In this document: positions 1 to 64,000 of the stretch, one piece after another
Layout: each line of letters starts with the position of its first letter
Numbering within the stretch: position 1 is the first letter of the stretch
Origin: Candidatus Cloacimonadales bacterium
Lineage (GTDB): Bacteria > Cloacimonadota > Cloacimonadia > Cloacimonadales > JAFGVF01
Length of the DNA: 64,000 nucleotides
Direction: 5' to 3'
Assembly: GCA_963667035.1 (NCBI GenBank)
Contig: OY762964.1
Span: forward strand, 704,001-768,000
Program-made: the position numbers and the translations under genes
The notes under the pieces: generated by a model
The model's database searches: none
The model's input: only the letters and a program-made list of their open reading frames with translations
Told to the model about the DNA's origin: nothing

Positions 1-590
1 CGATTGAGTTAATGATGGGAAAATTGATAGGTATATGCTTAGTGGGTATAACACAGCTTGTTGTTATTGCCGGATTTTTATATATCTTCACTTTATATGG
101 AGATGATATATTGCTAAAAGCAGGAGTAGGAGCTCCAAAGCTATTGGATATAATAAGGAACCTAAGCTTTACTCCCGTAGTATTTGGCTATTTCATTTTG
201 TTCTTCTTGTTTGGCTATCTAATTTATGGTGCTATTTTTGCCGCTATAGGAGCTATGGTTAACACTGAAGATGAAGGTCAACAGTTCCTAACTCCGGTTG
301 TTCTTCTTAATTTAGTGAGTTTCTTCATTATGTTTACGGTTGCAAAGAATCCTGATACTGTTCCTGCCATGTGGGTATCTCTTGTGCCGTTCTTTACTCC
401 TGTAGTTATGTTTGCTCGCATTGCTGCCATGGATCCGGTATTACCTTCTGCGGCTATTATTTCTATATTCACTACAGGACTATCCGTCTATGGTCTTCTT
501 TTGTTAGTAGCTAAAATCTATCGAGTCGGTATCCTTATGTATGGTAAGAAACCGTCGTTGAAAGAAGCTATAAAATGGATCAAGTATTAG
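1..590 (+). CDS. ABC transporter permease (NatB/YhaP-like ABC-2 family), 5'-truncated by the window edge
   Basis: Multi-TM ORF with 'GKLIGICLVGITQ', 'FAAIGAMV..EDEGQQ', 'SLVPFFTPVVMFARI' and 'KIYRVGILMYGKKPS' typical of this family; the reading frame is open to the left edge. Confidence 0.85.
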   Translation, partial: IELMMGKLIGICLVGITQLVVIAGFLYIFTLYGDDILLKAGVGAPKLLDIIRNLSFTPVVFGYFILFFLFGYLIYGAIFAAIGAMVNTEDEGQQFLTPVVLLNLVSFFIMFTVAKNPDTVPAMWVSLVPFFTPVVMFARIAAMDPVLPSAAIISIFTTGLSVYGLLLLVAKIYRVGILMYGKKPSLKEAIKWIKY

Positions 591-635
591 AAATATCATC
601 AAGAATCTACAGATAAAGCTTACTCATAAAACAAT

Positions 636-657
636 GGGGGTACGGATTTTGTACCCC
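636..657 (+). terminator. probable intrinsic terminator
   Basis: GGGGTAC-ggatttt-GTACCCC hairpin followed by ttcgtttt, just after the ABC permease stop. Confidence 0.55.
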
Positions 658-902
658 TTCGTTTTATCTACACAATTCTATATAGCTACAGCTAAAATCT
701 GATATATTATAAAAGATTATCTATGTTATTACTCCCTGAGTTCATACGTTAGACTGTTAAGTACTAAAGTTTTATTAAGAGTCTCGTTCGGCTTCATTTG
801 ACAAGTTCATTCCGTTCTGGGTGACAACTGTGTATTTTGCCTTTGTCATTTTGCTCAGGGTCACTCGCCACTCTTCTTCTTACTCTCACAATCTATTTTG
901 CA

Positions 903-1054
903 TCCTTCTGCTCGTCCACCAACCGGAGAATTTTCACAAGATTCTGTCTCATTTTTCTCCCGTTTCTATCTCGTTGCGAGCAACGGGAGAGCAACGGGAG
1001 ACCAACGGGAGACTAACCCGAGAGAAACCCGTGGTTGGTGGACGACAAAAAGGA
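903..1054. repeat. 152-bp imperfect palindrome with 11-bp phased units (element A)
   Basis: Perfect 13-bp IR 912-924/1033-1045; units GCAACGGGAGA x2, CCAACGGGAGA, CTAACCCGAGA at 980-1023; inverted units at 956-977; shared centre 978/979. Confidence 0.85.
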
Positions 1055-1378
1055 ACAATTAAAGAGATTAAAATTGGAAAGAGTTAGGAGTGAAATAGGA
1101 ATTGGTTAGGAAGTTGGAAACATTTTGAAGTCTTCATTTCAGAATTAAACAGAGGCATTGAGAGGTGAGAGAAACCTTTGATTTACAATGAATGATATAG
1201 AGAATAGAAACCATAAAAATGCTATGAATACTAACACAAATTGATAGATTAATAATAAAATGCATATTTGGACTGAGTATTGCATTCTAGTTTATTTAAT
1301 AATTTAGGAATTTATTTTGAACGACTGAATCAAATGATTTCAGTCATAGTCTATAATTATTTTACATGCGGAGGTTTT

Positions 1379-3673
1379 ATGAAACAGAGTTTTATTATAA
1401 TTCTATTGTTACTTCTTGTCTCGTCTATTTTAGCCGTTCCTATTCAGCCGGCAGGTTTTGGGAATGAAGATGATCCATATCTGATTGAATCCGTTGAAAA
1501 TCTGATTTGGATTAGTTGTAATCCCAGCTCTTGGTCAAGTTATTTTCTCCAAACAGCTAACATTGATGCATCCAGTACTGAGGGGATGAATAACGAGTAT
1601 GGATTCAGTCCGATTGGAAGATACGATCAGAATTTTACAGGTAACTATTCAGGTCAGGGATACACAATTTCTTCATTAACAATATTCAGACCTAATACCG
1701 ATGGTACAGGTCTTTTCGGTGTATGTGATGGAGCTGAAATATCAGGAGTCTACATGACAGATGCCGACATCTGGGGAAACAGTTATTCAGGACTACTTAT
1801 TGGTCAATGCTCCAGTTCAATAGTAGAAGAATGTTCTGTTATAGGAACTCTTAAAGGTTCTTCTTATATTGGTGGATTAATAGGCTATTCTAGTACATCA
1901 TTAGTACAGGAGTGCTATAGTTCGATTACCTGTGAAAATGATTACAATATGAGTATAGGTGGTTTAATTGGATTTAGTCAAGCCAATTCAATATCTTTAT
2001 GCTCAAGTAGTTCTACACTAACATATAATTATTGTTATTATGTTGGTGGTCTTGTAGGAGAGGCTTATGACACTAATATTAGTTTCAGCAATTCTATAAA
2101 TACAGTTACAGCAACAGCACAAGTAGGCGGTATAGTCGGATTTGGTCAGAATACAACCATAAACGGATGTAAAAATTATGGTCAGATTAATTGCTCTGAT
2201 GGCTCAGGGTATTTCTATGATGAAGGAGTAGGTGGAATAGCAGGAATTTTTTCAGGAACTATTATTTACTGCCAGAATCACGCTGATGTAAGTGGTATTG
2301 TTTCAGTTGGAGGGATTGTTGGTGCTCTCTATGGCGAAAGCAGAATTGAAAATTGCTGTTCAACAGGAAACATTAGTGGTGAAACACGAGGAGTAGGTGG
2401 AATAGTTGGCTATTTTGAGCATGCTAACATCATTAATAGCCACTATAATTATGACCAAGTATTGATTAATGAAGAATACAATGTTTCAATAGGTTCATTA
2501 AGAAATGAGATGTATGAAGACTGGGTTGACGGCGGTTATCAACCTCTTGATGTTAACAATTATCTAGTATGGGAAGAGAGAGGATATGGAATTGACTCTG
2601 CTGATGATTTGCATTATATGATTGCTTTTAATGATCATTGCTTTATGCTCACAAGTGACATTGATTTATCAGATAGTCCTAATCTCTTTATTCCGCTCTT
2701 CAGTGGTAGGTTAGATGGAAACGGACACACTATCGATAACTTGACTTTATCTTTAGATTGGCAAACCAATCTTGGTTTTATTGGTATTCTTGATAAAGGA
2801 ATTGTAGGGGATTTATATCTCACAAATGTAGACATTGAAGGAGAAGAAGCAGTCGGTGGACTTTGTGCTTATATGAATGAGGGATCAATTTCAATGTGTA
2901 TGACTTCAGGAGTAGTATGTAGTAATCAAATCACAGAATTTGCAGGGTGTCCTATGTCTTCCGGTGGTTTAGTTGGACAAGCTATTGATTCTGGAATCAG
3001 TGATTCTTTCAGTAGGGCTGTTGTTGTTACTACTAATGATTATACTTCAGGTGGCTTAGTTGGAGTAATTGGTGATACAAGTGTAAGAAGATGTTATAGT
3101 ACCGGAGCTATAGAAAGCACAACTCGTTTAGGTGGATTAATAGGTTACGCAAGAGGCGTATGTGATGTAACAGATTCATTCTGGGATACTGAAAGCTCTC
3201 AGGTCGATACTAGTAACGGAGGAACAGGATTATCTACATTAGAAATGCAAACAATGTCTACTTTCACAGATGCCGGTTGGCATTTTGGAGATAATGAATA
3301 TTGGGCAATCGACAGTAATACGAATGACGGTTATCCTTACTTAGTACATGAACCTATTCTTGCTAACGATGATTCGGTTAATCCCGAAGTTGAGATACCT
3401 TTCTGCACAATGAGTAATTATCCTAATCCGTTTAATCCTACTACTACAATTTCATACACAATCTCTAAAACATCAAATGTAGAGATTTCTGTTTACAATG
3501 TTAAGGGACAGAAAGTAAGACAGTTGATTAATGAAGAGAAATCCTCAGGAACACACAGTATTGTATGGAACGGAGACAACGATAAGGGTAGAAATGTTAC
3601 ATCAGGTATTTACTTCTGCAAGATGTCTAGCGGGGGGCAAACCACTACGAGGAAACTTATTCTAATGAAATAA
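1379..3673 (+). CDS. secreted GLUG-motif/beta-helix protein with C-terminal FlgD-Ig/T9SS-type sorting domain
   Basis: Start moved to ATG 1379 (GGAGG RBS, signal peptide MKQSFIIILLLLLVSSILA); repeated 'VGGLVG' GLUG motifs; C-terminal NYPNPFNP...SGIYF...RKLILMK. Confidence 0.8.
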   Translation: MKQSFIIILLLLLVSSILAVPIQPAGFGNEDDPYLIESVENLIWISCNPSSWSSYFLQTANIDASSTEGMNNEYGFSPIGRYDQNFTGNYSGQGYTISSLTIFRPNTDGTGLFGVCDGAEISGVYMTDADIWGNSYSGLLIGQCSSSIVEECSVIGTLKGSSYIGGLIGYSSTSLVQECYSSITCENDYNMSIGGLIGFSQANSISLCSSSSTLTYNYCYYVGGLVGEAYDTNISFSNSINTVTATAQVGGIVGFGQNTTINGCKNYGQINCSDGSGYFYDEGVGGIAGIFSGTIIYCQNHADVSGIVSVGGIVGALYGESRIENCCSTGNISGETRGVGGIVGYFEHANIINSHYNYDQVLINEEYNVSIGSLRNEMYEDWVDGGYQPLDVNNYLVWEERGYGIDSADDLHYMIAFNDHCFMLTSDIDLSDSPNLFIPLFSGRLDGNGHTIDNLTLSLDWQTNLGFIGILDKGIVGDLYLTNVDIEGEEAVGGLCAYMNEGSISMCMTSGVVCSNQITEFAGCPMSSGGLVGQAIDSGISDSFSRAVVVTTNDYTSGGLVGVIGDTSVRRCYSTGAIESTTRLGGLIGYARGVCDVTDSFWDTESSQVDTSNGGTGLSTLEMQTMSTFTDAGWHFGDNEYWAIDSNTNDGYPYLVHEPILANDDSVNPEVEIPFCTMSNYPNPFNPTTTISYTISKTSNVEISVYNVKGQKVRQLINEEKSSGTHSIVWNGDNDKGRNVTSGIYFCKMSSGGQTTTRKLILMK

Positions 3674-3681
3674 ATAAATTG

Positions 3682-3711
3682 AAAAGCCCCCTTTTGTAGG
3701 GGGCTTTTTTT
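3682..3711. terminator. bidirectional intrinsic terminator
   Basis: AAAAGCCCCC-ttttgta-GGGGGCTTTTTTT between convergent genes. Confidence 0.85.
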
Positions 3712-3735
3712 AACGTTGTCAAAAACTCGACTTAA

Positions 3736-5415
3736 TTATACTCTTGTGAGCTTTCTGTAAGTAATTCTCTTAGGAATAAGAGCTTTATTACCTAGTCTCA
3801 TCAGCTTATTCTCTTCATATTCACTGAAATTACCGTCAAACCATTTTACCATACTATCACCTTCAAAAGCAAGAATATGAGTACAGATTCTATCGAGGAA
3901 GTATCTGTCATGGCTAATGACTACAGCACAACCTGCAAAATCCATAATAGCATTTTCCAAAGCTCTAATTGTGTATACATCCAGGTCATTCGTCGGTTCG
4001 TCCAGAAGTAGAACATTACCGCCTTGTTGTAAGGTAAGAGCTAAATATGCTCTGTTTTTCTCTCCTCCACTAAGGATGTTAATCGGCTTTGAATGTTCAC
4101 TACTACTGAAATTGAACTTACTTAAATATTCTCTAACATTTATCTCTCTATCTCCGGCAACAAGAACGTCTCTACCTTCGCCAATTACTTCCAGTATGGT
4201 CTTCTCCGTGTCTATAAAACGATTTTGGTCAACGTAAGAGAGCTTAACGGTTTCGCCTATTGTGAAACTACCTGAGTCAGGTTGCTCTTTGCCGGTTATC
4301 ATGTTAAAGAGAGTAGTTTTACCTGCACCATTAGCACCTATTACTCCTATAATTCCACCTGCCGGTAAGTCAAATTCAAGATTCTCATAGAGAAGCTTTT
4401 CTTCAAAGCCTTTGGAAACACCTTCCGCTTTGATAACATTCTTACCTAACTTAGGACCTTCAGTAATGAAAATCTGATCTGTACGATTCTCTTTTCTGTA
4501 TTCTTTAGAAGCCATCTTCTCATAATTAGCAATTCTAGCTTTACTCTTGGCATGTCTTGCTTTCGGACTACTGCGAATCCACTCAAGTTCTTCTGCTAAA
4601 GCTTTCTGACGCTTTGTCTCACCTCTGGATTCTTGTGCCAGACGCTTTTGCTTTTGTTCAAGCCAAGAAGAGTAGTTTCCTTCATAAGGTATGCCTTCAC
4701 CGCGATCAAGTTCCAGAATCCAACCAGCAACGTTATCTAGGAAGTATCTATCATGAGTAATAGCTATAACAGTACCTTTGTATTGATGTAAATGGTGTTC
4801 AAGCCAAAGTATGGTCTCTGCATCCAGATGGTTAGTCGGTTCGTCCAATAGAAGGATATCAGGTTCTTGAAGTAATAATCTGCAAAGAGCTACACGACGC
4901 TTCTCTCCACCTGAAATTACTCCAATCTTTAAGTCTGATGGGGGACACCTTAACGCATCCATCGCCAGTTCAAGTCTACTATCCAGATCCCAGGCATTTG
5001 TAGCATCGAGCTTATCTTGAAGTTTACCTTGTTCTTCTAAAAGCTTGTTCATCTCGTCATCACTCATCGGCTCTGCAAACTTCATGTTGATTTCATCGAA
5101 ACGCTTTAACAAGGCGACAATCTCGGCTGCTCCTTCCTGAACTATCTCAAGTACTGTTCTTTCAGGGTCTAATTGAGGTTCCTGTTCCAGATAACCGATA
5201 GTATAACCTTTAGACATAGCAACTTCACCCAAGTAATCTTGGTCTAGACCTGCCATGATTTTTAATAGTGTACTTTTACCGGAGCCGTTGAGTCCTACAA
5301 CTCCTATCTTAGCTCCGTAATAATAACCCAGATATATATCTTTTAAAATTTGTTTACGACCATCGACAACTTTTCCTATTCCTGACATAGAATATATAAC
5401 TTTCTGTTCTTCCAT
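3736..5415 (-). CDS. ettA: energy-dependent translational throttle ABC-F protein EttA
   Basis: Two ABC domains (GLNGSGKST, GANGAGKTT, LLLDEPTN), 'GAKIGVVG', 'ELEWIRSSPKARHAKSKARI' linker and 'RITYRKLTR' end. Confidence 0.93.
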   Translation of the reverse strand: MEEQKVIYSMSGIGKVVDGRKQILKDIYLGYYYGAKIGVVGLNGSGKSTLLKIMAGLDQDYLGEVAMSKGYTIGYLEQEPQLDPERTVLEIVQEGAAEIVALLKRFDEINMKFAEPMSDDEMNKLLEEQGKLQDKLDATNAWDLDSRLELAMDALRCPPSDLKIGVISGGEKRRVALCRLLLQEPDILLLDEPTNHLDAETILWLEHHLHQYKGTVIAITHDRYFLDNVAGWILELDRGEGIPYEGNYSSWLEQKQKRLAQESRGETKRQKALAEELEWIRSSPKARHAKSKARIANYEKMASKEYRKENRTDQIFITEGPKLGKNVIKAEGVSKGFEEKLLYENLEFDLPAGGIIGVIGANGAGKTTLFNMITGKEQPDSGSFTIGETVKLSYVDQNRFIDTEKTILEVIGEGRDVLVAGDREINVREYLSKFNFSSSEHSKPINILSGGEKNRAYLALTLQQGGNVLLLDEPTNDLDVYTIRALENAIMDFAGCAVVISHDRYFLDRICTHILAFEGDSMVKWFDGNFSEYEENKLMRLGNKALIPKRITYRKLTRV

Positions 5416-5542
5416 TAATTCCTCTTTTTGGTTTGTTTCAATGTGTTAGCAATAATAATTGTGGTGTGAGTGTCAAGATAATAGGAATTATTCAAAGTTA
5501 TTAGCAAACAACTTTGTACTAAGCTCATTTACTATTGTATTA

Positions 5543-6538
5543 TTATCCGGAAATATGTAACGCTTTTCTTATAGTGCCTTCATGTACTTGTCTTTTCTCT
5601 GTACTGTTAATATATGATACGTCTTTTTTAGAAGTATTTATTAAGGTGATTGCTTGATTATTGACCATTGGGAATGTGAAATTAACATCTTGCTCCCAGT
5701 AAGAGAAATTGTCGCTTTTTAACCAATAGGCAGCAACAACAGTTGTGGGATATGCTTCATAGTAATCAATTTCATACATTGTATCATCACATGGAACTAC
5801 TATTAAATCTTCGGTTTGAATGGATTGTCCGAAGTTAACGTATATTGGACATAGATTGTATGTCCCTCTGTTTATCATTTTTAAGAAGAATACATCTTCA
5901 GTGTAGTATAAATCAATAAAGTCACTATCACCTGTCATCTCAACTGTGTCATATCCTTCTAACTCAAGTCCAACGATATCACCTTGATCTGTCTTACATG
6001 AAGTTTTAGCCAAATAGAAGTATGAACCATCACTTTTTAATAATCTGAAAGTAATTGATTGTCCCGGTGAGACTATTTCCGTACCATAGTTAGCAACAGT
6101 TACTTCTGTGTCAGTGTGCATCTCATTATTAAAAATGACGTTAAAATAGTCTATATGAACAGTTCTTATTGAAGCGGTTTCGGAATAAACACTGCTACCT
6201 TTTTCACCTGATGCCATTATACGATAGAAATAATGTGTGTCATTAAGTAATCCCTCAACCTGTATTGTTGTGTCGTATGTTACACGCTTTTCAAAGCCCT
6301 CAACATAATTTCTGAACTCAGGGGATGATGATACATCTAATATGTAAAATTCTGCATAAGGTACTTCTGACCAACTTGCCGTAAATCCTGTAGCTTCTAT
6401 ATCTGTTGCATCATTGATGATTGGCACCTCCATCTTAAAGACAGGAGCTATTGGACTTTCATCTTCGCACCCCATAACAATGACACCTATCATCAATAAT
6501 AATAAACCCAATACACTTCTCATACATCCCTCAATCAC
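5543..6538 (-). CDS. putative lipoprotein with an N-terminal fibronectin type III domain
   Basis: Lipobox-like 'VIVMGC'; FN3 signature 'ATDIEATGFTASWSEV...YILDVS...GLLNDTHYFYRIMA'; true start may be the second Met. Confidence 0.65.
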   Translation of the reverse strand: MIEGCMRSVLGLLLLMIGVIVMGCEDESPIAPVFKMEVPIINDATDIEATGFTASWSEVPYAEFYILDVSSSPEFRNYVEGFEKRVTYDTTIQVEGLLNDTHYFYRIMASGEKGSSVYSETASIRTVHIDYFNVIFNNEMHTDTEVTVANYGTEIVSPGQSITFRLLKSDGSYFYLAKTSCKTDQGDIVGLELEGYDTVEMTGDSDFIDLYYTEDVFFLKMINRGTYNLCPIYVNFGQSIQTEDLIVVPCDDTMYEIDYYEAYPTTVVAAYWLKSDNFSYWEQDVNFTFPMVNNQAITLINTSKKDVSYINSTEKRQVHEGTIRKALHISG

Positions 6539-6789
6539 GGTTTTCTTTATTTTAATGAGAATAGCTTAATAGTTGTCAATGAAAATATATTCTTAAAGCA
6601 AATACAGGATAATTAGCAATGTATATTATGCGGGGATAATGTAATGATTAAAGATTTATTTGATTATTAACAAAAGCGTTAAGTATAAAAATGAAAATAG
6701 TATCAATTTTTTGTTTGACATGATTTCGGTGATTAAATAGGTTGCTTTCACACGCTTCGGCGTGGGTATAGAGTGAATTAAGAGTATGC

Positions 6790-6866
6790 GGGGGCGTAGT
6801 TCAGTTGGTTAGAACGTCTGCCTGTCACGCAGAAGGCCGCGAGTTCGAGTCCCGTCGCTCCCGCCA
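6790..6866 (+). tRNA. tRNA-Asp (GTC)
   Basis: 77-nt cloverleaf: acceptor GGGGGCG/CGCTCCC, anticodon arm TCTGC-CTGTCAC-GCAGA, TTCGA loop, encoded CCA. Confidence 0.97.
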
Positions 6867-6904
6867 GTTTATTCAAACACGCATACTCATTAATAGATCC
6901 CTTT

Positions 6905-6981
6905 GGGGGCGTAGTTCAGTTGGTTAGAACGTCTGCCTGTCACGCAGAAGGCCGCGAGTTCGAGTCCCGTCGCTCCCGCCA
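6905..6981 (+). tRNA. tRNA-Asp (GTC), identical second copy
   Basis: Identical to 6790-6866, with a 38-nt spacer between the copies. Confidence 0.97.
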
Positions 6982-6986
6982 GTCTT

Positions 6987-7020
6987 AAAAGCCTATTCAC
7001 GAAAGTGGATAGGCTTTTTT
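6987..7020 (+). terminator. intrinsic terminator of the tRNA pair
   Basis: AAAAGCCTATTCAC-gaaa-GTGGATAGGCTTTTTT. Confidence 0.9.
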
Positions 7021-7352
7021 CGTATTCAGATGGAAAGCTTAATGGTGTAGGCAATAAGAATGGTTTGGAAGAAATGTCCGGAAGTAAGATTGTATTAAAA
7101 AGAATAGAAACTTTACAGGAAGAAGATTGTGTGGCATTTCAGCAACAAACGCGACTTACCAATATATATATTGTAACGATTACTTACTTTCGCTTTTTAG
7201 CTTATTCTATATGGTTCTAAGTATAATGATTGACCTGAGTTTAGAATAGTGAACTATCCTTAAACTTCATACAATCTTAGCAATAATATCACATCTGTAT
7301 TCAACTTTATTGCGAAGAATAAAGTTTGTAGTTAAGAAAATACTTGCTTTAT

Positions 7353-7733
7353 TCACTGCCAAAAATAGATAACTCCAACAAGTAATCCTGCAACGAAACA
7401 TAGAGGAGAAAAAACTCCAACTAGTTTGGATAGCATTCTATATTTTTTACCTATTTTTTTTTCATCACCTAAACATTTAATAGCAGCTAATTGTTCTTGC
7501 GCTATATAAGCAAAAAAACCACACAAAACAGCAAAAAGAGAACCAAGAGCAAACAATAAGAGTGAAATTGGTAAGGAAGACAAATCAAAACCCTTTTCTT
7601 TAAGTTTGCCAGCATATGTCATTATAGCAATTGCAGCTGCTCCATTTAACATAAACGAATTTTTTATTACATTTTGTGAATATACAATAGTCGCTTTGAG
7701 TCGTTCAATTTGTTTTGATTCAAAATAATCCAA
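7353..7733 (-). CDS. small membrane protein (3 TM), hypothetical
   Basis: TTG start with AGGAGG RBS; three hydrophobic segments; 'LNGAAAIA' motif. Confidence 0.6.
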   Translation of the reverse strand: MDYFESKQIERLKATIVYSQNVIKNSFMLNGAAAIAIMTYAGKLKEKGFDLSSLPISLLLFALGSLFAVLCGFFAYIAQEQLAAIKCLGDEKKIGKKYRMLSKLVGVFSPLCFVAGLLVGVIYFWQ

Positions 7734-8535
7734 AAATCCTCCTGTGGGTATATTTAATTATCTTTTGATAAATTAAGACAGAAATCAGATGTATTGAATA
7801 AAGTATAAGCTAATACAATAATATACACATCTGTTCTTTTATAAAGCAGAACTTGTTTAAATGCTACTTAAATTTCTTTTTGAAACTACTTAGATTAAGA
7901 TAATCGTAACTCCTCTCTATTGATAAAAAAGAGTAGAATGGGTTGCAAGGTCAAGAATAAAGTTCAGTCCATAGAATAACGATTATAAATTGTACTTCTC
8001 ATTAAAAGGGTAATTACGATTTTGCGCTTCTGCAGAATCCCAAACCGAAATAGTCCCTAATGCGTTTGTAGTATCGTACAAAAGTGCAAAAGCGGTTGAG
8101 CTAGCGACTATTATCATAACCTTAAACGACCATCGATTTATAACATAAAGCTTTAAAATAACTTACAAGCCATTAAGTATCCCCAAACAAGCCGTCAAAA
8201 CAGAAGCAATCCAGAAAATGGTTGCCGTAAAAGTAAGTAAAATGGAAGTATTGCAAAAGCGTTTATATATAAGCGTAAATGACTAATAAATAAAAAGTTA
8301 GAAAAGAAAGATGCTCGATATGGTCTATGTACTCTTGGGTGTCACTTTATTCAAATCAAGTTGTAGAGGATTAACGCAAAAAACTTCTATATTAAAATTT
8401 TTTGCTTGTGCAAATTAATGCAATTGTGTTTTTTTACTAGCACAAGGAGTATAGAGATGAGTAGTAAATGATTGAAGTGTCAATTTTCTTTTCAGAATTG
8501 GCTAAGTTATTTTAACACAAGTATGGGGACATGAT

Positions 8536-8754
8536 ATGAATTCAAAAGAATCAATTGTAAGGATTAAAATCAACAGATTACTTGAAAAATCTGGATGATT
8601 TTTGGGTGATGGAGATAAGAGGGCAAACATTCAATTAGAGCCAAATGTAAAAGTAACTCATAAGCAGATAGATAGTCTTGATGATAATTTTGAAATCACA
8701 AAAGATGGTTATCCAATGGTTGTGCTTGAAGCTATTACACTCTTTCTTGAATAG
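8536..8754 (+). pseudogene. hsdR: type I restriction enzyme R subunit (HsdR) N-terminal remnant
   Basis: Reads MNSKESIVRIKINRLLEKSG*FLGDGDKRANIQLEPNVKVTHKQIDSLDDNFEITKDGYPMVVLEA, matching the recalled HsdR N-terminus 'ARIKINKLLE..GW.F....ANI.LEPNVK...P..VLEAK'; TGA at the Trp position (8596-8598), then truncated. Confidence 0.7.
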
Positions 8755-8948
8755 ATTAAACAATTTTATTATTTTTGCTGATAAGACAATTATTAGAGAT
8801 ACTGTTTTGCGAGGATTTGGAATTGCGGAATCAGAAACTCGTTCTATTGCTGATGCAAAAAAGGAATTAGGTGATGATAAAACTATATGAGAAATATTTT
8901 CTAGGATATCAAGAGTATTTGTATGCGTAGCTTTATGGAGGAATTGTT

Positions 8949-11474
8949 ATGATAGATTTTAAAAAGAAACTTGGAAAGAAGACAATTGAGAAAAAGATTA
9001 ATCCAATAGAACTATATGATTCATTAGATAGAAGAACAGAAACTGGTCCTTTAAGACCTCCCCAAAAATATGTATTAGAAAAATGGTTTAATGATAGAAA
9101 AGAAGATAAGAATCTTATTATTAAACTTCATACTGGAGAAGGAAAAACATTAATTGGTCTTATTATTCTTCAGTCTAAATTGAATGATGGAAAAGCACCT
9201 GTCGCTTATTTGTGCCCAAATATTTATCTATCAACACAAGTAATGCAAGAAGCTGATAAATTCGGTATTCCTTATTGCTTTATTGATGAGGATAAGCAAT
9301 TGCCTTCTGATTTTATTGAAGGTAATAAAATATTGATTACACATATTCAAAAAATGTTCCATTCAAAAACTGTGTTTGGAATTGATAGTAATTCAACGGA
9401 TATTGATAGTATTATCTTAGATGATTCTCATGCATGTATTGACTCTATAAAATCATCATTTACAGTCACAATAAAAAAAGACCATGAGTTGTATGAATTT
9501 TTTATCAATATTTTTGAGGATGATTTCAGAGAACAAGGAGAAGGAAGCTTTATTGATATCAAAAATGAAGATTTTGATACAATTCTTCCACTTCCATATT
9601 GGAGTTGGATAAACAAAAAATCAGAAGTTATTGAAAAAATGGCAGAACATAAAACCTGTAATGAGCTCAAGTATTGTTGGGATTTTATTAAAGATAATAT
9701 TGAGAATTATCAGCTATTCATTTCAGGCTCTAAAATTGAAATAACGCCTTATTTCCCTCCAATTCACCATATTGGATCATTTAGTAATGCATCTCATAGA
9801 ATTCTTATGTCTGCAACAACACAAGATGATTCTTTTTTTATCAAAGGATTAGGTTTTGATGTAAAAGCAGTTCAAAATCCTTTATTGAATCCATCACAAA
9901 TTTGGTCCGGCGAAAAAATGGTTTTGATTCCTAATCTAATTGATGAAAGCCTTGATAGAAGTTTTATGATTCGATTGTTCGGAAAAGTAAGAAAAAAAAG
10001 AAGTTTTGGAACAGTTATTTTATGTAGTAGTTTTAAAAAAGCCAATGAATATTCTGAATCAGGAGCGAAAATAGCTAATTCTGATAATATGTATCAATTA
10101 ATAGCCAATTTAAAAACAGGAGAATACGATTCTTCAATAGTTTTTGCTAACCGATACGATGGTATTGACTTACCTGACAATTGTTGTAGGGTGCTTTTAA
10201 TAGATTCTTTGCCATATTTTGATTCTCTTTCAGATAAATATGAGGAGAGTTGTCTTCCTAAAAGTGATAATATAAAAAAAAAAATTGCTCAAAAAATTGA
10301 ACAAGGTTTAGGAAGATCTGTACGTGGAGAGAAAGATTTTAGTGCAATTGTTTTACTTGGGGATGATTTAGTAAGCTTTGTTAAAAGTTCAAAAACGAAG
10401 AACTACTTTTCAAATCAAACTAAAAAACAAGTTGAATTAGGTATAGATATAATGAACTATGCTAAAGAGGATTTAGATGAAGGAGTCGAACCAAGAAAAG
10501 CTCTTGTTAATGTTTTAAATCAGTTACTTCAAAGAGATGATGGGTGGAAAGCATTTTATAAAGAAGAGATGGATAAAATTTGCATTGATACACATGAGGT
10601 TGACTACTTTGAAGGATTACATCAAGAATATATAGCTGAAAAATCTTGTTATGATCAAGATTATGAAAAAGCTTTCAATATTTTCCAGAAAATAACTGAT
10701 ACAATTGCAAATGATACAGAGAAAGGATGGTATTTACAAACATTAGCTAGATATAAATACAATCTTAGTAAAAGCTCATCAAACACCCTTCAAAAAAGTG
10801 CATTCTTAAAAAATAGACAACTTTTAAAGCCAATTGATGGTATTAGTTATAAAAAAATTGAATTTATACATGAGAACAGAGTTCTTAGAATTAGAAACTG
10901 GATTAATCGTTTTATATCATACCAAGAAATGCTTATATTTATTGATGGTGTTTTTTGCAATTTAACTATAGGTACAGTTGCAGATAAGTTCGAAAAAGCT
11001 CTACAAGAAACAGGAGAAATGTTAGGTCTGTTGAGTGAGAGACCAGAAAAGGAATACAAGAAAGGTCCCGATAATCTTTGGTGTGGTATTGAAAATCACT
11101 ATTTCCTTTTCGAATGCAAAAGTGAAGTAAAAGATACGAGGAATGAAATCTATAAATACGAAGCAGGACAAATGAATAACCATTGTGGGTGGTTTGACAC
11201 AAATTATGATGGAGCTTCTGTATCAAATATTATGATAATTCCTACAAAAGATTTATCTTATCAGGCAGATTTTACTCATCCTGTAAAAATAATGAGGAAA
11301 GGGAAATTAAGAGATCTCAAATCTAATGTTAGATCTTTCTTTAAAGAATTTAAAAATTATAAACTAGAAGATATTACAGATGAGAAATTTCAATCACTAA
11401 TTGATACACATAATATTGATATCAATAGTCTTAAATCAAATTATACAGAAGAATATTACCATAAAACAAAATAG
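8949..11474 (+). CDS. SF2 (DinG-like) helicase with C-terminal PD-(D/E)xK nuclease; Hna-like anti-phage protein
   Basis: Motif I 'KLHTGEGKT', II 'DDSH', III 'MSAT', V 'NRYDGIDL', VI 'QGLGRSVR'; C-terminal 'GPDNLW...FECKS'; 841 aa. Confidence 0.75.
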   Translation: MIDFKKKLGKKTIEKKINPIELYDSLDRRTETGPLRPPQKYVLEKWFNDRKEDKNLIIKLHTGEGKTLIGLIILQSKLNDGKAPVAYLCPNIYLSTQVMQEADKFGIPYCFIDEDKQLPSDFIEGNKILITHIQKMFHSKTVFGIDSNSTDIDSIILDDSHACIDSIKSSFTVTIKKDHELYEFFINIFEDDFREQGEGSFIDIKNEDFDTILPLPYWSWINKKSEVIEKMAEHKTCNELKYCWDFIKDNIENYQLFISGSKIEITPYFPPIHHIGSFSNASHRILMSATTQDDSFFIKGLGFDVKAVQNPLLNPSQIWSGEKMVLIPNLIDESLDRSFMIRLFGKVRKKRSFGTVILCSSFKKANEYSESGAKIANSDNMYQLIANLKTGEYDSSIVFANRYDGIDLPDNCCRVLLIDSLPYFDSLSDKYEESCLPKSDNIKKKIAQKIEQGLGRSVRGEKDFSAIVLLGDDLVSFVKSSKTKNYFSNQTKKQVELGIDIMNYAKEDLDEGVEPRKALVNVLNQLLQRDDGWKAFYKEEMDKICIDTHEVDYFEGLHQEYIAEKSCYDQDYEKAFNIFQKITDTIANDTEKGWYLQTLARYKYNLSKSSSNTLQKSAFLKNRQLLKPIDGISYKKIEFIHENRVLRIRNWINRFISYQEMLIFIDGVFCNLTIGTVADKFEKALQETGEMLGLLSERPEKEYKKGPDNLWCGIENHYFLFECKSEVKDTRNEIYKYEAGQMNNHCGWFDTNYDGASVSNIMIIPTKDLSYQADFTHPVKIMRKGKLRDLKSNVRSFFKEFKNYKLEDITDEKFQSLIDTHNIDINSLKSNYTEEYYHKTK

Positions 11475-11542
11475 ATTTAATAAACTATCTCCGCAGTAGT
11501 CCTACACTTCCAATGAAAGGGTGGAAACGGAGTATGATTTCC

Positions 11543-11575
11543 AGAAACTCCAATGGGGTCACCGTTGGAGTTTCT
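11543..11575. terminator. 14-bp stem hairpin downstream of the helicase (terminator-like)
   Basis: AGAAACTCCAATGG-ggtca-CCGTTGGAGTTTCT, with one G-U pair. Confidence 0.5.
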
Positions 11576-11832
11576 TACTATCTGCTTATCTGAAACCCAA
11601 GTTGCCATTTCTTTGGTCATTTCTCAAGCGGATTTCAATGAATGCTTTCGTCTCCAGTCGTATAAGTGATAAAATCTTCGCAGAGTCTTTAATTTCCTTC
11701 TTCCATGAATTGTTGAGGATTTTGTAAAAATCAGACATCAATCGATCAAAAAGCATATATCAGTTAAGAATTAAAAGTTATAAGGTAAAGAGAATGGTTG
11801 ACATTCGAATAGTGGGTTTCATTTTCAAATGT

Positions 11833-12033
11833 ATGAGTAAATATAATATCATAGCGGAAAAGCCATATGCTTTCGCAATAAGAATTGTGAAGCTGTATAA
11901 ATCTTTGCAGCAAGAGAAAAGGGAATTCACGCTTTCAAAACAGATTTTGCGTGCCGGAACTTCAATTGGAACAAATGTATTAATAACAAGAGGAATGCAA
12001 TCAGACAAAGAATGTAGAGAAACAGAATACTAG
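11833..12033 (+). pseudogene. four-helix-bundle protein (23S rRNA IVP/TIGR02436-like), degenerate
   Basis: 'YAFAIRIVKLYKSLQQEKREFTLSKQILRAGTSIGTNV...KECRETEY*L' matches the family pattern, with an internal deletion and TAG at the conserved Trp. Confidence 0.75.
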
Positions 12034-12136
12034 CTGAGATTGCCAAAAGATGCTATCAGGACTTGACTATACTATATATTATTACTGTATAAAGAGAATA
12101 CTGAAAAGGGAATTGATTTACCGGAAAATAAGACCT

Positions 12137-12667
12137 ATGAACAATGTAAATGTTAGATATGCGACACGCATAGATGCAAGAGAAATCACAGAGTTGCAGA
12201 TTGCATGCTGGAAATCTACTTATAGAGGAATTCTACCTGACTATTTACTTGATAAATCTCAGGAACAAGTTGAGTCCGGTATTGTAAACAGAGAGAAGAG
12301 AATTGCTGAGGGTGATAATCTTGGATGGCCCAATATCGTGGCGGAATATGATAACAGAATAATTGGATGGGTTGCCGGTGGACTTAATCAGAATCCTGCT
12401 TTTCCTTATGAAGTAGATCTACAGGCTATCTACATTCTAAAAGAATTTCAAAAGCAAGGCATTGGCAGAATAATGGTTAAAGCCTTTGCAAAACTAATGC
12501 TTTATAATGGCACTAGTTCAATGATTATTTGGGTATTAAAAGATAACTGTAATGCAATACAGTTTTACTCTAGGTTAGGCGGTAAAATTATTGGAGAGAA
12601 GATGTTTCTTGATACTTATCCGTTAATAGGCTTTGGTTGGGAAGATGTTAGCGGATTGCTATACTAG
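12137..12667 (+). CDS. GNAT family N-acetyltransferase
   Basis: 'VRYATRIDAREI', 'AIYILKEFQKQGIGR', 'WVLKDN..AIQFYSRLGG'; start at 12137 preferred over 12050. Confidence 0.88.
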   Translation: MNNVNVRYATRIDAREITELQIACWKSTYRGILPDYLLDKSQEQVESGIVNREKRIAEGDNLGWPNIVAEYDNRIIGWVAGGLNQNPAFPYEVDLQAIYILKEFQKQGIGRIMVKAFAKLMLYNGTSSMIIWVLKDNCNAIQFYSRLGGKIIGEKMFLDTYPLIGFGWEDVSGLLY

Positions 12668-12880
12668 CTTTTAAAAGGCAAGTTGTCCAAAACTATTATA
12701 ACTGTAATGTCAGGCACAGGGTAGATTCATTACTTAGTTTTTCTTGTTCAATGAAACCATATTTCATGTATAATCTGATTGCCTGTTTGTTCTCAGTTTT
12801 AGCGAACAGAATCAAGGAAACAAGAATTTTTAGTAATGCATAAAAATCGCACATTTCTGTTTCAAATCTATATCACCGGA

Positions 12881-13030
12881 CTCTCATTGCTCTATCATAA
12901 TACAGGGCTGAAATTTGTCCGATTCTAGAGAGTCTCTTGAGGGTCTCCTATTGAAATGGTTAAGAAACCGGTACGAATCGGGGTAGTAAATGAGGGATTT
13001 TCGATAATAATTATGATAGGACAAAGAGAG
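12881..13030. repeat. 150-bp imperfect palindrome with weak 11-bp phasing (element B)
   Basis: Outer IR 12881-12901/13010-13030 (18/21 match); inner IR CCGATTC/GAATCGG at 12919/12981. Confidence 0.6.
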
Positions 13031-13395
13031 AGCATTTAACTAGTTATGAGACTTTAACCTATTGCTACTAGCTAATGATTTGCTTACCAAAAACCTACAC
13101 TTTTAAATGTGTGATTATTGTCATAAATGTTCTTATATTTGTCACGATAAAAAACTTCATGGGTACTCTTAGCAATAATAAATTCATTAAAAGCACATTA
13201 TTTGAAGTAAAGAATCACTACTCATGATCTATGATGAGTTTCTGAAGAGTAATATGGAATATATAGAAAAGTAGAATAATAACTATCAAGAGAATTGCAA
13301 ATTGTGAAAGTATTAGTGAAGTTTTATAGTTACTTTCATGTTTTATAAATTGAGTTTATAATAATTTAAGTGGCACTACTCTAACAATTATTTTA

Positions 13396-13437
13396 TTGAC
13401 AGTAACATGAAAACTAAATAAATAAGAACATTGTTCT
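13396..13437 (+). promoter_or_regulatory. sigma70-like promoter with candidate TetR operator
   Basis: TTGACA at 13396; palindrome AGAACA-T-TGTTCT at 13425-13437; near-copy AGAACAATGTACT at 14123-14135. Confidence 0.55.
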
Positions 13438-13451
13438 CTTAAGGATGGTAA

Positions 13452-14078
13452 ATGCAGTTTAAGAAAGAATTTATGCGTAGTGCGATATTGGGGAACGCAA
13501 GAGCGGAGTTCCTTGAAAAAGGTTTTAGGGATGCAACAATTCGTTCAATTGCAAAGAGAGCTGATACTGCTCCCAGTAACATATATAATTATTATAAAAA
13601 TAAAGATGAGATATTCTGTGCAGTCTTAGAAAATTTCATGAATCGGTTTAGGATTGCACAGAAGAATTTTGAAGAGCATATATACTGTGATAACCACAAT
13701 GCAGATGCTAAACATCAACATCAGATGATTATTGATATGCTTCAGGCAATAAAGGATAATCAGACCGATTTGATACTGTTAATCGATAAATCTAAAGGAT
13801 CTTCTCATGAATTCTTTATCAGAGATGTTAATGATTGGTATATGGAGATTCTTAAGAAGGATTTAGATAATACTGTGGAGAGAATGAGTTTACCTAAAAT
13901 AAGTTTTCAAAACGATACAATGCATCTGTTATCAGGAATGGTTATTTCTTTAATTGTGACTACTATTTATGAGAATGTGGAAGCTGAGACATTATTAGAT
14001 GTTGCAAGTGAGATAAGTCAGTTCTTTGCTTCAGGTTGGCTGGGACTGATAGAGTGGAAGACTAATCAATCCGGCTAA
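13452..14078 (+). CDS. TetR/AcrR family transcriptional regulator
   Basis: N-terminal HTH 'ARAEFLEKGFRDATIRSIAKRA....SNIYNYYKNKDEIF'. Confidence 0.92.
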   Translation: MQFKKEFMRSAILGNARAEFLEKGFRDATIRSIAKRADTAPSNIYNYYKNKDEIFCAVLENFMNRFRIAQKNFEEHIYCDNHNADAKHQHQMIIDMLQAIKDNQTDLILLIDKSKGSSHEFFIRDVNDWYMEILKKDLDNTVERMSLPKISFQNDTMHLLSGMVISLIVTTIYENVEAETLLDVASEISQFFASGWLGLIEWKTNQSG

Positions 14079-14149
14079 CTAATCAGTTAACAAAACGATA
14101 GATAATAATAACGAACATAAAAAGAACAATGTACTTTATTGGAGTGTGT

Positions 14150-16432
14150 ATGAAAAAAATGCTAATACTGTTAATGCTAATAAGCTTAACACTACTGGAA
14201 GCGGGAGAGTGGACTAGTTCAGTGAAAGGGATTATAACTGACTCGGTTACAGGATTCCCGATTCCTCACGTAATTGTTGCCTTATCAGATTCAACCCTGT
14301 CAGTGACATCTGATGAACAAGGAAACTATTCAATTGATGCAATTAAACCGGGAGTTTACACCTTTAACTTTTTCAGAATCGGTTATGATAGACAGTCTTT
14401 AGTAAACCGGATTGTAAAACCTAATAGAACTCTTCAACTTGATGTTGCATTGAATAGACGAGTATTTGCTATTGAAGGAGTAAAGGCTAAGTCACAGGAA
14501 TACTTCGCCGAAGCGTCAAATAATAAGGTCTCTACTACAGGATTTGATAATGAAGAGATTAGAAGAGCTCCCGGAGCTGCAGGAGACATAAGTAGAATGT
14601 TAACTTCTCTCCCTTCAGTATCCGGAACAGGGGGTTCTAACAATAATCTTGTAGTAAGAGGGGGAAATCCTATTGAGAATGGATTCTATGTTGATGGTAT
14701 TGAAGTACCAAATATAAGTCATTTCCCTGGGCAAGGTATAACCGGAGGACCTATAGGTCTGCTAAATGTAGATTTCATTAATAATATCAATTTTAGCTCA
14801 GGAGGCTTTAGTACTGCTTTTAACAATAAGCTCTCGTCTGTATCAGATATAGCATTCCGAACAGGTAATGATAAAAGTTACGATTACCAAGCATCTTTGG
14901 ATTTCATAGGTTATGGATTCATTGCCGAAGGTCCTATCAAGAAAGACAGAAGCTCATTCATGGTCGCATTGAGAAGGAGTTATCTTGATTTGATTACAAA
15001 TATGGTAGATTTAGGAACAACATCAGTACCTTGGTATGGAGATTTACAGGGAAAACTCTCGTTTGATATTGATAAAGAAAATAAGCTATCCGTAATATTT
15101 GTTAGTGGGGATGACCACTCCGAATCAACACGTGATATGGCGGAAGATGAAGATATGCTATATTATGGTGATCAGAATATTTATATGAACACAGTTGGTT
15201 TGAATTGGAGAAAGATGCTTGGAACAGCTACATCTCATGAACTCATGCTTTCTTGGAATTCCATGTATTATAACGAGGATTTCTTTGAACCGGCAACAGG
15301 TATGAATCTTGTTGCAAATCATTCTCATCAGCAGCAAATAACTATTAAGAATAGGTTAAGACATCAGTTTAATTCAAAGAATCTGATATCGGGAGGCTTA
15401 AGCATAAAATTGAATCTGGATGAGATTGATAATTCATACGGTGACACAATTGACCAATACGGAACGACTATTGAAGGAGAGAGTGTCAATTCTACAAGAG
15501 ATGATATAATTGCGGGAGGATATATAGAGTATGATTTGAAAACATTTGATCGTATGTCTATAAATGCAAGTATAAGTGGAGATTACTATGAGAAAAGTGA
15601 TGAATCTGCTTTCTCGGCTAGGTTTATGACTAGATATCAAGTATTTGAGAATACTTATTTTACCGGAGCATTAGGTAAGTATCATCAGGAGTTACCGTCG
15701 GTTTTGTTAGTACAGCAAGAAGAGTATCCTCTACTTAGTGCCAATCACTTTGTTATTGGTTTAGAGCAAATCATAACTCCATCACTGAAGCTTACTCTTG
15801 AAGCGTACCATAAAGAGTATTCTAATATGCCAATAGATTCTAATACACCGGAACTCTTTGTTTTGGATGAGCCGTTCTACGATAACGGTTTATATTCAAT
15901 CCATCCTAATCTGTTATCGGATGGTAAATCGTCTAGTGATGGAATAGAAGCATCTATACAAAAGAAGATGGTAGGTGATTTCTATGGGATGATTAGCGGT
16001 TCGTACTTCAAAAGTGAGTATGAAGGATTAAGTGGCAAATCTTACAGTAGAAGTTATGATAACATATATTTTGCGAATATCCAGATAGGTTATAGACCTA
16101 ATTTTAGTTGGGAATTCAGTGGTAAATGGACCTTCTCGGGAGGTGCTCCATATACTCCGTTTGATGAGGAGGCATCTATTGCTTCAGGTCAGGGAGTACT
16201 GGATACTAGCAGAATAAATAAAGAAAGATATCCTGATTATCATTCACTTGATTTGAGAATTGATAAACGAATCTTCTTTAGACAATCGTCTCTCGTAACC
16301 TATCTTTCTGTATGGAATGTCTACAATCGTAGCAATGTCGGTTCTTACTACTGGAATCCGTTTACAAATAAGCAGGATACAGTTTATAATTGGGGTATGC
16401 TTCCTGTATTGGGAATAGAGTTTGAATTCTAG
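14150..16432 (+). CDS. TonB-dependent receptor with N-terminal carboxypeptidase-regulatory-like domain
   Basis: Signal peptide from ATG 14150 (GGAG RBS); plug 'LPSV...LVVRGG..EN.FYVDGIEVPN'; C-terminal 'YHSLDLRIDK...NVYNR...GIEFEF'. Confidence 0.88.
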   Translation: MKKMLILLMLISLTLLEAGEWTSSVKGIITDSVTGFPIPHVIVALSDSTLSVTSDEQGNYSIDAIKPGVYTFNFFRIGYDRQSLVNRIVKPNRTLQLDVALNRRVFAIEGVKAKSQEYFAEASNNKVSTTGFDNEEIRRAPGAAGDISRMLTSLPSVSGTGGSNNNLVVRGGNPIENGFYVDGIEVPNISHFPGQGITGGPIGLLNVDFINNINFSSGGFSTAFNNKLSSVSDIAFRTGNDKSYDYQASLDFIGYGFIAEGPIKKDRSSFMVALRRSYLDLITNMVDLGTTSVPWYGDLQGKLSFDIDKENKLSVIFVSGDDHSESTRDMAEDEDMLYYGDQNIYMNTVGLNWRKMLGTATSHELMLSWNSMYYNEDFFEPATGMNLVANHSHQQQITIKNRLRHQFNSKNLISGGLSIKLNLDEIDNSYGDTIDQYGTTIEGESVNSTRDDIIAGGYIEYDLKTFDRMSINASISGDYYEKSDESAFSARFMTRYQVFENTYFTGALGKYHQELPSVLLVQQEEYPLLSANHFVIGLEQIITPSLKLTLEAYHKEYSNMPIDSNTPELFVLDEPFYDNGLYSIHPNLLSDGKSSSDGIEASIQKKMVGDFYGMISGSYFKSEYEGLSGKSYSRSYDNIYFANIQIGYRPNFSWEFSGKWTFSGGAPYTPFDEEASIASGQGVLDTSRINKERYPDYHSLDLRIDKRIFFRQSSLVTYLSVWNVYNRSNVGSYYWNPFTNKQDTVYNWGMLPVLGIEFEF

Positions 16433-16548
16433 ATAATCAATAATATACAACTATCGGTAAAGTCTTATGCAATATTATACAATATTAAGCTTGACACGAT
16501 TGTAAAGAATAAAGTTTTATCTCTAAGATTAATCAAAAGGAGATTAAA

Positions 16549-17409
16549 ATGAAGTTTATTACTCTTGAAGAAGCGAGTAAGCTGTTAAATCTCCACCCTG
16601 AAGTAGTTAGGAAGAAAGCTAGACAGGGTGAGATTCCGGCAGTGAAACTCGGAAATGGATTAAGAGCCCCATGGCGATTTAGTCAGGAAGAGATTGAGAA
16701 GTACATTGCAGGAGAATCTGCTCCGTTGAAAGAAGCTGAGTTACATGAGAACTATCTAACAAAGCTTATTCATCAGATGAAAACAATGACAGATGAGGAG
16801 AAGATAGTTTCAGCTATTCATGAAATAGGTCTATTAGGTAGTGAAGATGCTGTGCCTGAACTAACCAGAAACTTACTGGATGACGATACTGATGATACAA
16901 TAAAATACTATTCAATCAGGGCTCTATTATTGATTCTTGGTGTGGATTCCAGAAAATATGTATACAAATACATTGATTATCCTAATCCATGGATATCAAT
17001 TGAAGTTGCCTTATACTTTGCCAAGAAAGAGTTGGATGAGAAAGCTATTGATTTTTTGAAGAAGAGCTATGCTACAAGGAAAGATTATAACTCATTGATT
17101 GCATTAGCACAAATTGATTATGAGTATGTTAAAGAGGACTTCTTAGCATTGTTTGACCATAAAGCCGTTGTATACAGATACAAAGCGTTAACTATCCTCG
17201 ATAATGTTAAGGGTGCTGATTATGAAGCAATCCTCAAATCACTTCTCACAGATAGAGAGCATAAAGTTAGACGTAAAGCAATACAGCTTGTCGGGGAGTT
17301 AAAAGTAAAGTCACTTTTACCTGATTTAACCGCTCTCTTAACCGAGAATATTACGGATGACTTTAAGAAATGTATTGGTAATTCAATTTCAGGTATGTTT
17401 AGTAGATAA
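16549..17409 (+). CDS. excisionase-type HTH (HTH_17) domain fused to HEAT repeats
   Basis: 'ITLEEASKLLNLHPEVVRKKARQGEIPAVKLG...WRFS' plus HEAT-like 'AVPELTRNL', 'LLTDREHKVRRKAIQLVGEL'; AGGAG RBS. Confidence 0.75.
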   Translation: MKFITLEEASKLLNLHPEVVRKKARQGEIPAVKLGNGLRAPWRFSQEEIEKYIAGESAPLKEAELHENYLTKLIHQMKTMTDEEKIVSAIHEIGLLGSEDAVPELTRNLLDDDTDDTIKYYSIRALLLILGVDSRKYVYKYIDYPNPWISIEVALYFAKKELDEKAIDFLKKSYATRKDYNSLIALAQIDYEYVKEDFLALFDHKAVVYRYKALTILDNVKGADYEAILKSLLTDREHKVRRKAIQLVGELKVKSLLPDLTALLTENITDDFKKCIGNSISGMFSR

Positions 17410-17509
17410 ATAACGAGCTGTCATTGCTAATCCTTGTGACAGCTCATTGTTAAATTCAAACAAAAAAGGCAACCACATTAGTGATTGCCTTAATACTAAA
17501 CAGATATTT

Positions 17510-17818
17510 TTACAGGACAGAGTTGATTTTATCAACAAGTGCTTGTTTTGGAACTACACCAATAGTAGTATCCATAGCTTTTCCATCCTTAAAGATCATA
17601 ATGGTAGGGATGCTCATAATTCCAAATTTAGCTGCAATTTCAGGGCTGGAATCAACATTACATTTTCCAACCTTAATGTTTGGTATTTCTTGTGATATAG
17701 CATCAATATGTGGTGCTATCATTCTGCATGGTCCACACCAAGGAGCCCAAAAGTCTACTACGGTTACTCCCTCTTTTACAGTTTCTTCGAAATTAGCGGT
17801 TGTTATTTCGAGTGGCAT
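17510..17818 (-). CDS. trxA: thioredoxin
   Basis: 'VVDFWAPWCGPCRMIAP', 'IMSIPT', 102 aa. Confidence 0.96.
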   Translation of the reverse strand: MPLEITTANFEETVKEGVTVVDFWAPWCGPCRMIAPHIDAISQEIPNIKVGKCNVDSSPEIAAKFGIMSIPTIMIFKDGKAMDTTIGVVPKQALVDKINSVL

Positions 17819-17932
17819 ATTCTCCTCCTATGAGTAATTTTTTCTTAACTGTAATTATTATAGTTATATTTTGTAGCAAAACAAATTCTTGTTGCAATTT
17901 TTTTTCATTTATAGAGATTTGACAATGAATTT

Positions 17933-18844
17933 ATGTATAGGAAGTCACTAATGAAAAAGAAAATAAGAAATCTGATGGAATATATACCTTTCATTATCTT
18001 AATGAAGACGTTGGCTTTAATGCCTTACAAGCTTGTCCTATGGATAATTGAGAGTTTGTTTGTTGCTGTTGGTTATGGAATTGGTATAAGAAAGGAAGTA
18101 GCTCGAAAACAATTGAGAATGGTATACCAAGATAAAACCGATAAAGAGATTAATCAGATATTGAAGAAGATGTATAAGACCATGGGCTCTACAACGGCAG
18201 AGGTCTATTTCTCATCACATGAACGAACACTTGCTAATACGGATGCAGTAGGTTTAGAGCATGTACATAAAGCTTTGGAAAAGGGTAAAGGTGTTATTTT
18301 AGCCTCTGCTCATTTTGGGAACTGGGAATCTTGTATGGATCTTTTCCTACAGGAGAATATCAAACTTACAGGAATTGCCAAAACGCAAAGAAACAGATAT
18401 TTTGATAACTACCAAAATAACTTGAGAGCAAAAAGAGGAGTAACTCATATTCCTTACAAACATGCTTTAAAGTTAACGTTAAAGCGTCTGTCAGAGAACT
18501 ATGCAATAGCTATTGTTAGTGACCAAAATGCAGGTAAGACAGGTATAAAACTTGATTTCTTAGGACATCCTGCTTCCGTTTATGTTGGACCGGCTAAGAT
18601 AGCATTAAAAACCAAGAGTCCAATAATAGTATGCGTAGCTTTGAAAGAAGACAATAGAAGAAACAAAATTGTCTTTGAAGAGCCAATCTATACTGATAAT
18701 CTAGAAAGTAATGACTCCAATATGATATTTATAACCGAACAGATTAACAGAAAACTTGAGAAATACATCTGTCAATATCCCCACCTTTGGTTTTGGGTAC
18801 ACAAACGTTGGAAAGGTGCAAATAAAGCTAGAGTAATAGATTAA
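17933..18844 (+). CDS. lipid A biosynthesis late acyltransferase (LpxL/HtrB family)
   Basis: 'GKGVILASAHFGNWE', 'SDQNAG', 'FLGHPA', 'YPHLWFWVHKRWK'. Confidence 0.9.
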   Translation: MYRKSLMKKKIRNLMEYIPFIILMKTLALMPYKLVLWIIESLFVAVGYGIGIRKEVARKQLRMVYQDKTDKEINQILKKMYKTMGSTTAEVYFSSHERTLANTDAVGLEHVHKALEKGKGVILASAHFGNWESCMDLFLQENIKLTGIAKTQRNRYFDNYQNNLRAKRGVTHIPYKHALKLTLKRLSENYAIAIVSDQNAGKTGIKLDFLGHPASVYVGPAKIALKTKSPIIVCVALKEDNRRNKIVFEEPIYTDNLESNDSNMIFITEQINRKLEKYICQYPHLWFWVHKRWKGANKARVID

Positions 18845-18903
18845 TAAAACAATACATACATGGATGTTACTCACAAAATGTAACTAGAGTTTGATGAATC
18901 TAC

Positions 18904-19290
18904 TTAATCAAGATTAACTAATATTATCTCATCTAATATGCCATTTTGCTCATAATGTGAATAATTGTAGATTAGTCCATAGCCTGGTGAGTAGTAGTAA
19001 TACACTTCATATTGAACCGAAGAATTATCCATGTATGAGTATAGTCTGTATTCTATGCATCTGAACTTACCCTCAGGTGTATCGATTACTTTATTCTTTG
19101 ACGTGCACTCACCTATAGTATCAGACATCATATCGTCAGCAGTATTATAAAAGACAGTCTAAGTCTCACAAATTTCAATAGGATATTTTACAAACAGATA
19201 CGTTAACTCTTCGTATAAATCAGTTTCATTGCCTAAAACTCTTTTAGGTTGATTAAGTGATTGTACCCCTATTTTCTACCGAATGGATCA
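18904..19290 (-). pseudogene. degenerate tandem paralog of the 19300-20058 lipoprotein
   Basis: 'LFVKYPIEICET*TVFY...ECTSKNKVIDTPEGKFRCIEYR...YYYYSPGYGLI' aligns to 'LIAKYPIAYEEEWVLMY...CNSKDLKITTPAGVFNCIVYR...YYYYAENVGLV'; TAG at the Trp position. Confidence 0.7.
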
Positions 19291-19299
19291 TAATTCCAC

Positions 19300-20034
19300 C
19301 TAATCAATATTGTAATCCACAAGTTCATACTCAATTAGGAAATCTTCACTACCATTATCTTTATATAAAATCTTTACTAAGCCAACATTCTCGGCATAAT
19401 AATAATATCTAACAAATCCGTTATCAATATTGGAATCGAAGTCACCAACAAACTCATAGTTCTCTCTATAGACTATACAATTGAAGACTCCAGCCGGTGT
19501 AGTTATTTTCAAATCTTTGCTGTTACATTTCATAATATCATAGAAAGTTCCGGGTTGTCCTTGATTATCTTCTAGAACATTATACATTAAAACCCATTCC
19601 TCTTCATAAGCTATTGGGTATTTAGCAATTAAATATGATGCAAAGTTATCCCCTCCGGTAAAATGCTTATATTTACTAGAAAGAATCTTATGCTTTGTTT
19701 TCATCCCGAGTAAGCTGTAAGGTTTTTCCGTACTTTTATCCCAGCAGTAGACTAATCCTTCCTCAGTCTGCTTTGCTAACATATTGTTTATTCCTTCATT
19801 ACTGGACCAAGTTACTTTAGACCATCCTGCTTGCCCGTCTGCACCTACTTTGTGGGATGAAATATATCTCAAAGTATCAACACTATTATTATATACTGTA
19901 TTCACTACCCAATAATTTCGTTCATTAAGTGAGAAAAAAGGCTTAAAACTTTTTGGCTCCGGCTTTGTGATACTTCTCTCACATCCACTTAGAACTGTTA
20001 ATAACAACAGTAATATACCTAAAAACTTATACAT
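19300..20034 (-). CDS. putative lipoprotein, hypothetical
   Basis: Start at the second Met (GGAGGA RBS); lipobox 'VLSGC'; 'TTPAGVFNC' and 'YAENVGLV' motifs. Confidence 0.7.
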   Translation of the reverse strand: MYKFLGILLLLLTVLSGCERSITKPEPKSFKPFFSLNERNYWVVNTVYNNSVDTLRYISSHKVGADGQAGWSKVTWSSNEGINNMLAKQTEEGLVYCWDKSTEKPYSLLGMKTKHKILSSKYKHFTGGDNFASYLIAKYPIAYEEEWVLMYNVLEDNQGQPGTFYDIMKCNSKDLKITTPAGVFNCIVYRENYEFVGDFDSNIDNGFVRYYYYAENVGLVKILYKDNGSEDFLIEYELVDYNID

Positions 20035-20124
20035 GACTCCTCCCGTTTTTCTACGCAAATCAAATTATAGAAGACGTTTTCTTACTGGCAAGAAGAATTT
20101 ATTGATACAAATAAAGTTATGCAA

Positions 20125-21423
20125 CTATCTGAATAAAATCACTTTTTTGATTATCTTATTATGGTTGGATTCTAGTCTGCATAAATAAATACCTGAAGGA
20201 CATTGTCTGTTGTTTTTATCCACTCCATTCCAAATGATTTCTTTTGCTTTTATGCAATTGAAGCTTCTAATAACCTGTCCCTTGATGTTATAGATAGTTA
20301 GTATTGAAGTATCACTTATTTCATTTGTTATCTTTATTGTAGTGTTACTGTAAAATGGATTAGGGAATAAAGAAAGGTTAAGATTGTTAATTGATGCAAC
20401 AATTTCATTAATTCCTGCAACCGGAGAGTAGGGAGGATGAAAAGGGAATCCATTGTTCTCATTAGAGTCAATATTCCAAAGGTCAATTTCTCCGTTCTCT
20501 GTTTCATTAATAAAATCCCATCCTAAGTATAAATACGAAGAGATATCTCTCATTTCTTGCTCATTCAAATCCATTACATTTACTACACTCCCTATTGTAT
20601 TAGCCGGTACTGCTCCTGTTACAGGATTATTACTGTTCCAGACGCTATTAGCAATAGAACCTTCATTTTGTCCTGATAATGAATAAGCATTTCCGGAACT
20701 ATTGTTTATAAATGCGTATGAATTAACTAACTCTGATAGTGGATTGTTGATACCAACCAAACCACCACAATTCCCTAATGAGTTATTGATACACCCCATG
20801 TAGTAGCAATCACTGACCAATGAATCGGAACTGAAGCCTACTATTCCACCGCAAGCATAGAATGCACCTGAGATATCCAGATGACTTGAACACTGTTGTA
20901 TTGTTGTACCATTATTAATTGTTGAAACTATTCCTCCGCAATAGTAGTTACCGATTATAACACCGTCAACATGACAGTTAACTATTTCAGAATTGGTTGC
21001 CGATACGGCTATACCACCAGTATTGCCATTAGTAGTAGTAGTGAAACTGATATTAGATAGTGTCAGGTTCTTGATAACAGAGTCTTCAATTACTCCAAAT
21101 AATCCTGTTATTGTACCTATGTTTATTGATAGGTTAAGAATTGAATAGCTATTCCCATCATAAATTCCTTTAAAGGGTATTGACCATGAACCTATCGGAT
21201 GATAAACTGAACCCTGCTCATTCTCAAAAGAAATATCGCAAGTTTGTATGAAATGGAGTTCATCATCCCATATATTCATGTTTGTACTTAACCATTCTAC
21301 GTTCTCCCAACAACTAATTCGGTATGGGTTTTGTTCTGTTCCGTTTCCGGTAGGCATTATTGATTCTGCATACACAAGAGTTGAAGTGAAAAGGACAATG
21401 ATTACTATTAGTTGTTTAAACAT
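20125..21423 (-). CDS. secreted GLUG-motif protein with FlgD-Ig/T9SS-type C-terminal domain
   Basis: Signal peptide; 'GNGTEQNPYRI', 'CGGIVG' repeats; C-terminal FPNPF...SGIYL...KKVILFR; paralog of 1379-3673. Confidence 0.8.
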   Translation of the reverse strand: MFKQLIVIIVLFTSTLVYAESIMPTGNGTEQNPYRISCWENVEWLSTNMNIWDDELHFIQTCDISFENEQGSVYHPIGSWSIPFKGIYDGNSYSILNLSINIGTITGLFGVIEDSVIKNLTLSNISFTTTTNGNTGGIAVSATNSEIVNCHVDGVIIGNYYCGGIVSTINNGTTIQQCSSHLDISGAFYACGGIVGFSSDSLVSDCYYMGCINNSLGNCGGLVGINNPLSELVNSYAFINNSSGNAYSLSGQNEGSIANSVWNSNNPVTGAVPANTIGSVVNVMDLNEQEMRDISSYLYLGWDFINETENGEIDLWNIDSNENNGFPFHPPYSPVAGINEIVASINNLNLSLFPNPFYSNTTIKITNEISDTSILTIYNIKGQVIRSFNCIKAKEIIWNGVDKNNRQCPSGIYLCRLESNHNKIIKKVILFR

Positions 21424-21659
21424 TCTACACCTCCTATACAGTTTTTATAACTAACAATCTGTCATGTCTAATGTCAAGTTGTAAATTATTAAATAGACAA
21501 TAAAATACTATATTTAACTATGTTTTCTGTTTTGCTTATAATTAGTTCATGCTTGTAACAAAACAATATTTATAAGACCGAATCTTTTGTTGCATAGTTT
21601 ATACTTCCTCGCTCAATTGTAAATGGTAATTTAAACATGTTAAGCATATCTGATAACTC

Positions 21660-22439
21660 TCACCATGTTAAAAAAGTAGGTGCAGAAGGTCTTACACTAT
21701 AACATGATTTGTCAGATATATTACGATTATCATTATCAAAAATAACGTCTAGACCTGTTACATCTTGCGTACTCATTGTTTCAAGGTAGCTTGTAAACAG
21801 AGAGTCGCTATGTGTTATTTTAACATAATGTGGAATACCGTTTCGTTGCTCCCAAAATGCATATTGATTAATCCTTCTCCCTAAGTTATTAGTGCTAATA
21901 GTGGAATCAGTAAAAGTAACTTGCGAAGATGTTGATAACTCAATTGCCTTTCTACTAAAATAGCTTGAGTTGTTAGTTGTTAAATGGATGTTCATCTCTG
22001 AGTAGAGTTCATTAATCTGCATGGGTAGTAGAAATAGTTTTGAATTATATAATGCACTCATAAAACAGCTTGTATCGTAAATCTCTAAGTCTTGCATGTA
22101 GAATACTCTTGCACCATTATATTGCTTATCAACAAGCTCTTTAGGTGTATGCCTTGTCCAGAAACCAATACTATCTGAGGGTAGTATCTCTCGAAGAACA
22201 TAATAGGCTGAATCGGAACAAATTTTTGTGAAAAGGCTGTCCCAGAGTGTTTTTACTTCAATCTCATATTGATTCAGTGTCGGTGTTGTAGTTATATGAG
22301 CTATTTCTGTAATTCGAGGGTCTGTAGATCTTATTGCTAACTGATCTCCTACATAGTTCAATTCCTTTAAATAACTAGATTCTGATAGTAATAGTAATGT
22401 ACAAGCTATTACTAATAATATTAGAAACGTTTTCTTCAT
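21660..22439 (-). CDS. secreted hypothetical protein
   Basis: Signal peptide MKKTFLILLVIACTLLLLS; GAGG RBS; no recognised domain. Confidence 0.55.
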   Translation of the reverse strand: MKKTFLILLVIACTLLLLSESSYLKELNYVGDQLAIRSTDPRITEIAHITTTPTLNQYEIEVKTLWDSLFTKICSDSAYYVLREILPSDSIGFWTRHTPKELVDKQYNGARVFYMQDLEIYDTSCFMSALYNSKLFLLPMQINELYSEMNIHLTTNNSSYFSRKAIELSTSSQVTFTDSTISTNNLGRRINQYAFWEQRNGIPHYVKITHSDSLFTSYLETMSTQDVTGLDVIFDNDNRNISDKSCYSVRPSAPTFLTW

Positions 22440-22708
22440 AGTTTCCTCTCTTTAAAATGTTTAAGAGTTAATGATTAATACTCTTCGTTAGTGGTTAACA
22501 AGTTAGGGATTAGCTACCAATAATAAACTGACTACACTCAACTACATTTTTCCTCCACATAAGTCAATGGGTTAATAATTAATAAAGATAAATAATTAGT
22601 AAAGTTATTTTTTATAAATGAAAGGATATTGCATAATATAATATCGATATATATCTACAAAGATGCACTTATACTGAATTGCGTAAGTTGACATAAAGAT
22701 AATGACAA

Positions 22709-22737
22709 CAAAAAAACCCCTGCAATTGCAGGGGTTT
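22709..22737 (-). terminator. intrinsic terminator
   Basis: AAACCCCTGC-aatt-GCAGGGGTTT with a U-tract on the minus strand. Confidence 0.85.
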
Positions 22738-22757
22738 AATATATAATTGAGAAATTC

Positions 22758-25688
22758 TTATTTCATCATTATCATTTTATTTGTAGCTTGGAAGTCACCA
22801 GAAGAGAGTTTATAGAAATAAACACCACTGGAAACGGTTTGATTATTGTTATCTTTACCATCCCATAAAACACTATGACTACCAACTGTGAAGTTATCAT
22901 TAATTAATGATTTAATCTTTCTTCCTTTGATGTCGTAAATATCAATTTGGACATTACCGGCATCTTTCAAATCGAAGGCAATATTAGTTGTTGGGTTGAA
23001 AGGATTAGGATAGTTACCCACTAATCTGGTTGAAGTAGGAGTAACACCATGGTCATCATTGCCAACACCACCGGCACTATATATACCAATGTCATCAACC
23101 AAGAAAGCAAGGGTACCATCTGAAACACAGTGGATACCAACTCTGATTAACTGATCCTCATAATCGGCAAGACTAACATTGATGTTTGTCCAACCTTGAG
23201 GAACAGAAAGAGGTGTATCACCGGAAATCACTATGAAATCTTCAGGACTAGTAGATCCATTAGAAACAGCAACTTCGAATTGGTCTTGTCCGTATTGAGT
23301 AGTTAATGATCTAGCCCAGAAGCTTACATAAGGTAGGTTGTTGAGTTCTACTGGCTCAGAGATTAACCAGTCATCATTAGCAGTTGATTCTGCAGCAAAT
23401 GTTGCTAAACATACATTCCCGCTATGGGCTGTTTGGTATTCTTCCATAGGTGGGGTAGTACTTTGAGGATCAAATGTAATAAAAGGCATAGCTTCACCGG
23501 CACCCGGGAAGGTTGCACCAGCCATAGAATACGTTTCACTTTGATCTATGTCATAAGTTGTCCAAGGATAAGAAGCTGGTTGCCATAAAGACATTTCTTC
23601 TAAGTCATCCATGAATAAAGCAGGAATATCCTGTTCTTGAATAAGTACCGGTAATTGACCAAATTGGAAAGATTCGCCTTCACTATACACTGAACTGAAA
23701 GTATAAATGAATGAACCAAAATCGTGATCAGTAATTTGATATGTAGTTGTATTAGTTCCTTCTACAAATGAAACAAACTCACCATCTCTGTAGATGTTAT
23801 AACCTATATGATCTCTATCTCTATCATAAACTCTTCCTGCTTCTCCGCTAACATTACCATTGCTGTCAATTCGTTGAATTCTTACAGGATTGGGGATGCT
23901 CCAGCTCACGGTTAAATCCACAACATACTCAAGACCGTAACTGAATTGGGTTGGCGGATAAAATGGTCTATCAACAGTAACTTCTGCATTTACAACGTTA
24001 CATGGTATAGACTCTCCGGGATTAAAAAGAGCTTTAACGACAAAGTCATGCTGTCCGAGAGGAACATCAGTTACAATGTATTCTAAATCTGATATTAACT
24101 CATTATTGGTAGGTATTGTATTGGTATCCATGTATATATTATAACCCTGAACGAGTGTGTTCATTCCAAGGAAACCAACTTTTACATTATCAATTGCCCA
24201 ACCAGTTGCCCATCCGCCGTTATCATCTGAATGGAAACCAATTAGTACATTAGATTGATCCAAGTATTCACTCAAATCTATAGTAATTGTTTGCCAGCTA
24301 TCTGAACCGGTTAAAGCTAGAAGAACATCCCATGTTGTTCCTCCATCCAAGCTAATGTTTACTGATGCTAACTGATTATATTGAGCAGTGAAGAAACTGT
24401 CGAAACTTAATGCACAATCAATTAGATTCGTAAAGTCCATAGTTGGCATAACTAGCCAATCTTCAGAACCGTCAGAGACATCTTCTTCACTAGTTTGATT
24501 AGCATCGTCATTTGTGTATATGTAAGTTGTATGAGCTGGAATTGGGAAATACTGACTTGACCCATTAGAACTAATTTGCCACCCAACTGAAGCGTTAGTT
24601 GTTGCATTCCAGTCAGTAGGAAATCCGGTTTGGAAATCCTCTTCTATATTATATTCAGGCAAACCGGGAGGTGCCCATTGCAACCAAACCCAGTTACCGG
24701 CAACATCTTCTGATAGGTTAGCAGGAGGAAGTACTAATTCATCCATTTGGGCATTAACTGTAGCAGGATTATCAGGGTCAATATTTAGATCAGTTTCAAT
24801 ATAATCAACATATCCTTCATATTCAACTTGAATATCATAGATACCTTCGTACACAGGAAGTGCACATTGACCATTTTCATCGGTATGTGTAGAATAAACA
24901 TCAAGCATAATTGAATTAGCGTCAGTTGGAATAGCTTTTACTAATGCATTGGGAATAGTAACATTAGTATACATGTTAGTAGCTGTAACATTAACTGTAG
25001 AGTTTGGTCTGATATCTCCTCTAGTTGCTTGAATAATATCATAGTTACCTGAAGTTGATTGTACCATAACAACAATACTTAAATCAGTAACAGTCCAATT
25101 ACTATCAATAGTTAAAGATTGATTGTATTGAGCAACATCTCCGTTTGTAGTTTGAGTGAAATCTTGTGCTTCATATACTTCAACGGTACAGAAGTATTCT
25201 TCATTAATCTTCCTTGTAACCAAGAAAAAGATTTGATTATCAGGAGTAGTAACATCACCGGTCAAAGTTACATCTGCTATAACATTAATAGCAACATCAG
25301 TAATTGTATAATTGAATGTTAAATCAATGGGACTGTTAGTGGGCTCAATAGTATTATAATGAGCTAAATAACGTTCATAACAATCATTTCCCCCACCAAT
25401 TTCAGGAGTTGTACCCTGGAATTGCACATGTGGTATACCATCGACAGCATACATAGCAGCCCTTTCCATAACGCCCGGGCTAGCATCATCAGTGTCAGCT
25501 TCCCAGATTAGTGGTATAAAGTAAGGGGCATTTTCATCATTATCAAGTTCGAGCAGACCTGCTCGAGCATCAGGACAGAATCCTCAGGTGGATGCTGTAA
25601 ACAATTCTGCTACAACACCTATTTGAGTTGCACAGATAATTGCAAACATGCTGATAAAAACAGAAAGTAGTATCGTTTTCTTAAGCAT
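22758..25688 (-). CDS. probable selenoprotein (976 aa): Omp28-like thioredoxin-fold domain with UxxC, carboxypeptidase-regulatory-like domain, cleaved-adhesin/FN3-like domains and FlgD-Ig/T9SS-type CTD
   Basis: AGGAG RBS and ATG at 25688; signal peptide MLKKTILLSVFISMFAIICA; 'VVAELFTAST-TGA-GFCP' (codon 35) in frame with the 22758-25469 ORF; 'GIPHVQF' cis-Pro loop; 'NDDWLIS' adhesin motif; SECIS-like hairpin. Confidence 0.85.
25549..25586 (-). promoter_or_regulatory. candidate bacterial SECIS element with the UGA codon
   Basis: mRNA reads UGA GGAUUCUGUCCUGAUGC UCGAGCA-GGUC-UGCUCGA: 7-bp stem with a G-initial apical loop 24 nt after UGA. Confidence 0.7.
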
Positions 25689-25908
25689 TTCTTATCTCCT
25701 TCTATGTTTATAGATATCCTTATCTCAAAGTTTCTTCTTTTCCTTCTGAATGTCAACGAAATAAGTTGACTATTATTTATTTCAAGCAAAAATCATTCCA
25801 TGCAACTATTGTTTACAAACTAAATCTACAGTACCGGATGACTAATTCTGTTTGTATTAAAAAGTGCTCTGCTTATTGCAGAGCATTATAAGATATAAAT
25901 TGATGTGT

Positions 25909-27579
25909 TTATTTTAGTAGAACCATCTTCTTGGTTTTAATGTAACTTCCACTTCGTAATTTGTAGAAGTATATTCCACTGGGAACTACATCCCCTGAAT
26001 CATTTTCACCATTCCAAACTACCGAGTATTGATTATTATCCGATACAAAACTGTTTGTGTCAAACGATTTAACGTTCTGCCCTAGCAGATTATACACTGA
26101 TAGTACCGTATTAGAAGGATTATCTGTTGTGAAGTATATTGTTGTTGTAGGATTGAAAGGATTAGGATAATTGCCTATTACTTCATTTTTGGTCGAGATA
26201 TTTTGCTCTTCGGCATTATTAGTCGCAGATGAATTAAGTAAAGTTAATCCTATTGATTGCTCAAAGTCCTCATTTAAGTTACTAATCTCAAGTCTGAAGT
26301 CAAGTGAATCAATGTTGGCAACATTGTCTGATAAACTAAAATCGAACATGTAATCAATTTGGTTTATACCGGGTGATATCAAAAAATAACCATTCATAAA
26401 ATCACTATCAAGTTGTACAGATTCATCATCAGAGTAGATTCGTATTTCAGGATAAACAAGGTCTACTCCTCCCGAATTTTCTATCTGTAAAACTACCGAG
26501 TTTATTCCTTCTGAGTTTATTACCCCTCCGTTTGATACAATATTGACGTTACTGATTTCGATAACCGGAGCATAAGCCGTGAATTCAATTGAACTCTGAT
26601 TTGATGCTGAGTTGTTAACATATGTGTAGTTTAGTCCGAAGGCAAACTCATTATCAATATCATTTGAAACAGTTAACACATAAGGGCCTATTTCAATAGT
26701 CTGATTACTTAAAACGTTGCTTACAGTCTCCTGAACATTGTTAAAGCTTATCTGGGGGAAGTAGTTGTTAATTGAGATAACCGCATCATTAGTTAAGTCG
26801 CTTCCAATGTTCTTAAGCAACAAACTAAAGGTTATAGTCTCACCGTATCCGATAACATCATCAATTCCGGAGTTAACAATAACATCGTCGACTATGATGT
26901 ATCCTTCGTTTAAATAGGGATGAGTGAAATCAAAGTTTACATTCAACACGGGATTATCGGGGGTTATCTCTAAGTAAGGTGATTCTTCTATAGAATCATA
27001 ACCACCGTACCACATTTCACCATTGAATTGTCCGTAATAAGTAAGTTTCAACTTGTAAAGCCCTGTATTCAGGTTTGAAAATGAAAACTGAGAGTTTGCA
27101 TCAAGTTCTACAAATCCATACGATATCTCATACTCTTCCGGATTTACATATTGATATAGATTTGCATTGAAGAAGGTTGTATCCTCAGGTATCTGATTCA
27201 AGTTTAAACTACCTTCAATAATTCCCATTGAGGATTGAATAGCTTCAACTTCAAATATAATATTAGTTATCTCCGAATCATCTGCTAAGTGTATATAGTT
27301 CTGATAATATCCTGCAAAATAATCATTAGAAAATCCGGAGTATACTCTATATGTACCCATTGTAGCATTCGTTATAGAAAAGCTACCGTTTGCATCTGTC
27401 ATGTCAACGAAATATACATTATCCCAAGGATTAGGATATGTTCTCTGTATAAAAACAAGGATGTTACTAACACCTGTTTGAGTATCTGCATCAATTACCT
27501 GTCCGGACACTATTGCCGAACTGAGGGTGAGAGGCAGTAACACAATAATAATTAACAAAATCTTCATGTTTACCTCCAT
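25909..27579 (-). CDS. secreted protein with carboxypeptidase-regulatory-like/Ig domains and FlgD-Ig/T9SS-type CTD
   Basis: Signal peptide, 'VSGQVIDADT', 'TDANGSFSI', C-terminal NYPNPFNP...SGIYFY...KKMVLLK. Confidence 0.78.
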   Translation of the reverse strand: MEVNMKILLIIIVLLPLTLSSAIVSGQVIDADTQTGVSNILVFIQRTYPNPWDNVYFVDMTDANGSFSITNATMGTYRVYSGFSNDYFAGYYQNYIHLADDSEITNIIFEVEAIQSSMGIIEGSLNLNQIPEDTTFFNANLYQYVNPEEYEISYGFVELDANSQFSFSNLNTGLYKLKLTYYGQFNGEMWYGGYDSIEESPYLEITPDNPVLNVNFDFTHPYLNEGYIIVDDVIVNSGIDDVIGYGETITFSLLLKNIGSDLTNDAVISINNYFPQISFNNVQETVSNVLSNQTIEIGPYVLTVSNDIDNEFAFGLNYTYVNNSASNQSSIEFTAYAPVIEISNVNIVSNGGVINSEGINSVVLQIENSGGVDLVYPEIRIYSDDESVQLDSDFMNGYFLISPGINQIDYMFDFSLSDNVANIDSLDFRLEISNLNEDFEQSIGLTLLNSSATNNAEEQNISTKNEVIGNYPNPFNPTTTIYFTTDNPSNTVLSVYNLLGQNVKSFDTNSFVSDNNQYSVVWNGENDSGDVVPSGIYFYKLRSGSYIKTKKMVLLK

Positions 27580-27681
27580 TACACATAAGTTAATGATTTA
27601 GATTCAAACTCCAATATATATCTATAGAAAAAGGGAAGCACCGATTAATATTAGTGCTTCCCCAGATGCTTTAAATTTTAT

Positions 27682-28722
27682 CTACAGCTCAATAAGATTA
27701 TATTTTGTGTTTCCTAATCCTATCTTCTCGGCGTATTGCAACTGCTGAGTTCCACGGAAAGATTTACCTCTTTTCTTAATCTCATCCAAGCATGCTCTAT
27801 CTATTGCAACCGGATCTGACGAGATAAAGATACCAATGTCATCCATAATCGGTTTCATTTTCCTTGGTTCGCAATCACACCCTCTGGTAACGTTCATAAC
27901 AAAGTTGATATAGATGTTCTTTCTGCTATTATGTGCAGCAAAGGCGTACTCTACCAGTTTTTCTTTGAAATTGTTCCCTATTCCTATCATTCTGGTAATT
28001 CCTTTTAAAGAAATTATCGAAACGGCTTTATGTGGACAAATAGATACACATGCTCCGCACCCAACACATTTTGTGTGGTCTATGAATGATTTCTTACCAA
28101 TAGTGATTGCATCTTCATTACACCTTGTTTTACATAGATTACAACGTTTACATTTACTGTTTATTATATGAGGTTTCATTCCCATGTGCATTGCCATCTT
28201 GCCACCTTTGGAAGCCATTCCCATAGATAATTGCTTTATTGCTCCGCCAAAACCTGCTAGTGTATGACCCTTAAAGTGTGAGAGAACAATAAGTTGATTA
28301 TACTTGCTAAACTCAGCTCCAAGCTTACACATCTGAAAGTGTTTCTTGTCAATTCTCACTTCTTGAAACGCTTCTCCTTGTTCACCGTCGGCAATCACAA
28401 TGGGGAGTTGGGTGAATCCGTGTTCTTTGGCAGTTTTAATATGCAAGTCTCTTCTATGTCTTTGTCCTCCATACATTACACTTGTTTCAATATAACAGGT
28501 TTTTATATCTTTCTGATTTAGAAAGCCAATAATACTTTCATAATTCTCAGATTTAATAAATGTATGGTTACCCTTTTCTCCAAAATGGACTTTTAAAGGA
28601 ATCTCTGATTCTAAACTGCAGTTTTCCTTTTCAACAAATATTTCTAACAATCGTCGAGAAATTTTATTCACATTCTCTACAGAATTATCTCCATTAAAAC
28701 TTCTCCAATAAACATTCACCAT
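27682..28722 (-). CDS. DUF362 domain Fe-S protein with 2x[4Fe-4S] ferredoxin insert
   Basis: 'KVHFGEKGN', 'SHFKGH..AGFGGAIKQLSMG', CxxCxxCxxxC twice, 'CDC', 'SSDPVAIDRA'. Confidence 0.88.
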   Translation of the reverse strand: MVNVYWRSFNGDNSVENVNKISRRLLEIFVEKENCSLESEIPLKVHFGEKGNHTFIKSENYESIIGFLNQKDIKTCYIETSVMYGGQRHRRDLHIKTAKEHGFTQLPIVIADGEQGEAFQEVRIDKKHFQMCKLGAEFSKYNQLIVLSHFKGHTLAGFGGAIKQLSMGMASKGGKMAMHMGMKPHIINSKCKRCNLCKTRCNEDAITIGKKSFIDHTKCVGCGACVSICPHKAVSIISLKGITRMIGIGNNFKEKLVEYAFAAHNSRKNIYINFVMNVTRGCDCEPRKMKPIMDDIGIFISSDPVAIDRACLDEIKKRGKSFRGTQQLQYAEKIGLGNTKYNLIEL

Positions 28723-28813
28723 GTTTCCTCCAATCAGCTTTCAATGTATAGCAACTTCATCAATAAAAATATACTTCATTGGTTTAAACTTTTGATTCAG
28801 TTGTGTAGTGCAA

Positions 28814-29476
28814 CTATCTGCTAAAGCCACCACCTCCAAGTATTAACTTGATATAAGGTCCACCCATTCCGATTTTCGGTCCGTTAGGAAGGGATTGTTC
28901 AGCAATTTGCCAATTATCTTTGCTGAACGAAAGCATATAACCTCCTTGAATACCGTAAATTAAGCCGTTGTGAGTATAGATAGCTCCAAGGGCGATATCT
29001 CCTAAGAAAGTAGAATAATTAACACAACCTGACATCCCACTAAAGATAGCATTGTTGAAATATGCTCCATTCTCTGCAATCTCAAGTGTCATTCCACCTC
29101 CACCGATTCCTAGTTTTGGGTAGATACCGATATTCTTGTTTCTATATAGCATGTATCCCATATTTAGCATGCCATATCCTCCTGAATAAGTAACTTTTTT
29201 GGTCTGATCACTGTCCGAATTAGCTAGGATACCCTTACCTTCACCACCAATCATGAAGTTATCTATTATGCTGTATCCACCACCACCTATTGTATAAAAC
29301 ATGTCATCCAGTTTTAGTCCGTAGCCTGAATCAATGACGTCATTAAGTTCATCAATATCCATTGATTGAGTTCCAAACTCAAACCATCCGAATCCACCGT
29401 ATATTGATTTCCCACCGATTGCTAGCATAATTGAAGCAAGCGATAGTAGAATCACAATAATTAGTCCTTTTTTCAT
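28814..29476 (-). CDS. secreted/outer-membrane beta-barrel-like hypothetical protein
   Basis: Signal peptide; Gly/aromatic-rich alternating strands. Confidence 0.55.
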   Translation of the reverse strand: MKKGLIIVILLSLASIMLAIGGKSIYGGFGWFEFGTQSMDIDELNDVIDSGYGLKLDDMFYTIGGGGYSIIDNFMIGGEGKGILANSDSDQTKKVTYSGGYGMLNMGYMLYRNKNIGIYPKLGIGGGGMTLEIAENGAYFNNAIFSGMSGCVNYSTFLGDIALGAIYTHNGLIYGIQGGYMLSFSKDNWQIAEQSLPNGPKIGMGGPYIKLILGGGGFSR

Positions 29477-29484
29477 TGCTCCTC

Positions 29485-29793
29485 CTAAGTATGAATCATT
29501 TCTTCGATTCTTTTTACATAATTTGTGAATGCTTCTTTTCCTTTAACGGATAATCTATACACTGTTTTGGGTTTCCTGTCGACAAATTTCTTTTCGGCTT
29601 CAATGTATTCCGCCTCTTCAAGTTTCTTTAAATGGATACTAATATTGCCATCCGTGGCTTTAACCAATTGTTTCAAAGTATTGAAATCTACGGCTTCTTC
29701 ACGTACTAATATTGATAATATGCTTAATCTGATGCGTGAATGTATCAGGTCATCAAGACTCTTGTAATTATAATCATTATCCGTCATTCTCAC
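29485..29793 (-). CDS. winged-helix transcriptional regulator (HTH_34/MarR-like)
   Basis: 'LDDLIHSRIRLSILS', 'TDGNISIHLKKLEEAEYI..KKFVDRKPKTVY.L...GKEAF'. Confidence 0.88.
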   Translation of the reverse strand: MRMTDNDYNYKSLDDLIHSRIRLSILSILVREEAVDFNTLKQLVKATDGNISIHLKKLEEAEYIEAEKKFVDRKPKTVYRLSVKGKEAFTNYVKRIEEMIHT

Positions 29794-30403
29794 TTACCTG
29801 CTTTTTTAGTAATGAGTTCATCTTCACACCCGGAAGAATTTGGAATAATATCATGGCTATTGCAAAGACTATGAAACTTTCCGGTTTGGGATAGAAGAAT
29901 AATCCCATTCCTGTTAACCACCAACCTATTGCAACAAATTTCATCCAGTTAAAACGATTTAGCTCTCCTGTTATAAAGTAAGCACTACCCAAAATTGTCG
30001 CTATTACGGGACATATTGCATAGGGAGTAATCATTCCACCCCACATTCCTGCAAATGGAGTAACAGACATCGTTATACCCGAAGCCAGCCATATTGCATT
30101 TAGTACTTTTGTGCTATGAGTATAAGTTATTTTCTTTGTCCTAAGCACTCCGGTGAATGATATAATCCAACCTATTGAGATTATACCACCCCATAAAAAA
30201 AAGAAGTACCAACCGCTTTTAATAGTTATGATTCCTTTTATGGGAAGGTAGTTCCCAAGCATACCAATCAACACGATTATTCCCCAAAGGATATAGTCAG
30301 CACCTCCGCTAAGAGTTTTCTTTCTATTGCTTTCTTCCAATATGGCTTTAATGTAAGCCAGATTTTCCATTGCTTCCTGTTTTTGATCCATATTAACCTC
30401 CAA
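29777..30403 (-). CDS. multi-pass membrane protein, first gene of a three-gene operon
   Basis: Six hydrophobic segments; overlaps the start of the regulator gene. Confidence 0.7.
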   Translation of the reverse strand: MEVNMDQKQEAMENLAYIKAILEESNRKKTLSGGADYILWGIIVLIGMLGNYLPIKGIITIKSGWYFFFLWGGIISIGWIISFTGVLRTKKITYTHSTKVLNAIWLASGITMSVTPFAGMWGGMITPYAICPVIATILGSAYFITGELNRFNWMKFVAIGWWLTGMGLFFYPKPESFIVFAIAMILFQILPGVKMNSLLKKQVSENDG

Positions 30404-30679
30404 CTAATTTTCAGATAACTTTATTTTATAAAGCCACTCTATTATTTAAAGTATACTTGTCAATACAATTTTATTTTCTTGTTTTTACACACAGGATTTC
30501 ATATCTGCGTTTTTAAACTTATTGTTCATGCGTGTGAACATCCTTTTTATAGGTCATAATACGCTTAATAGCAATGTGAGGTTTATACACTTTTCATTTT
30601 ACAACCTGTACCAAACTAATTATCTATTTATGTATTATCACATAACATTGTTTAAACGACTTACTAAAGTGCAATTTTC

Positions 30680-30771
30680 CCACTGCTTTTCCACTGTGCA
30701 CGCACTGTGAACTCAGTAACACAGTGCATGGATAGTGCGTTCACAGTGGAATCACAGTGCGAACACAGTGC
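30680..30771. repeat. inverted array of 11-bp CACAGTG-core units (element C)
   Basis: Left: CCACTGCTTTT, CCACTGTGCAC, GCACTGTGAAC; right: TAACACAGTGC, ATGGATAGTGC, GTTCACAGTGG, AATCACAGTGC, GAACACAGTGC. Confidence 0.8.
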
Positions 30772-30818
30772 GTTGGTAGAGTATGGAGTGTTAGATAACA
30801 GTGAGGGGTCAAAATGAT

Positions 30819-31160
30819 TGTACTGTCCTGGATAGGTTACCCTAAAAAGGGACAGGAAAAATGATGAGTAAAGAGACAACGAAAAGGTACCAACGTAGTT
30901 ATAGTGTTGTATTTAAAATGAAAGTAGTGGACGAAATTGAGAACGGATATTTAACTCAGGGAGAAGCTCAACGGCTTTATCACATATCTAGTATATCCAC
31001 AATCCAAGGGTGGATTAAGAAGTATGGAATGAACGCAAAAATAGAATGGACGGTACTTATTATGAGTAAAGATGAACAATCAGAATTGATTCGCTTACGC
31101 AAGGAGAATAGACGCCTTCAGCGTGCACTTGATGACAGTTATCTAAAAGAGTTAGCACTT
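30819..31160 (+). mobile_element. truncated IS3-family element (left end plus orfA fragment)
   Basis: Begins TGTACTGTCCTGGATAGG; ORF 30861-31214 has the OrfA HTH 'YSVVFKMKVVDEIENG..T..EAQRLY.I....TIQGWIKKYG...ELIRLRKENRRL'; no orfB. Confidence 0.7.
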
Positions 31161-31200
31161 GTCACCCTGAGCGGAATGAGTTTGTCGAATGTAGTCGAAC
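31160..31200 (+). repeat. REP-like remnant at the IS3 truncation point
   Basis: TGTCACCCTGAGCGG...AGTCGAA resembles the recalled GTCA(C/T)CCTGAGCG.AGTCGAAG repeat of FCB-group genomes. Confidence 0.4.
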
Positions 31201-31633
31201 TGGTCTCTCAATAAATCTTTAGTATTTAACAGTTCAAAGTATTAACTCATTTGGTGCTAAACAAACAATAGTTATCCGGGAGTAATACAATGGCATGCTC
31301 TCTATTAAGGCATGTCTAAGAAAACAGAAATTATGCATACCGTAAATTGAGAATTATTTGATTTACAATTAATTGCAGTTGAATCTTTTTGAGAAGTTAG
31401 TAGTAAGAAATAGATAGATTTTAGGTGCTATTTATATACTTTGGAGGATAGATTGTGTCAAATTAAGGATACTCATATAAAAAATGCAAAAAAAACTTGT
31501 AAACTTAGAGATTGGGAACAGTTATTGCATTAAAACGATTTAAGTTAGTAGGAGAGTAATTATTTTTATATGGCAAAACAAGATTATGACAACTGAATTA
31601 ATACAATTAAACTAATAGAAGAGGTGTAGGCTT

Positions 31634-34600
31634 ATGAAAACAGTAAGTTTCAAATTGTTTTACGTTTTTCTAATTGCAATGTTTACACTCCTTTTACCTG
31701 CCACCGCATTTGCTGATGTATCGCCGATGGTGCAAAGCGTATGGGGAACAGGAACGGAGTGGAACAACAATTGTCCAAGTGATAATATCGGCTCAGGTGG
31801 GCACGCTGATGCAGGTACAATGGCGGTATCAACTGCTATGATAATGAAGTATTGGAATCACCCTGCAAACGGTGTAGGCTCTAATACTTATAATCATCCT
31901 GTATATGGTACTCTATTTGCCGATTTTGAAAATACTTCCTACAACTGGGAGTCAATGTCAAATACACTAGTATTAAGTGGTTCAAGAGTGCTAATCTCTC
32001 AAGCAGGTATTGCTTTGAACATGGATTATGGTACCAATGCTTCTTATGCTCCTATCGACAATGCCTTTACAGCATTAACTAATAACTTCAGATATGACGG
32101 TACTGCTCAATTGGTTAATAGAGATGACTATTCCAATGCAGCTTGGGAACAGCTTCTCAAGTATGAGTTAAATCAGGGAAGACCTATTTTATATAAGGCT
32201 GATACTCAGGACGGAGAAATTGGTTTTGTGATTGACGGATGGCGGAATGGTAATGAATTTCATGTTAACTGGGGCAAAGATGGCAATCTAAACGGTTACT
32301 TTACTATTGATTCTTTTAACTATGAAGGGATTGACCTTACAAATGGTCATAGAGCCGTTATTGGAATCTACCCAAGTTTAGGACCTCAGACTGTTGATGA
32401 GAACTTTGAAGGTGATTTCTCAGGATTTAACTGGCAGTTTGGAGGAAATTCCGATTGGACAATTACTACTAATGAACATTATTATGGTGTTCAATCTGCT
32501 AAGTCAGGTCAGATAAACCATAACCAGACATCCAGTTTGTATGTTCAGATAAATGTGGAAGCCGATGATGTAATTTCATTTAATCGTAAAGTTTCCTGTG
32601 AAAACTCCATGGGTTGGGAACCAACCTTTGACTATCTGTCTTTCTGGATAGATGATAATGAAATGGATAGATGGGATGGACAAACTACTTGGTCTTATGA
32701 AGAGTATCCTGTGACTGCAGGTGTCCATACTTTCAAATGGGAGTATAGAAAAGACGGTGCAACTATTGAAGGGCAGGACTGTGCGTGGATTGATGCAATC
32801 GATTTTCCTAATGGTGAGACCCCACTAAATCCGGTACAAAATTTCACAGCTGAAGTGGTTAATAACAACGATGTTGAAATGAACTGGGATATGCCTTTAG
32901 GAGCAACTAGAGACATTGTAGGGTATAGAGTTTATAGAAATGGACAAGAATTAATAACAGTAAGTAATCCTGAAGTATTAAGCTATACTGATACTAATCT
33001 TGCTAACGGAGAATACACTTATTATGTAAGAGCTTTCTATCAAGAAGGTTTATCAAATCCTTCAAACCCGATAACATTGGAAGTAGAAGTTCCTTATACT
33101 CCTACCAATTTAATTGCTGAAGTTGTTTCTGATGATGATGTAGCTTTGACATGGAGTCAACCTCCTACATTCAGAAACGGAAGATCATTAAACGGATATA
33201 AGATTTATAGAAATAATTCACTGATAGCTACTGTATCGGATGAATCAATTCTCAACTATAACGATAATGATTTGCCTCAAGCTGTGTACAGATACTATGT
33301 AACAGCCACTTATACAACAGGTGAATCTGCAGCATCCAATATAGCAATAGCATCTGTGGGAGTTCCTACTCCACCTACAGGCTTAACTGCTCAACTCGTT
33401 AATCGAAATGATGTTCTTTTGAATTGGGTAGCACCTCCAACTACACGTGAGTTATTAGGTTACAATGTCTACAGAGATGATGTTTCTATTGCTCAAGTTA
33501 ATGACGCTACTACAGTAAGCTATACTGACTTAAATGTTCCCAATGGAACTTATACATATAATGTAACAGCAATCTATTCTAACGGAGAATCTGAAGCAGG
33601 TACTTCTGCAACCATCTCAATTGAAGTAATGTATCCCCCAGTGAATCTGACTTATACAATTGAAAACCAAATAAATATTAGATTAGCTTGGGAAAGAGAT
33701 GTGAACACTCGTAATCTTCAAAGCTATTCAATCTTTAGAGATGGCCAACAGATTGCTATAATCTTTAATCCGGACAGACTTTATTATCTTGATGAAGATA
33801 TCGTAAATGGTGAGTATGAGTATTATGTTACAGCAACTTATACCTCAGGAACCTCAGAAGCTTCCAATAGTGTGAATGTATTGATGGAAGTTCTATATCC
33901 ATGCACTATCCTAAATGCAAGTGTTGATGGTGATGTGGCGACTCTAAGTTGGGATCGACCGGTTAATAGCGGAGGCTTAAGAAGTTTTAACGGTTATAAC
34001 ATTTATAGGGGAGGAAACTTAATAAGTTTTGTTGATAATCCATCAACTCTGACTTATCAAGATACAGGTTTAGCAAACGGTTATTACAACTATGAAGTTA
34101 CAGCTGTTTACACAACAGGCGAATCAATTCCCGTTTCAATTAATAATGTATTTATTGAAGTAGCTTATCCTCCAAGGAATCTTAGTGCTTCTCAAGAAGA
34201 TGATGATTTCATTTTAACTTGGAATGCTCCTGCAACTTCTGCCTCTCAGCTCTCTAGAAATGACAGAGTTACTCGTTCGATGAACGGTTACAAAGTATAT
34301 AGAGATGACACTGAAATAGCTCATATAACAGATACTGCAGTTTTAACCTATAGAGATGTTGCTTTAGTTAACGGCAACTATTCATATTATGTAACCGCTT
34401 TATATACAGCAGAGGAATCAATTCCTTCAAATGTTGTTGATATTGAAATGGATATTGCCTATCCACCGACAGCATTAGAAGGTACGGTTAATGATGATGA
34501 TATTAGCTTAAGCTGGACAGCACCTGTAAATAGTGGTGGTTTAGTTAGAAGCTTTATCAATTATAGAATCTATCGTGATGACTTGTTGATTGATACAACA

Positions 34601-37600
34601 ACAGAGTTAACCTATACAGATACTGACCTGGCAAACGGAAGCTACCGATATTATGTTACTGCAGTTCATGACGCGGGTGAGTCAACTGCTTCAAATACGG
34701 TAAATATGATTGTAGAAGTTCTATATCCTGCCAGTAACCTTAATACTGAAGTGTTCGATAAGAACAATGTAAGAATCAGTTGGATAGCTCCTGTAACAAG
34801 TGGTGGCTTAAGAAGCTTTAACGGTTACAAAGTTTATAGAAACGATGAAGAGATTGCTGAACTGAGCTCTTTGCAATATGAAGATTTAATCTTAGATAAT
34901 GGAACATATAGCTATTATGTGAAGGCCGTATATGATTCAGGTTTATCCGAAGCATCCAATAGCGATAGCAAAGTGATTGAATACCCATATCCGGTAACTA
35001 ACTTAACTGCCGTTGTTGATCAGGCAGAAGTTACATTAAATTGGGATTTACCACAAGGTACTTCCAGAAGCATTACTCATTACCAATTGTTCAGAAACGG
35101 TAATGAATTAGAAATGATAACTAATTCATTACAGACTGAGTATGTGGATAGTAATCTTTCTAATGGAACTTATACATATTATCTTGTTACTCACAATGAC
35201 TCAGATTCAGGTCCTTCTGAAGCATCCGAAGATATAACAGCTACAGTTGAAGTTCTGTATCCTCCTAGAAATCTGGTTGCTACAGTGATAGAAGACAATG
35301 TTTCCCTTAGCTGGACTGCTCCTCAAACAGGAGTCTTTGCCCGACTTGGAGCAAGAACAAGGGATTTGTTAACATACAAGGTTTATAGAGATGATGTTGA
35401 AATAGCTGAAACTACTGATCTGAGTTATGATGATAACAGCTTAAGTAATGGTACTTACAATTATAACATTAAAGCAGTTTATACTTCAGGAACTTCAGAA
35501 GCTTCCAATACTGAGGAAGTTTTAGTTGAGATTTTGTATCCTGCTACAAACTTCTCTGTAAATGTAGTTGAGGATGACGTAAGCTTAAGTTGGGATTCTC
35601 CAGCAACTTCAGGAGGTTTAACTAGAGCATTCCTTGGTTATAAGATTTATAGAGATGATGTTGAAATAGCTGATATTACAGAAACTACTTATTTTGATTC
35701 AGACTTAACTAACGGTACATACAGTTATTATGTTGTCGCTGAATATACAACCGGTAGTGCTAATCCTACCGAAACTCTTCAGGCTATTGTTGAAGTATTG
35801 TATCCTCCAACAGCATTAACAGGAGAAATTGAAGACTACAATAATATCAGACTTAGTTGGACTGCTCCTGTAAACTCAGGCGGTTTGAGAGACTTTGTTG
35901 AATATGAGTTATTGAGAAACGATACTGTAATTATTACCCAAACAGAGTTAACATACTTCGATCAATTAATACCTGACGGAGATTATACATATCAAGTTAG
36001 AGCTGTTTATAGTAGTGGTACTTCAAGTTTATCAAACAGTGTATCGTTTAATGTAGAATATCCTTATCCGCCAAGTAATCTTCAAGCAAACGTTGTGGAT
36101 GATGATGTGAATTTAAGTTGGAATGCTCCAACAAATGGTCGAGTGTTTGTTCAGTATCATATATACAGAAATGATGAACTACTAGTTAGTGTAGATACTA
36201 ATTCATATAGTGATACTAACCTTCAAAACGGACATTATGAATACTATGTACAAGCAGCTTATTCAAACAGTGTATCTGAAGCTTCCAATACTGTTTCCAT
36301 AGATATGGAAGTTCTATATCCAGCTACTAACCTCAGTTACAGCACAGATCAGGATGAAGTAACTCTTACTTGGGATTCTGCAGTAACTTCAGGTGGTCTT
36401 ACTCGTAACTTCTTAGGTTACAAGATTTATAGAAATGATGCTGAAATAGCTGAAGTATCTGAGCTTACTTATACAGATGTAGATCTCGCAAATGGTGTTT
36501 ATAACTATTACATAAAAGCAAACTACACAAGTGGTTTATCAGAGTCTTCAAACACAATAACAGCAACAGTAGAAGTTCTCTATCCTGCATCTGACCTTGC
36601 TTATAGTGTTGATCAGGACGAGGTAACCCTTACTTGGAATGCTGTTGCAACATCCGGTGGACTTACACGTGATTTCTTAGGATATAAAGTCTATAGAGAT
36701 GACGTTGAAATAGCTGAAGTAACTGAGCTTACTTATACAGATGTAGATCTCACAAACGGTGTTTATGACTATTATATAAAAGCAAACTACACAAGTGGTT
36801 TATCAGAGTCTTCAAACATTGTAACAGCAACAGTAGAAGTTCTTTATCCAGCAACTAACCTTGCTTATAGCGTTGATCAGGACGAAGTAACCCTTACTTG
36901 GGATAATGCAGTAACTTCAGGTGGTCTTACTCGTGATTTCTTAGGATACAAAATCTATAGAGATGAGACAGAGATTGCGGAAGTAACCGAGCTTACTTAT
37001 ACAGATACTGACCTTGCAAACAGTGTTTATGACTACTATGTGAAAGCTAATTATACAAGTGGACTATCAGAAGCTTCGAACACGGTAACAGCAACTATAG
37101 AGGTTCTTTATCCTGCAACTAACTTAGCTTATAGCGTAGATCAGGACGAAGTAACTCTTACCTGGGATGCTGCATTAACATCAGGTGGACTTACTCGTAG
37201 CTTCTTAGGATATAAAGTCTATAGAGATGAGGAAGAGATTGCCGAAGTGACAGAGCTTACTTATACAGATGTTGACTTAGCTAACGGTGTTTATGACTAT
37301 TATGTAAAAGCAAACTACACAAGTGGCTTATCAGAGTCTTCAAACACAGTAACAGCAACAGTGGAAGTTCTTTATCCTGCAACTAACCTTGCTTATAGTG
37401 TTGATCAGGACGAAGTAACCCTTACTTGGAATGCTGCTGCAACATTCGGTGGACTCACACGTGATTTCTTAGGTTATAAAGTTTATAGAGATGACGTTGA
37501 AATAGCTGAAGTAACAGAGCTTACTTACTTAGATGCAGACCTTACAAATGGTGTTTATGACTACTACGTCAAAGCTAACTACACAAGTGGCTTATCTGAA

Positions 37601-40600
37601 GCTTCAAACACAATAACAGCAACAGTAGAAGTTCTTTATCCAGCAACTAACCTTAGTTATAGCGTTGATCAGGATGAAGTAACACTTATTTGGGATTCTG
37701 CTGTAACCTCAGGTGGACTTGATAGAAGTTTCTTAGGTTATATGATTTATAGAGATGAAGTTGAGATAGCAGAAGTACCAGAAACAACTTATACAGATAT
37801 TGACCTTGCAAATGGTGTATATGACTACTATGTAATAGCTAATTATGCAAGTGGCTTATCAGAGACTTCAAACACAGTAACAGCAACAGTGGAAGTTCTT
37901 TATCCAGCAACTAACCTTGCTTATAGCGTTGATCAGGACGAAGTAACCCTTACTTGGGATGCTGCAGTAACTTCAGGTGGTTTGTTACGTGACTTCTTAG
38001 GTTATAAGATTTATAGAGATGAAGTTGAGATAGCAGAAGTAACAGAGCTTACTTATACAGACACTGACCTTACAAATGGTGTTTATAGCTACTATGTTAA
38101 AGCTAATTATACAAGCGGACTATCAGAAGCTTCAAACACAATAACAGCAACAGTAGAAGTTCTTTATCCAGCAACTAACCTTAATTACAGTGTTGATCAG
38201 GATGAAGTGACTCTTACTTGGGATGCTGCAGTTGTAACCGGTGGTCTTGATAGAAGTTTCTTAGGTTATAAGATTTATCGAAACAATTTGGAGATTGCTG
38301 AAGTTACCGAGTTAACTTATACAGATGTAGATCTTGCAAATGGAATTTACAACTACTATGTAAGAGCTGATTACACAAGTGGATTAGCTGAAGCTTCCAA
38401 TACAGTTTCAGCAACAGTGGAAGTTCTTTATCCTGCAACTAATCTTAGTTATAGTGTAAATCAGGATGAAGTAACTCTTAGTTGGACAGCAGTTGTTACG
38501 GAGGGTGGTCTAGACAGATCCTTCTTAGGCTACAAAATCTATAGGGATGATGTAGAAATTGCTGAAACAGTAATGACTACTTATGTAGATGTAGATCTTG
38601 CTAACGGAACTTATGATTATTATATAGAAGCTAATTATACAAGCGGACTATCAGAAGCTTCAAACACAGTGACAGCAACAGTAGAAGTTCTTTATCCTGC
38701 AACTAACCTTGCTTATAGCGTAGATCAGGATGAAGTATCCCTAACTTGGGATGCACCTATAACAGTAGGTGGATTGACTCGCAGTTTTGTGGGTTATAAG
38801 GTATATCGTGACCTTATGGAAATAGCTGAAGTTGCGGAGCTAGGCTATACAGATACAGGCTTAGCAAACGGAACATATTCATACAGTGTAAAAGCGGTCT
38901 ATGATTCAGGTTTATCAGCATATTCAAACTCCGTTGAAGTGCTAATTGAAGTTCTCTATCCTGCTCAGAATCTCAGTGGTGCTGTTACCAATGACGATGT
39001 AGCTTTAACTTGGAATGCTCCATCAGTATCAGGAAGTAGAAGCTTAACCGGATACAAAGTATATAGAGATAATGTAGAAATCGGCGATGTTACCGAGTTA
39101 TCCTATAATGACGAAGATTTAGCAAACGGAACATATACTTATCACGTTGTAGCATATTATACAACTGGCGATTCAGAACCTTCAAATAGTTTTGTTGCAG
39201 AAGTTGATGTACCTTATGCACCTTCTAATCTTACCGGAAGCGTAAATGAAGATACGGTTACACTTAACTGGGATTTACCTGCAGTTTCGGGTGGATTAAG
39301 AAGTTTCAACGGATATTTTATTTATAGAAATGGTGGGTTAATAACAGTATTGAACAACTCATCAGCACAAACTTACTTTGATGAGAATCTTGCTAACGGT
39401 GATTATGAGTATTATATAGTTGCCTACTATGATAGTGGACTTTCAGCGGCTTCTAATACAGTTACAGTAAATGTAAATGTATTACCTGACCTATTCCCTC
39501 CAACTAACCTCCAGGCAGTTGTTAATAATCTTAGGGATGTTACTCTTTCATGGGTTGCTCCTGAGAATAATCCTGTAAGTTACAAAGTTTATCGTAATTC
39601 AGTAGAGATTGCTGAAGTTTCTATGACTGTATTCAACGAGACATTGATTGAGAACGGAACCTATACTTACTGGGTGAAAGCAGTTTATAATGAAGGTATC
39701 TCATCTAATTCAAACTCGGTAATTGTTAACGTTGAAGTAGCTTATGCTCCTAGTGATTTAGTAACTTCAGTTGATGATAACGATGTTTCTTTAACTTGGA
39801 CTAATCCGGAAGCCGGAGAGATTGGAATAATAGTATACAGAGATGATGTTGAGATTGCTTTGATTAATAATAGTACAACTAATACATATACTGACATGAA
39901 TCTCATGAACGGTACTTACAGCTATCACTTAAAAGCTATTTATACATCAACAGTTTCACAAGCCTCTGCATCTGCATCTGCAACAGTTGAGATAATATAT
40001 CCTGTCTCTGCACTTCAATATGAAGTAAATACCGACAGTGTTACTCTTAACTGGAGTGAACCACTTGACCCTACCGGTCTTGTTAACTACAAGGTATATA
40101 GAAATGCTGAAATGATTGCTACAGAGACTACACTCAGTTATACAGATAATGGTCTTGTTAACGGTGATTATGACTACTATATCGTTGCTCAGTATTCTAC
40201 CGGAGATTCTAATCCTTCTAACACAGTTACAGCTTTAGTTCAGGTTGCATATCCTGTTCAGAATGTACAAACTGCTGTTAACGGTGATGAAGTTACTGTA
40301 AGCTGGGATGAACCTTCTGATGTTGTTGGACTTCAATCATATAGTATTGAAAGAGAAGGTGAGTTTGTCGGTTCAACTCAACAGTTAAACTTCACAGATA
40401 CAGATGTTGTAAACGGTATTTATACTTACACTGTAAAAGCTAGTTATGAAGTAGGATTTTCAGAACCTGTAAATGCTATACCTGAAACAATTGTGCTTGT
40501 TGCTTATGCTCCAACTGCACTTACGCAACAGATTAATGAAAATATAGTTACACTGAACTGGAATGAGCCATCTGATATGAATGCCTTCCAAGTTTATAAT

Positions 40601-42379
40601 GTATATAGAGATGGCAGCTTAGTAGGTTCATCTGATACTAATGAATATACAGACGAAAACCTTGCTAATGGAACCTACGAGTATTATGTAGTAGCAGTTC
40701 ATTCAATCGGTGAGTTGTCTGTAACTTCTAATCAATCAAATACAATTCAGGTTGTTGTTAGTGAGGCTTATCCTCCAACCGGTCTTAACTATGTTATTGA
40801 TAATGGTAATGACTTAACATTAACATGGGATGCTCCGGTAGATACTAATGATATTTCTCACTACAATGTATATAAAAATGGCTCTCTTGAAACAGGAGTA
40901 ACAGAATTAACTTACACTGAGAATGACCTTGTTAACGGAACCTATGAGTATTATGTAGAAGCTTATTACAATTCGGGAGCAACAGCAGCATCAAATCATG
41001 TTACACTTAATGTTGAGGTTGCTTATGTACCAACAGGACTAGCAGTAGTAGTTACAAGTAACAATGTAAACTTAACTTGGACTGCTCCTACTGATAATGT
41101 TGGATTATTATCATATAACGTCTACAGAGATGAAGCTCTCATCGGTAACTCAACAACAGCTACCTATGATGACTTGAGTCTTGCTAACGGTACATACGAC
41201 TACACTGTTTCAGCAGTATATGGAGTAGGTGAGTCTACTCAGACAGCTCCGGTTGTTGCAAATATAGAAATAGCTTATGTACCTTCAAATCTGACTACTT
41301 CTGTTACTGATGATGATGTAATTCTAAGTTGGGATGCTCCGGCTGATGTAACAGGTCTTGTATCGTATAATGTATATAGAGATGGTTCAAGCATTGGAAA
41401 CACTACAACTGCTTCATTTACAGATTCAGACTTAGCTAACGGTGATTACAGCTATACTGTTTCAGCAGTGTATGGTACCGAAGAATCGGCTCAGTCTACT
41501 GCAAGTTCTGCTCATGTTGAAGTAGTTTATGTAGCCCAAAACCTAACTTCAAGTGCAGTTAATGATGATGTAATTCTCACATGGGAAGCTCCTGTAGATA
41601 CATTTGGTATACAACACTATAATATATATCGTGACACCGAGTCTATCGGAACATCAACCGAGTTGACTTATACAGACAGTGACCTAATGAACAGTCATTA
41701 TATATATACTGTTTCAGCAGTATATGGTGCCGGTGAATCAGGTCAGATTACAACAGAAATTGATGTTGTTGTAGCATACGAGCCTCAAATAGCTGAAGCT
41801 GACGTGCAAACAGGAACTCACTATGCATTGTTGAATTGGACTGCTCCTACTGATAATGGTTTCCTTACCGGTTATCGTATCTATAGGTTAATCCCGGGAC
41901 AACTTGAAAGTCCTGAACTTTGGATAGAAGTTGAGAACCTTGTTAATGCTGTAACTTATACGGATGAAGATTTTGCTACACTTACTGACGGATTGTATCT
42001 GTATGCTGTTGCTTCAGTATATATGGAAACAATGGTTTCAGACGTGACGTTTACTAATGTAATTGACCCTACTGGAGGAAACGAAGTTGTAACAACTCCT
42101 GCAGTAACAAGTTTGAGTTCAGTATATCCTAACCCATTCAATCCATCAACTTCAGTCAGCTTCTCGTTATCCGAGAAACAAAGAGCGGTTGTAAAAGTTT
42201 ATAACAGTCGTGGACAATATGTTAAGACTATTATAGATGATACATTAGAAAAGGGTGAACACTGTATTAGTTGGAATGGTAGAGATAAGAACAATCGTGG
42301 TCTTGCTTCAGGAGTTTACTTCATTAGAATGCAGACAGCCGATTACTCAAAATCTATTAAAGCTGTTCTCATGAAATAA
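31634..42379 (+). CDS. giant secreted protein (3581 aa): inactive peptidase C10-like domain, roughly 35 FN3-like repeats and FlgD-Ig/T9SS-type CTD
   Basis: Signal peptide; C10-like 'AMIMKYWNHP', 'ELNQGRPI', 'FVIDGW...FHVNWG...NGYF'; repeated 'V.LTW.AP...GYKVYRD...Y.D..L.NG.Y.YYV.A.Y..G.S..SN'; YPNPFNP CTD. Confidence 0.88.
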   Translation: MKTVSFKLFYVFLIAMFTLLLPATAFADVSPMVQSVWGTGTEWNNNCPSDNIGSGGHADAGTMAVSTAMIMKYWNHPANGVGSNTYNHPVYGTLFADFENTSYNWESMSNTLVLSGSRVLISQAGIALNMDYGTNASYAPIDNAFTALTNNFRYDGTAQLVNRDDYSNAAWEQLLKYELNQGRPILYKADTQDGEIGFVIDGWRNGNEFHVNWGKDGNLNGYFTIDSFNYEGIDLTNGHRAVIGIYPSLGPQTVDENFEGDFSGFNWQFGGNSDWTITTNEHYYGVQSAKSGQINHNQTSSLYVQINVEADDVISFNRKVSCENSMGWEPTFDYLSFWIDDNEMDRWDGQTTWSYEEYPVTAGVHTFKWEYRKDGATIEGQDCAWIDAIDFPNGETPLNPVQNFTAEVVNNNDVEMNWDMPLGATRDIVGYRVYRNGQELITVSNPEVLSYTDTNLANGEYTYYVRAFYQEGLSNPSNPITLEVEVPYTPTNLIAEVVSDDDVALTWSQPPTFRNGRSLNGYKIYRNNSLIATVSDESILNYNDNDLPQAVYRYYVTATYTTGESAASNIAIASVGVPTPPTGLTAQLVNRNDVLLNWVAPPTTRELLGYNVYRDDVSIAQVNDATTVSYTDLNVPNGTYTYNVTAIYSNGESEAGTSATISIEVMYPPVNLTYTIENQINIRLAWERDVNTRNLQSYSIFRDGQQIAIIFNPDRLYYLDEDIVNGEYEYYVTATYTSGTSEASNSVNVLMEVLYPCTILNASVDGDVATLSWDRPVNSGGLRSFNGYNIYRGGNLISFVDNPSTLTYQDTGLANGYYNYEVTAVYTTGESIPVSINNVFIEVAYPPRNLSASQEDDDFILTWNAPATSASQLSRNDRVTRSMNGYKVYRDDTEIAHITDTAVLTYRDVALVNGNYSYYVTALYTAEESIPSNVVDIEMDIAYPPTALEGTVNDDDISLSWTAPVNSGGLVRSFINYRIYRDDLLIDTTTELTYTDTDLANGSYRYYVTAVHDAGESTASNTVNMIVEVLYPASNLNTEVFDKNNVRISWIAPVTSGGLRSFNGYKVYRNDEEIAELSSLQYEDLILDNGTYSYYVKAVYDSGLSEASNSDSKVIEYPYPVTNLTAVVDQAEVTLNWDLPQGTSRSITHYQLFRNGNELEMITNSLQTEYVDSNLSNGTYTYYLVTHNDSDSGPSEASEDITATVEVLYPPRNLVATVIEDNVSLSWTAPQTGVFARLGARTRDLLTYKVYRDDVEIAETTDLSYDDNSLSNGTYNYNIKAVYTSGTSEASNTEEVLVEILYPATNFSVNVVEDDVSLSWDSPATSGGLTRAFLGYKIYRDDVEIADITETTYFDSDLTNGTYSYYVVAEYTTGSANPTETLQAIVEVLYPPTALTGEIEDYNNIRLSWTAPVNSGGLRDFVEYELLRNDTVIITQTELTYFDQLIPDGDYTYQVRAVYSSGTSSLSNSVSFNVEYPYPPSNLQANVVDDDVNLSWNAPTNGRVFVQYHIYRNDELLVSVDTNSYSDTNLQNGHYEYYVQAAYSNSVSEASNTVSIDMEVLYPATNLSYSTDQDEVTLTWDSAVTSGGLTRNFLGYKIYRNDAEIAEVSELTYTDVDLANGVYNYYIKANYTSGLSESSNTITATVEVLYPASDLAYSVDQDEVTLTWNAVATSGGLTRDFLGYKVYRDDVEIAEVTELTYTDVDLTNGVYDYYIKANYTSGLSESSNIVTATVEVLYPATNLAYSVDQDEVTLTWDNAVTSGGLTRDFLGYKIYRDETEIAEVTELTYTDTDLANSVYDYYVKANYTSGLSEASNTVTATIEVLYPATNLAYSVDQDEVTLTWDAALTSGGLTRSFLGYKVYRDEEEIAEVTELTYTDVDLANGVYDYYVKANYTSGLSESSNTVTATVEVLYPATNLAYSVDQDEVTLTWNAAATFGGLTRDFLGYKVYRDDVEIAEVTELTYLDADLTNGVYDYYVKANYTSGLSEASNTITATVEVLYPATNLSYSVDQDEVTLIWDSAVTSGGLDRSFLGYMIYRDEVEIAEVPETTYTDIDLANGVYDYYVIANYASGLSETSNTVTATVEVLYPATNLAYSVDQDEVTLTWDAAVTSGGLLRDFLGYKIYRDEVEIAEVTELTYTDTDLTNGVYSYYVKANYTSGLSEASNTITATVEVLYPATNLNYSVDQDEVTLTWDAAVVTGGLDRSFLGYKIYRNNLEIAEVTELTYTDVDLANGIYNYYVRADYTSGLAEASNTVSATVEVLYPATNLSYSVNQDEVTLSWTAVVTEGGLDRSFLGYKIYRDDVEIAETVMTTYVDVDLANGTYDYYIEANYTSGLSEASNTVTATVEVLYPATNLAYSVDQDEVSLTWDAPITVGGLTRSFVGYKVYRDLMEIAEVAELGYTDTGLANGTYSYSVKAVYDSGLSAYSNSVEVLIEVLYPAQNLSGAVTNDDVALTWNAPSVSGSRSLTGYKVYRDNVEIGDVTELSYNDEDLANGTYTYHVVAYYTTGDSEPSNSFVAEVDVPYAPSNLTGSVNEDTVTLNWDLPAVSGGLRSFNGYFIYRNGGLITVLNNSSAQTYFDENLANGDYEYYIVAYYDSGLSAASNTVTVNVNVLPDLFPPTNLQAVVNNLRDVTLSWVAPENNPVSYKVYRNSVEIAEVSMTVFNETLIENGTYTYWVKAVYNEGISSNSNSVIVNVEVAYAPSDLVTSVDDNDVSLTWTNPEAGEIGIIVYRDDVEIALINNSTTNTYTDMNLMNGTYSYHLKAIYTSTVSQASASASATVEIIYPVSALQYEVNTDSVTLNWSEPLDPTGLVNYKVYRNAEMIATETTLSYTDNGLVNGDYDYYIVAQYSTGDSNPSNTVTALVQVAYPVQNVQTAVNGDEVTVSWDEPSDVVGLQSYSIEREGEFVGSTQQLNFTDTDVVNGIYTYTVKASYEVGFSEPVNAIPETIVLVAYAPTALTQQINENIVTLNWNEPSDMNAFQVYNVYRDGSLVGSSDTNEYTDENLANGTYEYYVVAVHSIGELSVTSNQSNTIQVVVSEAYPPTGLNYVIDNGNDLTLTWDAPVDTNDISHYNVYKNGSLETGVTELTYTENDLVNGTYEYYVEAYYNSGATAASNHVTLNVEVAYVPTGLAVVVTSNNVNLTWTAPTDNVGLLSYNVYRDEALIGNSTTATYDDLSLANGTYDYTVSAVYGVGESTQTAPVVANIEIAYVPSNLTTSVTDDDVILSWDAPADVTGLVSYNVYRDGSSIGNTTTASFTDSDLANGDYSYTVSAVYGTEESAQSTASSAHVEVVYVAQNLTSSAVNDDVILTWEAPVDTFGIQHYNIYRDTESIGTSTELTYTDSDLMNSHYIYTVSAVYGAGESGQITTEIDVVVAYEPQIAEADVQTGTHYALLNWTAPTDNGFLTGYRIYRLIPGQLESPELWIEVENLVNAVTYTDEDFATLTDGLYLYAVASVYMETMVSDVTFTNVIDPTGGNEVVTTPAVTSLSSVYPNPFNPSTSVSFSLSEKQRAVVKVYNSRGQYVKTIIDDTLEKGEHCISWNGRDKNNRGLASGVYFIRMQTADYSKSIKAVLMK
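36311..38950 (+). repeat. ten tandem 264-bp (88-aa) intragenic repeats
   Basis: 'VLYPA' codons recur at 36311, 36575, 36839, 37103, 37367, 37631, 37895, 38159, 38423, 38687 and 38951. Confidence 0.92.
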
Positions 42380-42440
42380 GAGTTAACAATTTGTTTTGTA
42401 ACTTCGCAATAGCGAGGTGCGTAACAAATTCAGATAATGT

Positions 42441-42474
42441 TCTAGGCTGTTGATTTTCAACAGCCTAGACTTTT
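42441..42474 (+). terminator. intrinsic terminator
   Basis: TCTAGGCTGTTGA-ttt-TCAACAGCCTAGA followed by CTTTT. Confidence 0.85.
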
Positions 42475-42717
42475 ATAGTTGATTAAGTTTAAACCAATCA
42501 AATTAAAAATCCTATTCTAGTTAAATACCAAGCTGTTGATATAAGGCGAATACAATAATTATACATTTGGAGAGTCTATTAACAATTATCATTGACACAT
42601 TGTAAAACATATACAGAATATATATTTCTGAAATTATACATAAAATCCTATAACGAAGTACTGGATTACTATGCTATCAGGAATTAAAGTGAATTATATC
42701 GATTGAATGAGGAAGTT

Positions 42718-43167
42718 ATGTTATCCATAAAAAATAGAAAAGCAAGACATGAGTTTAGTATTATTGATACTTATGAAACAGGTATTGTTTTAACTGGAAC
42801 AGAGATAAAATCAGTGCGAATGGGAAAAGTCAGTTTTAAGGATAGTTATGCAAGAGTAATATCCGGTGAAATGTGGCTTTTGAGTCTGCATATTAGTCCC
42901 TATGAAAAGGGTACTTATGATAATCATGATGCAACCCGAAAACGTAAACTTCTATTACATAAGAATGAGATAGATAAAATAAATCGAAAAGTGCAAGAAT
43001 CGGGAATGACTCTAGTTCCGCTTGAGGTTTTCATAAATCCTAAAGGATTATGTAAGGTTGTTATTGCTCTTGCAAAAGGAAAGCATACATTTGATAAAAA
43101 ATTGGATAAACAGGCTAAAGATATTAAGAGAGAAGCTGATAGAGCCTTGAAGAATATAGGTCAGTAA
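42718..43167 (+). CDS. smpB: SsrA-binding protein SmpB
   Basis: 'NRKARHEF.I...ETGIVLTGTEIKSVR.GK', 'HISPY', 'RKRKLLLHK.EI', 'LAKGK...DK'. Confidence 0.97.
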   Translation: MLSIKNRKARHEFSIIDTYETGIVLTGTEIKSVRMGKVSFKDSYARVISGEMWLLSLHISPYEKGTYDNHDATRKRKLLLHKNEIDKINRKVQESGMTLVPLEVFINPKGLCKVVIALAKGKHTFDKKLDKQAKDIKREADRALKNIGQ

Positions 43168-44325
43168 ATGAAAATACTAATGGTGCTTGAAAGTAGTTTC
43201 CCACCTGATTTAAGAGTTGAGAATGAGATTGATGCTCTTCATGAAGCCGGGCATGAGATTCACTTAGCATGTCGAGAGTTAGTAAACTGTACAAATACAA
43301 AATCATATCCCGGTGTCCTGATACATCGAAAAAAGATGTCTGATTTAGTCTACAAAAGCTCAGTAGGATGTTTAAAGATATCTTTATACTTTAATTGGTG
43401 GAAGAAATATTTAAGAGAGATACTAGATAAAGAGAGTTTTGATGCAGTACATCTTCATGATCTAACTCTTAGTGAAGTAATAATCGGACTTAGAAGAGAT
43501 TATGCCTTTAAATTTGTTCTTGATTTACATGAAAATTATCCGGTACTGTTAATGCTCTCGGAACATGTAAGACGTTTCCCTGCAAACATACTCTTTGATT
43601 TTAAGCAATGGCAATCTTATGAAAGGGATGCAGTACAAGCTGCAGATCAAGTTATTGTTGTTATTGACGAGGCAAAAGAGAGAATTCTGAAACTCGGTGC
43701 AAACAAAGATAAAATAACGGTTGTTTCCAATACTTATCCTGAATATAAATTCAAGGAAATTGATAAGATTAAAGAGAATAGCTTTATAATATTCTATGGA
43801 GGTGGAATTACTATCCACAGAGGTTTACAGTATGTTGTGTCGGCAATTGGATTACTGAAAAGCAAATATCCTGATATCGTGTTTAGAATCTTTGGTAACG
43901 GAAGGTATTTGGATGATTTAAAATCCAATGCTATAAATTCAAACAATAATATTGAGTTTAAAGGTTGGGTTCCTAGCGATGAGTTGATGGATGAGCTTTC
44001 AAAAGCTGATGTGGCGATTATTCCGCATGTGAAATCGGAACATACAGATACAACCATACCGCATAAACTATTCCAGTATATGGCAAAAGGAATACCTGTA
44101 CTTACGTCTGATTGCGATCCTCTTGCCAGAATTGTTAGGGAAGAAGGTTGTGGATTTGTTTACACCTATGATGATATACAGGGACTAGCTAATAAAATTG
44201 AGAAATTATACAAAGATTATGATTTAAGAAGAGCAATGAGTGATAACGGAATATCCGGAGTAAGAGAAAAGTATCTCTGGAAGTATGATGCGGAAAAGCT
44301 AAGCAAGCTTTACAATACATTATGA
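43168..44325 (+). CDS. glycosyltransferase family 4
   Basis: 'FPPDLRVENE', 'YGGGIT.HRGL', 'PHKLFQYMAKGIPVLTSD'. Confidence 0.9.
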   Translation: MKILMVLESSFPPDLRVENEIDALHEAGHEIHLACRELVNCTNTKSYPGVLIHRKKMSDLVYKSSVGCLKISLYFNWWKKYLREILDKESFDAVHLHDLTLSEVIIGLRRDYAFKFVLDLHENYPVLLMLSEHVRRFPANILFDFKQWQSYERDAVQAADQVIVVIDEAKERILKLGANKDKITVVSNTYPEYKFKEIDKIKENSFIIFYGGGITIHRGLQYVVSAIGLLKSKYPDIVFRIFGNGRYLDDLKSNAINSNNNIEFKGWVPSDELMDELSKADVAIIPHVKSEHTDTTIPHKLFQYMAKGIPVLTSDCDPLARIVREEGCGFVYTYDDIQGLANKIEKLYKDYDLRRAMSDNGISGVREKYLWKYDAEKLSKLYNTL

Positions 44326-45581
44326 AACTATTAAGCACTCATACTGTTGAACGTATCAGAGATGCAGGGTTCTGTATTGGATGCGGTACATGTAAACAGA
44401 TTTGTCCTGTAAATGCTATAGATATTATATATTCTAAATCGAGAGGACAATACATCCCCAAAGTTAACATTGTTAAATGTACTCGATGTGGATTATGCCT
44501 TAACATATGTCCGGGAGATGATTTAAACCATAAAGAGTTATCACAGTTTGTACATAAAAAACAACCGAGTAACCCATATATTGGTGCATACGAGAAGATT
44601 TATATAGCTTCATCACAAGATGAAGAAATAAGATCGGACGGTGCTTCCGGTGGATTTGTGACACAGTTATTGACTAATCTACTTAATACTAGAGCAGTTG
44701 ATGCTGTACTGGTAGCTGGTATGGAGACAGGCAATCTGAATCAAGCACATATGTATCTTGTTAAAAAAGTGGAAGATTTACCCAAATATCAGAGATCGGT
44801 TTATACAAATGTACATTGGGCTAATCATCTAAGTGAGATTCAAAAGCTTAAATTAAGAACTGCTGTTGTTGCTTTACCTTGTCACCTTCATGCAATGAAC
44901 AAATTCATGCAAATCAAACCTGAGTTAAGAGAATATATCAGATATACAATTGGTTTATTTTGCGGTGGTACATATAAGGGTAATACTGTTCTTGCAAAGC
45001 TTAGTGAGATGAAAATAAGACCGGAAGAGGTTTCAAAGATTGACTATCGATGGGGAGAATGGCCAGGGAAGATGAGAATCACACTAAAAAATGGAGAATC
45101 GATTCTTACTTCAAGGGATGAAGTTTTTAAAACAGGATATTTGAAACGATGTTACTTTTGTTTTGACTTTCTTGCTGATCTCGCAGATGTATCAGTAGGT
45201 GATAACTGGAGTAGAGATACAGAAGGAAGTGAGAATGTAGTTATTGTTAGACAAACAAAGATTCTTCCTTATCTTGATTACTTGAATCTCAAAGAAATTG
45301 ATGAGAACAAGGTTGTTAAATCTCATAACCTTATGAGTTATAGACAGAGATTCATAAAAGCGAATACTAGAGTAAGTAGTTTTTTTAGACAACCTACTCC
45401 CAAGATTGTACCTTACAACGGAATCAAGACTAGATTTAAGCATTATATTAATGCTTTGTTAGAGTATTGTACCTTTAATATGAATGATGTTTCTATGAAT
45501 ACGAGAAAGAGATTTCTTAAACTTAAAGGAATTTATTTTCATTTTATTATGAAACCGGAATCTGATAGAAAGAAGAAATGA
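44322..45581 (+). CDS. coenzyme F420 hydrogenase/dehydrogenase beta-subunit-like protein with N-terminal ferredoxin (polysaccharide-locus type)
   Basis: CIGCGTC..CP and CTRCGLC..CP; 'GASGGFVT', 'LPCH', 'IGLFC', 'RCYFCFD...ADVSVGDNW'. Confidence 0.88.
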   Translation: MKLLSTHTVERIRDAGFCIGCGTCKQICPVNAIDIIYSKSRGQYIPKVNIVKCTRCGLCLNICPGDDLNHKELSQFVHKKQPSNPYIGAYEKIYIASSQDEEIRSDGASGGFVTQLLTNLLNTRAVDAVLVAGMETGNLNQAHMYLVKKVEDLPKYQRSVYTNVHWANHLSEIQKLKLRTAVVALPCHLHAMNKFMQIKPELREYIRYTIGLFCGGTYKGNTVLAKLSEMKIRPEEVSKIDYRWGEWPGKMRITLKNGESILTSRDEVFKTGYLKRCYFCFDFLADLADVSVGDNWSRDTEGSENVVIVRQTKILPYLDYLNLKEIDENKVVKSHNLMSYRQRFIKANTRVSSFFRQPTPKIVPYNGIKTRFKHYINALLEYCTFNMNDVSMNTRKRFLKLKGIYFHFIMKPESDRKKK

Positions 45582-46783
45582 GTTATAAGCAAGTAATTAT
45601 TACAGAAGCGGATGTTATTGGCAACAAAGGTGCAGTTGCTATGGTTAATTGTATTGTCAGAGATTTGAGAAAAGTCATTCCGGATATCAAGATATATGTT
45701 ACTTCAAAGTATGTTAAAGAAGGCAAATATACTCTTTCAAATGGGGAGGAAGTTGAGATTCTAACTGACCATCAAAACGAGTTTGATGTTGCTTTAATCA
45801 AGACTTGGATTCGTTTTGTATTGACTCTGTTCGGAATCAAGAAGAAGCTTTTTCAAAACGATAAAGTACTTAATGTTTATGGTAATTGTGACTTAGCGAT
45901 TAGTACATCCGGAATTAGTTTTATTGATAACTTCGGGATTATAAAACTATATCATTACAGCAAATTCTTACAGATACCGGTATTAAACGGAGTGTCTGTC
46001 GTAAAGTTTACGCAATCTATAGGACCTTTTAAATCCAAATATAATAAAGCAATGGCTTCACTACTGTTTCCTCACCTTAAATTGATTATGGCTCGAGGTA
46101 GGCATACCTATGAGAACCTTCATGAGCTTGGAATTACTGAGAATGTGGAAGTATTCCCTGATATTGCAGTTACTCTAGATAAGAAGCAGTCTGATTATGT
46201 AGATAGTATTATTGAAAAGCACAAAGATAGAAGAATAATCGGTGTCTCTCCTAATGAAGTGTGTTTCAGATTGGATGAGAAGAAAATCTACTTACCTAAA
46301 CTTGTGGAGCTGATTCGTAATATTATTAAGTCAGAGCCGGAAACAGTAATCCTCCTCATTCCGCATACTATAGCTAAAAAAGGGCTTGGTAATAAAGATG
46401 ATTTCTGGCTATGTAATCAAATTGTAAATAGACTTATTGAGTATAAACAAATAGAAATAATAGAAACTTTGGAGATGGAAACAGAAGAAGTGAAATACCT
46501 TATCGGTAAGTGTGATTTCTTTATTGGATCACGTTTTCATTCTCTTATTGCTGCAACATCATGTGATATCCCAACATTAGCAATCGGATGGCATTGGAAA
46601 TATGAAGAGATGATGGAGTGGATAGGTGTTAAAGGTAATCTTCTACAGTATTGGGAGTTAAATGTAGCCGACTTGTTCAAGATGTATCAAGAAATAAGAG
46701 TAAAAGGACGCTTGAATAGAAAAGAGGATTTGACTATAAAAGCATCAGGAGCAGTTAAGAGATTAATAGAACTTATAGAATAA
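45578..46783 (+). CDS. polysaccharide pyruvyl transferase family protein (WcaK/CsaB-like)
   Basis: 'GNKGAVAM', 'QSIGPF', 'FPDIA', 'IGSRFHSLIAA'. Confidence 0.85.
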   Translation: MSYKQVIITEADVIGNKGAVAMVNCIVRDLRKVIPDIKIYVTSKYVKEGKYTLSNGEEVEILTDHQNEFDVALIKTWIRFVLTLFGIKKKLFQNDKVLNVYGNCDLAISTSGISFIDNFGIIKLYHYSKFLQIPVLNGVSVVKFTQSIGPFKSKYNKAMASLLFPHLKLIMARGRHTYENLHELGITENVEVFPDIAVTLDKKQSDYVDSIIEKHKDRRIIGVSPNEVCFRLDEKKIYLPKLVELIRNIIKSEPETVILLIPHTIAKKGLGNKDDFWLCNQIVNRLIEYKQIEIIETLEMETEEVKYLIGKCDFFIGSRFHSLIAATSCDIPTLAIGWHWKYEEMMEWIGVKGNLLQYWELNVADLFKMYQEIRVKGRLNRKEDLTIKASGAVKRLIELIE

Positions 46784-47007
46784 TACTGGTGATAGACTTT
46801 GGGATATTAAATCGGGATTATGTTAGCACTTCTATAAATATATAAACGGAAAAAAAGACTTGATAAATAATTTCATAATAATTAGGTAAACTCAATAAGA
46901 GCAAAGGAATAAAATGAATAAGATTCTTTACGGATTTAAAAAATTCAGATATCTGTTATTGATTAAAGTGAGTATACTGATTTTAAATAGCTTTAATAAG
47001 AGAGTGA

Positions 47008-47766
47008 ATGAGAAAATTATATTATAAATTTGTAGATAAGTGGATTATACCTGTTTTTAATATATTACTTACTGCTAAGTTGAGAAAGCTAAATAAGTAT
47101 GTTAAGGGTAATGTTCTCGACATTGGATGTGGAGAAAAACCTTATGCAAAGCTTTTTAACATGGCAGATAAGATAATAGGCACAAACTCTTCAGACTACT
47201 ATAATGATTTGGATTTAATACCCTCAGAGACGGATGTCATTTGTAATGATGGAGCTAATCTGCCATTTGAAAATGGTGAGTTTGATACTGTACTTAATTT
47301 TCAAGTACTTCCCGTTTTCGAGGATATGAACGCTTTCTTTTCTGAGATTCAAAGAGTATTAAAACCGGAGGGAGTGTTAGTCCTTTCTTCAGATTTTCTA
47401 TACCCGATATGGAATGCTCCTAACAATTATTGGCGAACAACTGAATATGGCTTAGATTCATTAGCTAGAGATAACGGTTTTGATGTAATTACTATAGAAC
47501 CTTTAGGTGGCTATTATGCAATGAAAGCAAGGTTGCAGAGGAGATTTCTTAGAACCAAAATGGCAAGTTCAGTAAACCGATTCAAAAAAGCTAAAGGTTT
47601 CATGAAACTGGCATTGCTAATGGAAGTTTTACTGGTAACCTTAAGGTCTTTTTTTGCTCCAATATGGTTAAATCTCTATATCACTATCATGTTGTTTTTT
47701 GATAAGATTGAATATGATTCCGAGTTTACAACCGGATATGTTCTAGTGGCACGTAAAAAATGCTGA
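47008..47766 (+). CDS. class I SAM-dependent methyltransferase
   Basis: 'VLDIGCGEKPY', 'LPFENGEFDTV', 'RVLKPEG', 'NYWRTT'. Confidence 0.88.
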   Translation: MRKLYYKFVDKWIIPVFNILLTAKLRKLNKYVKGNVLDIGCGEKPYAKLFNMADKIIGTNSSDYYNDLDLIPSETDVICNDGANLPFENGEFDTVLNFQVLPVFEDMNAFFSEIQRVLKPEGVLVLSSDFLYPIWNAPNNYWRTTEYGLDSLARDNGFDVITIEPLGGYYAMKARLQRRFLRTKMASSVNRFKKAKGFMKLALLMEVLLVTLRSFFAPIWLNLYITIMLFFDKIEYDSEFTTGYVLVARKKC

Positions 47767-48731
47767 CAATAATACCAACTATTGATGTTGAAGCTATACG
47801 CTCACTCACCAGATTAGGTGATTTTGATAAACTTATTCTCGGTAATATCGGGAATGAATACTTTGGTGTTCCGAGGATACTTGAAGTATTCTCGGAATAT
47901 AATATTACAGGTAGCTTTTTTGTAGATTTTGCAGAGATTGGTCACACAGATAATCAATTTATAGAACTAAACAATCTTATTCTAAGTCAAGATAGTGACA
48001 TACAATTACATATCCATCCACAATTTTGTGCTGATAAATCACGACCATTACTAAGGCAGTACTCATTGGAAGAGCAAACTTCAATATTTAAATGTGCAAT
48101 AGATAATATGAAGCTAACAACCGACTCTTATCCCAAAGCTTTCAGAGCGGGAGGGTATGGAGCTGATAATAACACTCTTCTTGTTATGAAGCAATACGGA
48201 ATAAACTTGGACTCTTCATTTTTCCCTAATCATATAAATTGTGGGATATCAGGGAGGAGTGTAAATTCTATAACTCATGATGGAGGAATTACTGAGTTCC
48301 CTGTTACTGTTTTTGAGAATCGAATCGGATATACTCTCGGGTCAAAAGTGCTACATAAAGGTTCGCTTCTAAAAAAACTTGATATTGATAGCTGCTCAAT
48401 AGAGGAATTAACAAAAGCTATAGATGTTTTAGCTGAATCAGGATTACAATATGTATGCTTGTTTTTACACAGCTATTCTTTGATAAAATGGAATCCAACT
48501 TACACTCAATACTATCCTGACAATAATGATATTGATAAGCTTAATGTGTTTATTAAGTATTGCAAAAGTAAGGGACATAGATTTTCGAATATAACAGATG
48601 AATATGAAAACTTGTTAAAAGCTGAATCAATTGTCGAAGGAATACCTTTAATTGATACAAGAAGAAAGTTAACTCAATCTGCCCATAAGTTGTTAAAGAG
48701 TAGACTTAGAAGTTATTTAAGAGGTAAGTAG
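47760..48731 (+). CDS. polysaccharide deacetylase family protein
   Basis: 'TIDVE', 'IQLHIHP', 'AFRAGGY', 'DSS', 'FLHSYS'. Confidence 0.82.
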   Translation: MLTIIPTIDVEAIRSLTRLGDFDKLILGNIGNEYFGVPRILEVFSEYNITGSFFVDFAEIGHTDNQFIELNNLILSQDSDIQLHIHPQFCADKSRPLLRQYSLEEQTSIFKCAIDNMKLTTDSYPKAFRAGGYGADNNTLLVMKQYGINLDSSFFPNHINCGISGRSVNSITHDGGITEFPVTVFENRIGYTLGSKVLHKGSLLKKLDIDSCSIEELTKAIDVLAESGLQYVCLFLHSYSLIKWNPTYTQYYPDNNDIDKLNVFIKYCKSKGHRFSNITDEYENLLKAESIVEGIPLIDTRRKLTQSAHKLLKSRLRSYLRGK

Positions 48732-48734
48732 TAA

Positions 48735-50045
48735 TTATTCTCCCGAAAGAGCTTTATTAACGGTTTTTCTTAAATCCGGAACAGTAAAAGGCTTATGTAG
48801 GAAATAGTGTTCTTTGTCTATGATCCTTTCCACTTGCATTTTATCTTCAGTGTAACCGCTAATCAGTATAAACGGGATTGTCATTCCTTCATCAATCAGA
48901 GATTTCACGAATTCCGGTCCATTGCCATCAGGAAGAATGATATCTGATACAATCAAATCAAGTTCCTCTTTTCGTTCTTGATATACAGCTTTAGCTTCTT
49001 CTATATCATAAACACTATAGACATTAATTCCTTCATTGACAATTACATCATGGATAAGTCTGTTTACCATGGCATCATCTTCAAGAACAAGTACACTTTT
49101 ACCTGAGTTTGAGTATGTTTCTTCCTCTATTGGAGCTTCAGTAATTACTTCCAACTCCAGGTCGGAAGCAGGTAGGTAAATATAGAATGTAGTTCCAATT
49201 CCAAGTTTGGAATTAACATCAATGAAGCCTCCTAACTGACGAGTGATACCATATACTGTCGCAAGTCCTAATCCCGTACCTTTATCATCCGTTTTAGTTG
49301 TGAAGAAAGGATCGAAAATATCTTTAATAATTTCTTTGGGAATTCCTTCTCCTTCGTCTTGTACAGACAGTCTTAAGTAAGTTTTATTTTCAGCTTCCGT
49401 AATTCTTGAGATAGTTGTACTATCGGGTATAACATCCTCAATTTTAATACTGATACTTCCACCGAAAAGCATGGCATCTCTGGCATTAACTGTCAGATTC
49501 ATCAATATCTCTTCTATCAACACTTCATCAGCAAGAATCTTACTACATCTTGGATTAAAATTTACATTCAGATGAATGTTTTCTCCAATGACTCGTTCAA
49601 GCATTTTCTTCATTGGCTTAATAACGGCATTTACATCAACAGGTTTCAGTTCTGTTTCTTTTTTACGAGAGAAAACAAGCAATTGTCTTGCTAAAGAAGC
49701 ACCTTTTTCTCCTGCAATAATCACAGTTTGCAAATTCTTAACAACATCGGGGTACTGTGAGAACTTATGTAGCATCAACTCTGATTGCCCATTAATTACT
49801 TGAAGTACATTGTTAAAGTCATGAGCTATACCGATAGCTAATCTTCCCAGAATTTCTAGTTTTCTTGCCTGTTGAGCATCGGAAGCTTCCGGAATCTTTA
49901 AGTCCGGCTCCGAACCCATCTGACCGGTAAGCTTGATAATCTTATCGGAAAGCTCAATGTTGGCTTTTTTCATTTTAGAAAGTGCGTAAAGAAGTGCGAT
50001 ATCAATTAATACTAATGCAATACAGATAGCAATATAAGCATCCAT
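48735..50045 (-). CDS. hybrid histidine kinase with receiver domain (CckA-like)
   Basis: 'GRLAIGIAHDFNN', 'NLTVNARDAM', 'FDPFFTTK...GTGLGLA', receiver 'VLEDD...SDIILPDGNG...SGY...KPF'. Confidence 0.92.
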   Translation of the reverse strand: MDAYIAICIALVLIDIALLYALSKMKKANIELSDKIIKLTGQMGSEPDLKIPEASDAQQARKLEILGRLAIGIAHDFNNVLQVINGQSELMLHKFSQYPDVVKNLQTVIIAGEKGASLARQLLVFSRKKETELKPVDVNAVIKPMKKMLERVIGENIHLNVNFNPRCSKILADEVLIEEILMNLTVNARDAMLFGGSISIKIEDVIPDSTTISRITEAENKTYLRLSVQDEGEGIPKEIIKDIFDPFFTTKTDDKGTGLGLATVYGITRQLGGFIDVNSKLGIGTTFYIYLPASDLELEVITEAPIEEETYSNSGKSVLVLEDDAMVNRLIHDVIVNEGINVYSVYDIEEAKAVYQERKEELDLIVSDIILPDGNGPEFVKSLIDEGMTIPFILISGYTEDKMQVERIIDKEHYFLHKPFTVPDLRKTVNKALSGE

Positions 50046-50209
50046 TTAGACCCCTGAATATGTTTATTAGTTAATGATGCCATAGTATATACGGGAAAAT
50101 ATATCAGCAAGTTTTTTCCTGTATTTTTTAATACTCTTTCAAGTATTTTGTTTAAATCATGCAAACTTATTATGCGTTATAAAGTAAGCCTACTGATATA
50201 AGTAGGCTT

Positions 50210-51872
50210 CAGACTGTTGACAAAGCTATGAGTAAGATTTCATAGCTTTGTCTTTTTTTAGCTTAAAATAAGAACATCAATCATTGACAGATTTCTCCAA
50301 ATATTATACTTAAACCATCATAATTAGAGGTGGTTATGCTTAAAAAAGTTTCTGACACACAGTCCCAAATGGAGTTTGTAATAATAGATGATTTAGTACC
50401 GGTAGATCACATACTAAGGAAAATCGATAGCGTAATAGATTTTTCATTCATTTTAGATAGAACAGCGCATTTGTATTGTTCTACTACCGGTCGTCCTCCA
50501 ATTCATCCTATTACTCTTTTCAAAATGCTTTTTATTGGCTATCTATTCGGTATTCGCTCGGAAAGACAATTGGTCAAAGAGATTGAGGTCAATGTGGCTT
50601 ATCGTTGGTTCTTAGGCTTTGGACTAACTGATAAAGTACCTCATCACTCAGTCTTCAGTCAAAATCGTAGAAGGCGATTTAATGATAGCAGCGTATTCGA
50701 AGAGATTTTTATAGATATAGTGAAGTTAGGCATTAAACATGGATTAGTTGATGGGAAGATACTTTATAGCGACTCAACCCATCTAAAGGCAAATGCTAAT
50801 AAAGGTAAATTCGAGGATATTGAAGTTGAGGTATCCTCCAAGAGTTACTTGGAAGATCTTAACACAAGCGTTGATGAAGATCGGAAGGCTCATGGTAAGA
50901 AACCTTTACCTCCTAAGGATAACAATCTTAAAGGAGGAGCATCACCTAAAGTAAAAAATATCAAGTCTAGCACAACAGATCCCGATAGTGGTTTTATGAC
51001 CCGTGATAGAAAGCCTCAAGGCTTCTTCTACTTAGATCATAGGACAGTCGACCATAAAACGAACTATATAACCGATGTTCACATTACTCCCGGCAATGTA
51101 AATGATAGCACCTGCTATATTGACAGGTTACAGTTCCAACAAAAGGTTTATGGTTTTAATGTTCAGGCAGTAGGGCTTGATTCAGGATATGATACAATTA
51201 ACATTTGTAAGCAACTGGTAGATATGAATATTATGGGAGTCCTTGGCTACAAAAGACAGGGAGGTAAGAAAGGTCTATTTAAAAAGAACAAATTTACATA
51301 TAATTCCCGGAAGGATGTTTACATTTGTCCATGTAATAAAGAGTTAAATTATAGAACAACGAGCCGTGATGGCTATAAAGAATACAAGTCGAATCCTAGT
51401 GAATGCAAGAATTGTCCAATGCTAAGTAAATGTACAGAAAGTAAGTCTTCTCAAAAAGTAATCACTCGTCATGTCTGGGAAGAGAGCAAAGAGATAATCC
51501 ACAAGAATAGGTTAACATTATGTGGGAAAGAGATATACAAGAGGAGAAAAGAAACCATTGAGAGAAGCTTTGCCAATGCAAAGCAACTTCATGGCTACCG
51601 ATATGCAAAATATCGAGGAATAGAGCGAGTTCGAGAACAAGCTTATCTAACAGCTATCGTGCAAAATATCAAGAAACTCGTAAAATACCTTTTCAAAGGT
51701 AAATTAGGGAAATTAATAGCAAAATTTATCATCAATTACATGATTTTCAACTCCAATTTACACGAAAATAGAGCTAAATCTCGCATGTTTAGGTTTGGAC
51801 TCAGTTAAAATGAAGAAAAATGACTTTCAACAATATATCCATGTAAATTAGAATGTTTTTGTCAACAATCTG
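50210..51872 (+). mobile_element. IS1182-family insertion sequence, copy 1 (1663 bp)
   Basis: TIRs CAGACTGTTGACAAA / TTTGTCAACAATCTG; flanked by the 24-bp direct repeat AAGCCTACTGATATAAGTAGGCTT (50186-50209, 51873-51896). Confidence 0.93.
50330..51808 (+). CDS. IS1182 family DDE transposase
   Basis: 'LVPVDHILRKID', 'GRPPIHP..LFKML..GYLFGIRSER', 'DSTHLKANA', 'TTDPDS', 'DSGY', 'RKETIERSFA..K'. Confidence 0.95.
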   Translation: MVMLKKVSDTQSQMEFVIIDDLVPVDHILRKIDSVIDFSFILDRTAHLYCSTTGRPPIHPITLFKMLFIGYLFGIRSERQLVKEIEVNVAYRWFLGFGLTDKVPHHSVFSQNRRRRFNDSSVFEEIFIDIVKLGIKHGLVDGKILYSDSTHLKANANKGKFEDIEVEVSSKSYLEDLNTSVDEDRKAHGKKPLPPKDNNLKGGASPKVKNIKSSTTDPDSGFMTRDRKPQGFFYLDHRTVDHKTNYITDVHITPGNVNDSTCYIDRLQFQQKVYGFNVQAVGLDSGYDTINICKQLVDMNIMGVLGYKRQGGKKGLFKKNKFTYNSRKDVYICPCNKELNYRTTSRDGYKEYKSNPSECKNCPMLSKCTESKSSQKVITRHVWEESKEIIHKNRLTLCGKEIYKRRKETIERSFANAKQLHGYRYAKYRGIERVREQAYLTAIVQNIKKLVKYLFKGKLGKLIAKFIINYMIFNSNLHENRAKSRMFRFGLS

Positions 51873-51905
51873 AAGCCTACTGATATAAGTAGGCTTAAAG
51901 ATTAT

Positions 51906-53945
51906 TTATTCAACTATCAGTAGTTTCCGTATTGCTTTGTAAGAACTATTCTCCATTCTTATGAAATATAGACCTGAAGATACCCTTTTATTCCTGTCAT
52001 CAGACAAATCCCATTTTAGAGAACTTTGGTTCTTTCCATAACCGCCTCTCAGAGTTCTTATCTTTTGCCCCTTCAAATTGTAAACTTTAAACACAGGTTC
52101 GGAAGTTGAACTGTACTTGATTGTAACCGAGCTATTATTCATACTTGTAGGTGAAGGATATATTGAATCAAAAGAGTTAATGGCAACTACCTGAATCTCC
52201 TCGTTTGTACCGGTTGAAGTTACAGTAAAATTATACCATCTATCTTCTGGATAGTATGATGTATTAGTACCGTCTTCAGCAACAATTCTATAACTTACGG
52301 TGAATGTACCTGTGTGTTCATGATTAAACTCCGCCAGATAAGTATTGTCCCCTTGGTCATTCAATGTAAGAGTTTCTGTAATGCCGTCAATTTCATACTC
52401 CATGTACACTGTGTTTACCATGTAATTGTCAGTAACATCTGCGACTATTTCAAGAGGTAAAGCAGTATCGTTTGTAGATTCTATGGCTGTATGATTAATA
52501 ATAGGTGAGATGTTGTCTTCCGTAATTGAAAATTCATGAGGGTCAAGCATACCCATAATAGGTTGATTAACAGCTCTACCGGATTCATCTGCTGCATGAA
52601 TACAATAACTATATGTTGTGCCCGGGACAGGATTAAAAAGCTCGGAAGTATAAATGTTATTACCTGATTGGGTTAACGATAATAGCATTCTTGCTGGAAA
52701 CTCATCGTTTACTATTTCTACATATAGAGAATCTGCATATAATGCGGCACCGCTATAAGGATAAATATAAGCTTCAAAAGTAATAGGTTCGAGAGGTAAC
52801 TCGCCGTGATATGGAATATGCTCTACATAAAGCATGTCCTCATCAGCTAATTCATGAGTTCTACAATGAAGAGCGTCGGTTGATTCCCAATAGTTAGAAG
52901 TAGTATTAATTACCCCGTTTATTTCGTAACCGGGCATAGCATTTTGATATACCTGTAAAGCTGCATTATCATCAGAACTACCTGTAATTGGCACAAATAC
53001 TCTATTGTTCAGTATTAATGAGTTAGTGTATGGTTGGTTGCCGGGAGTGTTTACTCGATATACTTCATAAGGATAGCCCCATGCACAATCTTGATTGGAA
53101 AAATAGTTTGCAACTGCTTCTATCTCATCATATTGGGCATGATACTGAGGTACACTTCTTATCAACACTTTATCAGGAGCTAGAAATTTTCCCCAGCAAT
53201 CGATATGGTCTATATAGGTATTATTAGGATCATCTACTACATGATAGTTTGTAATACCTAAATATTGTTCCATAAGGGTATTAACATTTTGTTGATTGTT
53301 TCCGTTCTCTTCATATACTAGGTCACTTTGAGCAGCTCCGCCAAGTCCATCACACATGTAGTTTCCACCTGTTTGAACCAAGTCCATTCCATACAGGTTC
53401 AATCCATAAGTATTAGCAAATGTTATAGCGACTTCATCATCTTGATACCTTGGTCTGTTATAAACAAAATCTACAACTCCCAATTCGTCGTTACCATCCA
53501 AAATAAACCAAGGCCCGTAATCTCTAGCCCAATATGAATCTGTGCTTGTATTCAGGTAAGTAATATTACTCATGTTAACACCGGCAGACAAGAATGCGTT
53601 GTTACAACTATTTTGTTGATAACCGGTTACTAATGTGATAACTTCAATTTCTTCGGATAACAGAGCGACAAACTCAACCGGGATCCCAAGTGGATATCTT
53701 ATCATTACCGCATCCATTTGCTCAAATTCAGCGACTGCTCTAACAGGTCCGACAGGAGGTTGGGTTTCTTGAAAATCTCGTCCGATTTCGTCAGCTCTAT
53801 CAATCTCATCCGGAGTCATCCAGATAGGCTGAGAAGTAGGGTTTACCTCAAACCAGCGTTGGGTTCTATAGTAGAGTTCTGATTTCTCAGAGTATAAGCA
53901 AGTAAGACTTATAAATAATAAGCAAACAAGTATATTTTTTTTCAT
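51906..53945 (-). CDS. secreted agmatine/peptidylarginine deiminase family protein with FlgD-Ig/T9SS-type CTD
   Basis: 'AEFE', 'SYWARDYGP', 'GGN', 'HIDCWGKF', catalytic 'ALHCRTHE'; CTD 'YNLKGQKIR...SSGLYF'. Confidence 0.88.
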   Translation of the reverse strand: MKKNILVCLLFISLTCLYSEKSELYYRTQRWFEVNPTSQPIWMTPDEIDRADEIGRDFQETQPPVGPVRAVAEFEQMDAVMIRYPLGIPVEFVALLSEEIEVITLVTGYQQNSCNNAFLSAGVNMSNITYLNTSTDSYWARDYGPWFILDGNDELGVVDFVYNRPRYQDDEVAITFANTYGLNLYGMDLVQTGGNYMCDGLGGAAQSDLVYEENGNNQQNVNTLMEQYLGITNYHVVDDPNNTYIDHIDCWGKFLAPDKVLIRSVPQYHAQYDEIEAVANYFSNQDCAWGYPYEVYRVNTPGNQPYTNSLILNNRVFVPITGSSDDNAALQVYQNAMPGYEINGVINTTSNYWESTDALHCRTHELADEDMLYVEHIPYHGELPLEPITFEAYIYPYSGAALYADSLYVEIVNDEFPARMLLSLTQSGNNIYTSELFNPVPGTTYSYCIHAADESGRAVNQPIMGMLDPHEFSITEDNISPIINHTAIESTNDTALPLEIVADVTDNYMVNTVYMEYEIDGITETLTLNDQGDNTYLAEFNHEHTGTFTVSYRIVAEDGTNTSYYPEDRWYNFTVTSTGTNEEIQVVAINSFDSIYPSPTSMNNSSVTIKYSSTSEPVFKVYNLKGQKIRTLRGGYGKNQSSLKWDLSDDRNKRVSSGLYFIRMENSSYKAIRKLLIVE

Positions 53946-54070
53946 CGTATCTCCATGTTATATAGAGTTATATGTATTAATAACATATAAAATCCTCATA
54001 AATAACTTTACAAATCAAACTTATCATATAGTCAACCAATAATTACTCTTATTGTGAACGGATATGTTTT

Positions 54071-54415
54071 ATGAATAACATAGATACTTTCAAAATGGAA
54101 CGTGAAAGATTGAATAAGCTTCTGGATAGCTATGGAAACAAGACCACAAAGAGATTCTTGAATTTGGATACGAATACTTACAATGAAGGAGCTTTATCAG
54201 AAAAGATTAAAGAACTTCTTGGACTTGTTGCTTCCACTGTGCTCAGGTGTGATGATTGCATCATGTATCATTTGGATAGATGCCGTCAATTGGAAGTTTC
54301 CGATGAAGAGCTTATTGAAGCTTTGAATGTTGCTCTTATTGTGGGTGGTTCAATAACAATTCCTCATCTTAGAAGAGCAATTGATGTGTGGGTAGAACTG
54401 AAAGACAAAATTTAA
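54071..54415 (+). CDS. carboxymuconolactone decarboxylase/AhpD-like protein
   Basis: 'GALSEKIKELLGLVAS..LRCDDCI.YH', 'ALIVGGSITIPHLRRA'. Confidence 0.88.
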   Translation: MNNIDTFKMERERLNKLLDSYGNKTTKRFLNLDTNTYNEGALSEKIKELLGLVASTVLRCDDCIMYHLDRCRQLEVSDEELIEALNVALIVGGSITIPHLRRAIDVWVELKDKI

Positions 54416-54480
54416 GCATTGTTACCGGAAAGGCAGAGTATAAATATTATTTAGCTAAACGCAGATATATATGATGAAAC

Positions 54481-54696
54481 CTAGATTATCAGTAGCATTT
54501 CATTGGGTTGTGAGTTAGGAAGTAATCTATCCTGGATAGCTGTTGCTATTACATTGTCGTTAAAAATAACTCCCCATTCATTAAACAACCTACTTACCGA
54601 TTTAAAGATGGATAAGTCTAAAGAACAGATTAGCAACCTTTGTTTAATGGGACGTTGTTCTATCTCATCTATAACTGCCAGGTCATTTATTGCAAC
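54481..54696 (-). pseudogene. istB: IS21-family helper ATPase (IstB) remnant
   Basis: Minus strand reads 'DLAVIDEIEQRP...FNEWGVIFNDNVIATAIQDRLL', matching IstB 'DLL.IDE.GY.P...F.EW...F.D...ATAILDRL'. Confidence 0.7.
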
Positions 54697-54713
54697 TTAG
54701 GCACTATTTAAAA

Positions 54714-55046
54714 GTTTCAATTCTTGGTTTAGTGGATAATTAGGTAAATGACACTGGGACCGCGGACATCCTGTCCGCATCTCTTCTGCTTCAATCCTTG
54801 ATTTAATGGATAGTAGGTAAATAACGCTTCCAAGGATAAGCGACATGAGCAATAAAATAGGTTTCAATCCTTGATTTAATGGATAGTAGGTAAATAACTC
54901 AGTACTATTGCCAGTTATTTTAATAAGGTCTGCCAGTTTCAATCCTTGATTTAATGGATAGTAGGTAAATAACTTTTGTTTCGAGGTAGCACAACAAATT
55001 GGAGTTGAGTTTCAATCCTTGATTTAATGGATAGTAGGTAAATAAC
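54714..55046 (-). CRISPR. CRISPR array: 5 repeats (38 bp), 4 spacers (35, 35, 37, 35 bp), no cas genes in the window
   Basis: Repeat (minus strand) GTTATTTACCTACTATCCATTAAATCAAGGATTGAAAC at 54788 (1 mismatch), 54861, 54936 and 55009; degenerate terminal copy at 54714-54752; AT-rich leader to the right. Confidence 0.95.
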
Positions 55047-55300
55047 TCATATTCTCACGTATATATTTAATTATCAGATGATTACAAAGAAATCTCAGAA
55101 CTGAATATCTGATAAAATCATGTGTGCTGATGCATAAAATACATCGGAATTTGCTTCTCGGGAACACGTAAACACTCTATAATAAAGGTCAAGGAGCAGA
55201 TTTCTATCAATTAAGCAATAATTTTGCCTCAGGAAAGATAAAATCAATTTAATATTTATTTCCTAATCAGTAATTGTCAATCAAAATATATTGTTAAAAC
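55047..55300 (-). promoter_or_regulatory. probable CRISPR leader
   Basis: AT-rich non-coding region on the side opposite the degenerate repeat; IHF-like TATCAG-N4-TTA at 55072-55084. Confidence 0.55.
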
Positions 55301-55544
55301 ATGCTCTTCCGAATTGTTCTGTCTTTAAATAGCTACTCTAATCTGAATAAATGGGAGGTATTCCTTTAACCGATTAACTGCATTTTATCAAGTATATAAT
55401 CCATAAAGACACCGGTCTTTATGGAGAATATTATATCATGTAGTTTACGTAGTCTTTTTTTTGGTAAAACTTTGACCTCCCTAGGGTGGATACTTTTAAG
55501 GGTGACTCGCCAGACATAACTATCCATCTTTGAACCAATTACCT

Positions 55545-55696
55545 CCCTTCTGCACCACCATTAAAGACATAAGAAATTCTATGGTGAAAGTTATCCACAC
55601 GATGTGGATAACTTTGGCGTTCGCCAAGGAGGGTCCAAGGAGGCTCCTTGGTGGATCCAATCCGGTTCCAATGTTTTTAATGGTCGCCTAGAAGGG
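55545..55696. repeat. 152-bp imperfect palindrome with 11-bp phased units (element D)
   Basis: Outer IR 55545-55570/55671-55696 (21/26 match); central TTGGCG-TT-CGCCAA on the same axis; units GCCAAGGAGGG, TCCAAGGAGGC, TCCTTGGTGGA, TCCAATCCGGT, TCCAATGTTTT. Confidence 0.8.
55587..55615. promoter_or_regulatory. inverted pair of consensus DnaA boxes
   Basis: AAAG-TTATCCACA-CGA-TGTGGATAA-CTTT, with perfect 13-bp arms. Confidence 0.6.
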
Positions 55697-56078
55697 GCGT
55701 AGAATGTTCATGACATGTTCATTTAGTGCGAATCATACATCTAACACTAGTTAATCCAGCAAGAATAGGGGGTTTTAGGACGTTCATCCGGCTATATGAA
55801 TTGTAGACATAAGAGTGGAATAGTTTACGTAGATGTTTGAATGAGATAAACATTACTAACATCCAACGCTATAATCAATTATGAAGATGAAAATACCGGA
55901 GCGGAAAACAAGGCAGATTTCTTAACACAAACTTATCAATCATATAACATACTTAAATGTAGTAAGTTACGGGTTCAGGTTGGCAACTATTCCATACCAT
56001 GAAGTTTAATGCTTGACAAAGTAACAAATTACAGGCTTTTCGACATGTAAAAACTAATGAAAAGGAGAGAATAGTTTG

Positions 56079-59000
56079 ATGAAAAAAGGTCTGTTTAGCT
56101 TATTGATTCTATTAATTATCGGCATGTTATCAGCAGACTTCACTGAGAGCTTTGACAGCTGGTCTGACGGCTCATACAGTGGAATTTCAACTTATGACGG
56201 TGCCAGTGGACAGTGGGAAACTAACAATGCGATGTGTCATAATCAAAATGCTCGTTCCGGTAACGCAGTAAGATTTAATGACGATTCCAGTTCTATTGTG
56301 GAATACCTTTTGTACAAGGGACTTGATGGAAACGGTAAAGATGGTGGTTTGGGGACAATATCATTTTGGTATAGACACTGGGATGGAAACGTTTCTAGTG
56401 AACCGGTTGAATTTATCGTTGAATATCAAGTAGGAGGAACTTCAGGAGATTGGACAGCTATTGGTTCTTCTGTAAACGTTACCTCTACAGATTATACCGA
56501 ATACTCTGAAACTGTTGATTTATCGGGAGATGATATCTTCATCAGAATCAGTAATATTCAAGACAAGGAACGTCTTTTAATAGATGATATGACAGTAACT
56601 GATTATTCAAGTGGTAGCGGTAGTACTTTATCAGCAGCTTTCAGTGCTGACGTGACTTCCGGTTATGCACCTTTGACAGTTAATTTTACAGATGCAACAA
56701 CAGGTGGAACTCCTCCTTATACTTATGCTTGGGATTTCCAGAATGATTCTAATGATGACTCTTCAATTGAGAATCCTTCTTTTGTTTTTGACACTGAGGG
56801 TACTTATAGTGTTAAACTGACTGTTACTGATGCTGCATCAAGAACTTCCGATGTTGAATTAAAAACCGATTACATTACTGTTAGCACTAATCCTGATTAT
56901 TATGCAGGTATAACTGCAACTTCAGGAGCTGAACTTAAAAGTCAGTTACATGACTTGATAGACGGTCATACAACTTACAGTTACACAAGTCTTAACCCAT
57001 ATCTTATGGAAACGGATAAAGACCCGAATAATTCAAGTAACTGCATAGAAGTATACACAGGTGATTCAGAGTCGGCTGTTAGCTCAAAGGAGCATGTTTG
57101 GGCAAAGTCTCATGGTGAATTTGATACTATAGCTCCGGCAGGTTCGGATATGCATAACCTCAAGCCTAGTCAGGCTAATGTTAACTCTACAAGAAGTAAC
57201 AAGGACTTTGATGAGGGTGGTTCAGAAGTAGCTGATGCACCTAATAATTATACCGATTCGGATTCTTGGGAACCTAGAGATGAAGTTAAGGGTGATATCG
57301 CCAGAATCATTTTCTACATGGCAACTCGCTATGAGGGTGATGTTCCCGGAGCAATAGGTGAACCTGATCTTGAAATAGTAAATGAAGTTAATACTGAAGA
57401 TAATGATAATGGACTTACAGGATATGGCGAACATGGTAAACTTTCTACATTATTACTTTGGAATGCTCAAGATCCTGTAGATGCATTTGAAATGAATAGA
57501 AATGATGTAATTCAAAGTTATCAAGGTAATAGAAATCCCTTTATAGATCACCCTGAATGGGTTTCTGCTATTTGGCAGAATACTTTTAATGTGACTATCT
57601 ATGATATCCAATATGTTAGTAATCCTTCCATAGACGATGTATCTGCTTATGTGGATCAGGAAGTCAGCACTACAGGTTTGGTATCAGGAACTTTGACAGG
57701 CGGTTATTTCTTAACAACCGTTACAGGTGGAGCTTGGAACGGTATCTATGTTGATGATGCTGTAAATACTCCTAGCATTGGTGATGAAGTTTCTATTACA
57801 GGAACAGTTGAAGAGTATAACGGATTTACAAGAATTACTTCTGTTTCATCTTTCAGCACTGATAGTGTAAGCAATACTCTTCCGAGTCCTACGGTTGTTG
57901 CAACAAATGCTTTAGACGAACAATACGAAGGTGTTCTTGTTCAGGTTCAAAACGTTAATGTTACAAGTACTCCTGATACATATAATCAATGGGATGTAAC
58001 TGACGGAACAGGCAATTGTGAAGTAGATGATTTACTATATGCAACAACTCCTGACCCTCAGATTGGCGATGATTATTCCTCAATCACAGGATTAGTGAAC
58101 TATTCTTATGGTGTTTATGATATTAATCCAAGATCGGCTGATGACCTGGTTGAGCCGACAACACCCAATGTTAATCCTATTGCTAATGCAGGGACAGCAT
58201 ATTCTGCAACAGATTTAGATTTAGACGGTTGGGCAGATGTAACTCTCGATGCTTCCGCTTCATCGGATTCAGACGGTTCTATAGTTTCTTATGAATGGTC
58301 TTGGGATGATGGACAAGTGGGAGGAGAGGGTGCAACAGACCTTTTCTTCAGTGAATATGTTGAAGGCTCATCTAATAATAAATATCTTGAAATATTCAAC
58401 GGTACAGGTGCACCTGTAAATCTTGAAACTTATGAAGTGAGACTTTATTCTAATGGTGCAGACTCTGCAAGTAATACTCAAACTCTAAGCGGTACACTTG
58501 CTGATAACGATGTATATATAATTTCTCATGCAAGTGCGGCTTTAGGAGTTACAGCAAACATAACTTCAACAGTATGCTATTTTAATGGCGATGACACTGT
58601 AGCTCTTTATCATGATGGAGTACTGATTGATTGTATTGGTCAGATTGGTTTTGATCCGGGTTCATCATGGGGCTCATCTCCTACAACTACATCTAACTGT
58701 ACACTTGTTAGAAAGGTTACTGTTACTGATGGAGATACAGATGGCTCAGATTCTTTTGACCCGTCAGTAGAATGGGAAGGATATGATTCAGATACAGCAA
58801 CATACCTCGGTTCTCATACCTTTGGAGTAAAGGGTGCTAAAGTAGTGCAGACAGCTTCAGGTGTATCAGTTGTAAGAAGTTTCCCATTGGGTGTTACAAC
58901 CGTAACATTAACAGTAACAGATAATGACGGTGGTACCGATACGGATACAGCAACTGTGACAGTTTCCGAATCAACAACTAATCAGGCACCGACAATTACT

Positions 59001-60446
59001 AATATTGACCACTCTCCTAATAATCCTTATGATAGCCAGAATGTAGAAGTGACTGCCGATGTTACTGACATTGACGGAACTGTTTCGTCTGTTGAAATCA
59101 GATGGGGATTAGCATCAGGTTCTTTGACAAATACAGTTTCAATGAGCTTGGTTACAGGAGATACATATTCCGGAACAATCCCTGCACAAAGTGCTCAAAG
59201 TAAGGTGTATTATGCAATAGCTGCAACAGATGATGACAGTGACGTTACAGTATCTGGAGAGAGTTTGTATAATATTCGCTCTACTGCAAACGGACATCCT
59301 AGAGTTATATTCTCAGAAGTATGTGATCCTGCTGATTACAATGCCAGTTACATAGAATTGTACAATGCCGGTAATGCTGTTCAGAATCTGAGAGGTTGGT
59401 CTATAGTACAGTATAATTCCAATCAAACAACAGTATTGGATGATGTATCGAATACGGATATTGTTACCAATATGACAGGAGATTATCCTCTTTATCCGGG
59501 ACAATATGTAATTCTTATTAGAGGTACATTATCCGATTTATTAGCAACATATCCTGATTTTGACGGTTATTACTTCGAAGATGGAACAAGTAGTGCCGGA
59601 GCTCCTCAGATAAATGGAGGAGAGTACTTTGAATTATATGACACTCAATCTAAGGGTGTAACAGATAAGCTAGGTGATGCTTCTAATCCTATTAATGGTG
59701 ATACTGTTTATGAAAGATTAGATGCAAATTCGGAAGGATCCAGTGTTTCTTCCGATTGGGCAATTTCCGAAACATCTGGTACACCTTCTTCAGATAATAT
59801 TAATCTAATTGATAATGATATTAGTATTTTACCTGTTGTATTCAGTTATATGCTTGCAGAAATAGTGGAAGATAATGCTGTTGGTCTAACTTGGAAAACC
59901 GAGACTGAAAGTGAGATTTCTCATTTCGAAGTATATAGAGGAGTAACCGAGGAATTCGCAAACTCAACTGATTTACATTGCTCAATAGAAGCACAGAATA
60001 GTGTCAGTGGTAATCTCTATCACTTTGTAGATTCTGAAGTATACTTAGGTATAGGTTATTTCTACTGGATAGAAGCTGTGGATATCTCGGGTGAGTTGAA
60101 TCTGTATGGACCTGTATACGTAATGGTAGGTGAAGATAACCCCGGTGATACTCCTGAACCGGAAGTTATTATAACCGCTCTTAAGAATATTTATCCTAAT
60201 CCTTTTAATCCTTCAACAAGTATTGAGTATACACTTAAAGATGATGACTTTGTGAATATCTCTGTTTATGATGTAAGAGGACGAAGAGTTGCCACTCTTT
60301 ATAATAATTATCATTCTGCGGGGAAAGAAACTATTGTTTGGAATGGTACTGACGATAGAGGTAGGAGTTGTAGCTCGGGTGTATATTTCTTTAAAATGAG
60401 TACAAGTAACAAAACAATTTCTAAGAAAGCTATTCTAATGAAATAA
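56079..60446 (+). CDS. secreted endonuclease I family nuclease with PKD, OB-fold and lamin-tail domains and FlgD-Ig/T9SS-type CTD
   Basis: 'EHVWAKSHG...DMHNLKP....NSTRSN...WEPRDEVKGDIAR..FYMATRY...RNPFIDHPE'; PKD 'GYAPLTVNFTD'; LTD 'LFFSEYVEGSSNNKYLEIFNGTG'. Confidence 0.9.
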   Translation: MKKGLFSLLILLIIGMLSADFTESFDSWSDGSYSGISTYDGASGQWETNNAMCHNQNARSGNAVRFNDDSSSIVEYLLYKGLDGNGKDGGLGTISFWYRHWDGNVSSEPVEFIVEYQVGGTSGDWTAIGSSVNVTSTDYTEYSETVDLSGDDIFIRISNIQDKERLLIDDMTVTDYSSGSGSTLSAAFSADVTSGYAPLTVNFTDATTGGTPPYTYAWDFQNDSNDDSSIENPSFVFDTEGTYSVKLTVTDAASRTSDVELKTDYITVSTNPDYYAGITATSGAELKSQLHDLIDGHTTYSYTSLNPYLMETDKDPNNSSNCIEVYTGDSESAVSSKEHVWAKSHGEFDTIAPAGSDMHNLKPSQANVNSTRSNKDFDEGGSEVADAPNNYTDSDSWEPRDEVKGDIARIIFYMATRYEGDVPGAIGEPDLEIVNEVNTEDNDNGLTGYGEHGKLSTLLLWNAQDPVDAFEMNRNDVIQSYQGNRNPFIDHPEWVSAIWQNTFNVTIYDIQYVSNPSIDDVSAYVDQEVSTTGLVSGTLTGGYFLTTVTGGAWNGIYVDDAVNTPSIGDEVSITGTVEEYNGFTRITSVSSFSTDSVSNTLPSPTVVATNALDEQYEGVLVQVQNVNVTSTPDTYNQWDVTDGTGNCEVDDLLYATTPDPQIGDDYSSITGLVNYSYGVYDINPRSADDLVEPTTPNVNPIANAGTAYSATDLDLDGWADVTLDASASSDSDGSIVSYEWSWDDGQVGGEGATDLFFSEYVEGSSNNKYLEIFNGTGAPVNLETYEVRLYSNGADSASNTQTLSGTLADNDVYIISHASAALGVTANITSTVCYFNGDDTVALYHDGVLIDCIGQIGFDPGSSWGSSPTTTSNCTLVRKVTVTDGDTDGSDSFDPSVEWEGYDSDTATYLGSHTFGVKGAKVVQTASGVSVVRSFPLGVTTVTLTVTDNDGGTDTDTATVTVSESTTNQAPTITNIDHSPNNPYDSQNVEVTADVTDIDGTVSSVEIRWGLASGSLTNTVSMSLVTGDTYSGTIPAQSAQSKVYYAIAATDDDSDVTVSGESLYNIRSTANGHPRVIFSEVCDPADYNASYIELYNAGNAVQNLRGWSIVQYNSNQTTVLDDVSNTDIVTNMTGDYPLYPGQYVILIRGTLSDLLATYPDFDGYYFEDGTSSAGAPQINGGEYFELYDTQSKGVTDKLGDASNPINGDTVYERLDANSEGSSVSSDWAISETSGTPSSDNINLIDNDISILPVVFSYMLAEIVEDNAVGLTWKTETESEISHFEVYRGVTEEFANSTDLHCSIEAQNSVSGNLYHFVDSEVYLGIGYFYWIEAVDISGELNLYGPVYVMVGEDNPGDTPEPEVIITALKNIYPNPFNPSTSIEYTLKDDDFVNISVYDVRGRRVATLYNNYHSAGKETIVWNGTDDRGRSCSSGVYFFKMSTSNKTISKKAILMK

Positions 60447-60467
60447 ATATAATTGAATAATAGTTAA

Positions 60468-60497
60468 GCCTGCTGAGAAATCAGCAGGCCTTTTTTT
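60468..60497 (+). terminator. intrinsic terminator
   Basis: GCCTGCTGA-gaaa-TCAGCAGGC-CTTTTTTT. Confidence 0.88.
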
Positions 60498-60739
60498 ATT
60501 CCATACAAATGATAGTATGAAACTATAACTAATCTCATAATGCGGCATAAAGTCTTATTAATGTGTCACTTCCTGCCGGAAAAAATATAACCGTTTGAAA
60601 ATATTGTGAATTGTGAAAAGGAAATAACTAAAAATATTAAACTTAAAGAAACAAATAAAAATATTCAAAAAGTACTTGACGTCTATGTCTTGATTAATTT
60701 ATATAGTATTTGTTCTCTCGAACAACTGGAGGTAATGAA

Positions 60740-61798
60740 ATGAAAAGAGTATTGTTATGTATTGTTTTGTTTGTATTTGTCAGCTTCACAGGTTTGATGG
60801 CATACACATGGTATGATGTTGAGCCTAATAACATTTATGAGAACGCAGATGAAATCGTTGAAGAGGGAAACTACAATGTAGCCTATTGGGAAGGAGAAAT
60901 CAACTATGAAGGCGATATTGATTGGTTTTCTTTTCCTCTTTTAGATGGAGACCTTTGCAGAATAACATTCATGTCTTATGATTCTATGGCTTTAGGTTGC
61001 AATTTCTATTCTGATTTGCCACCATCAGAAGTTGAAGGTACAGCGGCTCCACTAACTCCATTTGAATCAGTTGCTGTTTCAGCAGGTGATGGAAACTACT
61101 ATGCAGAAGTATATGGAACAGCTGCATCTTATCCGGCTACCTATCTCTTGAAGATAGAAAATTTAACAAATGATACTTTCCTTCCTGTAACATTGTCCAC
61201 ATTCACCGCTATCTACAATAATGATGGAGTCGGTATTACATGGACAACTCAAACAGAAACAAATCTGGCAGGCTATAATCTTATTAGAAGCGAAACAACT
61301 AATATGACTGAAGGTATCAATGTTAATGGAGCTAAAATTATTGCTCACAATACTTCTACAGTCAAGACTTACAACTTCAAAGATGATGAAATTGAAGGTG
61401 CCGGTGCATATTATTACTGGCTTGAAGTCGTAGAAATTGATGGAGGAATTGATTATCATGGACCTGTTCAGGTAGATATAGTTGAGGATGAAGAAGGAGA
61501 AGAAACTCCTGATGTTGTATATAGTACAGGTATTATCAGTAGTTATCCTAATCCATTCTCCAGCAATATTGATATCCAGGTTGAAATGGGAAAATCTGCA
61601 AATACTGAGATCTCAGTTTATAACATTAAAGGTGAAAAGATTAATGTTATTCAAACCGGAGAGCTGGGTGTAGGTACTCATACATTTAACTGGAATGGCA
61701 GAGATGTACATGGTAAGACAGTTTCAAATGGTATCTACTTCTTTAGATTAAACAGTCATGAAGGGACTTTTACTCATAAGGTAACTTATATTAAGTAA
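60740..61798 (+). CDS. secreted protein with PPC-like domain and FlgD-Ig/T9SS-type CTD
   Basis: ATG 60740 after GGAGG; 'EPNN....A', 'GEI...GDIDWF', 'LPVTLSTFTA', YPNPF...NGIYF. Confidence 0.75.
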   Translation: MKRVLLCIVLFVFVSFTGLMAYTWYDVEPNNIYENADEIVEEGNYNVAYWEGEINYEGDIDWFSFPLLDGDLCRITFMSYDSMALGCNFYSDLPPSEVEGTAAPLTPFESVAVSAGDGNYYAEVYGTAASYPATYLLKIENLTNDTFLPVTLSTFTAIYNNDGVGITWTTQTETNLAGYNLIRSETTNMTEGINVNGAKIIAHNTSTVKTYNFKDDEIEGAGAYYYWLEVVEIDGGIDYHGPVQVDIVEDEEGEETPDVVYSTGIISSYPNPFSSNIDIQVEMGKSANTEISVYNIKGEKINVIQTGELGVGTHTFNWNGRDVHGKTVSNGIYFFRLNSHEGTFTHKVTYIK

Positions 61799-61845
61799 GA
61801 TAAACAAGAAAGAGAGAATGAAAGGGATGCTGACAGCATCCCTTT

Positions 61846-63508
61846 CAGACTGTTGACAAAGCTATGAGTAAGATTTCATGGCTTTGTCTTTTTTTAGCTT
61901 AAAATAAGAATATCAATCATTGACAAAAACCCCCTTAGATTATACTTAAACCATCATAATTAGAGGTGGTTATGCTTAAAAAAGTTTCTGACACACAGTC
62001 CCAAATGGAGTTTGTAATAATAGATGATTTAGTACCGGTAGATCACATACTAAGGAAAATCGATAGCGTAATTGATTTTTCATTCATTTTAGATAGAACA
62101 GCGCATTTGTATTGTTCTACTACCGGTCGTCCTCCAATTCATCCTATTACTCTTTTCAAAATGCTTTTTATTGGCTATCTATTCGGTATTCGCTCGGAAA
62201 GACAATTGGTCAAAGAGATAGAGGTCAATGTGGCTTATCGTTGGTTCTTAGGCTTTGGACTAACTGATAAAGTACCTCATCACTCAGTCTTCAGTCAAAA
62301 TCGTAGAAGGCGATTTAATGATAGCAGCGTATTCGAAGAGATTTTTATAGATATAGTGAAGTTAGGCATTAAACATGGATTAGTTGATGGAAAGATACTT
62401 TATAGCGACTCAACCCATCTAAAGGCAAATGCTAATAAAGGTAAATTCGAGGATATTGAAGTTGAGGTATCCTCCAAGAGTTACTTGGAAGATCTTAACA
62501 CAAGCGTTGATGAAGATCGGAAGGCTCATGGTAAGAAACCTTTACCTCCTAAGGATAACAATCTTAAAGGAGGAGCATCACCTAAAGTAAAAAATATCAA
62601 GTCTAGCACAACAGATCCCGATAGTGGCTTTATGACCCGTGATAGAAAGCCTCAAGGCTTCTTCTACTTAGATCATAGGACAGTCGACCATAAAACGAAC
62701 TATATAACCGATGTTCACATTACTCCCGGCAATGTAAATGATAGCACCTGCTATATTGACAGGTTACAGTTCCAACAAAAGGTTTATGGTTTTAATGTTC
62801 AGGCAGTAGGGCTTGATTCAGGATATGATACAATTAACATTTGTAAGCAACTGGTAGATATGAATATTATGGGAGTCCTTGGCTACAAAAGACAGGGAGG
62901 TAAGAAAGGTCTATTTAAAAAGAACAAATTTACATATAATTCCCGGAAGGATGTTTACATATGTCCATGTAATAAAGAGTTAAATTATAGAACAACGAGC
63001 CGTGATGGCTATAAAGAATACAAGTCGAATCCTAGTGAATGCAAGAATTGTCCAATGCTAAGTAAATGTACAGAAAGTAAGTCTTCTCAAAAAGTAATCA
63101 CTCGTCATGTCTGGGAAGAGAGCAAAGAGATAATCCACAAGAATAGGTTAACATTATGTGGGAAAGAGATATACAAGAGGAGAAAAGAAACCATTGAGAG
63201 AAGCTTTGCCAATGCAAAGCAACTTCATGGCTACCGATATGCAAAATATCGAGGAATAGAGCGAGTTCGAGAACAAGCTTATCTAACAGCTATTGTGCAA
63301 AATATCAAGAAACTCGTAAAATACCTTTTCAAAGGTAAATTAGGGAAATTAATAGCAAAATTTATCATCAATTACATGATTTTCAACTCCAATTTACACG
63401 AAAATAGAGCTAAATCTCGCATGTTTAGGTTTGGGCTCAGTTAAAATGAAGAAAAATGACTTTCAACAATATATCCATGTAAATTAGAATGTTTTTGTCA
63501 ACAATCTG
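61846..63508 (+). mobile_element. IS1182-family insertion sequence, copy 2 (1663 bp)
   Basis: Same TIRs as copy 1; flanked by the 25-bp direct repeat AAAGGGATGCTGACAGCATCCCTTT (61821-61845, 63509-63533). Confidence 0.93.
61966..63444 (+). CDS. IS1182 family DDE transposase (protein identical to copy 1)
   Basis: Identical 492-aa translation. Confidence 0.95.
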   Translation: MVMLKKVSDTQSQMEFVIIDDLVPVDHILRKIDSVIDFSFILDRTAHLYCSTTGRPPIHPITLFKMLFIGYLFGIRSERQLVKEIEVNVAYRWFLGFGLTDKVPHHSVFSQNRRRRFNDSSVFEEIFIDIVKLGIKHGLVDGKILYSDSTHLKANANKGKFEDIEVEVSSKSYLEDLNTSVDEDRKAHGKKPLPPKDNNLKGGASPKVKNIKSSTTDPDSGFMTRDRKPQGFFYLDHRTVDHKTNYITDVHITPGNVNDSTCYIDRLQFQQKVYGFNVQAVGLDSGYDTINICKQLVDMNIMGVLGYKRQGGKKGLFKKNKFTYNSRKDVYICPCNKELNYRTTSRDGYKEYKSNPSECKNCPMLSKCTESKSSQKVITRHVWEESKEIIHKNRLTLCGKEIYKRRKETIERSFANAKQLHGYRYAKYRGIERVREQAYLTAIVQNIKKLVKYLFKGKLGKLIAKFIINYMIFNSNLHENRAKSRMFRFGLS

Positions 63509-63736
63509 AAAGGGATGCTGACAGCATCCCTTTTCTCATGCTTATCTATTAACCGGAATGGGATAAAGCATGACACAGTAAATATTAACGAAATACAAAT
63601 ATGCCTAATTGAAAACATTAACAAAATCAATAATACTAAAAGGTAAAACAAGTTATAAAGTTAAAAAAGTACTTGACCGGTATAGTTATCCCGGGATAAA
63701 TTGAACCAGTTCTCTCGAACATCTGGAGGTAATTAT

Positions 63737-64000
63737 ATGAAAAAAGTATTACTATGTGTTGTGTTGTTCATTTTCGTCAGTATTACAGGATTAGTAGCAC
63801 TGACATGGTATGATGTTGAACCTAATAATACAATGGGTACAGCTCAGCAGAATATTGATCCGGGTACCAATGCTATTGCATATTGGGACGGTGCAATCAA
63901 TTATGAAGGTGATGTAGATTGGTTTGCATTTCCTTTGAATGGTGGTGATGTTTGTAGGATATCCTTCATCTCTCATGATTCTCAGAATACTTCATGTGAA
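63737..64000 (+). CDS. partial secreted protein, paralog of 60740-61798 (runs off the window; absent from the ORF track)
   Basis: MKKVLLCVVLFIFVSITGLVALTWYDVEPNN...AYWDGAINYEGDVDWFAFPL.GGDVCRISF; shares upstream sequence with 60660-60740. Confidence 0.85.
   Translation, partial: MKKVLLCVVLFIFVSITGLVALTWYDVEPNNTMGTAQQNIDPGTNAIAYWDGAINYEGDVDWFAFPLNGGDVCRISFISHDSQNTSCE

Follow-up and report, generated by a model that had tools for sequence, protein, structure and literature searches.

A predicted exported selenoprotein of Cloacimonadota with an HBP35/Omp28-type head, and relatives that may encode selenocysteine as UGC

The locus described here raises the question of whether an in-frame TGA in a gene of a Candidatus Cloacimonadales bacterium (GCA_963667035.1) is a stop codon or a codon for selenocysteine (Sec), and what protein results if it is the latter. 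We analysed a window of 64,000 nucleotides, to whose coordinates all positions refer; the gene and its features lie on the minus strand.

Reading frame and decoding of the internal UGA

If the TGA is read through, the frame from 25688 to 22758 encodes 976 amino acids, with the start ATG at 25688–25686 and the stop TAA at 22760–22758. The sole in-frame TGA is codon 35 (25586–25584), within VVAELFTAST*GFCPDAR. A Shine-Dalgarno sequence, AGGAG (25696..25700), stands 7 nt upstream of the ATG, and none precedes the internal starts. Hydropathy and conservation of the leader point to a signal peptide at residues 1–20 (25629..25688), with cleavage inferred near A20/T21. The best 12-residue hydropathy is 2.75 for this start versus 0.85 for the start at 25469 given in the open reading frame track, which lies 73 codons inside the true start, and homologs have equivalent K-rich/hydrophobic leaders ahead of the UxxC motif. 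Inspection of the sequence at 25469 revealed neither a Shine-Dalgarno-like run nor a hydrophobic leader. The original prediction, that the annotated protein lacks a signal peptide and that its frame extends 73 codons upstream across one TGA to an ATG with both AGGAG and a signal peptide, is therefore borne out. Its suggestion that gene callers would truncate the protein also proved correct: database versions of this protein and of three orthologs start past the TGA (883–903 aa) and are without the first 73–78 residues, and two of them are named by their choice-of-anchor J domain. Sequence folding placed a terminator-like (intrinsic) hairpin past the stop codon (22714..22737), and a second, at 25885–25865, closes the upstream gene; with such hairpins on both flanks, the gene is probably transcribed alone. 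A promoter scan gave no more than expected by chance (16 versus 16.8).

The source genome (98% complete) contains the machinery for Sec insertion on which the prediction depended: selA (526 bits), selB (327.9 bits) and selD (379.2 bits), all over cut-off, and a tRNA-Sec with the anticodon UCA (tRNA-SeC(TCA)). Its selD itself carries a TGA. The stem-loop noted previously, UCGAGCA-GGUC-UGCUCGA (25549..25566), has a 7-bp stem and a 4-nt GGUC loop located 24 nt past the UGA, with a folding energy of −9.2 kcal/mol. In our own script these values all fell within the published bSECIS model, which specifies a loop of 3–9 nt, a stem of 4–16 bp, a spacing of 16–37 nt, G at loop position 1 or 2, and an energy of ≤ −7.5 kcal/mol (PMC13188914, section 5). 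An equally stable SECIS-type hairpin appeared in 1 of 2000 synonymous-codon shuffles of the gene and, across the genome, at 8 of 3930 coding positions drawn at random; the 71-nt stretch taken as a whole did not exceed dinucleotide shuffles in stability (z −0.84). Among 69 homologs with TGA, the hairpin beat synonymous shuffles in 46 and failed to do so in 23; these shuffles were weighted by the AT-rich codon usage of the source genome, a bias that favours the real sequences.

The head of the protein, which contains codon 35, has matches in 199 of the 232 genomes of its phylum (Cloacimonadota), and a scan of a genome collection kept 76 loci, some from Marinimicrobia- and KSB1-labelled records. 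Codon 35 corresponded to TGA in 69 of 89 aligned hits, to TGC in 15 and to TGT in three; one hit was misaligned at this position and one did not cover it. Each of the 69 TGA homologs contains a single stop where it aligns, and upstream its leader is intact. The position aligns to the first Cys of a CxxC motif, not to Trp. Among the 150 matches listed, TGA-bearing matches came from 60 genomes, of which 57 have selA (status read by eye) and the other three have a UCA tRNA-Sec. True Cys forms sit in sister clades from genomes without selA. In the large family f3 no selA over cut-off was found in 98 genomes, and the Omp28-like proteins fetched from it carry Cys codons and group in a clade of their own. 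In a paralog from the source genome, TGA occupies the equivalent codon and a GGUC loop again follows at 24 nt; this genome has four exported Sec candidates altogether. When the genome was scanned for CxxU/UxxC alone, 122 candidates were returned, mostly spurious.

TGA also serves as an ordinary stop in the source genome, where it ends 228 of 1793 stop-free stretches of more than 200 codons, and gene calls in the databases begin at an internal Met and yield a shorter protein; that product, however, would be without an export signal. A code in which TGA specifies Trp was rejected, since tRNA-Trp has the anticodon CCA and TGA ends ordinary genes, and the aligned residue is Cys rather than Trp. 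We also rejected a pseudogene or sequencing error: the same TGA recurs across 69 homologs, including the Marinimicrobia- and KSB1-labelled records, and contigs from three runs of one sample were identical at every base of 25000–25900, with no other letter at the TGA codon, although these assemblies are not independent and the sample is probably the source of this sequence. A true stop (in a pseudogene, in a split gene or through an error) or a Trp codon is thus very improbable. The machinery, the conserved TGA and the hairpin support Sec, and checks for each finding that had been named as a refutation (missing Sec machinery, close homologs never with TGA, alignment to Trp, sequencing error) turned up none of them. 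We conclude that the UGA at codon 35 is almost certainly decoded as Sec and that, as judged from sequence, this is a real, mis-annotated exported selenoprotein. In public gene calls, which lack the front end, its name is taken from the tail ('choice-of-anchor J domain-containing protein'). As this missing front end of a widespread protein is the predicted catalytic one, selenium chemistry on the outside of anaerobes that degrade biopolymers would be under-counted.

Cysteine codons in relatives and tRNA-Sec(GCA)

The original prediction anticipated alternation of Cys and TGA at codon 35. Both kinds of codon do occur at the site, but the Cys codons appear mostly not to specify true Cys; they track a tRNA-Sec with the anticodon GCA. 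All five Cys-codon genomes tested had a tRNA-Sec with this anticodon that exceeds the Rfam cut-off. Two of 23 candidates (G009 and G209) were dropped as non-tRNAs, as was G055 in a later pattern search. The GCA tRNA-Sec has a long variable arm and a G before the CCA end (G73), and for 8 of 21 such genes selA is no more than 1.5 kb away. A Cys-charged type, selC*, is described as having U73 (PMC5389517, PMC7609411), and the G73 of the GCA tRNAs argues against their being of that type. The pattern search, which covered 232 genomes, found the GCA form in 24 (four of which also have a UCA copy) and UCA alone in 73. Codon and anticodon were then compared from lists typed by hand, leaving aside three genomes whose matches were partial. 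Among the matches listed, those of 29 genomes covered the site and had no TGA there: the GCA form was found in 22, UCA only in two, and neither in five. Of the 60 genomes with TGA, one had the GCA form, and it has UCA too. These counts ignore kinship, the genomes not being independent.

The hairpin is largely retained where the codon is one for Cys. It beat shuffles in 11 of 18 Cys-codon homologs (median −9.65 kcal/mol), and uniform synonymous shuffles gave a significant hairpin in 29 of 37 Cys-codon copies from GCA genomes. In G128 a variant has the motif C-x-x-U; its counterparts from G116, G118, G119 and G120 have Cys codons, and their hairpin is displaced so that it comes after the second Cys. 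In an unrelated CxxU family, three TGC forms were present among the 24 motifs found, all from GCA genomes. We considered that the Cys-codon homologs might be Sec-to-Cys reversions with leftover hairpins, and dropped this explanation given the GCA tRNA-Sec and the kept hairpin; it may still hold for G141, which has TGT, no hairpin and a UCA tRNA. With tRNA-Sec(GCA) present in 22 of the 29 genomes without TGA, and the hairpin retained in most, UGC is probably decoded as Sec in these relatives. On balance, the sequences favour a family of exported selenoproteins that spans the phylum, matches none of the models scanned and records a codon switch: about two dozen Cloacimonadota genomes would encode its Sec, and that of other selenoproteins, as UGC with a SECIS element and tRNA-Sec(GCA). 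If this is true, UGC-encoded Sec proteins pass as ordinary Cys proteins in every selenoprotein finder, and part of the 'Cys homolog' record of selenoprotein evolution would be hidden Sec. The observation also supplies named genes in which recoding of a sense codon to Sec can be studied outside the Aeromonas lineage.

Architecture, export and proposed function

The head (aa 21–228; 25005..25628) was modelled from an alignment of 42 sequences with a pLDDT of 96.3, and the model consists of a thioredoxin fold (about aa 22–116) followed by an Ig-like beta-sandwich (about aa 119–228). A single-sequence search of the head against the PDB gave no match, whereas profile and fold searches did. The top structural match was HBP35 (5Y1A; Z 22.2, rmsd 2.5 Å, 203 residues) and the second 2AXO (Z 18.4), with the next rows only at Z 11. 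Thioredoxins matched model residues 2–97 at Z 10–11, and 2R2C matched the beta-sandwich (model residues 99–208) at Z 11.1. By its modelled fold, the head belongs to the HBP35/Omp28 structural superfamily. The redox motif U35-G-F-C38 (25575..25586, with the Sec codon at 25586–25584) is located at the N-terminus of helix 1 in the model. The positions of U35 and C38 are invariant in the 42 aligned heads (TGA being read as U/C), which are 19–73% identical, and so is P86 of the G-I-P loop, at the cis-Pro position.

The remainder of the protein had been predicted to consist of adhesin- and FN3-like modules and a sorting C-terminal domain. A carboxypeptidase-regulatory-like beta domain follows the head at aa 231–315 (24744..24998; PF13620, 32.9 bits, cut-off 32.3). 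The next unit, a MAM/cleaved-adhesin-like jelly-roll domain at about aa 345–506 (24171..24656), scores just under the cut-off of PF00629 (25.9 versus 26.4 bits) and, in the model, is apparently inserted in a beta-sandwich (aa 320–343 plus 507–572). An FN3-like beta-sandwich at about aa 576–685 (23634..23963) is seen in the structure model only, with a low-confidence loop at 601–624. A second, choice-of-anchor J (cleaved-adhesin-type) domain occupies about aa 690–873 (23070..23621; NF038128, 81.6 bits, cut-off 30); NF038128 gives two stretches on the protein, the best being 763–867. PF07675 (cleaved adhesin) matches 3 of 28 aligned homologs and not this protein, and Pfam fn3 has no match anywhere on it. 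The full-length model has a pTM of 0.47, and whole-protein fold matches were of low TM (0.08–0.19), to FN3/Ig/reelin/MAM-rich proteins; they assign no domains. The cleaved-adhesin-type claim has one model over cut-off, NF038128, and one, PF07675, without a match; the FN3 claim comes down to modelled beta-sandwiches, and both labels are best taken as domain resemblances. As for the sorting domain, a type A domain of the T9SS (type IX secretion system) at aa 893–976 (22761..23012) exceeds the cut-offs of both TIGR04183 (37.7 bits, cut-off 23) and PF18962 (38 bits, cut-off 27). SprA, PorU and PorV (translocon, sortase and shuttle) are over cut-off in the source genome, and Cloacimonadota are named in PMC11285876 among the phyla that may possess a T9SS. 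From the signal peptide and the type A C-terminal domain we infer that the protein is a T9SS cargo.

The bodies attached to this head vary. Complete TGA homologs (n = 56) extend 355–927 residues past U, 46 of them with a PNPF-type tail motif. The body of the present gene is common to only 3 of 88 scored hits, all of the same genus (61–69%), and the long MAM/cleaved-adhesin body was seen only in four genomes, all from a single genus, and in a small number of closely similar proteins from the databases. The head itself is the constant part, since it is found on many other bodies. Profile searches of the neighbouring genes found no electron donor or redox partner beside the gene. Elsewhere in the source genome (L067), a gene trio encodes DsbD, a CxxC Omp28-like lipoprotein and TlpA, a possible electron source.

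We favour, as the more probable function, a disulfide reductase at the cell surface whose nucleophile is a selenolate and which is carried on a binding stalk. According to this proposal, SelB and tRNA-Sec(UCA) would decode the UGA, guided by the GGUC hairpin; the signal peptide would direct the protein across the inner membrane and the C-terminal domain its export by the T9SS. By analogy with HBP35, PorU would remove the C-terminal domain and anchor the rest to the surface. The head would act as a thiol-disulfide oxidoreductase in which the selenolate of U35 attacks an extracellular substrate at a disulfide or an oxidised sulfur and C38 resolves, giving an Se-S bond. The beta-sandwich stalk and the two MAM/cleaved-adhesin modules may distance the head from the cell or bind a protein or particle substrate. 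The likeliest role in a biopolymer-degrading anaerobe would be the reductive opening of disulfide-bonded proteins, or the redox upkeep of surface enzymes. HBP35 is reported to reduce insulin, with both Cys required (PMC2907840), and to be translocated to the surface by the T9SS (PMC3120885). Related organisms are described as anaerobic degraders of proteins and polysaccharides (PMC8542988), which fits the opening of disulfide-bonded substrates.

The fold in common with HBP35 leaves the direction of the reaction unfixed, as HBP35 also complemented an E. coli dsbA mutant (PMC2907840). The head could accordingly belong to a Sec-containing disulfide oxidase/isomerase or chaperone acting in the periplasm or at the translocon on secreted T9SS cargo. 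Well over 100 proteins of the source genome match the same C-terminal tail, and the DsbD–lipoprotein–TlpA trio could supply periplasmic electrons. We think this unlikely: the sorting tail, together with a stalk and adhesin-type modules that make up about 650 residues, favours a position at the surface, and Sec generally favours low-potential reductase chemistry. Somewhat less likely still is a surface antioxidant or a sulfur or metal handler, protecting the envelope of an anaerobe by scavenging peroxide or polysulfide or by binding haem or metal. The presence of up to eight head copies per genome on varied bodies fits general protection, and HBP35 is reported to bind hemin, via its non-thioredoxin part; the same source, however, describes no protection by HBP35 against oxidative stress (PMC2907840), and the motif here is UxxC with a thioredoxin-type Pro rather than the peroxidase TxxU/UxxT of PMC13188914, Table 1.

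It is also conceivable, though improbable, that the protein is mainly an adhesin or scaffold in which the Se-S pair turns over little as a catalyst and serves as a switch, structural or regulatory. Fourteen further large secreted proteins of the source genome carry the C-terminal 400 residues behind unrelated N-termini. Two homologs, P0004 and P0009 (56–57% identical), retain the whole architecture and have lost the U position, and a further homolog (L285) has Ser there, which indicates that the scaffold can be kept when the redox pair is lost; as far as sequences can tell, the two full-length homologs without U count against an indispensable redox role. Such a reading is hard to reconcile with the invariance of U/C, the resolving Cys and the Pro at identities as low as 19%, and with a head that remains constant while the bodies change. 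The surface reductase accordingly remains the function that we propose.

Comparison with known families and recoding systems

Whether the family had already been described was left undecided in the original prediction. A homologous UxxC family has indeed been catalogued: NCBIfam NF045500, 'Omp28-related selenoprotein', is the hypothetical protein GOS_C of PMC13188914, Table 1, a 2026 catalogue that lists it merely as a hypothetical protein and whose main text is without the words T9SS, Omp28 and Cloacimon. GOS_C is described by Zhang and Gladyshev (2008) as comprising 74 Sec and 312 Cys sequences with a Trx-like fold and UxxC (PMC2398784). A literature search from whose reach most subscription journals were excluded did not find Omp28 paired with selenoprotein, and what it found on Cloacimon and selenocysteine concerns tRNA only.

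The present protein resembles NF045500/GOS_C in having UxxC at the equivalent position of a homologous head of thioredoxin fold plus beta-sandwich, an N-terminal leader and a hairpin past the UGA. It aligned with all 10 NF045500 members extracted, UxxC included (BLASTP E 1e-13 to 4e-10), and six of the 10 end in a T9SS-type tail, as here. The same members are, however, only 22–28% identical to this head and have a longer N-terminal extension, and none has its MAM/cleaved-adhesin body. Membership of NF045500 was rejected, as the protein scores 37.6 bits against a cut-off of 200 and is not nested among model-passing members. None of the 232 genomes of this phylum passes the model, versus 11 of 201 in the phylum of genome G232. 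In a quick, unrooted tree of 135 heads, with long branches flagged, the 10 NF045500 members formed one group (SH-aLRT 100) and this family a group of 90 (SH-aLRT 99), the two being sisters at only 84% SH-aLRT. This clade is therefore separate: the protein is a real, separate branch of the selenoprotein group predicted in 2008. Given the kinship in UxxC and fold on the one hand, and the model failure and separate clade on the other, the protein would work like GOS_C and HBP35 without being an NF045500 member.

The Omp28 proteins (PF11551, NF033782; 2R2C) and DUF1223 (2AXO) are of the same fold family as the head. Classical Omp28, however, is a Cys-only lipoprotein, and membership of PF11551 was rejected at 13.9 bits, under the cut-off of 34.9; the lipoprotein-like CxxC Omp28 copy of the source genome sits elsewhere, in the gene trio at L067. 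HBP35 of P. gingivalis (5Y1A) has the same two-domain head, CxxC at the same place, a signal peptide and a T9SS tail. It differs in having Cys instead of Sec, in its length of 344 aa, without stalk or adhesin modules, and in being 13–16% identical to this head; its thioredoxin activity and surface export have been shown, whereas both are predictions here.

For the Cys-codon relatives, the comparison is with Aeromonas salmonicida, in which recoding of UGC to Sec by tRNA-Sec(GCA) is described (Mukai et al., 2016, cited in PMC11415595). Sense-codon Sec recoding is thus a type already known, reported in 2016, and a Cloacimonetes-type (7/5) tRNA-Sec is likewise described (Mukai et al., 2016, cited in PMC5330540). 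The relatives resemble the Aeromonas salmonicida system in having a GCA anticodon on a tRNA-Sec body and TGC with a hairpin at the Sec site; the source genome itself differs from it in using UCA and UGA.

Variation of the redox motif and hairpin among homologs

Comparison of homologs of the thioredoxin-like head revealed several departures from the U-x-x-C arrangement. In one sub-branch, seen at locus L309 (genome G128) with related loci L295, L298, L303 and L304, C-x-x-U replaces U-x-x-C, which places the predicted Sec at the resolving position; in the Cys-codon counterparts of this sub-branch, the hairpin is displaced to match. Other homologs carry a degenerate motif from which either U or the resolving Cys has been lost (database proteins P0004 and P0009, and loci L285 in G133 and L302 in G140), and P0004 and P0009 retain the full architecture of the 976-aa protein. 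The register of the hairpin is lineage-dependent (compare window positions 25549-25566 with loci L107-L178): the loop lies approximately 24 nt after the UGA in the genome family of the present genome (G000) and a few others, and 18-20 nt after it in most.

tRNA-Sec-type genes with a GCA anticodon

tRNA-Sec-type genes in 24 of the 232 phylum genomes have the anticodon GCA, as at loci L226 (G164), L227 (G123), L228 (G114), L229 (G137) and L230 (G117), and also at L241-L262. In the genomes that carry them, the Sec site of selD and of Omp28-like genes is occupied by TGC or TGT accompanied by a hairpin. Taken together, the anticodon and these hairpin-associated codons suggest that UGC is read as Sec in these genomes.

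Other genes in the window

An exported protein of 259 aa (21660-22439, minus strand) had no Pfam or NCBIfam match. Its homologs lie directly 3' of the selenoprotein ortholog at loci L070 (two copies) and L072; at L071, no homolog was found directly downstream of the ortholog. The 3581-aa protein at 31634-42379 (plus strand) contains 13 stretches that match part of NF041611 (CbhB) below the cut-off, and is probably a surface protein of repeated Ig/FN3-type modules. An IS1182-family transposase at 50330-51808 (plus strand) scored over the cut-off; the 492-aa ORF at 61966-63444 is equal to it in length and may be a second copy.

Further exported candidates and a paralog in G000

Two further exported Sec candidates were found on contig C1. 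The first, a CxxU protein unrelated to the UxxC head (L069:3509-4525, plus strand, TGA at 2102763), has a signal peptide, a sorting tail and a GGUC hairpin at 29 nt. It matched no NCBIfam selenoprotein model; matches to it occur in 123 of the 232 genomes, most strong ones having one TGA. In the second (L068:3509-4630, minus strand, TGA at 2216569), the TGA directly follows the signal peptide and is accompanied by a GGUC hairpin of 11 bp. TGA-bearing homologs occur in two further members of the genus (3 of 41 searched).

Elsewhere on C1, an 11-bp hairpin after a TGA at 434053 (plus strand) passed the SECIS filter. Similar sequence recurs at 875435 (minus strand), and the element is probably a repeat located between genes, not a SECIS. 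Consecutive genes for a DsbD-like protein, a CxxC Omp28-like lipoprotein and a TlpA/ResA-like protein (L067:89-2675, C1 approximately 2748350-2750935) could possibly form a periplasmic electron relay.

The genome also encodes a paralog of the head (L014:4258-6126, C1, plus strand, TGA at 1142356). This protein of approximately 622 aa shares the UxxC head and GGUC loop with the 976-aa selenoprotein, but differs from it in its body, which consists of choice-of-anchor D, FN3 and a sorting tail.
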